Source of the DNA: Methanosarcinales archaeon
Lineage (GTDB): Archaea > Halobacteriota > Methanosarcinia > Methanosarcinales > Methanogasteraceae
Reading direction: 5' to 3'
DNA length: 57,190 nucleotides
Assembly (NCBI GenBank): GCA_030604085.1
Contig: JAUVWP010000001.1
Coordinates: 1-57,190, forward strand
Part shown: positions 1 to 57,190 of the stretch, in pieces
Position numbering within the stretch: position 1 is the first letter of the stretch
Layout: each line of letters begins with the position of its first letter
Notes under the pieces: generated by a model
What the model was told of the DNA's origin: nothing
Seen by the model: only the letters and a program-made list of their open reading frames with translations
The model's database searches: none
Position numbers and translations under genes: made by a program

Positions 1-173
1 AGCATAGCATTGAGATCGTAACATGATAAGGTGGTTTTATCAGTCTCGTATGTTTTGATCTTCTGTTCAAGCGATAAGTTGTATACAAAGCGGCACGCTC
101 CAATATGTTTGAGAAACATTTCTCTTTGCGCCTCATCTGGATACATCCGGTATTTGTATGCTATCAGCATCAT
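1..173 (-). mobile_element. tnpB: IS200/IS605-family TnpB (OrfB) gene; only the N-terminal 57 codons are present and the gene runs off the left edge
   Basis: Not in the ORF track because it is open at the window edge. Reverse-strand translation from the ATG at 173 gives MMLIAYKYRMYPDEAQREMFLKHIGACRFVYNLSLEQKIKTYETDKTTLSCYDLNAM. This matches the characteristic AYKYRxYPxxxQ...CRFVYN N-terminus of TnpB/OrfB_IS605 proteins. Confidence 0.75.
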
Positions 174-404
174 GTTACTATTGTTTTAACAATACTTAAA
201 TATTTCGTTAAAGGATGTGTGTGGGGTGCATTCATCCCCGCATTAAAAATGTGAGGATTTCTGCGTCCCCTGCACCCCATGTTTTGAGCAATCATGAGGT
301 GCCCCAAGCGGATCGATGCTGTCAATCATTCTCCGCATCCGGAAACTCGACAGGACTCTCTATAATTTTCGGTGATCTGCCCCTGGCATCAGTTTCATCT
401 CGTC

Positions 405-1220
405 CTAATAGAACGCCTCCACGGCCCCGCGAAGCGTTTCCGGGATCTCCCGCGTCGTTAACTGGTCGAGCCCCACAGTCGAATCAAGCGTTAGCGGAGT
501 AATCGAGATGTGGTGCTGTGCGAGAGCATGTACATCGGTGCCGGGTTCGTCATCCTGCACGAGATCGCCATTGATCCAGTAGTACGGACGCCCCCGCGGG
601 TCATGCCGCTTCTCAACAGCAGTCTTGAATATCTTTCTCGACAGTCTGGTGATCTCGATCTCAGTATCAAGGGATGCGGTTCGCGGGATGTTGACGTTGA
701 GCACATCCACCCCATCCGGAAAACCCTTTTTAAGTGCGTGTTTTGCAATCCTTCCGACCAGATCGATCCCTGCATCAAAATCGTACTCATAGTGCCTGAG
801 ATCGTCGAACTTGTCGCCCTGATCCACCACCTGAATCGATGCTGCTATCGTTGGGATGCCGTAGCTGGCAGCTTCGAGTGCAGCACCGATCGTGCCGGAT
901 GTGGTCACTATGTCGGTGCTGATGTTCTCGCCGATATTAAACCCGGATACGCAGAGATCAGGAAGCCGGTCCATGATGGCAAAGATCGCGAGGATCACGG
1001 AATCGGCAGGCGTTCCCGCGACCGCATAAGCCTCGAACGTGTCCAGTTTGATCTCAGAGAATCTCAGGGGCTCGAAGACCGATACCGATCTCCCGACACC
1101 TGATTTCTGCATCGATGGCGCCACGACGCTAACGTTTCCGAGATCGCGGACGCTCCTGTACGCTGCCCTGATGCCTGACGAGTACACGCTATCGTCGTTT
1201 GTAACGAGTATTGCTGGCAT
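405..1220 (-). CDS. surE: 5'/3'-nucleotidase SurE
   Basis: ORF 405..1265 carries SurE signatures ILVTNDDSVYSSGIRAAY and VVAPSMQKSGVGRSVS. I trimmed the start to the ATG at 1220 (MPAILVTNDD), which lies directly after the cdc48 stop (1222-1224). The gene ends in TAG. Confidence 0.85.
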   Translation of the reverse strand: MPAILVTNDDSVYSSGIRAAYRSVRDLGNVSVVAPSMQKSGVGRSVSVFEPLRFSEIKLDTFEAYAVAGTPADSVILAIFAIMDRLPDLCVSGFNIGENISTDIVTTSGTIGAALEAASYGIPTIAASIQVVDQGDKFDDLRHYEYDFDAGIDLVGRIAKHALKKGFPDGVDVLNVNIPRTASLDTEIEITRLSRKIFKTAVEKRHDPRGRPYYWINGDLVQDDEPGTDVHALAQHHISITPLTLDSTVGLDQLTTREIPETLRGAVEAFY

Positions 1221-1221
1221 A

Positions 1222-3417
1222 TTATCGGTATCCAACGTACGAACTCGGCTCCTTTGCAGGCACACCGCCCTTGAACATCTCCTGCACCCGCTGGTAATGA
1301 TCCGTGATATCGGTATTTGCGGTTGGTCTTATCTTCTGTATCGCCTCTTCGAAATGCCGCATCTCGATCTGATCGAGATCCTCACGCATCGCAAGCATAG
1401 CAGACTCCCTGCAGAGCGATTCGAGATCGGAGCCGACATAGCCCTCGGTTATATCAGCGAGTTCAGTGAGATCCACATTCGTTAGCGGCATCTCCTTGGT
1501 ATGGATTCGCAGGATAGCTTCTCTTCCAGACTTCGTTGGCACCCCTACATACACGAGCCGGTCAAACCTCCCTGACCTGATGAGCGCAGGATCGACGATG
1601 TCTGGGCGATTGGTTGCAGCAACCACAATCACATCCTTGAGCGTCTGGAGCCCGTCCAGTTCGGTCAAGAGTTGATTTAGCACGCGGTCAGTGACCCTTG
1701 CCAAATCCATCCCGCGAATCGGCGCGAGTGCATCCAGTTCATCGAAGAATATGATGGCGGGTGCAACCTGCTTTGCCTTTTTAAATGTCTCCCGAATCGC
1801 TTTCTCGGATTCCCCGATCCATTTCGAGAGCAGTTGGGGACCGCTTATGCTGATGAAGTTGGCGTTTGATTCGTTTGCAGCAGCCTTTGCAAGCAGGGTC
1901 TTTCCGGTGCCAGGGGGACCGTATAAGAGGATGCCTTTCGGCGGTGTCGTACCCATCTTCTTGAACCTTTCCGGATTTTTAAGGGGCCATTCGATCACTT
2001 CCTGAAGCTCCTGCCGTACAGCATCCATTCCTCCGATGTCAGCCCATGTGACATGTGGAATCTCGACAAGAACCTCGCGCATCGCAGATGGCTCGATCTC
2101 ACGCAGTGCCTCCTCGAAATCCACCCCGGTGACGATCATCCCGTCCAGCACCTCCTTTGGAATCTCCTCGTCGTCAAGATTGATCTCTGGTAGATACTTG
2201 CGCAGCGTTTTCATTGCAGATTCTCTCGTCAGTGATGAGAGATCTGCGCCAACGAAGCCGTGTGTGTTCTCTGCGAGTTCGCACAGATCAACATCATCAG
2301 AGAGCGGCATCCCGCGCACATGAATCTGCAGGATTTCGATGCGGTCTTCCAGATCAGGAACACCGATCTCGACCTCCCTGTCAAATCGTCCTGGGCGGCG
2401 GAGTGCCGGGTCGATCGCATTCACACGGTTCGTTGCCGCGATCACAGCAACCTGCCCACGCTCTTCGAGACCATCCATCAATGACAGTAACTGGGCAACC
2501 ACCCTCCGCTCCACCTCCCCATAAACGTCCTCTCGCTTCGGGGCAATCGAATCGATTTCATCGATGAAAATAATTGAAGGCGACTTTTCTTCAGCCTCCT
2601 CAAAAATATCTCGCAGCCGCTGTTCGCTCTCTCCATAATACTTGCCTATGATCTCAGGTCCTGCGATGTATAGGAAATAAGCCCCGGATTCATTTGCTAC
2701 CGCCTTCGCAATCAATGTTTTCCCGGTTCCAGGCGGACCGTACATCAGTATCCCTTTCGGAGGATCGATGCCCAGTTTCTGAAAAACTTCGGGATGTTTC
2801 ATCGGCAGTTCGATCATCTCACGCACCCGCTCGACCTCATCATGAAGCCCTCCGATATCTTCATAAGTGATGCCGGTACCTTTCGCAGAGTCGAAACCGA
2901 TGACCGGTTTTTCGAGCAGCACGATCTCGGTCTGTTTGTCCACCAGCACCATCCCTTCAGGTACTGTCTCGGTCACGATGAGCGGCAGCATCTGCCCCCC
3001 AAACGGGGACGGCGTCGTCAGGATTGGGATGATGTCACCGAGCAGGATAGGGCGCTTGAACGTCTGCTGCTTCACGATGGTCTCGGCATCAGGACCAAAC
3101 TGGACCTCCGAACCCTGTGGCGGGGCAAAAACCACTCGTTCGGCATCTTTTATGGGTGCACGCCTGATATTCACCCGCTCCCCGATCCCACTGCCAGCGT
3201 TCTGGCGCACATAACTGTCTATCCGTATCGTCTCCTGCCCCCAGTCCTGCCGATCAGCGCGCCAGACCTTCGCACAGGTCACTCTTCTGCCCTCGATCTC
3301 GATGATGTCACCGGGTGACAATTGAAGCATCTGGAGGACGTATGGATCGAGGCGTGCCATCCCTCTTCCCGCATCCTTCGGATACGCCTTTACAACCGTT
3401 AATTGAATTTCGTTCAT
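1222..3417 (-). CDS. cdc48: CDC48/VAT-type AAA+ ATPase with two AAA domains
   Basis: 731 aa. An N-domain is followed by two AAA modules, each with Walker A GPPGTGKT and Walker B ([18 protein letters not shown]). Length and layout are typical of archaeal CDC48. Confidence 0.92.
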
Positions 3418-3834
3418 GAATGTCCGCCTGTTAGATTTGGATTTATGCTTTGATATATCTGTCTGGATTGGCTATAAGGGTTATCTGTACAACGTTAGAG
3501 TTATTTGAAAAATTCCATACGCCCTCAAGCATGTTCCGTAGGGAACGCACGATAAATAAGTTACCAGCAGAAGGTGTCACGCCTATATACTATGTTGGTG
3601 CAAGATGGCACAATCAAATTTTGCTCCGAAAATGAGTGCACATTTTCATGGAACCAGGAGGGTCATGGATGCTTAGTTAAAACACTCGGATTTTATGGCA
3701 GTCAAATTCGTGCAATCCTGGGTATTCGTCTGCATTCGTGATTTTGACAAGCTTTTTATATACTATCTACTTAAATAAACTATGATTGGTATATTAATTT
3801 TTAGAGATTTCCTAAATCTCAAAACCCGGTTTAA

Positions 3835-4971
3835 CTAAAGAATGGTATCCCGGATCCGTGTAAGCGCGTCATAGATTCGCTCTCTCGACGCCGCGTACGA
3901 TATCCGGATGAAGCCTGAACTTTCAGGACCGAATGCAGACCCGGGCGTTACTGCGATATACGCTTCCGTAAGCAAGCGTTCTGCGACATCGTCCCCGCCC
4001 CCGTAGTCAGCAACATTCAGGAAGAGATAGAACGCGCCGTCCGGCTTCGTGCAGTTAAACCCGAGCGATTTCAACCCATCGACCAGAATATCCCGCCGCG
4101 CTTCAAACTCGGCTACCATCGAATCGACCGATCCGTGATCGGACCGTAGCGCGGTAACGCCCGCGTGCTGGACAAAGGATGCGGCATGGCTCACCGAATG
4201 CGACTGTAGTTTGAGCGCCGCTCTGACGATGTCCGGAGGCGCTGCCATGTATTTGAGACGCCAGCCGGTCATCGCGTACGATTTTGAGAAGCCATTTATC
4301 GTGATCACACGGTCATGCATTCCGTCAAAAGACCCGATGCTGTAATGTTTTTTGCCGTAGATGATCTTTTCGTAGATTTCATCGGAGAGTACCGTGATGT
4401 TGTTATCGATTGCGATCTCCGCGATCTCCGTGAGGTATTTTTTCCCGAATACGGCACCACTCGGGTTCCCCGGGCTATTTATGATGATAAGCTTTGTTTT
4501 ACCTGTGACGTAATCCCCGATGTCAGGCGGCATGAAATCCTGATCTGTTGGAACCCATACAGTGCGGGCGCCCGCATACCTGATGCACGCATCGTAAGTG
4601 ACCCATGCCGGATCAAGCAGTATCGCCTCGTCCCCCTCATCAAGCACTGCCTGCACCGACTGGAAGACCGCCTGCTTTGCACCGGGAGTTACAAGGATCT
4701 GATCGGGCGCTGTATCGAGTTTGTTCTCGGTGCGAAGTTTCTCCGCGATCGCATTCTTAAGTTCAGGGATGCCGGCAGCAGGCGTGTAATGGGTCTCGCC
4801 GCGGCGGATCGACTGGAAAGCCGATTCAGAGATGTATTCGGGCGTGTCAAAGTCTGGCTCGCCGAGACTCATGGTTATCACGTCATTTCCCCTTCCCGCA
4901 AGTTCGGATGCGAGTTTTGCTATCGCAAGCGTTGCGGATTCCTCTATAAGATCTAACCGTGCGGATGTCAT
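3835..4971 (-). CDS. Class I PLP-dependent aminotransferase (aspartate aminotransferase-like)
   Basis: 378 aa. Motifs seen are MSLGEPDFDTP, NSPGNPSG and the PLP-lysine motif GFSKSYAMTGWRLKY. The gene ends in TAG. Confidence 0.85.
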   Translation of the reverse strand: MTSARLDLIEESATLAIAKLASELAGRGNDVITMSLGEPDFDTPEYISESAFQSIRRGETHYTPAAGIPELKNAIAEKLRTENKLDTAPDQILVTPGAKQAVFQSVQAVLDEGDEAILLDPAWVTYDACIRYAGARTVWVPTDQDFMPPDIGDYVTGKTKLIIINSPGNPSGAVFGKKYLTEIAEIAIDNNITVLSDEIYEKIIYGKKHYSIGSFDGMHDRVITINGFSKSYAMTGWRLKYMAAPPDIVRAALKLQSHSVSHAASFVQHAGVTALRSDHGSVDSMVAEFEARRDILVDGLKSLGFNCTKPDGAFYLFLNVADYGGGDDVAERLLTEAYIAVTPGSAFGPESSGFIRISYAASRERIYDALTRIRDTIL

Positions 4972-5171
4972 ATTCTGGACTCTGATTCGCTTATCGCCTC
5001 ATAAAACTATGTTTGAATGATGTCGGAAGGGCAAAAACAATTCCGGATACCAGAATAACCATCGATCCTTCCGGCAAACCGGGAATGGAGCAGCAAAAGG
5101 GACTGAAACATCCGACCTTATGCGAAAGACTCCAACTATTTAAATGATGGCAACATCATTGTGATTGAAGG

Positions 5172-5798
5172 ATGGCAGAGATGATCGGGCAGATAGCAGA
5201 CGAACTCAAAGAGCACGCTCCTTTCACGTTTTTTGGGGCACTCACAGGTATCGCCATCATGCTTGCGATCGTCTATGGTGGTTTGCTCCCGCAGGTTGCC
5301 TCGATCTCGGAGAACCTCTTTTATGTCCTGCATCCGGCACATGTTCTATTGAGTGCATCTGTAACTACGGCTTTATACGTACGATACGGGAAGAGGAAGC
5401 TGTGGATCGCACTCCTGATCGGTTATACAGGTTCGATCGGCATAGCAACGAAGAGTGACTCGATTATCCCCTACATAGGCGAAGTCCTGCTCGATCTTCC
5501 GAATAGAGGACTCCACATCGGCGTCATCGAGAAACCGCTGCTGACAAATCTTGCAGCTCTGCTCGGCATCGCGATCGGTTACAGGTACCGGGAGGGCGCG
5601 ACCGAGTTTCCGCACGCCGGACATGTCCTGATAAGTACGTGGGCATCGCTGTTCCACATCATCATGGCGCTTGGCGCAACTGTGGACTGGGTCCGGATTA
5701 TCGGCATCCTGCTATTTTTATTTCTCGCGGTCTGGATCCCGTGCTGTACGAGCGATATAGTGTATCCTTTACTATTTGCAGAGAAAACCGAGTCGTAA
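5172..5798 (+). CDS. Polytopic membrane protein of unknown function
   Basis: 208 aa with about 6 hydrophobic segments. An ATG start lies about 30 nt downstream of a TATA-like tatttaaatg. I do not recognise the family. Confidence 0.6.
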   Translation: MAEMIGQIADELKEHAPFTFFGALTGIAIMLAIVYGGLLPQVASISENLFYVLHPAHVLLSASVTTALYVRYGKRKLWIALLIGYTGSIGIATKSDSIIPYIGEVLLDLPNRGLHIGVIEKPLLTNLAALLGIAIGYRYREGATEFPHAGHVLISTWASLFHIIMALGATVDWVRIIGILLFLFLAVWIPCCTSDIVYPLLFAEKTES

Positions 5799-5910
5799 TA
5801 CAGACTGTATCCCAAAGTCTGCGAAAACAAAAGATATAATAGTGGAGGCGATAACCATGAAAAAAACAATCGGAAACATAGATATACCACAACGACAAAG
5901 TGTAATGATC

Positions 5911-6270
5911 ATGATATCAAAACAACCAAGAAAGCAGAGAAAAGCGCAGTATCAAGCGCCTCTGCATAAAAGACAGAAGTTTATGGGTGCACACTTAAGC
6001 GAATCGCTGCGGGAGAAGTACGGACGGAGAACGTTTGGTGTCCGGTCCGGAGATACTGTAAAAATCATGCGCGGCAAGTATGCTGACACAGAAGGCAAAG
6101 TAGAGCGGGTCGATCTGAAGAAGGGTACACTCGCGATCGATGGTGCAACACTATTCAGGGCGGATGGGGAAGAGGTTCCAAGACCGATATATCCGTCGAA
6201 TGTGATGATAACCAAACTGGATCTTGATGATGAAATTAGAGAACAGATACTTGGAAAGGTGATTGAGTGA
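5911..6270 (+). CDS. rpl24: 50S ribosomal protein uL24 (L24P)
   Basis: MISKQPRKQRKAQYQAPLHKRQKFMGAHLSE...GDTVKIMRGKYADTEGKV is typical archaeal L24. Alternative in-frame starts exist at 5905 and at 5857; the latter is preceded by GGAGG at 5844-5848. Confidence 0.9.
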   Translation: MISKQPRKQRKAQYQAPLHKRQKFMGAHLSESLREKYGRRTFGVRSGDTVKIMRGKYADTEGKVERVDLKKGTLAIDGATLFRADGEEVPRPIYPSNVMITKLDLDDEIREQILGKVIE

Positions 6271-6983
6271 GCAGACATCAGAAAAGACTTTCAATGCCGA
6301 AAACCTGGGATATACAGAGGAAGAGCCATAAGTGGGCTGTTAAAGCTTCGCCGGGTCCGCATTCCGGGTTAAAAAGCATCCCTTTGTTATTGGTCATACG
6401 GGACGTAATGAAACTTGCAAATTCGAGTGGAGAGGCGAAGAAGATCCTGCATGACGGGAATGTACTGGTAGACGGTGTCGTCAGACGGGATTACAAGTTC
6501 CCGGTAGGAGTTTTCGACGTTATAACCATACCGAAGATCGATCTGTCGTACAGGGTGTTTCTGGATGCGAAATAGCGACTCAGTCTGAGAAAAATCAGCG
6601 ACCCAGAGGTTAAATTGTGCAAGATCACCGATAAAACAATTTTGAAGGGTGGAAATACCCAGTTGAACCTTCACGATGGTTCGAATATCGTTTCTGACGA
6701 ATATTCTTATCATTCCTCTGATTCAGTCATTCTCTCACTTCCTGAGCGGAAGGTTGTGAAGCACCTCACCTACAAACCAGGCAGCCTTGCTCTCGTCATC
6801 GGTGGCGCTCATTCAGGAGAACTCGCTACAATCGAGGATATAAGAAAGACGCGGGGTGCGATGCCGAACATGACATCCCTGCACAGCAGTTATGGTTTCG
6901 AGACGATCGAGGATTACGTATTTGTGATAGGTAAAGGCACGCCCGAGATCGAGACGCCGAATGGGGGTGATGTAGTTGACTGA
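6267..6983 (+). CDS. rps4e: 30S ribosomal protein eS4 (S4e), interrupted by one in-frame TAG at 6573-6575
   Basis: Track ORFs 6267..6575 and 6615..6983 are in the same frame. The joined product of 102+1+135 aa is colinear with archaeal S4e (SRHQKRLSMPKTW...PLLLVIRDV...KLCKITDKTILKGGNTQLNLHDG). The GTG start overlaps the rpl24 stop as GTGA. Confidence 0.8.
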
Positions 6984-6987
6984 TCCG

Positions 6988-7488
6988 ATGCGCGCAATCG
7001 AGGTCGATAAGGTGACTGTGCATATCGGCGTGGGCGAGAGCGGAGAGCGTCTCGTCAATGCCGAGAACATCCTCGAGACGATCACCGATCAGAAGTGCGT
7101 GAGAACGATCTCGAAATCACGTATCCCTGCATTCGGGATCAAGATGGGGGAGCCGATCGGTTGCAAGGTCACACTCAGGAGGGATAAGGCATACAAGTTC
7201 ATCGATACAGCACTTGCTATAATCGAGCGTAAACTGTATGCATCCCAGTTCGATGAGACCGGCAACGTATCCTTCGGGATCGAGGAACACACCGATTTCC
7301 CGGATATGTCTTACGATCCGAATATCGGAATTTTTGGGATGGATGTCTCCTTGAGTTTGAAGCGACCCGGATACAGGGTCAGCAGGCGCCGCATCCAGCA
7401 GAACAAGACATCGCACAAACATCGGCTGACTGCTGAGGATGTGCTGTCATGGATGCAGGATCGCTACCAGATAGAGGTGATGGAATGA
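6988..7488 (+). CDS. rpl5: 50S ribosomal protein uL5
   Basis: [22 protein letters not shown]...[10 protein letters not shown]...[13 protein letters not shown] chose the ATG at 6988; the track ORF opens at a TTG at 6976. Confidence 0.9.
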
Positions 7489-7634
7489 GCGAGGATATTC
7501 AGATTGGAAAGGGCGCAAACGTCTGCAAACGATGCGGCAGGAAACAGGGGCTGGTTCGGAGATACCGCATATACCTCTGCCGCCAGTATTTCAGAGAGAT
7601 TGCGAAAGACATGGGTTTTGAAAAATATACTTGA
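7485..7634 (+). CDS. rps14: 30S ribosomal protein uS14 (zinc-ribbon type)
   Basis: The 49-aa product is [49 protein letters not shown]. Its ATG overlaps the rpl5 stop as ATGA. Confidence 0.88.
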
Positions 7635-7644
7635 GGCGATTATA

Positions 7645-8037
7645 ATGGTACTACTTGACCCACTTGCTGATGCGCTTTCAGCCATCAGGAATGCAGAAAA
7701 AACAGGAAAGCAGGAGTGCACCATACGCCCTGCTTCAAAACTCATCGGTAATGTGCTCTCTGTGATACAGAGCCAGGGCTACATCAGCGAATATGAGTTT
7801 ATTGATGATGGAAAGTCGGGCGTCTTCAAGGTGAGTCTGCACGGAAGGATCAACGACTGTAAGGTTATAAAGCCGAGATTCTCTGCCAAACTGACAGATC
7901 TTGAGAAATGGGAGAAACGGTTCCTGCCTGCAAGAAACTTCGGTGCTCTGGTATTGACGACGCCTCATGGCGTGCTATCGCACTACGAGGCACGAGAGAA
8001 GAAAATCGGAGGACAACTCCTCGCTTACGTGTATTAG
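7645..8037 (+). CDS. rps8: 30S ribosomal protein uS8
   Basis: [25 protein letters not shown]...GGQLLAYVY, 130 aa. The gene ends in TAG. Confidence 0.9.
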
Positions 8038-8052
8038 CGTATCAGGTGGAAA

Positions 8053-8598
8053 ATGGCAAAAGAGATCAAAAAAACGGTTGCGATACCGGACGATGTGGCT
8101 GTTTCGATCGATGGAAGAATGGTTACGGTATCAGGTCCGAAGGGCGAGGTGTCCCGTAAACTATGGTATCCACACATCACGATCCAGCAGATCGAGGACG
8201 CGATAAGCGTGGATGTCGATGCTGCGATGATACGGAAGAAGCAGAAAGCAATGGTCGGCACGCTTGCGTCCCATATCAAGAATATGATCGATGGGGTCGC
8301 GCACGGATACAGATACCGGATGAAGATGGTGTATTCCCATTTTCCGGTTCAATTGCGCATCGATGGCGGCAAATTCATAATAGGCAACTTTCTTGGCGAG
8401 AAGAAAGATCGGGTAGCACAGATACTGGATGGGTCTGATGTAGAGATAAACGGCGACGAGGTGACCGTCACTGGTATCAACAAGGAGTCAGTCGGGCAGA
8501 CCGCGGCGAACATCGAGCAGGCAACGAAGATCAAAGCACGCGATCCAAGGGTATTCCAGGACGGAATATACGTGATCGAGAAAGAGATGATGTCGTAG
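8053..8598 (+). CDS. rpl6: 50S ribosomal protein uL6
   Basis: 181 aa. It sits in the conserved position after rps8 and shows the two-domain L6 pattern (VTVSGPKGEVSRKL ... VTVTGINKESVGQTAANIEQ). The gene ends in TAG. Confidence 0.9.
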   Translation: MAKEIKKTVAIPDDVAVSIDGRMVTVSGPKGEVSRKLWYPHITIQQIEDAISVDVDAAMIRKKQKAMVGTLASHIKNMIDGVAHGYRYRMKMVYSHFPVQLRIDGGKFIIGNFLGEKKDRVAQILDGSDVEINGDEVTVTGINKESVGQTAANIEQATKIKARDPRVFQDGIYVIEKEMMS

Positions 8599-8608
8599 GT
8601 GATGATTT

Positions 8609-9061
8609 ATGGATTCGGCAACCAAGCGATTATTAAATACTAGAAAACAGCAGAAGAGCAAGAAGCCCACATTCAAGCGTACCGACTCTCATAAGAAGAA
8701 GAAACTGAACGAGAACTGGCGGCGCCCGAGAGGGCTGCAGAGCAAGCTTAGAAGGAGGTTTGCATCGAAAGGAGCGGTCGTGCAGGTTGGATACGGCAGC
8801 CCAAAGGCAGTCCGGGGACTACATCCGTCTGGCTTTGAGGAGGTGCTGGTGCGAAATACGGACGATCTACATCCGATCGACCCATCGTATCAAGCTGCGC
8901 GGATCGCACGCACTGTTGGTGTTAGAAAACGGCAGATGATCGAGGAGATCGCAAAGAGCCGCGAGATAAAAATCTTAAACCCACTTCCTGAGGAAATAGG
9001 AGTAGAGGTAGAGGAAGTAGAAAGGGTAGAAGATGTAGAAACAGAAGAGGAGGCGGCGTAA
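8609..9061 (+). CDS. rpl32e: 50S ribosomal protein eL32, with an acidic C-terminal tail
   Basis: WRRPRGLQSKLRRRFASKGAVVQVGYGSPKAVRGLHPSGFEEVLV is the L32e core. The C-terminus EEIGVEVEEVERVEDVETEEEAA is encoded by short GTAGA(R)G-like repeats. Confidence 0.88.
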   Translation: MDSATKRLLNTRKQQKSKKPTFKRTDSHKKKKLNENWRRPRGLQSKLRRRFASKGAVVQVGYGSPKAVRGLHPSGFEEVLVRNTDDLHPIDPSYQAARIARTVGVRKRQMIEEIAKSREIKILNPLPEEIGVEVEEVERVEDVETEEEAA

Positions 9062-9520
9062 ATGGCTGATCGTTACGATTTATCGAATCAACGACGCATT
9101 GCTGCAAATGTGCTTAAAATAGGAGTTAATCGAATCTGGCTTGATCCTGAGGAGAAGGAGAGTATCGCTGATGCAACCACACGGAATGACATCAGGGATC
9201 TGCTCGAGTCGGGCGCGATCCAGGCGAAACCGAAGAAAGGTGTCAGCCGCGCACGCGCACGACAGAGAGACGAGAAACGGAGATATGGGCACGGAACCGG
9301 ACACGGCTCACGGAAAGGGAGAAAAGGTGCGAGAACGCCCAGAAAGAGGGAATGGATCACTAAGATCCGTGCGCTACGCAGCCGTCTCAAGGAACTGCGT
9401 GCTGATGGTACGCTTCCCCCGAATGTTTACTGTAAGGTGTACCGGAAGGCGAAAGGCGGCGAGTACAAGAGCGTGGCGCACATGAACGCATATCTTATGG
9501 CGCAGGGACATCTCAAATGA
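9062..9520 (+). CDS. rpl19e: 50S ribosomal protein eL19
   Basis: [24 protein letters not shown]...[27 protein letters not shown] is typical L19e. Confidence 0.9.
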
Positions 9521-10308
9521 ATGTAGAGATCGTTGAACTGGATGACCGCAAAGCAAAGTTCGTGCTTTCCGGTGTGACTCATGCGTTTGCAAACAGTTTG
9601 AGGCGCGGCATGCTCGCAGAGATCCCGACGCTTGCAATCGATTATGTGAACATCTATGACAACACGTCGGTGCTCTTCGACGAACAACTCGCACTCCGTC
9701 TTGGATTGATTCCGCTCAAAACAGACCTTGATTTGTATGTGCTCCCCTCTGAATGCGGATGCGACGGAGAGGGATGCCCTCAGTGTCAGGTTTCGCTTAC
9801 GCTGTCTGTAGAGGGTCCGAAGATAGCATATTCCACAGAACTGGTCTCTGCCGACCCATCGGTCGCGTCGGCAGAGGCGGTGCCGATCGTCAAACTGGCA
9901 GAAGGGCAGAGGATCTCGCTCGAAGCGATTGCACGGCTCGGCACAGGGCACGACCATGCGAAATGGCAGGCAGGGATTGCGTGCGGATACAAGAACGTGC
10001 CGCGCATCACCGTATCAGAGGAGTGCGATGCCTGCGGGATGTGTGTGGATGCATGTCCGCGCGACGTGCTCGTGATCGCGGATGAGACCGTGGAAGTGAT
10101 CGATGAACGTGCATGTTCACTCTGCAGATTATGCGAGAGCGTCTGCGAACTCGACTGGATCAAGGTTGAGACATATCCTGACTCGGTCATATTTACAGCT
10201 GAGAGCGATGGTTCGGTGCCGATCACCGAACTGATTATAAGGTCAGTTGACAACATCAAAGAGAGGGCAACGGCACTGGACGAATACCTCGGCATCATCG
10301 ATGCCTGA
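9517..10308 (+). CDS. rpoD: DNA-directed RNA polymerase subunit D (Rpo3) with a ferredoxin-like Fe-S domain
   Basis: [53 protein letters not shown] is the RpoD dimerisation domain. The insert carries [12 protein letters not shown] ... [12 protein letters not shown]. Its ATG overlaps the rpl19e stop as ATGA. Confidence 0.88.
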
Positions 10309-10318
10309 TCTTATATGT

Positions 10319-10403
10319 GCGGGGGTTGCCCAGCCAGGTCAAAGGCGCTAGGTTGAGGGCCTAGTCTCGTAGGAGTCCGTGGGTTCGAATCCCATCCCCC
10401 GCA
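10319..10403 (+). tRNA. tRNA-Leu (anticodon GAG)
   Basis: Hand-folded. The acceptor stem GCGGGGG pairs with CCCCCGC. The anticodon stem CTAGG/CCTAG encloses loop TTGAGGG, giving anticodon GAG at 10355-10357. There is a long variable arm and a T-loop GGGTTCGAATCCC. CCA is not encoded. Confidence 0.88.
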
Positions 10404-10937
10404 TCACATACCAACTATTTTTGAAAGTATGGTGCGCACATACCCGATATACGGCACGCGGAAATACGCGACGCCGCCTATCCATTCCTCGCGCACGGGT
10501 TCTGTGCAGAGGTTATATTGATCATACTGCCTGTTCGTCTTTATGTTGTCGCCTTTCGTGATGTAACCGGCGTGTGGCGCAATCGGACCGCCTTCCCACA
10601 TCGGCTCGCCCGCCTCAACATAGTACATTGCGCGGTGGATGATCGGAGTTACATCGGTGCGCCCGTACTTCCGGTATAGGATCGCGTTACCATAGTCGCC
10701 AAACGTTTTGTAGCCGCTGGTCGCGCCATCTTCGTGTGTGACGATGTCGGTGCTCGGCACGTTCCGGGTGAAGACGAGATCGCCGATATGCATGTTCGGT
10801 TCCATGCTCTCTGATTCGAACGTCCACGCCGAGATCCCGAGCAGGTGCAATGATATGACTGCGAACAGCAAAGCAACCACTGCCGCCAGCGCAAAGTAGC
10901 GCAAAATCCTTGTCCGGTCTGGAGCTATATTGTTCAT
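10404..10937 (-). CDS. Archaeal-type signal peptidase I (S26B/Sec11-like), copy 1
   Basis: An N-terminal TM segment is followed by the catalytic-Ser motif ESESMEPNMHIGDLVF. I chose the ATG at 10937, which is preceded by AGGTGG; the track ORF opens at a TTG at 10961. The stop abuts the tRNA 3' end. Confidence 0.75.
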   Translation of the reverse strand: MNNIAPDRTRILRYFALAAVVALLFAVISLHLLGISAWTFESESMEPNMHIGDLVFTRNVPSTDIVTHEDGATSGYKTFGDYGNAILYRKYGRTDVTPIIHRAMYYVEAGEPMWEGGPIAPHAGYITKGDNIKTNRQYDQYNLCTEPVREEWIGGVAYFRVPYIGYVRTILSKIVGM

Positions 10938-10990
10938 GTAATCACGCCACCTGTCAACCAATTAACTTGCTATATGTGCCCGTTCTGGTA

Positions 10991-11572
10991 CTAGAACTTG
11001 TCAGCGAGTATCTCGATCGCCTTTGAGAATGCAAGGCGCACATATCCGGCATAAGGTATGCGGTAACGCGCAACACCAATCACCCACTCCTCGCGTATGG
11101 GCACGGCGCAGAGTCTACTATCTTTTTGATCAATGACCTTATTGTGGTCTCCTTTCGTGATATATCCGGCGTGTGGCGCAATCGGACCGCCCCCCCACAT
11201 CGGCTCGCCTGCCTCCACATAGTACATTGCGCGGTGGATGACCGGAGTATCCGCGGTGCTCCCGTACTTCCGGTATAAGACCACGTTACCATAGTCGCCG
11301 AACGTTTTGTAGCCGCTGATCGCACCTTCCTCCTGTGTAACGACACTGGCGCGTGATATGTCCTCGATAAAGACGATATCCCCGATCTTCATGTGCGGTA
11401 CCATGCTTCCTGACTCGATCGCCCGCATCGGCGCCCACGTCCCGAATAGGATCTGGGATAGGATCGCAAACACGAGGAGTATCTTTGCAACCGATGCGAG
11501 GTCGCGCAAGATCCCTGCCAACGTGCTATCGCTCTGGTAAAATTCTTTTATTTGATCGAAACGTTCAGACAT
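10991..11572 (-). CDS. Archaeal-type signal peptidase I, copy 2 (tandem paralogue)
   Basis: ESGSMVPHMKIGDIVF is the catalytic motif. The C-terminal half is nearly identical to copy 1 (YKTFGDYGN..LYRKYG...IHRAMYYVEAGEPMW.GGPIAPHAGYITKGD). The start is uncertain: ATG at 11572 or TTG at 11614. Confidence 0.75.
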   Translation of the reverse strand: MSERFDQIKEFYQSDSTLAGILRDLASVAKILLVFAILSQILFGTWAPMRAIESGSMVPHMKIGDIVFIEDISRASVVTQEEGAISGYKTFGDYGNVVLYRKYGSTADTPVIHRAMYYVEAGEPMWGGGPIAPHAGYITKGDHNKVIDQKDSRLCAVPIREEWVIGVARYRIPYAGYVRLAFSKAIEILADKF

Positions 11573-11628
11573 TAATATAATAGCAGTCCAGCATGATACA
11601 TAAAACTTATTCAATACCGATGCGCTAT

Positions 11629-11678
11629 GTTAAAATATCGTGGGCGCGAATGGTAACGACATAGAGCACCAAGGAGGT
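11629..11678 (+). promoter_or_regulatory. Putative TATA box (11629-11638, gttaaaatat) and Shine-Dalgarno AAGGAGGT (11671-11678) for the cytochrome gene
   Basis: An AT-rich TATA-like element lies about 55 nt upstream of the ATG at 11690, and a strong SD lies 11 nt upstream. The same AT box could serve the divergent signal peptidase gene. Confidence 0.45.
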
Positions 11679-11689
11679 ATTCGTCGGCT

Positions 11690-12733
11690 ATGAAGCGCAT
11701 AACATATCTGGTCCTGATCATCAATACGATTGTATGCGCAACCGCTCTTAACGGCTGTATCTGCCCTGATGATGCGTCTCAGGCGCCTCCATCCGACGGT
11801 AGTATATATCTCAACTCGACAAATATCGACTGCGTGGACTGCCATGCAGTGCAGTATTTTACCATAGAGGACGGGAGCGGTAGACATGCACCTCTAAACT
11901 GCACCTTCTGCCATATCCAACACGGATACCAGCCAGACTGCCTGATATGCCATCCTGATACGAATGGCACAGGCATTCAGGGGTGCGAGATCTGCCATCC
12001 GAACCCGCACGCTCCGGAGTTGCGGATCAATGATTCGCGTCTTAACGACAGTATATGCCAGCCATGCCACCTCCCGCAGTACGATGCAATTGATAAGGGC
12101 ATAGGCAGGCACTCGAAGTTAAAGTGCGATCTATGCCATGTCCAGCATGGCTACCTGCCTGCATGTGAAGACTGCCACGGACTGTTTCATGGCAGCGATG
12201 TAACAGACTGCGATGACTGCCATGATCCGCATGTGCCAGAGTCGATCGAGTTTGATTATAACAACGACAGCGAATGCGCACGATGCCACCACTCAGTCAT
12301 CGAAGAGACGTTTGCGAGAGAGCATACAGTACATGCCGATTTGTTGTGTTATATGTGCCATCCGCTACATGCAGAGACGATGATGTGCATCGACTGCCAT
12401 CCAGGGCACAGTACCGGGATGAGTATGCGCGACTGCCGCAACTGCCACCGGATCGGGCATGTTCCAACCGACATCCTGTACTCCCCGGACGCCTCGGAAA
12501 CGAAGTCCGGATTATGTGTGGACTGCCATGCAAAGCCGTTTAACAGGATGTATGAGAGCAAAAGTGAGCACCGGTACATCGAATGTGTGGAGTGTCATCC
12601 CATGCATGGTGCATTCGTCGCGTGCGCCGACTGTCATACCATGGATCTGTCTCACGGGACCGAGTGCGGAGCATGCCACGATTCTGCACACGACACGATC
12701 CCACAGACTGAGATCACGGTTTCAAGAACTTGA
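11690..12733 (+). CDS. Multiheme c-type cytochrome with 16 CxxCH motifs; putative secreted protein or lipoprotein
   Basis: 347 aa. I counted 16 CxxCH motifs: CVDCH, CTFCH, CLICH, CEICH, CQPCH, CDLCH, CEDCH, CDDCH, CARCH, CYMCH, CIDCH, CRNCH, CVDCH, CVECH, CADCH, CGACH. The N-terminal hydrophobic signal ends in the lipobox-like ALNGC. Confidence 0.9.
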   Translation: MKRITYLVLIINTIVCATALNGCICPDDASQAPPSDGSIYLNSTNIDCVDCHAVQYFTIEDGSGRHAPLNCTFCHIQHGYQPDCLICHPDTNGTGIQGCEICHPNPHAPELRINDSRLNDSICQPCHLPQYDAIDKGIGRHSKLKCDLCHVQHGYLPACEDCHGLFHGSDVTDCDDCHDPHVPESIEFDYNNDSECARCHHSVIEETFAREHTVHADLLCYMCHPLHAETMMCIDCHPGHSTGMSMRDCRNCHRIGHVPTDILYSPDASETKSGLCVDCHAKPFNRMYESKSEHRYIECVECHPMHGAFVACADCHTMDLSHGTECGACHDSAHDTIPQTEITVSRT

Positions 12734-12870
12734 GACGATTGGGGGATAATAGCCATCAAGTTTTTATGGGTCTTTGGTAACGACTCTGTCGTCGACGCTT
12801 GCGTTATTTCGCGTTGCGGTGACCAAAACCCAGGAGATTTTTGATATTTTCGAAATAGGGTTTTTTGGAA

Positions 12871-12953
12871 AACCACAGAGGACACAGAGTGACACAGAGG
12901 GGGCGAAAGATAGAAATAACAACTCTCTGTGATCCTCTGTGCTCTCTGTGGTT
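12871..12953. repeat. Imperfect inverted repeat built from CACAGAG/CTCTGTG heptads (an approximately 83-nt hairpin)
   Basis: The left arm is aaccacagaggacacagagtgacacagaggg (12871-12901). The reverse complement of the right arm (12923-12953) is aaccacagagagcacagaggatcacagagag. This gives helices of 10, 7 and 7 bp separated by small internal loops. It lies between convergent genes. Confidence 0.7.
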
Positions 12954-13161
12954 TAATCTTCCTTAACGCCGAAGGCGTCGATGCTCGATCTTGAGAATGT
13001 CGACACCGCATTACCATAACCGGATCCTCTGGAAGGGTGAATAAGTGCATGCACTCGCGAATTACCAGAGAGCCGATTATATCCACGCACTCAATACCGC
13101 GCGGTTAAAATTACATGGGCTAAAAACACAGTGCTTGACCCATCTTTTGCGCTTAAATATG

Positions 13162-14442
13162 TCACTTGCCGACCACTTCTCGCGCATCCATAACCTCGAC
13201 CACATCCAGTTCTATGACTACGACATCTGCCCCGACCACTCCTGCTAAACTCGGCACCGTCCTGCCAGAGTCCCCCGATATCAGTTCCTTCACATATAGT
13301 CCTGCTTCGCACTCGATTCTTACAACTGCAAAGTCCCCTGCGAATGATTCGAGCAGGGCAGAGCGCACCGTTCGCTTCCGCACCAGATCAGCCCTCCGGT
13401 GGATGACCCGGGTCGGAGTCCGCTGCCGGATCATGCCGATTATCTCGCCCAGTCCTAAGATCAGTGTGTCACGATCGACACCCGCGCACGAGATCGTTGC
13501 AAGATACACCTTGTCGTGCCGCGCGCCTTTAAGATTCCTGACCGTCTGGTGATCGACAAAACGTAGACCAGAGACGACGACCTTTCCTTCACAGTAAACG
13601 TTAATCGCCTGCTCGAGCCGCTCGAGATCGATCACCCATTTTCCGGGTTCGTTTACCTCGAGAACGAAGGGTCTTCCGTCCCCGAGCATGAGCGCATCGA
13701 TATCCTCTCGCCCTGCGCCGTGAAACGTGGTGTCAGCGGCATCCATCGCCTCGACGACCTTGGCCGATATCAGTTCATCCACAGACTCCTGGTACATCTT
13801 GCCTGTAAAACCGCACCGCTCGCATCCCGCGCCCCTGCACTCCCTGCAGTGCCATCTGGTCTGCGGGATGCCGCGCACCAGTTTTTGGTATCTCCCGCAG
13901 ATGTATTCTGACCTGATTTGTAGCTGAACTGTGCCCTCGGCAATCCCGAGCAGGCAGACGATGTCAGGTTCTGTGAAATTAACTTCCTTTCCTGCAGCAC
14001 TTGCTATCAGCTTGCCGACCTCGCGGTTGATCTCTGATTTAAACGGCTCAGCATGGTCTGTTCCAACCGCCTCCCACAGAAGCTCCTCATTTTCGGACAA
14101 GAGCCCGCTAAGCCGGGTACCGACGAGAAACGTCTCGTACTCGCGCCCGCCTATAGCGTCTATCGCTCTCGATGCCCATAGATCGAGTTCCTCGAAGATG
14201 CCGTTACAGACCCAGCACCGCTCCGGAATCCGAAGGTCGGGGTGCATCGGTTCGTCATCGTCACCCGTTCCCGCCATGTCCGCGGTCATCGCAAGCACCA
14301 GCCGGATCGCAGCCCCCCGCTCCCTGTTTGTAAGACCGGTTGACAGTTTTGCAAACTGCCTTCCAAGACAGTGATCGCAGATCAGCCCCTCATCGAGGAT
14401 AGCGCGTGCGATATCCGGAATTGTTTTGTCGTCACCACTCAT
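13162..14442 (-). CDS. pus10: tRNA pseudouridine synthase Pus10 (archaeal psi54/55 synthase)
   Basis: 426 aa. The N-terminal zinc ribbon reads CDHCLGRQF...CWVCNG. Further cysteines read [20 protein letters not shown]. The C-terminal catalytic region reads [17 protein letters not shown]...[18 protein letters not shown]. Confidence 0.85.
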
Positions 14443-14902
14443 CAGGTATCTCGATCTCGCCGCTACCTATCGCCTGCTGCGCAGCCCCCGGTGACATCCC
14501 TTCTACGGTCACGCCCATCGGCACGCAGGTACCGATGATCTCCTTTGCTGCATTCTTCGGCGTGTACGAGAGGACTCTGTCCTTTTTCATGCGTGCGACC
14601 CGCATTACCTGCTCAACGGTCAGATCTCCAACAATCTCATTCTCTGAAGACCCTTTCTCGATCCCGAGTTCTTTTAGGATCAGTGCTGAAGTCGGGGGTA
14701 TCCCGACCTCGAGTGTCACGTTCTTGTCGGCGTCAACGATCACCTTGACAGGCACCTGCATGCCATCGAATTCCTTTGTCGCCTTATTGATGTCATCCAC
14801 GACCTGCTTGATGTTGATGCCAAGCGGTCCGAGCGATGGGCCGAGTGGCGGTCCTGCAGTCGCTTTTCCGCCGGAAACCAGTGCTTCTACGATATCTACC
14901 AT
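14432..14902 (-). CDS. rpl11: 50S ribosomal protein uL11
   Basis: [46 protein letters not shown] is typical L11. The gene overlaps the pus10 start by 11 nt. Confidence 0.9.
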
Positions 14903-14997
14903 TTTAGGATCACCTTATGTTTTACATGCAATTCGAGCGATTGGGTGATAATAGTTTCGGAGGTTTCGGCGAGACTTTCTAATCGAATTCGCCTCAA

Positions 14998-15741
14998 TCA
15001 GCCCAATGCCCCTGTGATGTACTCAACCCTCTGCGGCGCCTCCACGACCGGGACACGCCCGTACAGCCCAATGTGCCCATCAAGGAGGATCAGACCTCCT
15101 GTGATCGCCTTAACTCCTTTTAGAATCGAGAATGCATCTTTGATCGATGCAACATCGATTGCCGCGTTCCCAACAGCAGTGGCTGCCGCATCCGCGAGCG
15201 ACACGTCGCCCGAGAGGATCGTTGCAGCATCCGCGTTTCCGAAACTGATCGAATGTCCGATCCTCCCGGATGATGTGCATATTCCGAGAATGGACTCACG
15301 CGGCTCTATCTCAAGCCCGATGCTGACATCGTCCGTTCTTCCGGAATATATCCCGACGATGACCGTCTCATCGTTGACGAGAGCGATATCGCCGCCGTTA
15401 TCCACGATCGCATAAGTAGCACCGGCATCCACCATCGCTTCCACCGCGATTGCCGCAATCGTGCCTGCAACCGCGCTCATCGGTCTAATACCGACCGCAC
15501 TGCCGGCATCCCCCATCCGCACCGCGATCTCAGGAGCACTTTTTCGGCAGTGGTATTCGTCGAGGGTGGATGCGAAGAACGGGTCTCTACGGATGAATCT
15601 TTCCAGATCGCGTCTGCATGATTCGATCGCATGTTTTGCGACCGGGAGGTACTGTTCCTCTGAACTGATGGTTACGATGGTCTCTTTGAGCTGGAAACGT
15701 TCTCGCTGGTGCTTGCTTTGTGGTGCACAATAATTATGCAA
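14998..15741 (-). CDS. UPF0280-family (ApbE-like fold) protein
   Basis: 247 aa. ERFQLKETIVTISSE...VAGTIAAIAVEAM...AIVDNGGDIAL...ICTSSGRIGHSISFGNADA resembles the methanogen UPF0280 family as I recall it. The track ORF opens at a TTG. Confidence 0.55.
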   Translation of the reverse strand: MHNYCAPQSKHQRERFQLKETIVTISSEEQYLPVAKHAIESCRRDLERFIRRDPFFASTLDEYHCRKSAPEIAVRMGDAGSAVGIRPMSAVAGTIAAIAVEAMVDAGATYAIVDNGGDIALVNDETVIVGIYSGRTDDVSIGLEIEPRESILGICTSSGRIGHSISFGNADAATILSGDVSLADAAATAVGNAAIDVASIKDAFSILKGVKAITGGLILLDGHIGLYGRVPVVEAPQRVEYITGALG

Positions 15742-16014
15742 TCTGTCGATCTCCTTTCAACTTCCCCCGCGCCTTGATACATTCATCGATCCAGTTTCTC
15801 AGAAGAACATTTGAACTGACACCCTCTTCAAGCGCTATCCCGCGCAGAGACCTCACGCGACCTCGCCCATGGGAATAACCAAAACACCTTTATCTCGATT
15901 AAATTCAACCTCTGCCTCATCATCTTTCATATCTTCAAAATATTCGGCTGAATCATGGGTATCCCAGAATTCCCGCATTTCTTGTTCCGTCCTGAATTTT
16001 GAAATCTTTGCCAT
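15734..16014 (-). pseudogene. brnA: BrnA-like antitoxin, frameshifted near 15853
   Basis: The N-terminal part (16014..15856) ends ...KGVLVIPMGEVA*. The ribbon-helix-helix-like C-terminus RSLRGIALEEGVSSNVLLRNWIDECIKARGKL continues in a different frame from about 15853, with its stop at 15734-15736. The hand translation is described in the findings. Confidence 0.6.
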
Positions 16015-16296
16015 AATTATACTATCACCTCTTAAGGTATAATCTTCTTTCGCGCTTTTGGCTATATCGCTCGTAGTGACCACTCGAGCAACTCCTTTCC
16101 CGAGATACAAATATACGACAAACAGATATCGTCCACTGCTTGTTTGACCGTAAACATATCGCGTACCATCCCTCCCAACCCTGAAATACGGGTCACCAAT
16201 GAACACATCTTCAGCCTCGAATTTGGTTACATTATGTCGCTCTCTGATGTGCTTTTCATTTCCTTTATCCCATTTAAATTCTTTTATTTTAATCAA
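15853..16296 (-). CDS. brnT: BrnT-like (DUF497) toxin ORF reading in frame into the N-terminal half of its BrnA-like antitoxin
   Basis: The toxin part is FKWDKGNEKHIRERHNVTKFEAEDVF...GRYLFVVY...ARVVTTSDIAKSAKEDY, a BrnT pattern. With no intervening stop the ORF continues into MAKISKFRTEQEMREFWDTHDSAEYFEDM, a BrnA N-terminal pattern. That segment has its own ATG at 16014, preceded by AGAGGTGAT. Confidence 0.7.
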   Translation of the reverse strand: MIKIKEFKWDKGNEKHIRERHNVTKFEAEDVFIGDPYFRVGRDGTRYVYGQTSSGRYLFVVYLYLGKGVARVVTTSDIAKSAKEDYTLRGDSIIMAKISKFRTEQEMREFWDTHDSAEYFEDMKDDEAEVEFNRDKGVLVIPMGEVA

Positions 16297-16452
16297 GCGG
16301 TTAATACCCCTCCAGTTTTATAGTCAATCCTGGCTTGCCCACTGCTTTTTACCCCCGATCACCGACTCCACCACCAATCACATCTACCCCCTTTTTCAGG
16401 GGACGTAGCTCCCGCCAGCATATACAATCTCCGTTCGGACTTTCAACTGCCA

Positions 16453-17703
16453 TTATGATCGCGGATCTGCAATCTCCCCTCGAATCGCGCTCACCGCGGC
16501 AGTCTCGACCGATGACAAGTAGATCTCCGAATTGTTGTTCCCCATCCTGCCCAGGAAGTTCCTGTTCTGCGTGGATAGCACCTTCTCCTCGTTGCCGAGC
16601 GCAACCGTCCGTCCGATGCAGAATCCGCATCCGGGCGCGCATACGGCAGCACCTGCTTCGACGAGTGTAGAGACGAGCCCCTCTGAGATCGCCTGCAAGA
16701 GCACGCTCCTGCTCGCAGGATACACGACCAGCCGTGTCCCCGCAGCCGCCTTCCTGCCCGCAAGCACGCGTGCGGCAATCCGCAGGTCCTCGATCCTCCC
16801 GTTGGTACATGATCCTATACAGACCTGATCAAGCGCTATTCCAGCGTACTTGCTCACCGGGGCTACGTTATCGACGCGATGCGGGGCAGCGATCTGCGGC
16901 TCGATGTCATCAGCAGGTATCACGATCTCGGATGCGTAATCCGCCTCTGGATCGGGGGTTAGCGGCGCGTACTCATCAGATCTGCCGTAACGCGCAAGAA
17001 ACTCGCGTGTCTTCTCATCAGCAGCGCAGAGTCCGCATTTCCCGCCTGCTTCGATCGCCATGTTGCTCATAACAGCCCTTGACTTCACACTCATATCGCC
17101 TACCGCGCTTCCGAGAAACTCCATCGATATGTATGTTGCGCCATCCGCGGTGATCCTGCCGCAGAGATACAGGAATACGTCCTTCGAATAGACATGCGCA
17201 CCAAGGTCCCCCTCGACCTCGATCCTGTAACTCGTTGGCACCTTCAGCCACGCCTTCCCGTACGCCATGATCGCTGCCATGTCAGTCGATCCCATGCCTG
17301 TCGCAAACGCGCCGAGCGCGCCATGTGTACACGTGTGGCTATCAGCGCCGATGATTACCTTGTACGGGGCTGCGTGCCGTTCGAGCACGATCTGGTGGCA
17401 CACGCCGTCGCCGTTCTCGTAGAACGCAATCCCGTTCTCTTGCGCGAATCTCCGCATCATGATCTGGACGTTTGAGACCTGCTCGCTCGGGGACGGTGAC
17501 GCATGGTCGCAGACCGCGATCACTTTTTCGGGATCGTGGACGGTTCTTGTCGCAAGTTCGTCCTCCATCAACTGGATCGCAAGCGGAAGCGTGCCATCGT
17601 GCGCGAATGCAAGATCCACAGGCACGACGATCATATCATTCGGCAAAACGTCTCTTCCGGTCTTTCTGGACAGGATCTTCTCTACCATTGTTTGTGTGGT
17701 CAT
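16453..17703 (-). CDS. Aconitase-family dehydratase large subunit (3-isopropylmalate dehydratase LeuC or homoaconitase HacA)
   Basis: 416 aa. Motifs seen: VDLAFAHDGT, DHASPSP, IGADSHTCTHGALGAFATGMG, CIGSCTNGRIEDL and APGCGFCIG (Fe-S ligand cysteines). Confidence 0.88.
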   Translation of the reverse strand: MTTQTMVEKILSRKTGRDVLPNDMIVVPVDLAFAHDGTLPLAIQLMEDELATRTVHDPEKVIAVCDHASPSPSEQVSNVQIMMRRFAQENGIAFYENGDGVCHQIVLERHAAPYKVIIGADSHTCTHGALGAFATGMGSTDMAAIMAYGKAWLKVPTSYRIEVEGDLGAHVYSKDVFLYLCGRITADGATYISMEFLGSAVGDMSVKSRAVMSNMAIEAGGKCGLCAADEKTREFLARYGRSDEYAPLTPDPEADYASEIVIPADDIEPQIAAPHRVDNVAPVSKYAGIALDQVCIGSCTNGRIEDLRIAARVLAGRKAAAGTRLVVYPASRSVLLQAISEGLVSTLVEAGAAVCAPGCGFCIGRTVALGNEEKVLSTQNRNFLGRMGNNNSEIYLSSVETAAVSAIRGEIADPRS

Positions 17704-17774
17704 GGTTATCTCCGGCGAAAGTCCTTATATCACCGAAACATAGATAAATGGCTACCCAACAATTGGAGGTAATC

Positions 17775-18389
17775 ATGAGATTAAAAGATATTGTGCTAAT
17801 TGTGGCAGTCGCGTCACTGCTACTATCATCAGGATGCATCTGGCAGGATGAGAAGGTTGTCGATAGCGACGGCGATGGATGGGACGATGAACGGGAACTG
17901 ATTGCCGGAACCGATCCGAACAATGTGGATACCGATGGCGATGGTTACTGGGATTCAAAGGATGAAAACCCACTCGATCCGGATATACCGGTTCCACGGG
18001 TAACACCGACACCGGTAGAGACGGCTACACCGACACCACGACCCACCACATCGGCTACACCGACACCGACCCCACCTTATAAGCTTGAGATCACAAATCC
18101 GGCAGATGATGCTACTGTTCCTCGCGTCACGAAGGTGAGCGGACAGGGTGGCGAGCCCGGCATGGAAGTGAAGATCCATGTCTATACCGAGAGGGAGGGA
18201 GGTCGTCTCGTGAGCGGTGACTGGTATCCGGACGCGGATGGTAACTGGGAAGCAGAGTATATCAGTCTCTGGCCAGATAAAGGATATTTCTCTGGCAGGG
18301 AGGCAACAATCTATGCGCAAACGACCATATCAAGCCCAAACCGCACGACCACCTACCGTTCCGAGAATATCACGGTGTACTGGGGATAG
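17775..18389 (+). CDS. Secreted protein or lipoprotein with thrombospondin type-3-like Ca-binding repeats, a Thr/Pro linker and a C-terminal beta domain
   Basis: The ATG at 17775 is preceded by GGAGGT. The signal peptide with lipobox-like ending is MRLKDIVLIVAVASLLLSSGC. The Ca-binding repeats read DSDGDGWDDERE..DPNNVDTDGDGYWDSKDENPLDPD. The linker reads TPTPVETATPTPRPTTSATPTPTP. Confidence 0.7.
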   Translation: MRLKDIVLIVAVASLLLSSGCIWQDEKVVDSDGDGWDDERELIAGTDPNNVDTDGDGYWDSKDENPLDPDIPVPRVTPTPVETATPTPRPTTSATPTPTPPYKLEITNPADDATVPRVTKVSGQGGEPGMEVKIHVYTEREGGRLVSGDWYPDADGNWEAEYISLWPDKGYFSGREATIYAQTTISSPNRTTTYRSENITVYWG

Positions 18390-18403
18390 GAGAGGCATCA
18401 AGA

Positions 18404-19282
18404 ATGATTACAGAGAGTCTACTGGCACCGGGACATCGCGGCTGTGCAGGGTGCGGGGCATCGCTTGCAGCGAAGTTTGTTCTTGAAGGCGCTGGCAAGG
18501 ACTGCATCGTGTGCGGTCCTACCGGCTGCCTTGAGGTATTCACAACCCCGTACCCTGAATCGGCATGGCGGGTCCCGTACATTCACTCGCTCTTCGAAAA
18601 CCCTGCCGCAGTCGCGTCAGGGATCGAGACCGCACTCGCTGCCCGCGGCAATACCCACACGAAGGTGCTCGTCATCGCAGGCGATGGCTCCACCTTCGAT
18701 ATAGACATCCGCAGCATATCAGGCGCATTCGAGCGTGGGCACAACATGACGTATGTGTGCTATGACAACGAGGCATACATGAACACAGGCATTCAGCGCA
18801 GTGCATCGACGCCTTTTGATGCATCGACCACGACATCACCTGCCGGAACGGTTTCTTACGGCAATCCCTTCCCGAAGAAGGATATGCCCGCGATCCTTGT
18901 GGCGCATGGCTCGCCTTATGTGGCGACCGCTTCAATTGCGTACCCAAAAGACGTGATCCGCAAGATAAAAACCGCTACCGAGACCGAGGGTCCGACTTAT
19001 GTCCAGATCCACGCGTCATGTTGCACTGGCTGGTACTTCGACAGTTCACTGGGCGTCGAGGTCGTACGACTTGCAGTAGAGACCGCGCTGTACCCGATCT
19101 TTGAGATCGTGGACGGAGAACTCGGGAAGGTGCATAAGATCAAACAAAAGCCTGTCGAGGAGTACCTCCGGATACAGAAGCGGTTTGCGCATCTGTTCAA
19201 AGATGAGCGCGGAAGAGATGAGATTGTGAAGATTCAGGCGATTGCTGACGAGAACGTCCGGAAATACGGGCTTGTCAGGTGA
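18404..19282 (+). CDS. 2-oxoacid:ferredoxin oxidoreductase beta subunit (PorB-like, TPP-binding)
   Basis: LLAPGHRGCAGCGASLAAKFVLE...GPTGCLEV...VIAGDGSTFDIDIRSISGAFERGHNMTYVCYDNEAYMNTGIQRS. No alpha, gamma or delta subunit genes are adjacent. Confidence 0.85.
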   Translation: MITESLLAPGHRGCAGCGASLAAKFVLEGAGKDCIVCGPTGCLEVFTTPYPESAWRVPYIHSLFENPAAVASGIETALAARGNTHTKVLVIAGDGSTFDIDIRSISGAFERGHNMTYVCYDNEAYMNTGIQRSASTPFDASTTTSPAGTVSYGNPFPKKDMPAILVAHGSPYVATASIAYPKDVIRKIKTATETEGPTYVQIHASCCTGWYFDSSLGVEVVRLAVETALYPIFEIVDGELGKVHKIKQKPVEEYLRIQKRFAHLFKDERGRDEIVKIQAIADENVRKYGLVR

Positions 19283-19307
19283 AACATAAATATGTGAGAT
19301 GATATAA

Positions 19308-19970
19308 TTGACTATAGAGAATGGAGATTTTATACGGATAAATTATACCGGGCGGTTGGAAGACGGCATGGTATTCGACACCACTGACGAGGAAGTCGCA
19401 AAGGAACAGGACATATACGATGAGAATACCCGATACGATTCTTTCGTGATCATCGTTGGCAAAGGGCATGTCGTGGAAGGTCTGGATGAGGATATTGTCG
19501 AAAAAGAAGCCGGCTATCGCGGGACGGTTGAGATTCCGCCGGAGAAGGGCTACGGCGAACACAAAACAGAACTGGTAAAGACATATCCCACATCCAAATT
19601 TACAGAGACGCCTGTGAAAGGGATGCGGGCGGTCGTCGAGGGGAAAGAGGGCATGGTTGTCATGACCATTGGGCGAAGGGTGCGGATCGATTTCAATAGC
19701 CCTATGGCTGGCAAAACCCTGATCTTTGAGTATGTGATCGAAGAAAAGATCGATGACGACCTCGACAAGATCAAATCCCTGTTACAATCCTACTTCCGGA
19801 TGGATTTCGATGTGGAGCTTGTCGATGACGTTGCTATGATCGAAGCGCCAAGCGATCTCAGGCTAAATCAGAACTGGCTGCTCGTGAAGTCGAGGATCGC
19901 GCACGAACTCCTCGGATCGATGGAACTTGATAGCGTGAAATTCGTTGAGACGTACCAGAATTCTGAATAG
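19308..19970 (+). CDS. FKBP-type peptidyl-prolyl cis-trans isomerase (long archaeal SlyD-like form)
   Basis: GDFIRINYTGRLEDGMVFDTTDEEVAKE...VIIVGKGHVVEGLDEDIV...VEIPPEKGYGE. The only start upstream of the conserved region is a TTG. Confidence 0.85.
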   Translation: MTIENGDFIRINYTGRLEDGMVFDTTDEEVAKEQDIYDENTRYDSFVIIVGKGHVVEGLDEDIVEKEAGYRGTVEIPPEKGYGEHKTELVKTYPTSKFTETPVKGMRAVVEGKEGMVVMTIGRRVRIDFNSPMAGKTLIFEYVIEEKIDDDLDKIKSLLQSYFRMDFDVELVDDVAMIEAPSDLRLNQNWLLVKSRIAHELLGSMELDSVKFVETYQNSE

Positions 19971-19975
19971 GAGCC

Positions 19976-21100
19976 ATGAAAGCTTGTATCTTATGCGGTG
20001 GACTGGGCACGAGACTCCGTCCACTGACCCTTGAGCGACCAAAGCCGCTGATACCGCTTCTAAACAAACCCTCGATCGTGCACTTGATCGAGCATCTGAA
20101 GACCGAGGGGTTCACAGATGCCGTGCTGACACTCGGTTATCTCGGTGAGATGATCGAAGAAGAGGTGCGGAAGATCGAGGGCATCGATATCGATTGCGTG
20201 TACGAACGAACCGCGCTCGGGACGGCAGGAGGGGTCAAGAACGCCAGATCGCACCTCGAAGATGGCACGTTCATGGTCGTTGGCGGCGATCACGTCCTTG
20301 ATCTGCAGCTTCGTGAGCTATGCCAGTTCCACGAGACAAACGATGCTATCGTCACAATCGGGCTGATCTGTATCGACAATCCCACCGAGTACGGGGTATG
20401 CGACATGGATGCGGATGGCGTGATTCACAGGTTCCTTGAAAAGCCAAAAGTCGGTGAAGCATTCAGCAATCTCATAAATACCGGGATCTATGTCTGCGAT
20501 CCCGAGATTCTGGACTGGATTCCCGATGGAGAGATGTATGATTTTGCAAAGAATGTCTTTCCTGCCCTGCTCGACGCTGGAAAGGAGATCGATGGCTTTC
20601 TCGTGCAGGGTAGATGGACTGACATCGGCAATCACGAGATGTACCGGAACGCATGTAAATGGAAACTCGACCAGATATCTGGCAGCACAAGAATCCACAC
20701 ACCACAGATCAGGGATCCTGTGATGATCGGGAAAGGTTCGGATATCGCGGAATCATCCATGATCGTTGGTCCGGTTGTGATCGGCGAGAATACGACGATT
20801 GGGGCTCGGGTGCTAATCGGTCCGTACACAACGATCGGATCGAACTGCATGATTGAGGATGATGCGCACATCCTGACCTCGCATATCTATGACAACGTCC
20901 GGATCGGCAGGGAATCGCTCATCTTCAGTTCTATCATCGACAATGATTGTCACGTGCACGAGAATTGTTCGCTCGAGACCGGGACTGTGCTCGGTACGAG
21001 GGCGGTTGTTTCTGAGGGTGCGATCCTCTCGAGTGTTCGGATATGGCCAGATAAGGTCGTAGAGCGAGGGGGGCACTTGCAAAGTGATGTGGTTGATTGA
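19976..21100 (+). CDS. Sugar-1-phosphate nucleotidyltransferase with a C-terminal left-handed beta-helix (GlmU/ST0452-like)
   Basis: The N-terminus reads MKACILCGGLGTRLRPLTLERPKPLIPLLNKP. The C-terminal third is made of hexapeptide-like repeats (VVIGENTTIGARVLIGPYTTIGSNCMIEDDAHI...). Confidence 0.85.
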   Translation: MKACILCGGLGTRLRPLTLERPKPLIPLLNKPSIVHLIEHLKTEGFTDAVLTLGYLGEMIEEEVRKIEGIDIDCVYERTALGTAGGVKNARSHLEDGTFMVVGGDHVLDLQLRELCQFHETNDAIVTIGLICIDNPTEYGVCDMDADGVIHRFLEKPKVGEAFSNLINTGIYVCDPEILDWIPDGEMYDFAKNVFPALLDAGKEIDGFLVQGRWTDIGNHEMYRNACKWKLDQISGSTRIHTPQIRDPVMIGKGSDIAESSMIVGPVVIGENTTIGARVLIGPYTTIGSNCMIEDDAHILTSHIYDNVRIGRESLIFSSIIDNDCHVHENCSLETGTVLGTRAVVSEGAILSSVRIWPDKVVERGGHLQSDVVD

Positions 21101-21131
21101 GGCACCAGCACCATGATGCCTGCGATGCTCT

Positions 21132-21149
21132 AAAAAATGCGCTTTTTTT
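21132..21149 (+). terminator. Putative oligo-T terminator (aaaaaatgcgcttttttt)
   Basis: A T7 run at 21143-21149 lies about 40 nt after the stop at 21100. It is preceded by a complementary A6 run. Archaeal termination at oligo-T tracts is established. Confidence 0.45.
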
Positions 21150-21258
21150 ATTGGCAGACCAAAAATCGATACTGCCCCTTTTCAGCAACACCGCAAACCA
21201 AAAAACACTCCCGCCCACGAAAAGAGATAAGATGTATCCGATCGAATCTGAACCTTAA

Positions 21259-22299
21259 GTGACGAACGAAAAAGAGATCATCGAAGCCGCGCTGTTTGCT
21301 GCAGGTGGGGCAGTTGATATAACCCGGTTAAGCGATCTGATCGGCAAACCAGAGGACGAGACATCCCTGATCGCAGACGGATTGGTCGAAGAGTATAGGG
21401 AACGGGAATCCGGAATCGAGATCATAAAATCGAAAAATGCAGAATACTTGATGCAGGTCATGCCCGAATACGTCGAATATGTGCGGTCGTTCGCTCCAAA
21501 AGAACTGCCTGCGCCTGTGCTCCGTACATTATCGGTGATCGCATACCACCAGCCAGTAACGCAGTCCGATCTCGTGAGGATTCGTGGAAACTCGGCTTAT
21601 TCGCATGTGCATGACTTGCTCGGGATGGAACTGATCGGGTCCGTTCCAAAAGGGCATACAAAACTCCTTACGACAACGCATAGATTTGCAGAGTACTTCG
21701 GTCTGGATTCTGCAGATCCGGAAGCTATTCGGAATGCGCTTAAGTCGAGGATGGAGGCACGGATCGGAGTTACCCCGATGTACGGATCGCTTCTGCGGCG
21801 GTGTGGGATTCCACACGTTGTGGTCGGTGCATACAACCCGTCTGCCGAGGATCTCGCTTTGTTTGGTGATATTCAGGTGCTTGTGATCTCAAAAGGGTAT
21901 ACAGACAAAGTACGCGGGAATTTTTCAGGAGAGGTCATTGAGATCGCATCTGCCACCTTCGATGACCTGCTCGAGTCGGTAAAAGCGATCGGCAGGTACG
22001 GCAGGAAAAACTACGTTTCGAAAATTGTCCTGGAACTGGAAGAATTGAAAGAGAGATATCGTGAAAAATCACGGAAACTGGATGCGGAGCTGGATATCAA
22101 GGTAAAACCAGCATCGGAAATGGCAGCCCGCATCCTAAACGATCTCGGATTCACGATATCACAGACCGGAGTGCTGGTTGCGCCGGATTATCTCGGTACA
22201 GGGGACATTACGTTTCCTACGCACAGCAGTGCGTCTGCTGATGTGATCGAGCGGATAGCTGCCAGATACGATGCTATACTCGAAGGGCTGCGCGGGTGA
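21259..22299 (+). CDS. scpB: ScpB-like segregation/condensation protein with a C-terminal extension of about 170 aa
   Basis: The N-terminal half, IIEAALFAAGGAVDITRLSDLIG...PVLRTLSVIAYHQPVTQSDLVRIRGNSAYSHVHDLLGMELI, has the two-winged-helix ScpB pattern. The start is a GTG. I do not recognise the C-terminal half. Confidence 0.7.
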   Translation: MTNEKEIIEAALFAAGGAVDITRLSDLIGKPEDETSLIADGLVEEYRERESGIEIIKSKNAEYLMQVMPEYVEYVRSFAPKELPAPVLRTLSVIAYHQPVTQSDLVRIRGNSAYSHVHDLLGMELIGSVPKGHTKLLTTTHRFAEYFGLDSADPEAIRNALKSRMEARIGVTPMYGSLLRRCGIPHVVVGAYNPSAEDLALFGDIQVLVISKGYTDKVRGNFSGEVIEIASATFDDLLESVKAIGRYGRKNYVSKIVLELEELKERYREKSRKLDAELDIKVKPASEMAARILNDLGFTISQTGVLVAPDYLGTGDITFPTHSSASADVIERIAARYDAILEGLRG

Positions 22300-22314
22300 T
22301 CCGTGAATTGTTCG

Positions 22315-22734
22315 TCACTCGATTGTCGCATCTATCGTGACATCGGTCTTCATCGAATTTAAGACGAGAGCGCCTTTTTCTACCTGTGAGGCGATCTCTT
22401 TCACGGTTTCCTTGTCGCCATCCGTCTTTATTCTCGGCTTCACAACGATCGTCGTGAACATCATCTGCCCCTCCACCTTTTCAAGCGTCCCTTCTGCGCT
22501 TGACTCGTAGGAGAGGATGTTGATGCCGGCTTTCTTTGTCCTTGCGATGAACGTGGTCAGGGCGCACGCATTCGCAGATGCGACAAAGAGTTCTTCAGGG
22601 CTAACAAAGCCTTCCGGACCACGGAATTCCGGTGGCGTGGCAAACTCAAAACTTGCCTTGTCGCCGAAAGATATGGTCGCCTGATATCCGCTGTTCCATT
22701 CCAGGGTGTTTGAGAAGATGAATTTCGTCTCCAT
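22315..22734 (-). CDS. OsmC/Ohr-family peroxiredoxin-like protein
   Basis: FVSPEELFVASANACALTTFIARTKKAGINILSYESSAEGTLEKV...FTTIVVKPRI. The ATG at 22734 is preceded by AAGGAGGT 9 nt upstream. Confidence 0.8.
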   Translation of the reverse strand: METKFIFSNTLEWNSGYQATISFGDKASFEFATPPEFRGPEGFVSPEELFVASANACALTTFIARTKKAGINILSYESSAEGTLEKVEGQMMFTTIVVKPRIKTDGDKETVKEIASQVEKGALVLNSMKTDVTIDATIE

Positions 22735-23145
22735 TGGTGCCAACCTCCTTACGATTGGGTGATCGTGCAGATCGCTTAAAAATCTTTGCTACCTCAGTGC
22801 CTGATTAATTTTTATAGGAGAGCGCGGATAGGGTTATGCATAAGAGAGTTTGAGCAGAGTTTCGGACACGATCCTTGCAGATCGAACGTAACAACAGACT
22901 GGTGACCGGTTTCGCACTGGTTTACGAACACTTACGTACTTTGGTATGCCGGTATGCACGGCTGGCAGGAACGTGGAAAACGCAGCTCAAAGACATCTCT
23001 TTGGCCAGGTGATCTGGATGAAAATGGAAATATTGTTGATCGGGACTTGCGCTTTAGTTCATGCGCTGATAGGGACGACTGCAACATGGTATATGGACAA
23101 CGACCGCGGAGCTGACTATGTGAGAATATCGCGAGAGGTGAGACC

Positions 23146-24273
23146 ATGACCGGCAGCCGAATGATAGTAGTAATGCTCATAGCCGCTCTGGTGTTTGTGA
23201 CGAACGCGGGTGCGGCGGCGGCGGCAGATGATGTGACATTTACCGGAAGTTACGACACCGGAATTGCACGTTACGTTGCTGTGTCAGGTGACTATGCGTA
23301 CGTAATCGATGATAACAATGGTCTTGTGATTGTGGATGTCAGCGACAAGAAATCACCAGCGGTTACAGGAAGCTACGCCGAAGTAAAAGATGCACGCTAT
23401 GTCGCGGTGTCAGGCAACTATGCGTACGTGACTGATAAGCGCGAAGGTCTTGTGATTGTAGACGTAAGCGACAAGGAAGCGCCTGAGTACACCGGAAAGT
23501 GCACGGTCCTAGGAGACGCACGCGGTATTATTGTGTCAGGTGACTATGCGTACGTAGTCGATTATACCAACGGGCTTGCGGTTATAGATGTCAGCGACAA
23601 GGAATCTCCAGTGCTTGCAGGACGTTACAGAGTCGCAAAAGATATGCATGGTGTCGCTATGTCAGATGACTATGCGTACGTAGCCGATTATAACAACGGG
23701 CTTATGGTTATGGATGTCAGCAACGCTGAAGCACCAGAGCTTGCAGGAAGTTATAATCCGGAAGGGTGGTCTGTGGGTGTTGCTATGTCAGGCGACTATG
23801 CGTACGTAGCCAGCGGCTCTGATGGTCTTGCAATTGTGGATGTCAGCGACGCGAAAGCACCAGAGCTTGCAGGAACTTACGATGCCACACCTCATGTGGA
23901 GACGGTCATCGTGTCGGGCGACTATGCGTACATGACCGATACGGACGATGGTCTTACGATTGTGGATGTCAGCGACGCTGGAGCACCAGAGCTTGCAGGA
24001 AGGTATGACACCGACGGGGATGCTCATGCTGTTACCGTGTCAGGCGACTATGCGTACGTAGCTGATGGTGGTAAAGGTCTCGTTATCCTGCACGTAGGCG
24101 CAGGCGCTACTGCCACCACCACACGTGCCCGCGTCGCTGCAACCGTGTCACCGGAAACGACGCAAACATCTACGAAGAGTCCGGAAGGTGAAGGACCCGG
24201 CTTCGGAGGTGTGTTCGCAGTAGCGGGTCTGCTTGCAATTGCATACCTGGTGCGGCGGCAGAGACAAGAGTAG
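23146..24273 (+). CDS. LVIVD-repeat surface protein with a PGF-CTERM sorting signal
   Basis: A signal peptide is followed by about 8 repeats of roughly 42 aa (YVAVSGDYAYV.D..NGLVIVDVSD...P...G.Y). The C-terminus is GPGFGGVFAVAGLLAIAYLVRRQRQE. Confidence 0.85.
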   Translation: MTGSRMIVVMLIAALVFVTNAGAAAAADDVTFTGSYDTGIARYVAVSGDYAYVIDDNNGLVIVDVSDKKSPAVTGSYAEVKDARYVAVSGNYAYVTDKREGLVIVDVSDKEAPEYTGKCTVLGDARGIIVSGDYAYVVDYTNGLAVIDVSDKESPVLAGRYRVAKDMHGVAMSDDYAYVADYNNGLMVMDVSNAEAPELAGSYNPEGWSVGVAMSGDYAYVASGSDGLAIVDVSDAKAPELAGTYDATPHVETVIVSGDYAYMTDTDDGLTIVDVSDAGAPELAGRYDTDGDAHAVTVSGDYAYVADGGKGLVILHVGAGATATTTRARVAATVSPETTQTSTKSPEGEGPGFGGVFAVAGLLAIAYLVRRQRQE

Positions 24274-24358
24274 AGGATATAACTGGCAGGGGGATGGCCG
24301 TATCCCCCAATCATTTTTTCGGGCAAACAGACAGGCGCATCCCATAAATCCCTGACGG

Positions 24359-25540
24359 TCACGAACACATCTCGATTAAGAGTTCCTCTCCGCTCATCGT
24401 ACCCCTTGCAATGAGCATGTCGCCTGCGCAGAGCACTGTTTTTGCGCCGGGGCTGTAAATCCACCGATCCCCTCGCTTGACTGCCATGATGTGCACCCCA
24501 GTCTCGGTCTCGAGCTTGAGTTCGCCAAGTGACTTCCTGGCAACCTCAGAACCCGGTGCGATCTGTAGCTTGGTGACCACCTCGTCAGACTCGCGCACGG
24601 CAAGCGCCATGATCGGATGCGGCTCGATCTCCCGAAGCACCACGTCTGCGATGTCGTAAGCCGCGTCAGAGATCGCTTCTGAGGCATTGGCAAGATGCAG
24701 GAGTCCCCTGAGTTTATCCACGTCCTCGATATTTTTTGCCGATTCGAGCACCCAGTGCTGGAGTTCGTACCTCATGCCGTCCATCTTATCCTCGATGTAG
24801 CGCACCTCCTCTGCGATCTCTTTATTATAAAAAAGCATCGCAGAATATGCAAGACCGACCGCAAGTTCGGACATGTTCTTCATCTCCACGATCAGATCGA
24901 CCGCGCGGTCGAGATCGCCAAGTACGCGTTCCGGCTCGACTCTGGTTCGCTCGTAACGCTTGCGGGTTGCGCACTCCATGAAGAGTGGCACGCCCTCATC
25001 ATGCCCGCGTGCAAAGACCACATCGCCAGCCATCACAAGCGTGCTGTGATCAGGATCATATATCCAGTTTCTTTCCCGCCTGATCGCAATCAGCCACATA
25101 CCGGTCTCGGTCTCGAGTTCGATCTCCCCTAGCGTCCGTCCTGCCATCGGCGACTCCGGGCTGACCGTTGCGCTTGCAATCGTCTCCTCTGCGCCGCGCA
25201 GATCCGGTTTCAGTTCAACAGGTATCCCGAGATCGAGGAGCGTGATCTTTGCGATATCGCCTGCTGCATTCGAGATGTTCTCGGCTGCCGCGCCAGCCTG
25301 CAGCACGCCTGCAAGGGCTTCTGCCTCATCGATCCTTCGAGCGCTTAACATCGCCGAGATCATCATGTAATAACCAAGGGTATCCATCTTCTCTTCGAGG
25401 CGGATAACCTCCATCGCGATCTCCTTGTCGTCATAGATCACGGCGGAGTATGCAAGATCCATCATCAATTCAGAGGTGTCCTTCATATCGATCAACAGGT
25501 CTTTCATGCTTCTTGTGCAGTGTTTGAGTTCTTGTGTCAT
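24359..25540 (-). CDS. PhoU-like/TrkA-C (RCK_C) duplicated-domain protein (COG3273-type putative K+ transport regulator)
   Basis: There are two copies of a helical segment (MKDTSELMMDLAYSAVIYDDKEIAMEVIRLEEKMD and MKNMSELAVGLAYSAMLFYNKEIAEEVRYIEDKMD). Each is followed by a TrkA-C-like beta domain (GRTLGEIELETETGMWLIAIRR, RKSLGELKLETETGVHIMAVKR). Start ATG at 25540, or alternatively 25507. Confidence 0.75.
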   Translation of the reverse strand: MTQELKHCTRSMKDLLIDMKDTSELMMDLAYSAVIYDDKEIAMEVIRLEEKMDTLGYYMMISAMLSARRIDEAEALAGVLQAGAAAENISNAAGDIAKITLLDLGIPVELKPDLRGAEETIASATVSPESPMAGRTLGEIELETETGMWLIAIRRERNWIYDPDHSTLVMAGDVVFARGHDEGVPLFMECATRKRYERTRVEPERVLGDLDRAVDLIVEMKNMSELAVGLAYSAMLFYNKEIAEEVRYIEDKMDGMRYELQHWVLESAKNIEDVDKLRGLLHLANASEAISDAAYDIADVVLREIEPHPIMALAVRESDEVVTKLQIAPGSEVARKSLGELKLETETGVHIMAVKRGDRWIYSPGAKTVLCAGDMLIARGTMSGEELLIEMCS

Positions 25541-25795
25541 GTTTCTTAGAATATCCTTTCGATAGCAACTATGCGGACGGCTAATGGTTTCATTGTTACG
25601 GGCATGTTGCAAACCCGCCACTCATTATTTCCATAATCAGATGCAGTCCCGGATATCGCAGCCCCGTGCGGTATATCCGTATCTTCTCCGGTTGCGTCGT
25701 CCATGATGCTATTTCAGATTCCAGTACTGTACGGATACTTAATCTACTCTTCTTATATTAAATCCACCGAGACCGATGGTGACACCCAATCGTGA

Positions 25796-25902
25796 CGAAG
25801 GCGAGTCGGGGGGGTTACCGCAATCTCGCAACGGTGAATCCTTCGCCATAGATGGGGGCGGACCGGGGTAGACACCATAACTACCTTATATCGTTTCCGC
25901 CC
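25796..25902 (+). promoter_or_regulatory. Structured 5' leader upstream of the cation:proton antiporter gene (candidate cis-regulatory RNA)
   Basis: Hand-folded. Stem CGAAGG (25796-801) pairs with CCTTCG (25840-45) and is stacked on CGAG (25802-05)/CTCG (25825-28), with an 11-nt 3' bulge CAACGGTGAAT. A second element has GGGCGGA (25856-62) pairing with TCCGCCC (25896-902), enclosing GGTAG (25867-71)/CTACC (25881-85). A TATA-like ttatatta lies at 25753-25760. Confidence 0.4.
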
Positions 25903-25935
25903 AATACCAAAGACAAAAGGGTAAAAGGGCGAATC

Positions 25936-27765
25936 ATGGATCCGATCCACATCTTTGCAGTCTTTGCGATAGTCCTTGCGGTGGGCATCATCGCACAGAT
26001 GGTCAGCAGACTCACACGGATGCCGAGCATCGTATTCTTGCTTGCGGCAGGGATACTGCTCGGACCGGAATGCGCTGGATTGATCGATCCGTGGCTGTAT
26101 GGCGATGGCCTCAACTTGATCATCACATTTGCTGTGGTGATCATCGTATTCGACGGCGGCATCAACGTCGATCTCAGGCACATCCGCAGGGTCTCGGGGA
26201 GTGTCCTTGCGCTGATCAGCATCGGCGTACTGATCACCATGATCGGCGGCGCTGTTGCAGCTCATGAACTGGTAGGGCTTGACTGGGAGTTTGCGCTCCT
26301 CTTCGGTGCACTGGCGGCGGCGACAGATCCAACCGTCATTGTGCCGTTGATGAAGGCGATACGGGTGAATAACAGGGTGCGCAGCATTCTGGAGGTCGAG
26401 GGCATATTTAACGATGCAGTCAGTATAATTCTTGCTGCCCTTATTTTTGAATGGATCGTGACACCGTACCCGCACCCGGGATACGGGATTGCCATGTTCC
26501 TCATGAGGATTGCGATCGGTGGGGCAGTCGGGCTGGCTGGCGGGCTATTGTGCGTATTTGCACTGCCCAGGATCCATGCCATCACCAATGAACTGCTGAA
26601 CATCACCACGGTCTCCTTTGTTCTGATCACATACACGGTTGCAGAACTAATCTTAAACGAGACCGGAATCTTTGCGGTGGCGGTTGCCGCAATATGCGTA
26701 GGCGCGTCAGATATACCGAACAAAAAGGAGATACAGGAGTTTAAAAGCGATTTATCGATCATTCTGCTATCGATAATCTTTGTTCTTCTTGCTGCAATGT
26801 TAAACTTTGACAGCATCCGGTCCATCGGGATAAACGGTGTACTTGTTGCTGCCGCCCTGATCTTCATCGTGAGACCGGTTGCAGTCTTTGCATCGACAGC
26901 GCATTCGAGACTGCGGTGGAAGGAACGATTGTTCATATCAGCGATAGGACCCAGGGGGGTTGTGCCTGCAGCGATGGCGACATACTTCGCGATCGAACTT
27001 GCTGATGCAGACGCGGGCAGTACCATCATGGGTCTTGTATTTATATGCATTATCATCACAGTAACATTGACTGGCATATCTGCCAGACCCGTTGCAAGAG
27101 CACTTGGGGTGATACCAATGGAGATACTAATTGTCGGAGGCGGTGATGTCGGATGCACGCTCGCACACCGCCTGATCAGGAGGGGCGAGAACGTGGTTGT
27201 GGTCGATAAGGATCCTGAAAACTGCCGGCGCGTGGAGGAACTCGGGGTGCCTGCGGTAGAGGGGGATGCCGGGGACGTGGCAGTCCTTACGAAGGCAGGC
27301 ATCAAAAACGCCAGATATCTTGTCGCGACCACCGATCAGGACGGTGTGAACCTGCTCGTCTGTCAGGTCGCAAAGAACAAGTTCGGGTTCGGGGAGAACA
27401 AACTCGTCGCGCGGGTTAACGACCCGAAGAACCTGTCCACATTCCGTGATCTCGGTATCAGGTCGATGAGCCCGATCACGTCGGCAGCCTCGATTCTGGA
27501 TAATCTGATCACACACCCGAGTCTATTCTCGATGTACGAACTCGGCGAACGAGGCGATATCATCGAGGTACCGATTGCCAGTCCCGAGATGATCGGAACG
27601 CCGGTGAGAGATCTCCAGCTTCCTACTGACGTCCTGATCGTGCTGGTTCGGAGGGGCGATGCAATGCTGATCCCACACGGTGATCTGGTCATCGAGAGCG
27701 GCGATCTGGTCACGTTCATGGGCGCGAGGGATGCTGTTAGAAAGGCGGTCGATATGTACTGGTAG
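25936..27765 (+). CDS. Cation:proton antiporter (CPA1/2, NhaP/Kef-like) fused to C-terminal TrkA-N and TrkA-C (RCK) domains
   Basis: The ATG at 25936 opens MDPIHIFAVFAIVLAVGIIAQMVSRLTRMPSIVFLLAAGILLGPE. About 12 TM segments follow. The Rossmann motif is ILIVGGGDVGCTLAHRLIRRGENVVVVDKD, and the TrkA-C domain contains GTPVRDLQLPTDVLIVLVRRG. Confidence 0.85.
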   Translation: MDPIHIFAVFAIVLAVGIIAQMVSRLTRMPSIVFLLAAGILLGPECAGLIDPWLYGDGLNLIITFAVVIIVFDGGINVDLRHIRRVSGSVLALISIGVLITMIGGAVAAHELVGLDWEFALLFGALAAATDPTVIVPLMKAIRVNNRVRSILEVEGIFNDAVSIILAALIFEWIVTPYPHPGYGIAMFLMRIAIGGAVGLAGGLLCVFALPRIHAITNELLNITTVSFVLITYTVAELILNETGIFAVAVAAICVGASDIPNKKEIQEFKSDLSIILLSIIFVLLAAMLNFDSIRSIGINGVLVAAALIFIVRPVAVFASTAHSRLRWKERLFISAIGPRGVVPAAMATYFAIELADADAGSTIMGLVFICIIITVTLTGISARPVARALGVIPMEILIVGGGDVGCTLAHRLIRRGENVVVVDKDPENCRRVEELGVPAVEGDAGDVAVLTKAGIKNARYLVATTDQDGVNLLVCQVAKNKFGFGENKLVARVNDPKNLSTFRDLGIRSMSPITSAASILDNLITHPSLFSMYELGERGDIIEVPIASPEMIGTPVRDLQLPTDVLIVLVRRGDAMLIPHGDLVIESGDLVTFMGARDAVRKAVDMYW

Positions 27766-27801
27766 GGGCGTAGTAGAGATGTGACGCGCCTGAATCATGC
27801 A

Positions 27802-28323
27802 TCAGGTCTGCTCAATGACCATTTTTCCCTTCCTCATCGGGACGATCTCGCGTCTGACACCATCAAACGTCCTTGCAAGTTCGCGCCCATCCTGTAAGTG
27901 GTCGAGAAGCAGTGCCAGCGCAGCCACCTCTGAATGGGGCTGGCTTCCTGCCGCAACATTCAGATCCGCGAGATCGTAGATGGCTGGAGGTACTTTTTCA
28001 GCGCCGACGATGATCATGAGATCGCGGTTTTGCATCTCAGAGGTCACATCAGGCAGATTCAAGCCGTACATCGTGAGGTGCACAACCATGCCGCCCTGCT
28101 CCTTCCACTGCTTGATCGCCTCCCTCCAGTTGACACCAATCTCGACAAAGAAGTCCCCGCCCCATGCCCGTGTCACGTCATCGATGCTCTCCTTGATCTT
28201 CGGGTCATCTGCTGCAAGTAGCATCCCGGAAGCGCCAAGCGCACGCGCTGTCAAGCCCACATGCGTGGTTATGCGCTTGTCCCGCACCGGGCGGTGTCCG
28301 ATCCGCAGTACAACGAGTTTCAT
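27802..28323 (-). CDS. tRNA (cytidine56-2'-O)-methyltransferase aTrm56 (SPOUT)
   Basis: MKLVVLRIGHRPVRDKRITTHVGLTARALGASGMLLAA...MIIVGAEKVP...NVAAGSQPHSEVAALALLLD is the aTrm56 family pattern. Confidence 0.82.
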   Translation of the reverse strand: MKLVVLRIGHRPVRDKRITTHVGLTARALGASGMLLAADDPKIKESIDDVTRAWGGDFFVEIGVNWREAIKQWKEQGGMVVHLTMYGLNLPDVTSEMQNRDLMIIVGAEKVPPAIYDLADLNVAAGSQPHSEVAALALLLDHLQDGRELARTFDGVRREIVPMRKGKMVIEQT

Positions 28324-28487
28324 GCGAGAATCTCTTTAATACGCGACTCACACGTTTTTATCTGCCGATCAGATTCCTCTTTCGTGATTGCGCTAATGAT
28401 TATGCCATGCGCATCCACCACCCCACCATAACTTAGATCGTGCACATTGCAGTCATATGGTTTGCCGACAACGTCTTTCGAATCCAT
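28320..28487 (-). CDS. Small ORF (55 aa) translationally coupled to aTrm56; unknown function
   Basis: It is below the track cutoff. The hand translation is MDSKDVVGKPYDCNVHDLSYGGVVDAHGIIISAITKEESDRQIKTCESRIKEILA*. Its TGA overlaps the aTrm56 ATG as ATGA. Confidence 0.35.
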   Translation of the reverse strand: MDSKDVVGKPYDCNVHDLSYGGVVDAHGIIISAITKEESDRQIKTCESRIKEILA

Positions 28488-28621
28488 CGCTACATACCTC
28501 TTATACTATGCAGTGCAGGTTATGCGATAAAAACCTTCACACAATACCGCCTCCGCCGCTTTAGGACGGTATAATCGAAAACTCCAGTGAAAACCTGATT
28601 TTTAGACAGTGCCTGGAAGTG

Positions 28622-29905
28622 CTAATCAAAGACGATCTGCACCGATTCGATTAAGTTTACCGCGTCAGAAAGTTCTGCCTTCAGGTCTTCGAGTTCTTCG
28701 CTTCGCATCTTTAGTTCTTCTCCCTGATTGACAAGGTCTTCGTTGATCTGAGCGATCTCCCTATTCTTCTCGGAAAGTTGTCCCTCAAGCGCGGTTTTCG
28801 TTTTCGATATGGTCAGGTCAGAGATCTGGTGCTCGACCTCATGTGTCTCGGACTTGAGGGTGTCGTATCGCTCCTTTTTCGGCGCGAATGAGTCCATTAT
28901 CTGATCGATCTGGTCAACGATCTTATCGCGTTTCTTATCCTTCAGTCCGAGCGCGCCGCTCTCGACTATCTGCAGCATCTCTCTCAGGAAATCGTTGACA
29001 TCAGCTACGTCCGCTGAAATCGGGTTTTCGAGGCACACATTCAGGAGTTCCTTCTGTTTCTTTGAAAGCGTGTACCTCCCACTCTCGCTCTGTTTTTTCA
29101 TCCGGTTTAGTGCTTTGTTAAGTGGAATAAACAGTTCTGTCACGTTACTTTCGATGTTATTCGCTTCCATCCCTCTTTCTTTCAACCTACCTTCAAGTTC
29201 AACAAAAGAACTCCATTCTTTGCTCTGTGACAGTTGCTCCAGTTTGGCGGTGCAATCGCTTATCTCACGCTTTATTTCATCTATTTTAGAATCGTTCTTC
29301 TTTATATTTGAGTTACCGGAAACTACATCTCTTTTTATATCATCTATTCGCTGTATAGTCCCTGTTATCTCATCAAAACCCTTTATTTTCGCGCCTTCCC
29401 GGTCAAGCAAATCTCTGAGTTTTGCTAATGATATTTTTATATTTCTGAGATCAGTGAATACCGCGCCAACCTCCTTTGGAAACAGGTATTTGGCACGATG
29501 GTGGCTCTTTGCAGACTTCTCGATTGTGGAGTCAAGAACGATATCGACAGACCTGCAAAATTCCATGATATCAGGATAATCCATCGCCGGGGTGCTGATT
29601 CTATCGATCATCACATTGATCTGCTTGATCATGCTATCGCGGGCTGCAAGCCCCACCCTGAGTACGCGGGACGGTAACTCTGGCGGATCTGCAGCTTCGA
29701 GGGTCTTGATATCGCGAATCAGTTCTTCTTTTGTCGCCTCGATCTCTGCGAATATCTGTGCGGCGGATTCGAAGAACCCTCCGAGTTCTGCTCTTGTCCG
29801 GTCTGAAACCCAGCCCTTAAGATCGTGGAACGCGACCGTATCGGCTGTACGAGGTTTCTGTTGGTTCTGCTTCCCGAGAATTTTATTTAGCCATTTCACT
29901 GCCAT
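28622..29905 (-). CDS. Coiled-coil protein of unknown function
   Basis: 427 aa, rich in K/E/D/L/I heptad-like segments throughout (e.g. IDEIKREISDCTAKLEQLSQSKE and NREIAQINEDLVNQGEELKMRSEELEDLKAELSD). I saw no Walker motif and no TM segment. Confidence 0.6.
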   Translation of the reverse strand: MAVKWLNKILGKQNQQKPRTADTVAFHDLKGWVSDRTRAELGGFFESAAQIFAEIEATKEELIRDIKTLEAADPPELPSRVLRVGLAARDSMIKQINVMIDRISTPAMDYPDIMEFCRSVDIVLDSTIEKSAKSHHRAKYLFPKEVGAVFTDLRNIKISLAKLRDLLDREGAKIKGFDEITGTIQRIDDIKRDVVSGNSNIKKNDSKIDEIKREISDCTAKLEQLSQSKEWSSFVELEGRLKERGMEANNIESNVTELFIPLNKALNRMKKQSESGRYTLSKKQKELLNVCLENPISADVADVNDFLREMLQIVESGALGLKDKKRDKIVDQIDQIMDSFAPKKERYDTLKSETHEVEHQISDLTISKTKTALEGQLSEKNREIAQINEDLVNQGEELKMRSEELEDLKAELSDAVNLIESVQIVFD

Positions 29906-30043
29906 CCCGCCTGTCCTATAGTTTCGAATGGTATCGGTTATGTCGTTTCTATATTATAGGTACTACCTGAGGAGCTTGCCAGCCCTGCCATCCCAATACA
30001 TCTGGCAGAAATTTAATGTACCAGCGCCTCAATAACGAAACGC

Positions 30044-31699
30044 ATGGAACTGAGAAGCGACCGCATCAAAAAAGGGCTTGCGCGGGCTCCCCACCGCGCA
30101 CTGCTCAGGGCAACAGGCGTTACAGACTTTGAGATGGATAAGCCGTTTATTGCAGTGGTGAATTCCTGGAACGAGATCATCCCGGGTCATATTCATCTCG
30201 ATAAGATCAGTGAAGCAGTGAAAGCCGGTATACGGATGGCTGGAGGCGTGCCGTTCGAATTCAGCACCATCGGGATATGCGACGGCATAGCAATGAACCA
30301 CGAAGGCATGAGATACCCGATGCCGTCGAGAGAACTGATCGCAGACTCGATCGAGATCATGGTGCGTGCGCATGCGTTTGATGGGATGGTGCTGATACCG
30401 TCCTGCGACAAGATTGTGCCAGGGCATCTGATGGCGGCGGGACGTCTCGACCTGCCAGCGATCGCGGTCACTGGGGGACCGATGCTTCCCGGTTTTGTTG
30501 GCGACCAGTGGAAGGACCTGATCTCTGTATTCGAGGCGGTCGGAGAGTCACGGGACGACATCCGCGACCTCGAGGGTGTAGCGTGCCCGGGCGCGGGATC
30601 GTGTTCAGGGCTCTTTACAGCAAACACGATGGCATGCATGACCGAAGCGCTCGGCTTGAGTCTGCCCGGCTGCGCAACCGCTCACGCGATCGATGCAAAG
30701 AAGATTCACATCGCAAAGGACTCAGGAAGGCAGATCCTCGAACTGGTGCGCCGCAACATCACAGCACGCCAGATCGTCACGGAAAAGTCATTTGACAACG
30801 CGGTCGCCGTCGATATGGCGATCGGAGGCAGCACAAACACAGCACTCCACTTGCCAGCGATCGCGCACGATTTCGGTATCACGCTTCCGCTTTCACGGTT
30901 AGACGAACTGAGCCGGACCACACCCCACCTCATCAATCTGCGCCCGGGCGGAGAGCATTTTATGATCGATTTCGACAGGGCAGGCGGCATCTATGCGATC
31001 ATTGAGCGACTCCAGCAGAGTCCGGGAATCGATCTCGGTGCGCTCACTGTGACCACCGACACGATCGGCGAGAATCTGAAGGACATGGTGATCGTAAATC
31101 CCGAGACGAACAGATTGGTCATCGCAACCGTGGACGCGCCCAAGCACCCGGAGGGCGGGATCGCGGTCCTTTACGGGACGCTTGCGCCGCAGGGATCTGT
31201 TGTCAAGCAGACCGCAGTCGACGAAAAGATTCTCAGACACTCGGGACCTGCAAAGGTCTTTGAGAATGAAGAGGATGCGATGGAAGCGATCATGGATAAA
31301 AAGATTGTGTCCGGAGACGTGGTCGTTGTTCGGTACGAGGGTCCGAAGGGCGGTCCAGGGATGCGTGAGATGCTCTCCCCGACATCAGCGATTGCAGGCA
31401 TGGGGCTTATCGATTCGGTTGCTTTGATAACAGACGGCAGGTTCTCTGGCGGGACACGCGGACCCTGCATCGGGCACGTATCGCCAGAGGCAGCAGTCGG
31501 TGGGACGATCGCCTTTGTAGAGGACGGCGATACGATCGAGATCGATATCCCGAACCGGAGACTGGACCTCATGGTCGATCAGGACGAACTTGACAAGCGG
31601 AAAAAGGCGTGGAAACCGCCTGAGTCGAAGTTAAGCGGCGTGCTGGAACGGTACCAGCGGATGGTCGGAGACGCGAGCGAGGGAAGCGTGATCAGTTAG
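30044..31699 (+). CDS. ilvD: Dihydroxy-acid dehydratase
   Basis: 551 aa. [25 protein letters not shown]..., [28 protein letters not shown] and [21 protein letters not shown] are classic IlvD motifs. Confidence 0.93.
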
Positions 31700-31926
31700 T
31701 CTGTTTCGAGTACCACGCGTTGAAAAATCAGAGATATGGCGGAGGGGCTGAGCACGAATATTCGCTGACTTTTGCAGCCCCCCCGATCGAAGTTGCAGAA
31801 TATAGTGTTTCTGAAAAGACTATAATTGACCACTCCTCAAAACCAAAACTGAAAACTGACGCTAACCAGAACCGTCTACGGGATACCGGAAGCAAGAACG
31901 ATTATCGGCACGTCTGCCCCCCGCTC

Positions 31927-32157
31927 CTACCTGCCGCCGACCGTCTCTATCTTATACGTGACATCAAGCCCATTCAGCGTCAACTGGACTCGATCCCCGA
32001 TCTGTAGAATGTCGTCGATGCCTGCATTTGCGCCCCAGTCATAGACATAGTCATGTGCGCCCTGCATTGCTCGAAATCCCATAGCGGTTAGTCGCTTGTT
32101 CACTTCAGAGGGTTTGCCACCCTCGCTGTGAAACCATATAACGAGATAACTTTTCAT
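31927..32157 (-). CDS. Small conserved-looking protein (76 aa), unknown function, immediately downstream of mmp10
   Basis: MKSYLVIWFHSEGGKPSEVNKRLTAMGFRAMQGAHDYVYDW... There is a 41-nt gap after the mmp10 stop and the gene is on the same strand. I do not recognise the family. Confidence 0.45.
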   Translation of the reverse strand: MKSYLVIWFHSEGGKPSEVNKRLTAMGFRAMQGAHDYVYDWGANAGIDDILQIGDRVQLTLNGLDVTYKIETVGGR

Positions 32158-32198
32158 TGTGCATCACCTTCTATTACCCCATCAACCGGGACTTGTTA

Positions 32199-33440
32199 TT
32201 ATGTTTTTGGTTGTTCCGGCGGAAGTCCGATCGCATTGATGTGATCGATCAACTCGCTGAATGCAGAGATCTCAAACTGTATAACCTCTTCTTTCGTCAT
32301 GCTGATGCTCATCTCGCCGTCAACGGTCAGCCGATCCGGACCCCGGCGTATAAGCCGGTCCACGCCATCGCGTGAGAGCACTTCCTTAAGTTCGGTATCG
32401 TGCACGAACGCCCTGCCCGGTATGAAGACGGTCTCCTTGACCGTGCTCAAGTCAAGTGCCTTTATGTCATCGATCGTTATCAGGCAGCCGATGTCCTTGT
32501 TGACTCCGACCACATTCACATAATCGTTCCTAAACTGCAAGACTTTCTCGAGGCGCGGCTTTGCGATGCTGCTCGTAAGAACGGTCGCCCCCTTCACGAT
32601 TCCTGGCAGTTGTGAGAGCGCATCCGTATCGTTCCTGATCGCAAACGGCGACCCAATGAGCGGATCCTCAAGCGGCGTTCCCGTAACCCTGAACGAGTGG
32701 TCGTCTGCTGCCTTACGCACGATCGCTAAGAACTCAACGATTGTGTGCGTCGGCACATCCATGATCGGCGCATTTCCAAGAATCAAGCCCTGATGCGCGC
32801 TATTTGCAAACCTCATCAGGAGAACGCCGGTAACACCCATCTCTTCGAGATCGGAGAGCGTCTTTTCAAGTTCGTCCCCGTCATTCACCCCCGGGACGAG
32901 AACGATCGCTGCATAGACTGTGCAGCATTCGGCAAACCGACGCAGCATAGAGAGTGATGTTTCAGGGGTCTTATCCCCCATGTATTTCTTTCGAAGCGCA
33001 GGATCTGTAGAGAAAACCGTGAATGACACCTCATCGACGCCCCGATCTATGAAATAATCCGCTTCGTCTGGCTGATCGAATCCTTTTCCGCTCGTGTATC
33101 CGAGATTGATCGGAACATTGTAAAAAGAGAGCGCATCGACCAGTTCATAGAGGTCAGGGTAGCAACTGAGATCGCCGCCGCCGCTGATCGTGATTCTATC
33201 GACCTCCTGATCCGCAAACTGCATCGACCGGTTCACTTCGCTTATAACGAGTCGGAACGGCTTAAATCCAGCATAAGCTTCCCTCACAGCATTTGTGCAG
33301 TATTCACATCCTTTCTGGAATGGAAAACAGTTTTTACATCCGAACGGCTCGATCTCTCCGACTCCCTTGAAGTAGCAGTACCTGCAGAAGCCCATGCAAT
33401 CGTGCCCGGGTCTTCCTCCGATGTCAGCGAGTATTTCCAT
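32199..33440 (-). CDS. mmp10: Methanogenesis marker protein 10 (Mmp10): radical SAM/cobalamin methyl-coenzyme M reductase arginine C-methyltransferase
   Basis: 413 aa. Supporting segments: [26 protein letters not shown] (CxxxCxxC), [61 protein letters not shown] and [10 protein letters not shown]. These match the Mmp10 family as I recall it. Confidence 0.78.
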
Positions 33441-33727
33441 ATTTAATCACATTCGTTGCCTGTATGTTACCTTGCCACTATGCGGACAAAGTACTTAATG
33501 ATCGTGATCGCTATTCCGCTGCACATACAGGATTTTTCGGACTGCTCAACCGCGCAACGATTCGTCCGGAATGTGAGCGCGCTTGGTGAAGCGGGCGGGG
33601 CGGATCTGATGGAGGTGTGCATGAAAGTCTTTGTATGAAAGCGCGGTCTACTTCATTCTCGTCGGCATCAGCAGTTTAAAACAGGAAGCAATACATTTAA
33701 AGGCAGAACATAGATTCATAACAGACC

Positions 33728-36505
33728 ATGTTCGAGCAGGAATATCAACTTTCATACTTCAGAGATGGTGGATTCATACGCAAGCAGTGCCCAAAGTGCG
33801 GCGGGTATTTCTGGACACGAAACGAGGAAAAGGAAACTTGCGGCGATGCACCATGCGATGAGTACACATTTATAGGCAGCCCAGCATTCTCAAAGGAATA
33901 CGATCTTACAGGGATGCGTGAGGCGTTTCTTTCATTTTTTGAGTCGAACGGCCATACACGAATCGACAGGTATCCGGTGATCGCACGGTGGCGTGATGAC
34001 ATCTACTTGACCATCGCATCAATAGCTGATTTCCAGCCGTTTGTCACATCAGGGATCGTGCCTCCGCCAGCAAACCCACTCTGCATCTCCCAGCCGTGCA
34101 TACGGCTCGATGATCTGGATTCGGTTGGCAGGAGCGGCAGGCATCTCACGAATTTTGAGATGATGGCGCATCACGCCTTCAACGGTCCCGATAAGGAGAT
34201 ATACTGGAAAGATGAGACTGTGGAGTACTGTGACCGCCTGCTATCTGATCTCGGGATCGCCAGGGACATCACATACAAAGAGGAGCCATGGGCTGGCGGC
34301 GGGAACGCAGGTCCCTGCCTCGAGGTGCTCGTCGGCGGTCTCGAAATCGCAACCCTCGTATTCATGGATATGTGCGAGAGCGGCGATGGCGAGATCGAGA
34401 TCAAGGGAAAGCAGTACACTAAAATGGATAATTACATCGTTGACACCGGATACGGACTTGAACGGCTCGTGTGGGCATCGAAAGGATCTCCAACGATATA
34501 TGATGCGATATTTCCGGAAACCGTGAACAAAGTGATGGAACATGCCGGGATCGAGCACTCGCTGCAGGATCACGAGTATGCGAAGGTGCTTGCACAGAAT
34601 GCGCGGCTATCAGGGTTATTCGATCTCGACCTGACCACCGATCTCGAGAATCTTCGGAAAACTGTAGCAAAAGCGATCGGGATCAATGTTGAACGGCTGA
34701 AAGCGATCATAGAGCCGGTTGAGAAGGTGTACGCCATCGTGGATCACTCAAGGTGCCTTGCATTCATGCTCGGCGACGGGATCGTCCCGTCGAATGCGAA
34801 GGCAGGCTATCTCGCGAGACTGGTCATCAGAAGGATGCTTCGGCAGATGGACGCACTTAAACTCGATGTCCCAATCGCGGATCTGGTTGAGATGCAGTTA
34901 TCATCGATTGGCGATCCCGCGTACCTGCATCGGCTGGATACAGCGAGAGAGATCCTTGATCTTGAAGAGGAGAAGTATCGTCAGGTTATCTCGAAGGGCA
35001 GGCGGCTTCTTGCGCGTTCGGTCAAGAAGTTTGGAGATGCAGGAACGATACCGACATCGCAGCTCATTGAGTGGTACGACACGTACGGCATCCCGCCAGA
35101 GGTCACGAAGGAAGTGGCAGACAGCGAGAGCATCGGCATCGATCTTCCGGATAGTTTCTATTCGATGGTCGCAAGCACCCATGCCGCCGCACCGGCAGAG
35201 GTTTCCGAAACGCCATACACAGAGTATGCAGACCGGCTGAAATTCCTCCCGAATACGTTACGCCTATGCTATGATGAACCGTCCAGTATAACATTCGAGG
35301 CGGTGGTGCTCGATGTCTTCGATAACCAGGTCGTCCTTGACCAGACGTTATTTTATCCGGAAGGGGGAGGACAGCCAGCAGATCATGGAACGATCGCAGC
35401 GCCAGACCTTGTTCTGCGTGTGGTCGATGTACAGTCTGCAAACGGAATTATTCTGCACGAGGTCGACGAACCGGAAGATGACCTGACGTATCTGGTAAAG
35501 AAAGGCGATATCGTCAGTGGCACGATCGATTCAAAGCGGAGGTTCGCACATACCCAGCACCACACAGCCACGCACATCGTGAACCACTGCGCAAAGGTAG
35601 TCCTCGGCGATCATGTGTGGCAGACCGGCGCACAGAAATCGGAGACAAAAGCGCGTCTTGATATAACGCATTTCAAACGGATCACAGATGAGGAGTTTTC
35701 AAAGATCGAGCGGCTCGCAAACGAAGAGGTTGTGAAGAACCGGCGCGTCTATACCGAGTTGATGGACCGGATAGACGCCGAAAAGGAGTACGGATTTTCC
35801 CTGTATCAGGGCGGTGTTCCGCCGGGAAGCGATATCAGGGTAGTTCGGGTCGGCGGTGACGTGGAGGCGTGTGCCGGGACGCATCTCCGGTACACAGGCA
35901 TGATCGGGCAGATCAAACTGTTGCACACCGAGCGGATCCAGGACGGCGTCGAGCGGATCGAGTTCGCTGCAGGCAGCGCAGCAGTGCTTGCATCACAGGC
36001 GCGGGATAATATCCTGAAATCAGCGTGTTCCATCCTTCGGGTACCTCCTGAAAAACTCCCTGACACGGCAGACCGATTCTTTACCGAGTGGAAGGAACTT
36101 TCAAAGCAGAACACACGTCTAAAGGAGGAGCTTGCCGAAGCACTCGCGGGCAACATGGTTGCAGGCGCCAGATCGGCTGGCGATGTCAGGGTTGCATCAT
36201 ATATCAGCGCAGATGCAGACATGCAGGAACTGATCAAGATCGCTGGAGCTATGCGTGAGATTCCGGATATGATCGCACTCGTTGGCAGCACTCATGATGG
36301 CGGAAAGGTCGTGGTCTCGGTCGGCAAGGACGCACGGGCGAGCGGATTTGATGCGGGAGCGATCGTGCGCGATATCTGCAAAGAGATCGGCGGCAGCGGC
36401 GGCGGAAAGCCGGATCTTGCGCAGGGCGGCGGTCCTGATGCAGATAAGCTTCAGGAGGCGCTTGATACGAGGGTTGACTCGATCATGAAGCGCGGCGAGG
36501 GATAA
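33728..36505 (+). CDS. alaS: Alanine--tRNA ligase (archaeal type)
   Basis: 925 aa. The N-terminal zinc-like segment is KQCPKCGGYFWT...CGDAPC. Also seen: FEMMAHHAF, the editing-domain motifs HHTATHIVNH and CAGTHL, and a C-terminal DHHA1-like GGSGGGKPDLAQGG. Confidence 0.93.
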   Translation: MFEQEYQLSYFRDGGFIRKQCPKCGGYFWTRNEEKETCGDAPCDEYTFIGSPAFSKEYDLTGMREAFLSFFESNGHTRIDRYPVIARWRDDIYLTIASIADFQPFVTSGIVPPPANPLCISQPCIRLDDLDSVGRSGRHLTNFEMMAHHAFNGPDKEIYWKDETVEYCDRLLSDLGIARDITYKEEPWAGGGNAGPCLEVLVGGLEIATLVFMDMCESGDGEIEIKGKQYTKMDNYIVDTGYGLERLVWASKGSPTIYDAIFPETVNKVMEHAGIEHSLQDHEYAKVLAQNARLSGLFDLDLTTDLENLRKTVAKAIGINVERLKAIIEPVEKVYAIVDHSRCLAFMLGDGIVPSNAKAGYLARLVIRRMLRQMDALKLDVPIADLVEMQLSSIGDPAYLHRLDTAREILDLEEEKYRQVISKGRRLLARSVKKFGDAGTIPTSQLIEWYDTYGIPPEVTKEVADSESIGIDLPDSFYSMVASTHAAAPAEVSETPYTEYADRLKFLPNTLRLCYDEPSSITFEAVVLDVFDNQVVLDQTLFYPEGGGQPADHGTIAAPDLVLRVVDVQSANGIILHEVDEPEDDLTYLVKKGDIVSGTIDSKRRFAHTQHHTATHIVNHCAKVVLGDHVWQTGAQKSETKARLDITHFKRITDEEFSKIERLANEEVVKNRRVYTELMDRIDAEKEYGFSLYQGGVPPGSDIRVVRVGGDVEACAGTHLRYTGMIGQIKLLHTERIQDGVERIEFAAGSAAVLASQARDNILKSACSILRVPPEKLPDTADRFFTEWKELSKQNTRLKEELAEALAGNMVAGARSAGDVRVASYISADADMQELIKIAGAMREIPDMIALVGSTHDGGKVVVSVGKDARASGFDAGAIVRDICKEIGGSGGGKPDLAQGGGPDADKLQEALDTRVDSIMKRGEG

Positions 36506-36603
36506 GCGGGTCGGAAGGAGTGATCGGGGAGGGGGTTGGAAATGGCAGACGCTTCGGGGACGACAGGTTACCGGAAAATGCTAAAAAGTCTCGCACAGAA
36601 GGT

Positions 36604-36667
36604 TTTATATATGCTAAGTTCTGATTTACGATGGAGCGAGAAAACGCTCTTCCGCACCCGGGTGCGG
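36604..36667 (+). promoter_or_regulatory. Putative TATA box (ttttatatat, 36604-36613) and a perfect 16-nt palindrome CCGCACCCGGGTGCGG (36652-36667) in the leader of the chagasin-like gene
   Basis: The TATA-like box lies about 90 nt upstream of the ATG at 36701. The palindrome lies between the predicted transcription start and the SD GAGGAGGT (36686-36693). Confidence 0.4.
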
Positions 36668-36700
36668 TGTTTGGTAACTTAACCAGAGGAGGTAATTGAT

Positions 36701-37297
36701 ATGAGGAAGATGATGAAAACGATGGTCCCGACCGGTATAATCAGGTTATTAGTTATAATAGCCCTGTGTTGTTTCATTTGTCCGCATGTAACTGCGGATG
36801 ATGAATCCTACAGAATGAGTGACAATAACTCAGATATATCTATAGAAATCGATGAGACGTTTGATATTTCTTTGGAATCCAACCCTACCACAGGTTATGA
36901 CTGGGACGTCAAGGAATGTGATTACTCGGTTCTTGAACTCGTAAACACGGATTATGTAACAGCAGAAAATCAGACTCCACCATTAGAGGGTGCTGGAGGA
37001 TTGCGAAATTGGACATTCATGGGGCTGAAAGACGGGGAAACTACACTCAAACTCGTTTACTGGCGATCATGGGAGGGTGAAGAATCGATAGTCAATGAAT
37101 ACCTCTTGCACATAACGGTAGGGGACGCGACAATCGCAACTACACAAACGCCAGAAGTAACGCAGTCGGTAGAGTCTACGCCATCAGCGACACAGAGCCC
37201 GGCACCGACACAAACGAAAGACACGCCATCTTTTGAAGCTGTATTCGCAATCGCAGGATTATTAGCGGTAGCATACCTGATTAGAGGAAGGGACTAA
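36701..37297 (+). CDS. Chagasin-family (MEROPS I42) cysteine-peptidase inhibitor with a PGF-CTERM-like anchor
   Basis: After the signal peptide, all three chagasin loop motifs are present: NPTTGYDW, GAGG and WRSWEG. A Thr/Pro/Ser linker follows. The C-terminus is TPSFEAVFAIAGLLAVAYLIRGRD. Confidence 0.8.
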   Translation: MRKMMKTMVPTGIIRLLVIIALCCFICPHVTADDESYRMSDNNSDISIEIDETFDISLESNPTTGYDWDVKECDYSVLELVNTDYVTAENQTPPLEGAGGLRNWTFMGLKDGETTLKLVYWRSWEGEESIVNEYLLHITVGDATIATTQTPEVTQSVESTPSATQSPAPTQTKDTPSFEAVFAIAGLLAVAYLIRGRD

Positions 37298-37339
37298 AGC
37301 AAGAGTTAGATCCAGGGAATCAGGTGAGCCGCAACGAAG

Positions 37340-38821
37340 TCACACCCCACCCTTGCAGAACTCCCCTGACTTCATATCTTCTTCATAGAAGTCCCGCTCC
37401 GTCTTGAGTCCGAGAAGAAGCTGCATCCGTCTCTTCGTGTACTTCGGGATCAGTTCGAGCGTTCGTTTCAGATACCACTTCGGGTACCTTCTTATGATGT
37501 TATTTGAGAGGTACCAGCCCAGATCATAATAATCGATATTCATCTTCCAGATGATGTACTGGAGTTCATCCGTGCTCAGATGCCTTGTCTTCACATTCGC
37601 ATAGATCCCGTCGTATTTTGTGACGTCGTCGGTATTTGTAACGAGCCCCATATCGAGTAACTCCTCGCGAAGCACTGTTTTCGGGTATGGGGTTATGATG
37701 TAAAAGATCGGGACGTCGAGTTTCAGTTTCTTTGCAAGTTCGAAGTTTCGAAGTATATCCTCTTTCGTATCGTCCGGATTCCCGCTGATGATCCCGCCTG
37801 ATACGATGATCTTGTGTTCGTGGAGATACCTGACAGCTTTCTCAGAGTCCGATGCCATCCCGGTCTTGCCGAACAACTCGATGTTTCTCGGGAGAGCGTT
37901 CTCGATTCCGAGAAAAACGCCATCGAAGCCCGCCTTCGCCATCAGGTCCACAACCTCCTTGCTCTTCGCAATCCCGCTGGTGCTCGCCTGTGTCTGGTAG
38001 TAGATGTCATCGAGCCCGGCAGCGATTATTGCCTCGCAGAGCCGTTTCATCCTCTTCGTGTTCAAGGTGATGTTGTCGTCCACGAAGAATATGTTCTCTG
38101 CGCCGTGATCCTTCGCATCCTGGATATCCTTAATCACGCGGTCGATCTCGTACGTCCTGAAACTGCGCCCGTACATGCGATCGATGCTGCAGAACTTGCA
38201 GCCCTGTGTGCAGCCCCGGCTCGTCTCGACGACGTCCACGGTGTGGCAGAATCCGTAAAATCCCTTCTTAATCAGTCTTGCACCCCGGTCAGGAAGGCGG
38301 ATATCTGCAAAATCGAGAAGCGGGCGGGGCAAGTTGTGCACCATCCCTCCGTTCTCCTTGTCCTTGTAGGATAGACCAAGTACCTGATCATACCGCTGAT
38401 CCGGGATGGCTTTTACAAGTTCCCGGAATGTCCCCTCCCCCTCACCGCGTGTGATAAAATCGATGTACTCGAGATCGGGGCTCTCTGCGATCGCCATGTA
38501 CTCAAGCGTCGGGTGGTATCCGCCGAATACTACCAGTATGCCGCTGTCGCATTCCTTGACGGTCTTTGCAATCTCAAGCATCTCTGCATACTGGAAACTC
38601 ATGCAACTGAGACCCGCGAGATCGATGTGGTACTTTCGTATGGCTTCGCGCACGAATTTATGCGGGTCTTTTGTGACGTTTAAGTCGGCTACCTTGATGT
38701 CGCAGACATCGTTTATGTTTCCGGCGATGGACGTGATTCCGAGATTCGGGATCCTCGCAACGAAATCGAAGTCGTGCTGGACATCAGGTGAGGCGAGTAG
38801 CAGGACGTTTATGATTAACAC
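37340..38821 (-). CDS. B12-binding-domain radical SAM protein (class B)
   Basis: 493 aa. The N-terminal region is cobalamin-binding-like. The radical SAM cluster motif is SRGCTQGCKFCSI. The substrate is unknown. Confidence 0.8.
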   Translation of the reverse strand: MLIINVLLLASPDVQHDFDFVARIPNLGITSIAGNINDVCDIKVADLNVTKDPHKFVREAIRKYHIDLAGLSCMSFQYAEMLEIAKTVKECDSGILVVFGGYHPTLEYMAIAESPDLEYIDFITRGEGEGTFRELVKAIPDQRYDQVLGLSYKDKENGGMVHNLPRPLLDFADIRLPDRGARLIKKGFYGFCHTVDVVETSRGCTQGCKFCSIDRMYGRSFRTYEIDRVIKDIQDAKDHGAENIFFVDDNITLNTKRMKRLCEAIIAAGLDDIYYQTQASTSGIAKSKEVVDLMAKAGFDGVFLGIENALPRNIELFGKTGMASDSEKAVRYLHEHKIIVSGGIISGNPDDTKEDILRNFELAKKLKLDVPIFYIITPYPKTVLREELLDMGLVTNTDDVTKYDGIYANVKTRHLSTDELQYIIWKMNIDYYDLGWYLSNNIIRRYPKWYLKRTLELIPKYTKRRMQLLLGLKTERDFYEEDMKSGEFCKGGV

Positions 38822-38990
38822 CTTCTTTTCGTACTTGGGGCTACAGGATTTAAAATGTTAACTACGACTCGGAGATTGAGGGCACCAGAAGCAGCAGCCC
38901 TGTTGCGTCAAATGCTGTGGTGCGGATATGTATCGAGCAGGCATGACGGGCTGCCACTGTTACAGCCCGCCAGCGATTTAAAACCAGATC

Positions 38991-40277
38991 TCACCGATCA
39001 AAATTAAAGTTCTCCTTCACAATCTTTAGCGCACAGAAGTCTCCGCACATCGTGCACGCCTCCGTATCCTCCGGAAGTCGGCTGTTCCTGATCTCCCGTG
39101 CACGACCCTCATCGATTGCAACCTCATACTGCCTGCCCCAGTCGAGATCACGCCGCGCCCGCGCCATGTCGAGATCCCATGCTCGTGCACGGTCACCGTA
39201 CTTGATCATATCGCCGACATGCGCAGCGATTTTTGAAGCCATCACGCCCTCGTAGACATCCTCCTCGTTCGGCAGCGCAAGATGCTCGGCAGGCGTCACA
39301 TAGCAGAGGAAGTCCGCGCCGCATGAACTGGAGATTGCGCCTCCGATCGCGGTTACAATATGGTCGTAGCCGGGCGCTATGTCAGTTACCAGCGGACCAA
39401 GCATGTAAAACGGTTTGTCGCTTGTCATGCTCTTCATGAGCGTGATATTCGCATCGATCTCGTTAATCGGCACATGCCCGGGACCTTCGATGATGACCTG
39501 CACGCCTGCATCGTATGCCCTGTCACCGAGTTCTGCATGCATGATCAGTTCCTGAATCCCTGCCCGGTCTGTTGCGTCGTGGACTGCTCCTGCTCTCATG
39601 CCATTACCCATTGATAGCGTAACCTCGTGTTCGAGCATGATCTCGACGAGATAGTCAAATTCGCTGTAGAGCGGGTTCTCTTTCTCGTTGTGAAGCATCC
39701 ATGCGGTCATGAACGCGCCGCCTCGCGAGACCAATCCGCCATACCGCCCCTGGTTCTTGAGACGCTCGACTGTCAGGAGGTTAATTCCAGTATGAATCGC
39801 CATGAAGTTCGTTCCGAGTTTTGCCTGCTCTGCCGTGATCCGGAAGAGGTCGTCAGGATTCATGTTCACGACCGCACCATCCTTCTCGATCGCCTCGATA
39901 AACGCCTGATACAGCGGAACGCTTCCCACAGAGAGCGACGTTGCCGCAATCACACGCTTCCTGACTTCCACGAGATCGCCGCCTGTCGAGAGTTCCATGA
40001 TGGTGTCAGCACCTGCCTTCTCTGCCACCTCTGTTTTCCGCACCTCGAGATCGATGTCCACGATATCAGACGACGTTCCGACTGATGCGTTTACTTTGGT
40101 GCGCATCCCCTTTCCGACGCCGCACGACATGGTTTCCCGGTACGGGCTTACCGGGATCACGATCCTTCCGCTCGCAACCCCTTTTCGTACAAACTCCGGA
40201 TCGACGCCTTCGACCTTCGCGACCGTCTTCATCTCTTCTGTGATCTGTCCGTTCTGTGCTTCTCTTATGAGACTCAT
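38991..40277 (-). CDS. thiC: Phosphomethylpyrimidine synthase ThiC
   Basis: Supporting segments are ADTIMELSTGGD, the C-terminal CTMCGDFCALK and an overall ThiC pattern. I chose the ATG at 40277 (MSLIREAQNGQITEEM) because a TATA-like atttaaatat at 40301-40310 lies about 25-30 nt upstream. The track ORF opens at a TTG inside that box. Confidence 0.92.
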   Translation of the reverse strand: MSLIREAQNGQITEEMKTVAKVEGVDPEFVRKGVASGRIVIPVSPYRETMSCGVGKGMRTKVNASVGTSSDIVDIDLEVRKTEVAEKAGADTIMELSTGGDLVEVRKRVIAATSLSVGSVPLYQAFIEAIEKDGAVVNMNPDDLFRITAEQAKLGTNFMAIHTGINLLTVERLKNQGRYGGLVSRGGAFMTAWMLHNEKENPLYSEFDYLVEIMLEHEVTLSMGNGMRAGAVHDATDRAGIQELIMHAELGDRAYDAGVQVIIEGPGHVPINEIDANITLMKSMTSDKPFYMLGPLVTDIAPGYDHIVTAIGGAISSSCGADFLCYVTPAEHLALPNEEDVYEGVMASKIAAHVGDMIKYGDRARAWDLDMARARRDLDWGRQYEVAIDEGRAREIRNSRLPEDTEACTMCGDFCALKIVKENFNFDR

Positions 40278-40518
40278 GGTTCTCGATGATGGAAGTGGCA
40301 ATATTTAAATGCTTCTAAAAATTAAAATGGAATTCAACTCAAGTGAAGTTGAATTAGGTTCCTGGTGGTGCCGGGCGGATTGGATTGAAACGGTAGAGGT
40401 GGTATCCATGAAAAGTTGCATGAGAGCAGATATCGCTATAATGCCCTGCCCGATACCTATTATCTGATACTCGCTTCCCGCGCCCTCATTCCACCAAAAA
40501 CATGGGGCGCAGATCCCC

Positions 40519-40722
40519 TTAAATCAAACCCTGCTCCTTCATGCCCATATAGCCATTTTTCGATACGATGATGTGATCATGGATTTTGATCCCCAAAATC
40601 TCTCCCGCCTCAACCAACCGCTTTGTTACCGCGATACTGCACGATGTACTGACCCCTTCCAGATAACAAAAAGCCACCACCTCCGAACACCGCAAATCAT
40701 ATACCAGAGGAGATCCTTCTAA
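40519..40722 (-). pseudogene. RadC-like (JAB/MPN) C-terminal remnant
   Basis: The hand translation is ...SEVVAFCYLEGVSTSCSIAVTKRLVEAGEILGIKIHDHIIVSKNGYMGMKEQGLI*. The tail matches the RadC consensus (T.RL..AG.LLGI.V.DHIIV....Y.S..E.G). The HNHPSG...D JAMM motif region is degenerate (CYLEGV) and the N-terminal two-thirds are absent. Confidence 0.6.
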
Positions 40723-40728
40723 TCATCC

Positions 40729-41796
40729 ATGACTGACTGGATCGCGTGGGCTGCGATCGAAGGTGCCATGACAAAGATCAAACAGATGCTCTTTGAGCCT
40801 TTCGATCTTACAAAATGGGCGAAACTTGCGATAATACTGTTCTTCATCGGTGGCAGTGGCGGTTTCGGATCAAATTTTGGCTCAAATCCAACGAGCGGCA
40901 ATTTTGGGGATTTCGGTGACTCACATTCGGATGCGGAACTGGATGCTTTTGTCGAGGAGGCGGTGTCAGGAGTATCGGCATTCGTAGATCAGTACATGAC
41001 ATACATCGTGCTTGCAGTGCTCGCATTCCTGCTTGTGATCGTGCTATTATCATATATCTCAAATGTGATGCAGTTCGTTTTTGTCGAGTCGGTGGTGAGA
41101 AACCATGTTACAATCAGAGCATACATCAGGAATAATCTGGGAAACGGTCTACGATTGTTCATACTGAACTGGACGCTCGGGATCTTATTCCTGATCGCCA
41201 TCATCCTATCGCTGCTGCCAGCGTTGTCAGCGATACTGACAGGCGACTTTTCCGCCGTCTTCTTCGGATCGCTTCTCCTGTTCTTCCTTGTCCTCGTGCT
41301 TGGCGGCATAATCCTTGCGATCATAGGTTCGTTTATCAATCTGGCGATCCCTGTGATGTTGTATGAGAATGTGGGGATATTAAAGGCGCTTTCAAAGGTG
41401 ATCAGTACCGCAGTGCACAGCATTCCACAGGTGCTGGTTTACTGGGTCATAAGGGGCGTGCTCGGGATCATAATCGGCATCGCAGCCGCTATAATCGGCC
41501 TCATCGTGGTCCTGATCGCAGGACTCGTCCTGTTGCTTATCGGCATCGCGGTTTACATGATTCTCACGCTGTTGGGATTCGGATTTTTGGACATGGGAGT
41601 CTGGATCGTGCTCGGATTGCTCTTTGTTGCATCCATACTGGTGCTCATATTCCTTACCCTCCTCGCAACCGTGCCGCTTCCAGTATTCATGAAATACCAT
41701 ACGCTCCTCTTCCTCCGGAACTGGTATGCAGATATCATGCCGTTCTGGGAACCGGTGACCGAACCCGCACCCGAATCGGTGCCGGAACATGAGTGA
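40729..41796 (+). CDS. Polytopic membrane protein of unknown function (Gly/Phe/Asn-rich loop after the first helix)
   Basis: 355 aa with about 6-7 long hydrophobic segments. The loop reads GGSGGFGSNFGSNPTSGNFGDFGD. I do not recognise the family. Confidence 0.6.
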   Translation: MTDWIAWAAIEGAMTKIKQMLFEPFDLTKWAKLAIILFFIGGSGGFGSNFGSNPTSGNFGDFGDSHSDAELDAFVEEAVSGVSAFVDQYMTYIVLAVLAFLLVIVLLSYISNVMQFVFVESVVRNHVTIRAYIRNNLGNGLRLFILNWTLGILFLIAIILSLLPALSAILTGDFSAVFFGSLLLFFLVLVLGGIILAIIGSFINLAIPVMLYENVGILKALSKVISTAVHSIPQVLVYWVIRGVLGIIIGIAAAIIGLIVVLIAGLVLLLIGIAVYMILTLLGFGFLDMGVWIVLGLLFVASILVLIFLTLLATVPLPVFMKYHTLLFLRNWYADIMPFWEPVTEPAPESVPEHE

Positions 41797-42677
41797 TGGC
41801 AATCCGGAGCCCGACTCCGCGAAGGCTATTTGGGGTCTTAAGTCAAAGTAATCGCATGTACAGAACCGTGCTGCTCGCCATCATAATCGCTGCATCGATC
41901 TCGAACTGCTGTGCAGAAACCAGCGGCAAGGACAACATCACCTTCATGGATGCGCCATACACAGTATACGTCGAACCCGGGTCAGACGCGTCCTTCAATG
42001 CCACGCTTAAGAACGCGGGGGTCGGATATGTAGACGTGAGTGTGATTGTGCGGTCGGTGCCCGACTGGATACAGGTAAACGGCACAAATAAACTGAGCGT
42101 GATAAGGAGGGGGGGATCGATGGCATATCCGATCACGATCCATGCAAGCAGGGACGCGCCGCCGGGCACATACCATTTCGAGATTGCGGATCAATCGAGA
42201 ATCGATAAGCGTACATGGGAGCCGGTTGACGTGCATGTGATGAGGGAGGGCGAGACTGCGCCAGCACGAATCGAGGCGGCGGAAGAGGAGGAGACGGAGG
42301 AGAAGATCACAGAGATCGTAAAGAGTTCTCCCGAGCTTGGTTTCATCCGTGTGCGGTCGTATCCGTCCGCGGCAGATGTGCATCTCGATAATGTCTACCA
42401 GGGCGCGACAGGTGTTGATTGGTTCTGGATATACAATGTAACGCCCGGCAACCACACGATTTCGGTAGAGAAGTACGGATACGAGCGTTACACGGAAACC
42501 GTCTCTGTTTCAGAGGGGAATATGACCGTGGTATCAGCGTCCCTGTCAGAGATCCCTGCAATCCCAGCGGAGACCGCACCTGAAAAAGTGCCAGCAGAAT
42601 TGATACTGCTTGCAGTCTCGCTCCTTGCGGCAGCGATCATCTTCATCGCGATTCGCCGCCGTAACCAGAACACGTAA
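41796..42677 (+). CDS. Secreted or anchored protein with a PEGA-like domain and a C-terminal TM anchor
   Basis: The stop of the previous gene overlaps this start as GTGATG. The hydrophobic signal is MYRTVLLAIIIAASISNCCAE, preceded by SPTPRRLFG. The PEGA-like segment is GFIRVRSYPSAADVHLDNVYQGATG...PGNHTISVEKYGYERYTETVSV. The C-terminal TM segment is followed by RRRNQ. An alternative start lies at 41856. Confidence 0.65.
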   Translation: MAIRSPTPRRLFGVLSQSNRMYRTVLLAIIIAASISNCCAETSGKDNITFMDAPYTVYVEPGSDASFNATLKNAGVGYVDVSVIVRSVPDWIQVNGTNKLSVIRRGGSMAYPITIHASRDAPPGTYHFEIADQSRIDKRTWEPVDVHVMREGETAPARIEAAEEEETEEKITEIVKSSPELGFIRVRSYPSAADVHLDNVYQGATGVDWFWIYNVTPGNHTISVEKYGYERYTETVSVSEGNMTVVSASLSEIPAIPAETAPEKVPAELILLAVSLLAAAIIFIAIRRRNQNT

Positions 42678-42784
42678 GAAGAAGCGAGGATAACGGATAA
42701 CAAGGGACTTTGCTACGGAAGTTCGGATACTATAGAAAGGATTATCACTCCATACGCCATACTAACCAAACATCAGGTGGAACA

Positions 42785-44035
42785 ATGTCATTTGGAAGTT
42801 TTATAGACCAGTTGAAGGCCGACGGTAACTTAATCGAGATTCAGGAGCCGGTATCCCCGGAATATGATGCCGCAAGGATCGCGGGAAACGAGAAACCACA
42901 TCTCTTCCACAGCATAAACGGTTGTCGTGTCGCCGCGAATCTCCTCTCATCGAGAGAGGCTCTCTGCACGACACTCCGGATCTGCAGGGAAGATATGGCA
43001 GGATATCTCGCATCCGTCGAACCAGCCGGGGAGATAAAACTTGTTGTAGACCCCCCAACAAAAGAGATCAGGAGCAAGCCAGATCTTTCAAAACTGCCGG
43101 TTTTCACCCATTTCAAAAACGATCCTGCCCCTTACATAACAGCAGGCGTCCTCGTGACCGAAATGGACGGGGTAATGAATGCATCGATTCACCGGATGAT
43201 GGTTATTGGGAAGGATAAACTCGCAGTACGCCTTGTTGCGCCGAGACACACCTACCTCATGCACAAGAAGGCACTGGAGCGAGGAGAGAAGCTCCCTGTC
43301 GCAATAGCGATCGGACTTGACCCGGTAGTCCTCTTTGCCATCTGCACACGCGTACCAGAGGGCACAGAGTTTCGTTACGCGTCAGCACTCCAAGGAGCGC
43401 CGCTCGAGGTCTTCGAGTGCGACAATGGCATACGTGTGCCGCACTGCGAGATCGTGCTTGAGGGATACATCGGGGAAGAGACTGCGGATGAAGGTCCGTT
43501 TGTAGATATCACAGGGACGTATGACCGGGTGCGAAGCGAGCCAGTGATCCACTTAACAGGGATGATCCACCGGGAGGACCCGATCTACCATGCGATCATA
43601 CCATCAGGCAGCGAGCACAAACTGCTGATGGGAGTTCCGTATGAGCCGAGAATATTAAGCGCGGTAAACGGAGTTTCCGATGCAAGAAATGTCGTGTTGA
43701 CGAAAGGCGGATGCTGCTATTTCGATGCGGTGGTACAGATTAAGAAGCAGACCGAGGGCGACGCAAAGAACGCGATGCTTGCAGCGTTTGCAGCGCATCC
43801 AAGTCTCAAGAACGTGGTGGTGGTCGATCCTGACATCAATATCTATGATCCAAGCGATGTCGAGTTTGCGATTGCAACAAGGGTGCTCGGCGATCGGGAC
43901 GTACTGATGATCACGAATGTACGCGGGAGTTCACTCGATCCGATCTCTGCTCCGGATGGCACGACCACGAAGATCGGTATCGATGCGACGATGCCGCTCG
44001 GTGCGGAAGAGGAGTTTGTGCGGGTTTTGGAGTAA
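42785..44035 (+). CDS. UbiD-family (prenyl-FMN-dependent) decarboxylase; possibly the archaeal anhydromevalonate-phosphate decarboxylase
   Basis: MSFGSFIDQLKADGNLIEIQEPVSPEYDAARIA... shows the overall UbiD pattern. The functional suggestion rests on the published archaeal mevalonate pathway, which uses a UbiD homologue. It is not shown by this sequence. Confidence 0.75.
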   Translation: MSFGSFIDQLKADGNLIEIQEPVSPEYDAARIAGNEKPHLFHSINGCRVAANLLSSREALCTTLRICREDMAGYLASVEPAGEIKLVVDPPTKEIRSKPDLSKLPVFTHFKNDPAPYITAGVLVTEMDGVMNASIHRMMVIGKDKLAVRLVAPRHTYLMHKKALERGEKLPVAIAIGLDPVVLFAICTRVPEGTEFRYASALQGAPLEVFECDNGIRVPHCEIVLEGYIGEETADEGPFVDITGTYDRVRSEPVIHLTGMIHREDPIYHAIIPSGSEHKLLMGVPYEPRILSAVNGVSDARNVVLTKGGCCYFDAVVQIKKQTEGDAKNAMLAAFAAHPSLKNVVVVDPDINIYDPSDVEFAIATRVLGDRDVLMITNVRGSSLDPISAPDGTTTKIGIDATMPLGAEEEFVRVLE

Positions 44036-44056
44036 TTAGTAGATATAGTGACCGCA

Positions 44057-44938
44057 TCATCGCTTGAGCAGTCCAGCCGCGACAAGCGCGCTTCTGAGTT
44101 TCTGCTCGTTCTGCGCGCTCATCGGTGCAAGCGGAAGCCGTAGAGGTCCGGCTGCACGACCGATCATGCCGGCAGCGGTCTTCACAGGGATCGGGTTCGT
44201 CTCGATGAACATCGCCCGCACAAGCGGAGCAAGCTGGTAGTGCAGACGTCTCGCCTCATCGTAGTCGTTCTTACGTATCGCGTTTACGAAAGCAACCGTC
44301 TGCGCAGGAGCGATGTTTGCAATAACCGATATCACGCCAACGCCCCCAAGTGACATGATCGGCAGCGTCAGGGCATCATCGCCCGAGATCAATATGAAAT
44401 CAGAGTCCCTGGTCAGTTCGATGATGCGCGATACCTGCCCCAGATCGCCGCTTGCCTCCTTGACTCCGATGACGTTCGGGCTCTCTGCGAGTTGTGCTAT
44501 CAACCCAGGTTCGAGATTGATGCCGGTTCTCGATTTGATGTTGTAGAGTATGATCGGGATATCGACAGCGGACGCTATCGCATCAAAGTGCGCTATAATC
44601 CCGTTACGGTTCGGCTTGTTGTAATACGGCGTGATCAGCAGCGATGCGTCGGCACCCGCGTCTGCCGCATGTCTGGTGAGTTCGATCGCCTCGCCGGTGT
44701 TGTTCGATCCGGTTCCAGCGATCACGGGAACCGTGGAACAGTCAACCGCTATATCGATCAGTTGTTTATGCTCTTCAAGCGTTATCGTTGCTGATTCGCC
44801 AGTCGTTCCACAGGGAACGATACCAGAGACCCCATGCTCGATCATGTACCTGATGTTATCCTTAAACCCTGCCTCGTCGATCATGTTATCAGGCGTAAAC
44901 GGGGTTATCAGCGCAGGCATAGCGCCCTTGAGGTCCAT
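44057..44938 (-). CDS. dapA: 4-hydroxy-tetrahydrodipicolinate synthase
   Basis: Motifs seen: PALITPF, GIVPCGTTGES, IPIILYNIKSRTG and IGVKEASGD (active-site Lys). The ATG at 44938 is preceded by AAGGTGGTG. Confidence 0.92.
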   Translation of the reverse strand: MDLKGAMPALITPFTPDNMIDEAGFKDNIRYMIEHGVSGIVPCGTTGESATITLEEHKQLIDIAVDCSTVPVIAGTGSNNTGEAIELTRHAADAGADASLLITPYYNKPNRNGIIAHFDAIASAVDIPIILYNIKSRTGINLEPGLIAQLAESPNVIGVKEASGDLGQVSRIIELTRDSDFILISGDDALTLPIMSLGGVGVISVIANIAPAQTVAFVNAIRKNDYDEARRLHYQLAPLVRAMFIETNPIPVKTAAGMIGRAAGPLRLPLAPMSAQNEQKLRSALVAAGLLKR

Positions 44939-44948
44939 AAGCACCACC

Positions 44949-45152
44949 TTATAGTATCTTTGAACGTTTTGCGATCACGTTTCTGCGTACGATATAACCA
45001 GCGACCCTGTTGCGTATCGTCTTGCTGGTGATGTCTGTATGCTCGGCAATTTGCGCCTTATTGGCCTCGAAGTCGGTTCCGAATGCGTAACCGCGCTTTT
45101 CAATCAACTCTTTTGCGATTTTTTTTATGTATGTTGGTCTGATATTTCCCAT
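44949..45152 (-). CDS. rps17e: 30S ribosomal protein eS17
   Basis: MGNIRPTYIKKIAKELIEKRGYAFGTDFEANKAQIAEHTDITSKTIRNRVAGYIVRR, 67 aa. I trimmed the start to the ATG at 45152. Confidence 0.88.
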   Translation of the reverse strand: MGNIRPTYIKKIAKELIEKRGYAFGTDFEANKAQIAEHTDITSKTIRNRVAGYIVRRNVIAKRSKIL

Positions 45153-45252
45153 GTATAACATGCTGGAGCGGTCTGACATATAAATATTGCTGCAATCGGA
45201 GGCTGTCAAGTTACCCGGATGTTGAGGGACATCGGGCTTTAGGATGTTTTAA

Positions 45253-45909
45253 TTACTTCAGAGCCTGCATCACCACAAAACTCCCATCTCCATGACCCTC
45301 TCTGAACGACTGCACCGCGGTAATATCTTCCAAACCACCAAATATTGTCTGAATCATCTTGAAATTATGGAACCTTGCACCGCCCAGACCAGCCATCACC
45401 TCGTCGACCCAATAAAATCTTGCATATCTATAAAATTTACTCTTTTCCTTTTTATGAAGGTACGTCCTGCCTAGAAAACTGTATTTATCAATAAAACCAA
45501 CAATTAAAGATCCGTTCACCTTTAATACCCTGTAAACTTCATCAAATGCTTTCTTTACATCATCCACAAAACAGATAGTCACCATCATCAGCACAAAATC
45601 GAACTCTTCACCCCTGAAAGGCAGACTCTCGGCAACGCCACCGACAAAGGAGATCCCCCTTTCACTGGCAACCTCACCCATCCTCCGGGATGGATCAATC
45701 CCAACTCCAATTCCCAGAGGAGCCGCAAACCTGCCGGTCCCTACACCGATCTCCATACCCCCCTCACCCGCCCGGATAAAATGCCGCAGTGCCTCAAGTT
45801 CGGATAGATAGATAAAACGGTTCTCATCGAACCACTGGTCATATTCAGAACAGTACTCCTCGAACGGTTCAATTACCGGCACGTTTGCCACTACCCCATA
45901 GCGGATCAT
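45253..45909 (-). CDS. Class I SAM-dependent methyltransferase (Methyltransf_11-like)
   Basis: Motif I is GMEIGVGTGRFAAPLG. Later segments are FDFVLMMVTICFVDD and VLKVNGSLIVGFID. The start at 45909 is uncertain and overlaps the upstream J-domain gene by about 40 nt. Confidence 0.75.
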   Translation of the reverse strand: MIRYGVVANVPVIEPFEEYCSEYDQWFDENRFIYLSELEALRHFIRAGEGGMEIGVGTGRFAAPLGIGVGIDPSRRMGEVASERGISFVGGVAESLPFRGEEFDFVLMMVTICFVDDVKKAFDEVYRVLKVNGSLIVGFIDKYSFLGRTYLHKKEKSKFYRYARFYWVDEVMAGLGGARFHNFKMIQTIFGGLEDITAVQSFREGHGDGSFVVMQALK

Positions 45910-46195
45910 CCCCAAACTGCGCAAACCACCGTTCCTCGGGGGAGAGTGTCCTCTCAACCTCTTCCTTTCCAAACGAGTACTCGTAGTTGTTGCAGTAATC
46001 CAGTATTACCTGATATGCTTCGATTATCTTCTGCGTCATCTCCTTGCATTTTTGCTGATCCTCTCCGCACCGATCAGGATGCCATTTTATCACCAACACT
46101 CTGTACGATCTTTTTATGGTTTCCATCGTTGCCTTTTCAGAAAGACCGATGATCTCTGCCGCATTCCTTATTTCATCATATCTGGTGGTGCCCAT
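45869..46195 (-). CDS. Small J-domain (DnaJ-like) protein
   Basis: EIIGLSEKATMETIKRSYRVLVIKWHPDRCGEDQQKCKEMTQKIIEAYQVI carries the HPD motif and the J-domain helix pattern. There is no Gly/Phe or zinc-finger region. Confidence 0.7.
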   Translation of the reverse strand: MGTTRYDEIRNAAEIIGLSEKATMETIKRSYRVLVIKWHPDRCGEDQQKCKEMTQKIIEAYQVILDYCNNYEYSFGKEEVERTLSPEERWFAQFGDDPLWGSGKRAGN

Positions 46196-46580
46196 GAACC
46201 AAGAATTCAACATCAGCCAACATAACGTTTTGGACGCTGTTTGTGACGACACTTTTCAATTCCTTCTGGTTGTATTGATTTACCGCCGAGAGCGCAAGAG
46301 TTTGCCGGGACGAAGCAACCCCAACTCCCTTCGTATACGGCGTGATTCGTGGGGTAAAAAAGTCAAGTTCACCCGCCTCCCAAAACCTGAAGTGCTGCCG
46401 AGAATCATGGTGACCGGAAAATAATAAAAACCCCTGACTCAAGAACCGCATCATTAATATACTACGAGTTCCTATAGTGATTATGGAATTCGGGATAGAT
46501 TCAGATATTGCATTCTTGCAACCATCCATCCCCTCAAAGATATCTGTTCCGAATTCCCAAACTATTCTAAGAGTAACGAG

Positions 46581-47258
46581 ATGCGTCCGTATGTATTTAT
46601 AAATGCTGCTATGAGCGCTGATGGAAAGATTTCGGCATATACCCGAAAGCAGATACCAATTTCAGGAGAAGATGACTTCCAGCGTGTTGACGGACTGAAA
46701 TACGGGGTGGACGCCATTATGGTCGGGATAGGTACGGTTCTCTCGGATGATCCGAGTTTGACGGTCAAATCAGAAGAACGGAGGAGAGAACGGCTGGATC
46801 GGGAGAAGGATAAAAACCCTATCCGGATCGTTGTCGACAGTCTCGCACGCACGCCTGTGGATGCCGATATTCTCATGAAAGGGGCTGGCAGGCGGATCAT
46901 ACTGGTCTCCGGATCCGCACCGGGCGTGCGTCTTGCCAGGCTGCGTGAGGCAGGCGCTGAGATCGTTGTTGCGGGTGAGCATCGGGTCGATCTTGCATCC
47001 GCACTTGGGCAACTGTACGAGATGGGTGTGCGTAGACTGATGGTGGAGGGTGGCGGCACACTGAACTGGAGCCTTCTCAGCCAGGGGCTGGTGGATAAGG
47101 TCTATGTCTACGTCGGGAACATGATTCTCGGCGGGGAATCGTCGCCAACGCTTGCCGACGGTACCGGGTTTTCTAACATTGGTGGTGCGTGCCAGCTCGA
47201 ATTGATATCGCTTGAACAGATGGATAAGGGGTTTGTTGTAGAATGGCAGGTAAAATAG
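46581..47258 (+). CDS. 2,5-diamino-6-(ribosylamino)-4(3H)-pyrimidinone 5'-phosphate reductase (archaeal RibD C-terminal-domain type)
   Basis: MRPYVFINAAMSADGKIS...DFQRVDGLKYGVDAIMVGIGTVLSDDPSLTVK...LMVEGGGTLNWSLL. Confidence 0.82.
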   Translation: MRPYVFINAAMSADGKISAYTRKQIPISGEDDFQRVDGLKYGVDAIMVGIGTVLSDDPSLTVKSEERRRERLDREKDKNPIRIVVDSLARTPVDADILMKGAGRRIILVSGSAPGVRLARLREAGAEIVVAGEHRVDLASALGQLYEMGVRRLMVEGGGTLNWSLLSQGLVDKVYVYVGNMILGGESSPTLADGTGFSNIGGACQLELISLEQMDKGFVVEWQVK

Positions 47259-47902
47259 AAGCAATTGTATGTGATTACGACCGAACATTGACGGATGAGT
47301 CATTGGTTCTCTCTGAAAATGCGGTAACCAGTCTGAAAAGCGCAAGGAAGAATGGGATAAAGGTATTCATTGCATCCGGGAGAAGACTTCCGTTCCTGAT
47401 GGATGTTAATGAGAGGCACAACTTTGTGGATGGCATCATCGCGGAGAACGGTGCTGTCATCTATGATCCGGCAGACGGTGCAAAGATCTTGCTCGGCGAA
47501 GGGCTGGAAGAACTGAAATCCGCATTTGCGGGAGTGGATTTTGTCGAGGTTGAGGAGGTGATCGTTGCAACCACGCTTCCGTATCTTAAAGATGCAAAGG
47601 AGATCATCAGAAGAAACGGCCTGTCCGTCGATATCGAGCTTAACCGGGACGATGTGATGATAATGCCGAAAGGCGTTGACAAGGGCAGCGGGATTGCGAA
47701 GGCAGCCGAGATATACGGGATTAACCGGGAGAACCTCGCATGTATCGGGGATGCCGAGAACGATCTCAAGATATTTGGAGTCGCCGGCGTCAAGGTGGCG
47801 GTTGCGAATGCTGTTGACGTGCTAAAGGGCGAGGCAGACATTGTGTGCAGTGAACCGTATGGGGACGGCGTAAAGGAGTTCGTGCGGAGTCTGGCTACGT
47901 AA
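47243..47902 (+). CDS. HAD-superfamily (IIB, Cof/SPP-like) phosphatase
   Basis: The DxDxT motif is VCDYDRTLTD. Also seen: IASGR and the C-terminal GDAENDLKIF. Confidence 0.78.
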   Translation: MAGKIEAIVCDYDRTLTDESLVLSENAVTSLKSARKNGIKVFIASGRRLPFLMDVNERHNFVDGIIAENGAVIYDPADGAKILLGEGLEELKSAFAGVDFVEVEEVIVATTLPYLKDAKEIIRRNGLSVDIELNRDDVMIMPKGVDKGSGIAKAAEIYGINRENLACIGDAENDLKIFGVAGVKVAVANAVDVLKGEADIVCSEPYGDGVKEFVRSLAT

Positions 47903-47931
47903 TATTAATAGCATCGCAGACACCAGTCACC

Positions 47932-48315
47932 ATGATGGCTGAGATAACAGACCGGGACACTGCCCTCTTTGAGTCGGGAATCAAACTTGGTGCCCTGTAT
48001 CACCAGTTCGTTGGCTCTCCAGTCAATTTAAGCACGGCAAGCAGCTTGGAAGCGGCGATCAGGGATAGTATATCATTGCAGCCGTGTGTGCAGTCGATAA
48101 CAGTCGCAATCGACCGTGAAATGATCAGGGAACGCATAAATGATTTCGGATACTGCGAACTCGAGGGCAGGATGCTTGGCGTAGAAGCGGTCATTAGATC
48201 TGGCACTGCGGTTGTGCACGTCGGCATGAGATACGATGTAGAGATGGATTATCCGATGATGTTTGTGCAGCAGATTGAGCAAATTGAGCCGATCAAGCGG
48301 ATCGAGGTGGGCTGA
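47932..48315 (+). CDS. mptD: Archaeal dihydroneopterin aldolase MptD-like protein
   Basis: 127 aa. FESGIKLGALYHQFVGSPV resembles the MptD (MJ0408-type) family as I recall it. Its stop overlaps the next ATG as TGATG. Confidence 0.5.
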   Translation: MMAEITDRDTALFESGIKLGALYHQFVGSPVNLSTASSLEAAIRDSISLQPCVQSITVAIDREMIRERINDFGYCELEGRMLGVEAVIRSGTAVVHVGMRYDVEMDYPMMFVQQIEQIEPIKRIEVG

Positions 48316-49460
48316 TGGTCTGCACTGGCTGTGCGCTTCTCTGCGATGATGTTGAGATCGGAGAGAGCGATTGCAGACACGCATGCCGGATCGGGGATGC
48401 TCACATCACAAGCACCACGCAGATCGAAGCGATGGTGGATCAGAGTCCAGTGGATATGGATACTGCGATCAAGAGTGCCGCCGAGATTCTTGTGTCCGCA
48501 GAAAAGCCAGTCTTCGCAGGATTTGGGAATTCAGTCACAGAAGCGCAAGCGATCGGCATCGAACTTGCAGAGAAGGTGGGTGCAGAGATTAAAACGTTTC
48601 ACACAGGTATTTTTGATGATATCCTCGACGGAAGGGTTAAAACCTGCACGCTTCCGGAGATGCGGGATTACGCAGACGTTATCATCTTTTTAGGGTGCGA
48701 TCCCATGAATACGCATCCGCGACTGCTGTCAAAGTACGCATACTACCCACGCGGCGAGAAACGGCAGCACGGCTGGGAGACGGACCGGACCGCAATCACG
48801 ATCGATCTCCGCTTCTCGCACACCGCAAGCATCTGCAAGGAGGCATATACGATCGATCCGAATCGCCAGATCGAGTTTAGGGACGCACTGATGGATGCGC
48901 TTTCCAATAAAGTTCCAAAGACTACGTACGACAAGAAACGGATACTGAAACTTGCAGGCACGCTTAAGAAAGCCGAGTTCGGCGTCATTTTTGCCGGCAC
49001 GTCAGCACCGCCGCGAGATGCGATTGTCCGGTTGATGGACCGGCTGAACGAATCTTCCGATTTCCGCCTTCTTCCGCTGGCGCCCGGATACAACCTTCGC
49101 TCAATTGCGGAGCAGTTGCGCAATCGTCCGGACGATGATGACGACGGTGTTGGTAGTGGCGACAGTGGCAATAACGGCGGCAGGGATCTCCGCGAAGCAG
49201 ACTGCATCCTCTGTCTCGGATTCGATCTCATGAACTCGCTTCCGGCGCACGGCATCAACGGGAAGATGATCGTGATCGATCCGAATGAGACCCTGACATC
49301 GAGGTACGCTGATGTCGCAATCCCGTGCGCGGCAGGCGGCATAGATTGCGCGGGCAGTGCGGTGCGCATGGACGGCGAGACGGTAGAGATTCCGCGGATC
49401 CGCGAGAGCGAGCGTCTGTCTGACGGTGCGATCCTGAAACGGCTGCTTGAGGTGGTATGA
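48315..49460 (+). CDS. fwdB: Formylmethanofuran dehydrogenase subunit B-like protein (short form)
   Basis: The N-terminal Fe-S motif MVCTGCALLCDDVEI...CRHACRIG is followed by a molybdopterin-oxidoreductase-like region (...CTLPEMRDYADVIIFLGCDPMNTHPRL...). It is 381 aa and carries an Asp/Gly-rich insert RPDDDDDGVGSGDSGNNGG. Confidence 0.65.
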   Translation: MVCTGCALLCDDVEIGESDCRHACRIGDAHITSTTQIEAMVDQSPVDMDTAIKSAAEILVSAEKPVFAGFGNSVTEAQAIGIELAEKVGAEIKTFHTGIFDDILDGRVKTCTLPEMRDYADVIIFLGCDPMNTHPRLLSKYAYYPRGEKRQHGWETDRTAITIDLRFSHTASICKEAYTIDPNRQIEFRDALMDALSNKVPKTTYDKKRILKLAGTLKKAEFGVIFAGTSAPPRDAIVRLMDRLNESSDFRLLPLAPGYNLRSIAEQLRNRPDDDDDGVGSGDSGNNGGRDLREADCILCLGFDLMNSLPAHGINGKMIVIDPNETLTSRYADVAIPCAAGGIDCAGSAVRMDGETVEIPRIRESERLSDGAILKRLLEVV

Positions 49461-49864
49461 TGAAGATGGAGTTTGGCGAGTTTCTTGCGGCGCCTGAGTG
49501 TGGTGTCGTGATCATTACATATCCTGACATCTTCCGGACAGAGGCGGGGCTTAAGCACGGGAAATTTAGCAGGGAGTATCAGGAGCTATCAGCGGTGATC
49601 GTGCTTGACTCGGGGGATATGGCGAAGATCGAGGTCAAGGACGGTGATCTTGTGGAGATTAAGAGCGAGGCGGGTGCTGTCGTCGTCAGAGCGAAGGAGT
49701 CTGAAAAAGAGCATCCCGGGATCGGGTATATGCCTGAAGGTGCGTGGGCGAATGTTCTCGGGGCAAGTCCGGTAACGGCTCCGCCGTCGATGCTTGCATT
49801 ATCCGCGAAGATCAGGAGGTCGCGGCAGGAGATACCAGCGATCGAGGAAGTGTATCGCAGGTGA
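49457..49864 (+). CDS. fwdD: Formylmethanofuran dehydrogenase subunit D-like (molybdopterin dinucleotide-binding beta-barrel)
   Basis: VIITYPDIFRTEAG...AVIVLDSGDMAKIEVKDGDLVEIKSEAGAVVVRAKESEKEHPGIGYMP. The gene overlaps the fwdB stop by 4 nt. Confidence 0.72.
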   Translation: MMKMEFGEFLAAPECGVVIITYPDIFRTEAGLKHGKFSREYQELSAVIVLDSGDMAKIEVKDGDLVEIKSEAGAVVVRAKESEKEHPGIGYMPEGAWANVLGASPVTAPPSMLALSAKIRRSRQEIPAIEEVYRR

Positions 49865-49976
49865 AGGGTCATTCGGACACGTCCAAAACCGTTATGTGAA
49901 ATTACACGCACCACGATAGTAGTAAGGATTAATAAAATCACTCTCCAAAATGATTTAAGAAAAAACGGTGCATCTG

Positions 49977-51206
49977 ATGGATTTTACGAAACATCTCGCA
50001 GATAAGACGATCGTGCTCGGCATAACAGGCAGCATCGCTGCTGTACGAACCATCGAACTGGCGCATGAACTGATCCGCCGAGGAGCTACGGTGCAGGCGG
50101 TGATGACCGAACCTGCGACGCGCATCATCCACCCGGACGCGATCGAATGCGCAACAGGGCGCGCTGCGATCACCGGGTGGACCGGCAGGGTTTCGTGGGT
50201 CGAGTACTGTGGTGGTGGCAATGGTGATTGCAGCGGAGGCAGTGTCAGAGCCACTGACCTGCTGCTGATTGCGCCGTGTACTGCAAGCACGATCGGGAAG
50301 ATTGCGCACGGCATCCCTGACACTCTCGTCTCGATATTTGCAACAACAGCAATCGGCGCAGGAGTTCCTGTCATCGTAGCGCCTGCCATGTACGATAGTA
50401 TGTATAATCCGATCGTACGCGGGAACATCGAGATCCTGCAGGATCAGGGCGTCACGATCGTGGGTCCCGTTATTGAGGAAGGGAAAGCAAAGATCGCTCC
50501 TAACGATGATATCGTGCGGTGGGCAGAGCGGGCGCTTGGCGGCTACGCGCTTTTCGGCATCCGGATACTGATCACTGGCGGGGCGACCGCAGAGCCGATC
50601 GATCCTGTGCGCATCATCACGAGCAGGGCATCGGGCAGGATGGGGGCTGCACTTGCTTACGAGGCGTTCCGGCGCGGGGCTGATGTGACGCTCGTGCACA
50701 GCGGGCGGATCGGGTTTTCTGGCATCCGGGAGATCTATGTAGAGACCGCAGAAGAGATGACAAATGCGGTTCTTGGCGAGCTTGGGACTGATGGTGGGTA
50801 CGATCTGCTGATCAGCGCTGCCGCGATCTCGGATTATACGCTCGATCTTGCCGCCGACAAGATCAGGTCGGGCAGCCAACTGACGCTTGACCTGCGCCCG
50901 ATACGGAAGTTGCTCGAAGAGGTTCGGGGTGCGTATCCCGATCTGGCGGTTGTCGGGTTCAAGCTGGAGACTACCGGGGGCGAAGCGTTGATCGAGCGTG
51001 CGAAGGAGGCGATGAACCGCTATGGGCTTTCGATGGTTGTTGCGAATACCGTTGAGAGCATGGGTGGCGGCGAGGGAGAGGTCTGGGTCATCACTGAGGG
51101 GGGGCGAAATGTCATTCATGCCAGCGGCACGAAAGACGCGATTGCGGCTGCGGTCTTTGATTCTGTCGAGCAGGTGATGGGCACGGCGGGCGATGAAATG
51201 TCATGA
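49977..51206 (+). CDS. coaBC: Bifunctional phosphopantothenoylcysteine decarboxylase / phosphopantothenate--cysteine ligase
   Basis: The flavoprotein N-domain shows IVLGITGSIAAVRTIELAHELIRRGATV and APAMYDSMY. The CoaB domain shows ILITGGATAEPIDPVRIITSRASGRMG and AAAISDY. Start ATG at 49977; a GTG at 49968 is also possible. Confidence 0.88.
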   Translation: MDFTKHLADKTIVLGITGSIAAVRTIELAHELIRRGATVQAVMTEPATRIIHPDAIECATGRAAITGWTGRVSWVEYCGGGNGDCSGGSVRATDLLLIAPCTASTIGKIAHGIPDTLVSIFATTAIGAGVPVIVAPAMYDSMYNPIVRGNIEILQDQGVTIVGPVIEEGKAKIAPNDDIVRWAERALGGYALFGIRILITGGATAEPIDPVRIITSRASGRMGAALAYEAFRRGADVTLVHSGRIGFSGIREIYVETAEEMTNAVLGELGTDGGYDLLISAAAISDYTLDLAADKIRSGSQLTLDLRPIRKLLEEVRGAYPDLAVVGFKLETTGGEALIERAKEAMNRYGLSMVVANTVESMGGGEGEVWVITEGGRNVIHASGTKDAIAAAVFDSVEQVMGTAGDEMS

Positions 51207-51485
51207 GTGTGCCGAGCAAAATTCGCTATCCAGCTGGTGAAAATCCAAGCCTCTATGAAAAGTTAGCCACCACCTCAGAACTAACTGTGAGGGGGCTCAT
51301 AGTAACCTCGGAGCCGAGAATACGACAGGAGGTGCAGTTATCGAGCTCTACTCGACATTACACGAAAGTGATTCGTGCGATTCGCCCAAACATGTGCATT
51401 CGTGTTTGATACAAGCACCAGAGCCAAGTCAACAGTCCTATAAGTGCAAGAAGGTTTATGTGATTATACTGCTCATGATTGCATT

Positions 51486-54011
51486 ATGATTAGAGGGCTG
51501 CATCTGCGCAGAGTTTGTGTTGTGGTCTTTGTGTACGCCTCATTGCTACTACTCATGAGCGGTGCATCGGCACTGGAGGCGAGAGCGGGCGATGATCAGA
51601 CTGTATCACCGGGTACCATGGTCGAGCTGGATGGTTCGGGCTCAACTGGCACCGGCACATTGACCTATAACTGGACCGAGGGCAGCACCGTACTAAGCGT
51701 CCAGGAATCCTTCAGTCACGAATTTTCGATAGGCACACACACAATCACGCTGACAGTATCAGACGGCACCAGCAACGACACCGATACCATAGTCGTGCGT
51801 GTGAACCAGCCCCCGGTTGCAGATGCAGGCGATGACCGGGTCATACTACCTGATACGTACATCAAACTCGACGCATCCGGATCCAGCGATCCTGACGGCA
51901 AAATCGAGTCTTACAAGTGGACCGAGGACGGGGTGGAACTCAGCACCAGGAGATCGTTTAACAAGATCTTTGATGCCGGAAGACATGAGATCACGCTCAG
52001 CGTGACCGATAACGATGGTGATACAGGAGAGGATACCCTCGAGATCCTGGTCAACTGCGCACCGATCGCAGACGCGGGACCTGACATGACCGTACCGGAA
52101 GGGACGCTTGTTCACTTCAACGCAACCAATTCCAGCGACCCTGACGGCAATACCCTGTACTATGAGTGGAAGGAGGATGGCGTCGGCATCCTCAATCTTG
52201 CGCAATCATTCGATATGGTTCTCCCGATCGGCACGCACAGCATCATGCTGACCTTGACCGATGGATACGGGGCAACTGCTACTGATAGGGTGGCAATCGA
52301 GGTCACCGCGGTGGACCAGAAGCCCCCGATAGCAGATGCGGGATCCGATCAGGCAGTGCTCATCGGAACCGCTGTCGTGCTGGATGCATCCGGCTCCACA
52401 GATCCGGACGGCGAGATCGTGAAATACGAATGGCTCGAGGACTCTGCCGTAATCAGCGAATCGATGGTCTTTGAGCATATATTCCCGAAAGGAGTGAATC
52501 ACATAACGCTCAGAGTGACCGATAACGATGGCGCATCAGGTACGGATGACGCCACGATCACGGCACGGTCGAGCATGGTCATGCCCGAGGCAGACGCTGG
52601 CGCGGACCGCGATGCACTCGAGGGAACAGAGATCATACTCGATGCATCCCGCTCAAGCGGGGAGAACCTGACCTACCAGTGGATTTTAAACGGCACCACC
52701 ATCTCAGAGGAGCGGATGTTCTACCATCTCTTCGATCCTGGCACGTACACAGTCACGCTCAGCGTGACCGATGAGTATGAATGCACCGCTACCGATGAGG
52801 TCAGTGTCGTGATCACCACACCCTCAGTGGGCGGGGGGACAAGTCGCATACCTGCGATGCCAGAGGTGTCCCAGACCCGCGGATTATGGTCATATCTTCT
52901 GGCGGCGATTGTTCTGATACTGGTGCTTGCAGGCATCGTCTTCATACGTCGGAGATCCGCCACCACCAGATCCACCGGAACCGCTTACGGATATAAATAC
53001 AAGGAGTATACGCCCCCTCCTGATAAGACTGGAAGCAAGTCCGGCAAACCGATCGTCAAACCCGATCCCAAACCTGCTACCAAAACCGCTACCAAACCCA
53101 ATGCCAGAATTGTACCGCCAGAACCGAAACCCGTGCCAGTGCAGCCAAAGGTCCTGATGAAGGTGAAGGTACTCGATTCCGCGTCGAGAATGCCGGTACC
53201 GGGCGCGGCGGTGCAGACCGGATCAGCCACTCAGAAGACCGACGCTCTAGGAGAAACGATGTTCACACTGGATCGTGGCGGGCAGCGCACGGTCAGCGTA
53301 AGCGGCATCCCGAACCTGTACGAGGGTAGAACTGCCTCTGTGGACGGGGATAATGCAACGATCCTGTTATCATCGACAGTCCGCCCTGATCAAGAACAGG
53401 ATGCAAGATTGCGCTCCGTCAGGGAGGCGTTTGAGAACCGGTATCGTGAGGTATCAGGTTATGATCGGTGCATTTCTAACTTTTACCGGAGTGTGGCACA
53501 GCGTTTGATCGAATATGTACGCGGGATGACGGCAATACATTTTATACGCGGGAAGGCGGGACCGAAAGAGGTGACTGATCAGATGATATCGGTCATCGAG
53601 TCTGTCTGCACGGAACTATCCGAGATCATGGTCTCCAAACGAAATATTGACCTGTACGCACGAAGCAGAGCGGGTAACGAGAACTCAGCTGGATGCAACG
53701 CAAGCCAGATCAGCTACGATCCGCTCTCAGACCTGATAGCGAGTCCGCCCGGATTCGTACCGGCAACCAGTCCGAAGGTGGAGCAGGCGCTCCTCGAGAT
53801 CGACAGGGAGATCACGTCGAGGACGCGGGATATGAGCGTACTCCCGATAACCGGGGTCTGGTCGATTGCAAAAAGTTTGCTTGCGGATCAGTCAGGAGAC
53901 GATCTCGAACATGCGATACGGATATTGATCGCAGATACTCTACTTATGTATGCAAAGGAGATGTATGAAAATCCTGAAATTGTGAAACGAATGAAACAGG
54001 GGATACTATGA
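51486..54011 (+). CDS. Type I membrane protein: signal peptide, 5 PKD-like domains, one TM, a Pro/Lys-rich linker, a beta-sandwich-like segment and an unrecognised helical C-terminal domain
   Basis: The ATG at 51486 opens MIRGLHLRRVCVVVFVYASLLLLMSGASALEA. Five repeats follow the pattern AD(A)G.D..V..GT.V.LD(A)SGS.DPDG.I..Y.W......(S)...F...F..G.H.ITL.VTD. The TM segment is LWSYLLAAIVLILVLAGIVFIRRR. The tail ends ...ITGVWSIAKSLLAD...EMYENPEIVKRMKQGIL. Confidence 0.8.
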   Translation: MIRGLHLRRVCVVVFVYASLLLLMSGASALEARAGDDQTVSPGTMVELDGSGSTGTGTLTYNWTEGSTVLSVQESFSHEFSIGTHTITLTVSDGTSNDTDTIVVRVNQPPVADAGDDRVILPDTYIKLDASGSSDPDGKIESYKWTEDGVELSTRRSFNKIFDAGRHEITLSVTDNDGDTGEDTLEILVNCAPIADAGPDMTVPEGTLVHFNATNSSDPDGNTLYYEWKEDGVGILNLAQSFDMVLPIGTHSIMLTLTDGYGATATDRVAIEVTAVDQKPPIADAGSDQAVLIGTAVVLDASGSTDPDGEIVKYEWLEDSAVISESMVFEHIFPKGVNHITLRVTDNDGASGTDDATITARSSMVMPEADAGADRDALEGTEIILDASRSSGENLTYQWILNGTTISEERMFYHLFDPGTYTVTLSVTDEYECTATDEVSVVITTPSVGGGTSRIPAMPEVSQTRGLWSYLLAAIVLILVLAGIVFIRRRSATTRSTGTAYGYKYKEYTPPPDKTGSKSGKPIVKPDPKPATKTATKPNARIVPPEPKPVPVQPKVLMKVKVLDSASRMPVPGAAVQTGSATQKTDALGETMFTLDRGGQRTVSVSGIPNLYEGRTASVDGDNATILLSSTVRPDQEQDARLRSVREAFENRYREVSGYDRCISNFYRSVAQRLIEYVRGMTAIHFIRGKAGPKEVTDQMISVIESVCTELSEIMVSKRNIDLYARSRAGNENSAGCNASQISYDPLSDLIASPPGFVPATSPKVEQALLEIDREITSRTRDMSVLPITGVWSIAKSLLADQSGDDLEHAIRILIADTLLMYAKEMYENPEIVKRMKQGIL

Positions 54012-55951
54012 AGATTATAACAATACTCGTCATCGCACTGATTGCCGCGCTCTGTATCGGGGGTATGAACACGGGTGGTGCGGCTGCTGCTCCTGACGAT
54101 CCTGATGACCCCGATGCGCCAGATGCGCCGAACAGACCACCTACCACCACACCTGCCACTTCACCGGCTGCTGCACCGGTTATCGCGCCGGATAGAGGGG
54201 GGGCCGATGCAAGCGGGACCGGGAGTATCGATGATGATACGGTCGTAGATGCCGCGAATGCAAACCGGGTACTGCTCGATTACTCGATCGATACCATCGC
54301 TGTGGTCTCGATGGGTGCGGAGAACTACTATGTCGTCAGTTACAAAAACGTCGTCTGCGGGAGGGGTATCGAGATATTCACAGACGATGGTGCGGTTGTG
54401 ACCGATGCATCGATCGTCGATGGCGTTCTTAAGGCGGCTGCATGGAGGGATGCAGCAATGAAACTCGATCCTGATGAGATCAGTGCCATCAAAGCCCTTG
54501 TGGGGTCGCCGCAGGTGATTGAAAAAACCCGCATCAGCCTGATCACATCATGTGACTCGCTTGATGTGCTGAGCAATGATATCGCAAGTTCGGATGTTGC
54601 GGATTATGGGGTGCTTTCCACTTTTGGTGAGCGATTTTTAGAGGTGGACGGGAAGATGGTGGAGATGGTAAATGGAACCGGTTTTTTCTTAGGCGATCTG
54701 ACAGAGCATCAGAGAACGATCTCAGACATCGTAGACGAGGCGAACAGCACCAAGAAATCACTATACAAGGATTGGACGGGGAGAGACAACGCTAAAAATC
54801 GTGTTTTCGGGACGCTTGTACTGATCGTTATTATATTAATGGCTGCAACCTCGCTGATACTTATGAAATCGAAGGATAAGGAACTATCTATTAAAAAACG
54901 TGCACACAAACTCTTCGAAAGGAAAAAAGAGAATATCATCGATCAATTGCACAGCCGCGATGCTGACGAGCGTGCCAGATCCGCTCTGATGGCTGGCGCG
55001 TCCGCAGAGGTTGATGAAACCATTATTCCGCATCTGATCGTGCTCCTCGACGACGCCGATGATCGCGTTCGCGCCAATGCCGCGCAGTCGATCAGGCGCA
55101 TCGGACAGAAGAACAGCAACCTTGTGCAGTTCGCAAAAGAGCCGCTCAAACGCCATCTCGACGATCCGAGCGATAAGGTGCGAGATGCCATGACGCAGGC
55201 GTATCAGGTGGTCTGGGGCGAGACTGTAGATGCGGTGGAAATGGCAGGGAACGTGGAGGCGGTAGAGGCGACAGAAGTGGCAAAGGAGCCAGGGGCTGTC
55301 GAATCTGCTGTTGTAACGGCGGAGGAGCCGGAAGAAGAGATTGCGAAAGCCGCGCTTACCGATGCACAGCAACGACGCCTCCATGAACTGAAACATCGGG
55401 TAAACCAATCGATAAGCAACCTCCCGGTAGGATGTGATCTCTGCATCCCGCACTATCTCCTGAGCATCTGCACCACAGTTGCCGATATGGTCGGGCACGC
55501 AAAGGGTGCGGACAGCGAGATGATCGATGAGATGATCGATGCCAGCGAGATGACCTGTAAATATATTGCGGATTTGATAGAGAATAGCAGATTTATTGAC
55601 ATCTGCATCTCAAAGAACATGGGCGCGTTCGACGATACCGGGTTTGTAGCAGGAGCCCGGGAATATTCGGACAAATTGGATGCCCTGATCAGCGATCCGC
55701 TGGGGTTTGCAGATTCACTGAATATGGAAGAGGAACTGTGGGCGGTGGATAGCGCGATCACAGGGAAGATGGGCGAACTGATGATCATACCGATATCCGG
55801 GCTGTGGAAGGTGTCAAAAAGTGTTTTCGATGATGCATCCGACGAATCAGGGACCAAACGCGCATTCATGGTCATGATATCACTGGTCATCCTTGGAAGA
55901 ATACGCGAGATGATGGAGAATCCCGAGATCGTCAGAAGGTTGCGGTTGTAA
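54008..55951 (+). CDS. Single-pass membrane protein: Pro/Asp/Thr-rich N-terminal stalk, unknown ectodomain, one TM, HEAT-like repeats and the same C-terminal domain as the upstream gene
   Basis: The ATG overlaps the upstream stop as ATGA. The signal or TM segment is MKIITILVIALIAALCIGG. The second TM is VFGTLVLIVIILMAATSLILM. The HEAT_PBS-like segment is LLDDADDRVRANAAQSIRRIGQ ... LDDPSDKVRDAM. The tail ends ...ISGLWKVSKSVFDD...EMMENPEIVRRLRL. Confidence 0.8.
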   Translation: MKIITILVIALIAALCIGGMNTGGAAAAPDDPDDPDAPDAPNRPPTTTPATSPAAAPVIAPDRGGADASGTGSIDDDTVVDAANANRVLLDYSIDTIAVVSMGAENYYVVSYKNVVCGRGIEIFTDDGAVVTDASIVDGVLKAAAWRDAAMKLDPDEISAIKALVGSPQVIEKTRISLITSCDSLDVLSNDIASSDVADYGVLSTFGERFLEVDGKMVEMVNGTGFFLGDLTEHQRTISDIVDEANSTKKSLYKDWTGRDNAKNRVFGTLVLIVIILMAATSLILMKSKDKELSIKKRAHKLFERKKENIIDQLHSRDADERARSALMAGASAEVDETIIPHLIVLLDDADDRVRANAAQSIRRIGQKNSNLVQFAKEPLKRHLDDPSDKVRDAMTQAYQVVWGETVDAVEMAGNVEAVEATEVAKEPGAVESAVVTAEEPEEEIAKAALTDAQQRRLHELKHRVNQSISNLPVGCDLCIPHYLLSICTTVADMVGHAKGADSEMIDEMIDASEMTCKYIADLIENSRFIDICISKNMGAFDDTGFVAGAREYSDKLDALISDPLGFADSLNMEEELWAVDSAITGKMGELMIIPISGLWKVSKSVFDDASDESGTKRAFMVMISLVILGRIREMMENPEIVRRLRL

Positions 55952-55973
55952 ACGAGATAAAATAGGTGCTGAC

Positions 55974-56252
55974 ATGTCACAGGAAAAGAACACGATCGAG
56001 GAATACGATGCGATCTTAAAGGAGGTCAGGGAACTGATGGTCGCAAAGAATGCGGATTATGGGGATTCGTGGAGAGAGATGCGACTCCCGTCAATAATAG
56101 ACCAGATACTCGTTAAAGCATACAGAATACGCAGCATTGAGGAGTCGGAAGGATCTCCAAAGGTTTCCGAAGGTATTGAGTCCGAATACCGGGATATCCT
56201 GAATTACTGCGTATTCGCGCTGATAAAATTACGCGACAAAAAAACGGCATGA
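55974..56252 (+). CDS. DUF1599-family protein
   Basis: 92 aa. KNADYGDSWREMRLPSIIDQILVKAYRIRSIEES matches the DUF1599 signature as I recall it (DYG.aWr..r..sl.DQi.iK..RIrsi). An AGGTG SD lies 6 nt upstream. Confidence 0.65.
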   Translation: MSQEKNTIEEYDAILKEVRELMVAKNADYGDSWREMRLPSIIDQILVKAYRIRSIEESEGSPKVSEGIESEYRDILNYCVFALIKLRDKKTA

Positions 56253-56362
56253 GCGAAACGGAGCAGGGACGCTACAGCATCTTATGCAGCATCGGCAGCA
56301 TTCTTGCGGTGCTCTGGGGCGGGCATTGATCGAGACCTTGATATGTGCAGCGTCCTAAGCTG

Positions 56363-57190
56363 ATGACCATGAACGTTATATGCTTCGATCTGGAAGGTCC
56401 ACTGTCGCCGCAGGACAATGCCTACGAGGTGACCTCCTTAATCGAGAACGGGGATGCGATATTCGAGACGCTGAGCCGATACGACGACGTACTGGCGCTT
56501 GCGGGTCGCGAGAATTACGAGCCAGGTGATACGCTTGCGCTCATCGTCCCGTTCCTGCTTGTGCACGGGATCAGGGAAGAGGATATCACAGAGATCTCAT
56601 CGCGTGCACGGATCGTATCCGGCGCAAAGGACCTGATTGCGAGATTGATGGCAGACGACTGGGATGTGCACATCATCTCGACGAGTTATGAGCAGCACGC
56701 CTACCAGATCGGTGCAGCGCTTGGCGTTTCCAGGGATCATATCTCATGCACGCGGCTCGACCTTGAGGGATTACGGGGGAGACTCACAGACGGCGATATC
56801 GCTTGCATTCGTGGCATCGAGGATGAGATCCTCAGCACTGAAGACGAAGAGGCGGTGTTTCGGAGATTGGATGATTTCTACTTCAATGAACTGAAAGAGA
56901 CCGCACTTGGCGATATCTTTTCAATGGTGCGGGTGGTCGGAGGTGCACGCAAGGTCCAGGCGATGGAGGAGATCGCTGCCAGCCACGGCATGACGCCCGG
57001 GGACGCGGTCGTTGTTGGGGATTCGATCACCGACTTTGCGATGCTCGGGTGTGTGCGGGATGCGGGTGGGATTGCGATCGTTTTTAATGGCAACGAGTAC
57101 GCAGCCCCTTATGCGAACATCGTGCTCTGTGGAACCGATATCGGGCTCTTGTGGGAGTTTGCGCTGGCGTGTGCACGCGGGGATGATGCA
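56363..57190 (+). CDS. HAD-like protein (EhaR-like family), 5' partial view: the reading frame is open to the window end
   Basis: Not in the ORF track because there is no stop in the window. The hand translation from the ATG at 56363 is MTMNVICFDLEGPLSPQDNAYEVTSLIENGDAIFETLSRYDDVLA...VVGDSITDFAMLGCVRDAGGIAIVFNGNEYA... It has the HAD motif I variant FDLEGP and a motif IV-like GDSITD. It resembles the methanogen EhaR-like HAD proteins. Confidence 0.55.
   Translation, partial: MTMNVICFDLEGPLSPQDNAYEVTSLIENGDAIFETLSRYDDVLALAGRENYEPGDTLALIVPFLLVHGIREEDITEISSRARIVSGAKDLIARLMADDWDVHIISTSYEQHAYQIGAALGVSRDHISCTRLDLEGLRGRLTDGDIACIRGIEDEILSTEDEEAVFRRLDDFYFNELKETALGDIFSMVRVVGGARKVQAMEEIAASHGMTPGDAVVVGDSITDFAMLGCVRDAGGIAIVFNGNEYAAPYANIVLCGTDIGLLWEFALACARGDDA

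Follow-up and report, generated by a model that had tools for sequence, protein, structure and literature searches.

ZipA is laid out as a transmembrane segment, a P/Q-rich linker and a C-terminal FtsZ-binding domain. For tubulin-superfamily proteins of archaea other than FtsZ, essentially no partners or membrane anchors are known to us, and the 'non-canonical' or 'Halo.Tub' paralogues have, to our knowledge, so far merely been catalogued. According to Santana-Molina et al. (2023, PMC9871819), the Halobacterota (Methanosarcinia, Halobacteria) have divergent tubulin-superfamily paralogues that are surrounded by 'unknown genes' and stand in a 'quasi-tandem disposition'. Another divergent member, FtsZl1, is a predicted membrane remodeller encoded in an operon of membrane-associated proteins, and its genomic contexts are characterised by vWA proteins, protein kinases, a GTPase and OmpA-like proteins (Makarova & Koonin 2010, PMC2875224). 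SepF is reported to anchor FtsZ in archaea (PMC8178401). Literature joining tubulin with carboxypeptidase-regulatory domains, with PKD/HEAT proteins or with ANME-2c/CetZ was searched for and none was found.

The host of the locus presented here, ANME-2c, is a methane-oxidising archaeon whose biology depends on cell-cell contact. Within the window, that is, the whole 57,190-nucleotide stretch of DNA analysed, an earlier note had singled out two membrane-protein genes, here called A and B, as overlapping in the form ATGA. Both open reading frames are present and the junction sequence agrees: it reads ...ggg ata cta tga, with the ATG of B at 54008, which gives a 4-nt overlap. Two starts are candidates for A, an ATG at 51486 (841 aa) and a GTG at 51444 (855 aa). 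The parts of A are arranged as PKD ectodomain, transmembrane helix, linker, beta-sandwich and tail, and those of B as signal peptide, stalk, ectodomain, transmembrane helix, HEAT repeats, acidic linker and tail (Table 1). The best explanation of this layout is that A and B are translationally coupled, paralogous membrane proteins with a predicted type-I topology.

Table 1 Features of the A-B locus, with positions in the window.
Feature	Position	Strand	Basis
Gene A, predicted type-I membrane protein	51486..54011	+	ORF list, Pfam, orthologues
A signal-peptide-like N-terminus, aa 1-32	51486..51581	+	hydropathy and sequence reading
A ectodomain, five PKD repeats, about aa 33-446	51582..52823	+	Pfam
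A transmembrane helix, aa 467-487	52884..52946	+	hydropathy 2.9
A linker, low-complexity and P/K/T-rich, predicted to be cytoplasmic, aa 488-557	52947..53156	+	sequence reading
A beta-sandwich, CarboxypepD_reg-like by homology, aa 558-634	53157..53387	+	alignment to relatives
A tail, all-alpha C-terminal domain, aa 635-841	53388..54008	+	BLASTP, family, AF2 model
Gene B, 647 aa	54008..55951	+	ORF list, Pfam, orthologues
B ectodomain, aa 75-265	54230..54802	+	alignment of ANME-2 and L042/L043 orthologues
B transmembrane helix, aa 266-286	54803..54865	+	hydropathy
B HEAT repeats, predicted to be cytoplasmic, aa about 310-404	54935..55219	+	Pfam
B tail, paralogue of A tail, aa 441-647	55328..55948	+	BLASTP, family search
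DUF1599/Nmad1 gene, 92 aa	55974..56252	+	Pfam PF07659

The N-terminus of A, read by eye with its hydropathy, consists of MIRGLHLRR, a hydrophobic core and ALEA. The five PKD repeats that had been proposed for the ectodomain are borne out by Pfam (PKD = PF18911/PF00801), where PKD_4 matches five stretches above its gathering score (E=1.1e-54, 182.9 bits, cut-off 27) and K319L-like_PKD likewise covers five stretches (E=1.1e-39). A single hydrophobic segment follows, with RRRS behind it in keeping with the positive-inside rule, and then the low-complexity linker, a region in which a scaffold gap sits in one related locus (L001). The segment ahead of the tail had been called beta-sandwich-like; it aligns by BLAST to the CarboxypepD_reg domain (PF13620) of a relative (P0010/L038) that itself passes Pfam with 36.7 bits, but has no Pfam match of its own at E<=1, and in an A-like orthologue (P0009) the CarboxypepD_reg match is weak (19 bits, cut-off 32.3). 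For A, CarboxypepD_reg is a putative assignment made through its relatives.

In B, the signal peptide is followed by a PDDPDDPDAPDAPNRPPTTTP stalk, an acidic feature confined in the ortholog alignment to the closest relatives of the window. The ectodomain of about 190 aa has a conserved LDYSID..ENYYVV.YKN..G.GI core, continues into a helical part, and matched neither a Pfam family nor a PDB profile. Directly behind the transmembrane helix stands KSKDKELSIKKR. The HEAT-like repeats suggested for the middle of B are real, with both HEAT (PF02985; 32.0 bits, cut-off 23.5, E=1e-7) and HEAT_2 (PF13646; 31.4 bits, cut-off 27.7, E=2.3e-7) above the gathering score over a match zone of aa 310-398. TOG- or CLASP-like tubulin binding by these repeats was rejected, the hits to CLASP_N and TBCD-ARM (E about 0.06) being generic HEAT cross-hits.

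The tails of A and B are homologous. In BLASTP, residues 639-837 of A align with 452-646 of B at 29% identity and 50% positives (E=5e-22), a similarity well above what chance would give, and no segment of A outside the tail aligns with B; the similarity claimed in the earlier note therefore survives pairwise alignment, and it is backed by a family-wide profile search, although the domain measures about 207-225 aa and not the 230 aa first given. A full HMMER profile search yielded 132 cluster representatives at E<=1e-3, 63 of them at E<=1e-10; counted as clusters at 50% identity, the family has at least 132 members. A word-indexed protein search, even with a 30-sequence profile, recovered close relatives only, and the distant members came from the full HMMER scan. 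The family HMM gives 2e-65 for A and 7e-50 for B, and both proteins carry the family motifs D..IP.YY, KRN.D, D..I, P....W and RL, with conserved polar positions at D660, K718-R719-N720-x-D722, D773 and R835 in A numbering.

Across the family the tail is a C-terminal domain, ending within 10 aa of the C-terminus in 127 of the 132 representatives, and a hydrophobic segment lies N-terminal of it in 99 of 105 long proteins. The usual order is a variable ectodomain (PKD, WD40/PQQ propeller, S-layer PF07752 or Big_2), a transmembrane helix, CarboxypepD_reg and the tail, with CarboxypepD_reg preceding the tail in 39 of 52 sampled members (E<=1e-3). Since sandwiches of the CarboxypepD_reg type are usually extracytoplasmic, some doubt attaches to the topology, most sharply in the multi-TM haloarchaeal members of the family, for which hydropathy counts give 1 to 5 transmembrane segments. 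Two apparent stand-alone tail proteins of 284-285 aa (P0001 and P0002) were discarded as assembly artefacts: L001 has a scaffold gap of 100 N, and L002 is misassembled as a palindrome.

The fold of the A tail was modelled with AF2 from a 30-sequence alignment at pLDDT 95 and pTM 0.92 (an 8-sequence input gave pLDDT 72). A Foldseek search of the pLDDT-95 model against PDB and BFVD gave no match (best E 0.065, TM about 0.2), and the BAR, F-BAR, PhoU and designed-bundle entries in its top rows (E>=0.065, TM about 0.2) were rejected; BAR and helical-bundle domains are all-alpha like the tail, yet an rmsd > 20 Å amounts to no match. No Pfam family matched the tail in A and B at E<=1, in 10 distant members or in 52 sampled members, and no match was obtained in NCBIfam, PADLOC or PHROGs, or among PDB sequences by phmmer and profile search, where Translin-associated protein X (phmmer E=0.48) was noise. 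That the tail falls outside named families, as had been suspected, agrees with the Pfam, NCBIfam and PDB results. These data support the tail as a genuine, undescribed helical domain family.

A and B homologues are always neighbours, and the start/stop overlap is kept at every locus showing both: a 4-nt overlap was seen in about 24 ANME-2 loci, where A is 51-96% and B 55-95% identical to the genes of the window, and in L043/L044, with the two genes abutting in L042. The L042-L043 lineage is a distant one labelled Methanosarcinales. There, the A-like protein of L042 shares 36% identity with A over 865 aa (E=2e-160) and the B-like protein of L043 shares 29% with B over 605 aa including the ectodomain (E=1e-68); both genes sit immediately downstream of a TubB-like gene. 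The evidence supports A and B as a functionally linked gene pair.

Outside ANME-2c, the tail is the hallmark of a membrane subunit encoded within a conserved archaeal gene cluster that contains two tubulins. Six families make up this cluster: the TubA-like and TubB-like GTPases, C475 with two transmembrane segments, the signal-peptide/C-terminal-anchor proteins C330 and C680, and the tail gene or genes. The two GTPases are divergent members of the tubulin superfamily, match PF00091 directly and retain GTP-binding and T7-like motifs. Transmembrane segments occur together with large cytoplasmic domains in just two kinds of cluster member, the tail proteins and C475. Viewed from the tail, all seven looked-up non-ANME-2c tail genes (L004; L005/L006; L038; L039/L040; L041; L042; L043) adjoin tubulin-family genes. 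The reverse search from TubB gave 44 loci and recovered tail genes, which directly follow TubB in all 18 halo-type loci whose flank reaches far enough and stand beside C680 in four of five alternative-order loci. The lineages concerned are Halobacteria-like, Hydrothermarchaeota-like and Methanosarcinales; the exceptions are L051, where no tail gene adjoins the cluster, and L054-L057, each with a solitary TubB-like gene. Kinship of the tail to C475, C330, C680, TubA or TubB was rejected at hhalign probabilities <=2%, and no similarity of the tail to known FtsZ or tubulin binders was found.

In tblastn searches of the 57-kb window and 33 ANME-2-type loci, TubA/TubB-like, C475, C330 and C680 were absent and only the tails matched; a canonical tubulin-family gene in L020 is the sole exception among the 33. 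At the loci examined, no tubulin gene lies near the ANME-2c A-B pair. By sequence, A and B are orthologues of the paired tail subunits of the two-tubulin cluster; they are the displaced membrane-subunit pair of that widely conserved cluster and not an isolated ANME invention, a point that had escaped the earlier note. The link between tail and tubulin is one that we infer from gene neighbourhood.

Elsewhere the tail is typical of the two-tubulin cluster's membrane subunit, so the A-B pair probably links the cell surface to a cytoskeleton. In its specific form, in which A and B make up a heteromeric linker across the membrane and their tails dock to a cytoskeletal system of tubulin-like proteins, the proposal comes close to an even call without quite reaching it. 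A would expose its five PKD repeats and B its domain of about 190 aa at the cell surface, and the two may form a membrane-spanning hetero-oligomer that is assembled through their tails or next to them. The flexible linker together with a beta-sandwich (A) or HEAT (B) spacer would hold the tail off the membrane, where it could dock to a tubulin-like polymer or its adaptor, and envelope or extracellular contacts would thereby be coupled to a cytoplasmic filament system. The same role may still apply in ANME-2c itself, where the pair is remote from tubulin genes. The earlier suggestion of a surface module for sensing, adhesion or scaffolding stands as far as the linkage of the pair goes, the cytoskeleton-coupled transmembrane linker being a more specific reading. 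In a broader and rather doubtful extension, the tail may be the membrane-proximal docking module of an uncharacterised heteropolymeric tubulin-like cytoskeleton (Halobacteria-like, Methanosarcinales, Hydrothermarchaeota), coupled mechanically via A/B-type bitopic proteins to surface modules (PKD, beta-propeller, S-layer-type).

A and B could instead form a self-contained heteromeric surface module with the tail as a mere assembly domain, which by homo- or hetero-oligomerisation would keep A and B, and their paralogues elsewhere, joined beneath the membrane, the module serving adhesion, matrix or S-layer organisation independently of the cytoskeleton in ANME-2c. The pair is kept as a unit across ANME-2 despite changing, tubulin-free neighbourhoods, paired tail genes recur (L038, L063, L064), the ectodomains are of adhesion type (PKD, propellers, S-layer, Ig-like), and some ANME-2 lineages encode surface proteins downstream (FG-GAP with dockerin; dockerin with peptidase C10). 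We nevertheless consider this account unlikely, as it leaves unexplained the fixed place of tail genes in the two-tubulin cluster of several lineages, and many of these clusters hold a single tail gene, so that hetero-pairing is not required. Still less probable is a transmembrane receptor pair, in which the ectodomains would sense a ligand or contact and the tail would act as a signalling output by binding a small molecule or regulator. Such a role would suit the bitopic-receptor-like succession of ectodomain, single transmembrane helix, linker and conserved cytoplasmic domain, and D660, KRN-x-D 718-722, D773 and R835 could form a binding pocket; however, searches of Pfam, NCBIfam and PDB showed no known signalling output domain similar to the tail, the neighbourhood lacks any conserved gene for a kinase, response regulator or transcription factor, and the partners that are conserved are of cytoskeletal and envelope type.

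The gene downstream of B bears on the composition of the module. Its product matches PF07659 (100.1 bits, cut-off 25, E=8.6e-29), and it starts on the same strand 22 nt past the B stop behind an aggtg motif, which confirms the spacing and the Shine-Dalgarno-like signal reported previously. The order A-B-DUF1599 recurs in all close relatives with enough flank, and a three-gene system of A, B and the DUF1599 (Nmad1) protein might be read from this. That reading is very improbable: DUF1599 keeps its place beside B in one genus alone, Ca. Methanogaster (A >=81% identical), unrelated genes occupy that place in all loci with A at 51-62%, no tubulin-cluster locus examined contains DUF1599, and in L013 and L030 it is followed by the same block (a 149-172 aa protein, HAD-like, PcrB). 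Synteny thus rules it out as a component, and we judge it to be a bystander neighbour outside the A-B module, contrary to the grouping first proposed. An anti-phage defence system and a phage origin were also rejected, with no PADLOC match for A, B or DUF1599 and no PHROGs match for A or B.

With the transmembrane linker as the preferred reading, the tail family becomes a concrete candidate for the envelope connection of an archaeal filament system. If the broader and more doubtful reading is true, archaea would have their own version of outside-in cytoskeletal coupling of the integrin or LINC type, and in ANME-2c this could serve to place or sense contacts between cells in methane-oxidising consortia. 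The analysis also brings out a new domain family with at least 132 clusters, whose proteins at present bear no annotation beyond 'hypothetical', 'PKD' or 'HEAT repeat', and a six-family cluster open to deletion or tagging in cultivable haloarchaea or Methanosarcinales. Furthermore, it flags a conserved surface pair, PKD plus a novel ectodomain, in the contact-dependent ANME-2c.

Compared with known PKD-repeat and HEAT-repeat proteins, the A ectodomain is a true PKD array and the middle module of B consists of true HEAT repeats, but these are generic building blocks and uninformative about the shared tail, the defining feature of A-B. FtsZl1 has in common with the two-tubulin cluster a tubulin-superfamily protein among membrane-protein genes; unlike FtsZl1, the cluster tubulins match PF00091 directly and keep T7-like motifs. 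An FtsZl1-type operon was rejected, its vWA, kinase, GTPase and OmpA context not being conserved in the cluster. The arrangement of the 'Halo.Tub'/CetZ-like paralogues fits a TubA-like/TubB-like pair with uncharacterised neighbours, the two being tentatively equated by description. Santana-Molina et al. (2023) did not analyse the accompanying genes or describe the tail family, its architecture or its place in the cluster, and the 57-kb window itself has no tubulin gene. A and B compare with ZipA, FtsA and SepF by working analogy, as bitopic proteins in which a low-complexity, flexible linker leads to a globular domain in the cytoplasm that would keep a tubulin-family polymer at the membrane; neither sequence nor fold likeness connects those anchors to A, B or the tail (Pfam, NCBIfam, PDB, Foldseek). 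Because both A and B carry large ectodomains, they would go beyond tethering and couple the outside of the cell to its inside.

Genes A and B of the window are translationally coupled paralogues with a common C-terminal domain, the tail, of novel predicted fold. Their junction reads cta-tga, with the ATG of B at 54008, giving a 4-nt ATGA overlap, and only the C-terminal parts of the two products align by BLASTP (residues 639-837 of A against 452-646 of B, 29% identical, E=5e-22). Hydropathy analysis indicated one N-terminal signal-like segment and one transmembrane (TM) segment per protein (A 467-487, B 266-286), the latter followed by basic residues in both. Five PKD stretches were identified in A by Pfam (PKD_4, E=1.1e-54), and residues 310-398 of B matched HEAT and HEAT_2, both exceeding the gathering score. 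Residues 558-634 of A, described as beta-sandwich-like in the earlier note, have no Pfam match themselves and align with the Pfam-confirmed CarboxypepD_reg domain of the tail-family protein P0010. The DUF1599/Nmad1 gene starts 22 nt after the stop codon of B and is preceded by an aggtg motif. ORF, Pfam and BLASTP analyses thus reproduced all factual elements of that note: the overlap, the PKD and HEAT repeats, the homologous tails and the position of DUF1599.

Genes of the A-B region in the window, and protein families of the two-tubulin gene cluster
Feature	Position	Strand	Product length	Description
Gene A	51444/51486..54011	+	841 aa counted from ATG	ORF
Gene B	54008..55951	+	647 aa	ORF
DUF1599/Nmad1 gene	55974..56252		92 aa	100 bits (Pfam)
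TubA-like			407-465 aa	soluble, tubulin superfamily
C475			475-704 aa	two N-terminal TMs, cytoplasmic body
TubB-like			415-446 aa	soluble, tubulin superfamily
Tail protein(s)			variable	ectodomain, TM(s), beta-sandwich, tail
C330			309-343 aa	signal peptide, C-terminal anchor
C680			671-927 aa	signal peptide, Ig-like domains, C-terminal anchor

The start of A is ambiguous (51444-51486); a GTG at 51444 would prepend MQEGLCDYTAHDCI. The amino-acid sequence of this extension is conserved, despite substitutions, in the tail-family protein P0007 (MQAQEGLCNHTNHDCIM) and in locus L001, so the extension may be translated or may be a conserved leader. An alignment of B orthologues revealed a conserved terminal Cys in the signal peptide (window 54008-54091), with G/A and then an acidic residue after it, in the ANME-2 orthologues (e.g. 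LCIGG, PCAGD, LCTGE); the motif is absent in loci L042 and L043 and is not a canonical lipobox. Further downstream, a tiny ORF of 26 codons (56250-56330) overlaps the DUF1599 stop codon as ATGA. A gene encoding 149-172 aa, located between DUF1599 and a HAD-like gene in loci L013 and L030, is absent from the window.

No match to the tail was found in Pfam (E<=1), NCBIfam, PADLOC or PHROGs, or in the PDB using phmmer or a 30-sequence profile, and a word-indexed protein search returned nothing beyond close relatives. When 1.84 billion representatives were scanned in full with an HMMER profile, 132 tail proteins were identified at E<=1e-3, 63 of them at E<=1e-10. The tail ends at most 10 residues from the C-terminus in 127 of the 132, and a hydrophobic segment lies upstream of it in 99 of 105 long proteins. 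Conserved positions (A numbering) are D660, P664, Y666/Y667, M715, K718-R719-N720-x-D722, D773, I776, P787, W792, L820 and R835-L836. An AlphaFold2 model derived from 30 diverse family members comprises about ten helices (pLDDT 95, pTM 0.92; pLDDT 72 with 8 sequences instead), for which Foldseek detected no significant match in the PDB (best E 0.065, TM about 0.2) or BFVD. The tail is a genuine domain without a name, and its fold, predicted with confidence, has no solved relative. Assembly artefacts explain the "stand-alone tail proteins" of 284-285 aa in the protein database: a 100-N scaffold gap interrupts gene A in L001 (3516-3615), and the whole contig L002 is a palindromic (hairpin) misassembly in which the tail of A and the start of B each occur twice, in inverted orientation.

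Among ten distant family members the ectodomains vary (PKD, WD40/PQQ propellers, S-layer domain PF07752, Big_2) and are followed by one or more TM segments, by one or two sandwiches of the CarboxypepD_reg type (in some members PEGA or SpaA, in some HEAT) and finally by the tail. CarboxypepD_reg was detected at E<=1e-3 in 39 of 52 sampled members, and the tail region of the same 52 matched no Pfam family.

Distant tail genes share a recurring neighbourhood of two PF00091 (Tubulin/FtsZ GTPase) genes separated and flanked by unannotated genes (L004, L005/L006, L038, L039/L040, L041, L042, L043), and all-against-all BLASTP resolved six cluster families. The two cluster tubulins, as judged from sequence, are divergent: the haloarchaeal-type L039 pair reaches 46-48 bits on PF00091, six tubulin-like proteins score 33-88 bits on the FtsZ equivalog model against a cut-off of 295, the best PDB match of TubA-like (E=7e-5) is to entries deposited as FtsZ, and TubB-like has no PDB match. 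Both retain GxGxxG/GGGTGxG and T7-like xIDxxD motifs, and such GTP-binding and T7-like motifs in both paralogues suggest a heteropolymer. A reverse scan of metagenome contigs from TubB-like yielded 44 loci with two gene orders: TubA..C475-TubB-TAIL-C330-C680, with a tail gene in 18 of 18 loci having at least 3 kb downstream, and TAIL> <C680 <C330 TubA> C475> TubB>, with a tail gene in four of five such loci. Exceptions are L051, a full cluster without a tail gene within 4.4 kb, and L054-L057, where a solitary TubB-like gene lies on low-GC contigs (0.30-0.34) and the other cluster families are absent; the cluster can thus be fragmented, as in ANME-2c. Contigs bearing the cluster (L004, L038, L039, L042, L043, L044-L087) range in GC from 0.31 to 0.71, and carriers include Methanosarcinales-labelled and Hydrothermarchaeota-labelled relatives and brine metagenomes, L060-type TubA-like clustering with "Ca. 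Hydrothermarchaeota archaeon" proteins. A second conserved block, convergent to the cluster in L005/L006 and L039/L040 (L005:7824-14070; L039:13416-19658), encodes a PQQ/CARDB protein of 950 aa, an AAA ATPase of 540 aa and, without annotation, two further proteins of ~220 and ~360 aa; the block was seen in these two haloarchaeal-type tail-protein lineages and not in the others.

Two of these loci connect the cluster to the window. L042 has the order C475, TubB-like, an 860-aa five-PKD and tail protein and a 690-aa HEAT and tail protein; L043 has TubB-like, an 838-aa PKD and tail protein, a 615-aa HEAT and tail protein (4-nt overlap), <C680, <C330 and TubA-like>. These tail proteins are orthologous to A and B over their full length, with 36% identity across 865 aa for A and 29% across 605 aa, the unplaced ectodomain included, for B, so that A and B are tail-family members orthologous to cluster subunits. 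TubB-like of this lineage falls into a 90%-identity cluster with proteins named "Methanosarcinales archaeon", and the orthologous pair therefore places the A/B duplication and the A-B coupling before the split of these Methanosarcinales lineages. TubA-like, TubB-like, C475, C330 and C680 genes are all missing from the window and the ANME-2 loci, with one tubulin-family exception (L020): the A-B pair of ANME-2c has left the tubulin neighbourhood. In MAG AUK006, which is related to ANME-2, this canonical tubulin-family gene (L020:4515-7948) is divergent from the A-B pair and sits immediately upstream of it, accompanied by a gene for a CARDB/NPCBM_assoc membrane protein and by an ORF of 275 aa. 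The tubulin-family product has 369 aa, scores 100 bits on PF00091 and has an N-terminus, GLGQCGNRI, that looks CetZ-like; the position of the gene, seen in a single locus, may be coincidence.

Sampling one genome per GTDB species, we found 31 loci, with titles including Ca. Methanogaster, ANME-2 cluster, ANME-2c and Methanosarcinales MAGs, which marks the window as ANME-2c-like. A precedes B with the 4-nt overlap in every locus whose contig permits (A identity 51%-96%), and apparent separation onto different contigs of one MAG reflects contig breaks inside B. In Ca. Methanogaster E20ANME2 (L013:4728-7703) a 991-aa Y2-transposase-domain protein is encoded upstream of A, unlike the window and most close relatives, where CoaBC is the neighbour, indicating local rearrangement beside the pair. 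L028 (MAXT01000189.1), titled "Desulfuromonadales bacterium C00003107", carries the archaeal pair and shares PurT/SprT/FG-GAP neighbours with ANME-2 contigs; most probably it belongs to ANME-2 and was wrongly binned with the genome of the syntrophic partner.

The earlier note had proposed an undescribed domain in a heteromeric surface module, with DUF1599 as partner. Its first part is supported, and the observation withstood the refuting conditions set in that note: the tail fell into no named family, the genes were adjacent and the tail alignment held. DUF1599 directly follows B in the window and elsewhere only where A is at least 81% identical; in the 51-62% group, B is followed by PurT-like ATP-grasp, SprT-like and FG-GAP plus dockerin genes (four loci) or by a PilB3-like ATPase, a vWA protein or dockerin plus peptidase C10 (other loci). 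The conserved unit is thus A-B and DUF1599 is local synteny, and a system including DUF1599 is very improbable. A and B would belong, as its membrane subunits, to a two-tubulin system that is conserved and uncharacterised, a much more specific context than that note had offered.

The signal peptides, the positive-inside rule and the HEAT repeats point to ectodomains outside and tails inside, and the conserved coupling and recurrent tail-gene pairs suggest that A and B act together. Going by gene neighbourhood only, the tail may dock to a tubulin-like polymer or its adaptor; besides the tail proteins, C475 is the one cluster protein in which TMs and a large cytoplasmic body occur together. The succession of TM, flexible P/K/T-rich or acidic linker, spacer domain and globular tail would resemble a filament tether held off the membrane, the reading of the A-B layout that we tentatively prefer at slightly less than an even chance. 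A self-contained assembly and adhesion module is rather less probable; the tubulin-free surroundings of the ANME-2 pairs speak for it, and the fixed place of tail genes in the two-tubulin cluster speaks against it. A receptor pair in which the tail would serve as output domain is unlikely.

The tubulin pair itself has very probably been noted before: Halobacterota "Halo.Tub"/CetZ-like paralogues were described "in a quasi-tandem disposition" among "unknown genes" (Santana-Molina et al. 2023, PMC9871819), a description matching TubA-like and TubB-like, and their neighbours were left unanalysed there. Brown & Duggin 2023 merely listed "non-canonical TSF proteins", and our literature search found no paper joining tubulin with these membrane proteins. 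FtsZl1 operons (Makarova & Koonin 2010, PMC2875224) differ from the two-tubulin cluster in their vWA/kinase/GTPase/OmpA context. The tail resembles known FtsZ anchors neither in sequence nor in fold, so that likening it to ZipA, SepF and FtsA is a matter of functional analogy and not of membership. What is new here is an undescribed domain family and a previously unanalysed gene cluster, while the proposed function, coupling of cytoskeleton to membrane, would be of a known kind.
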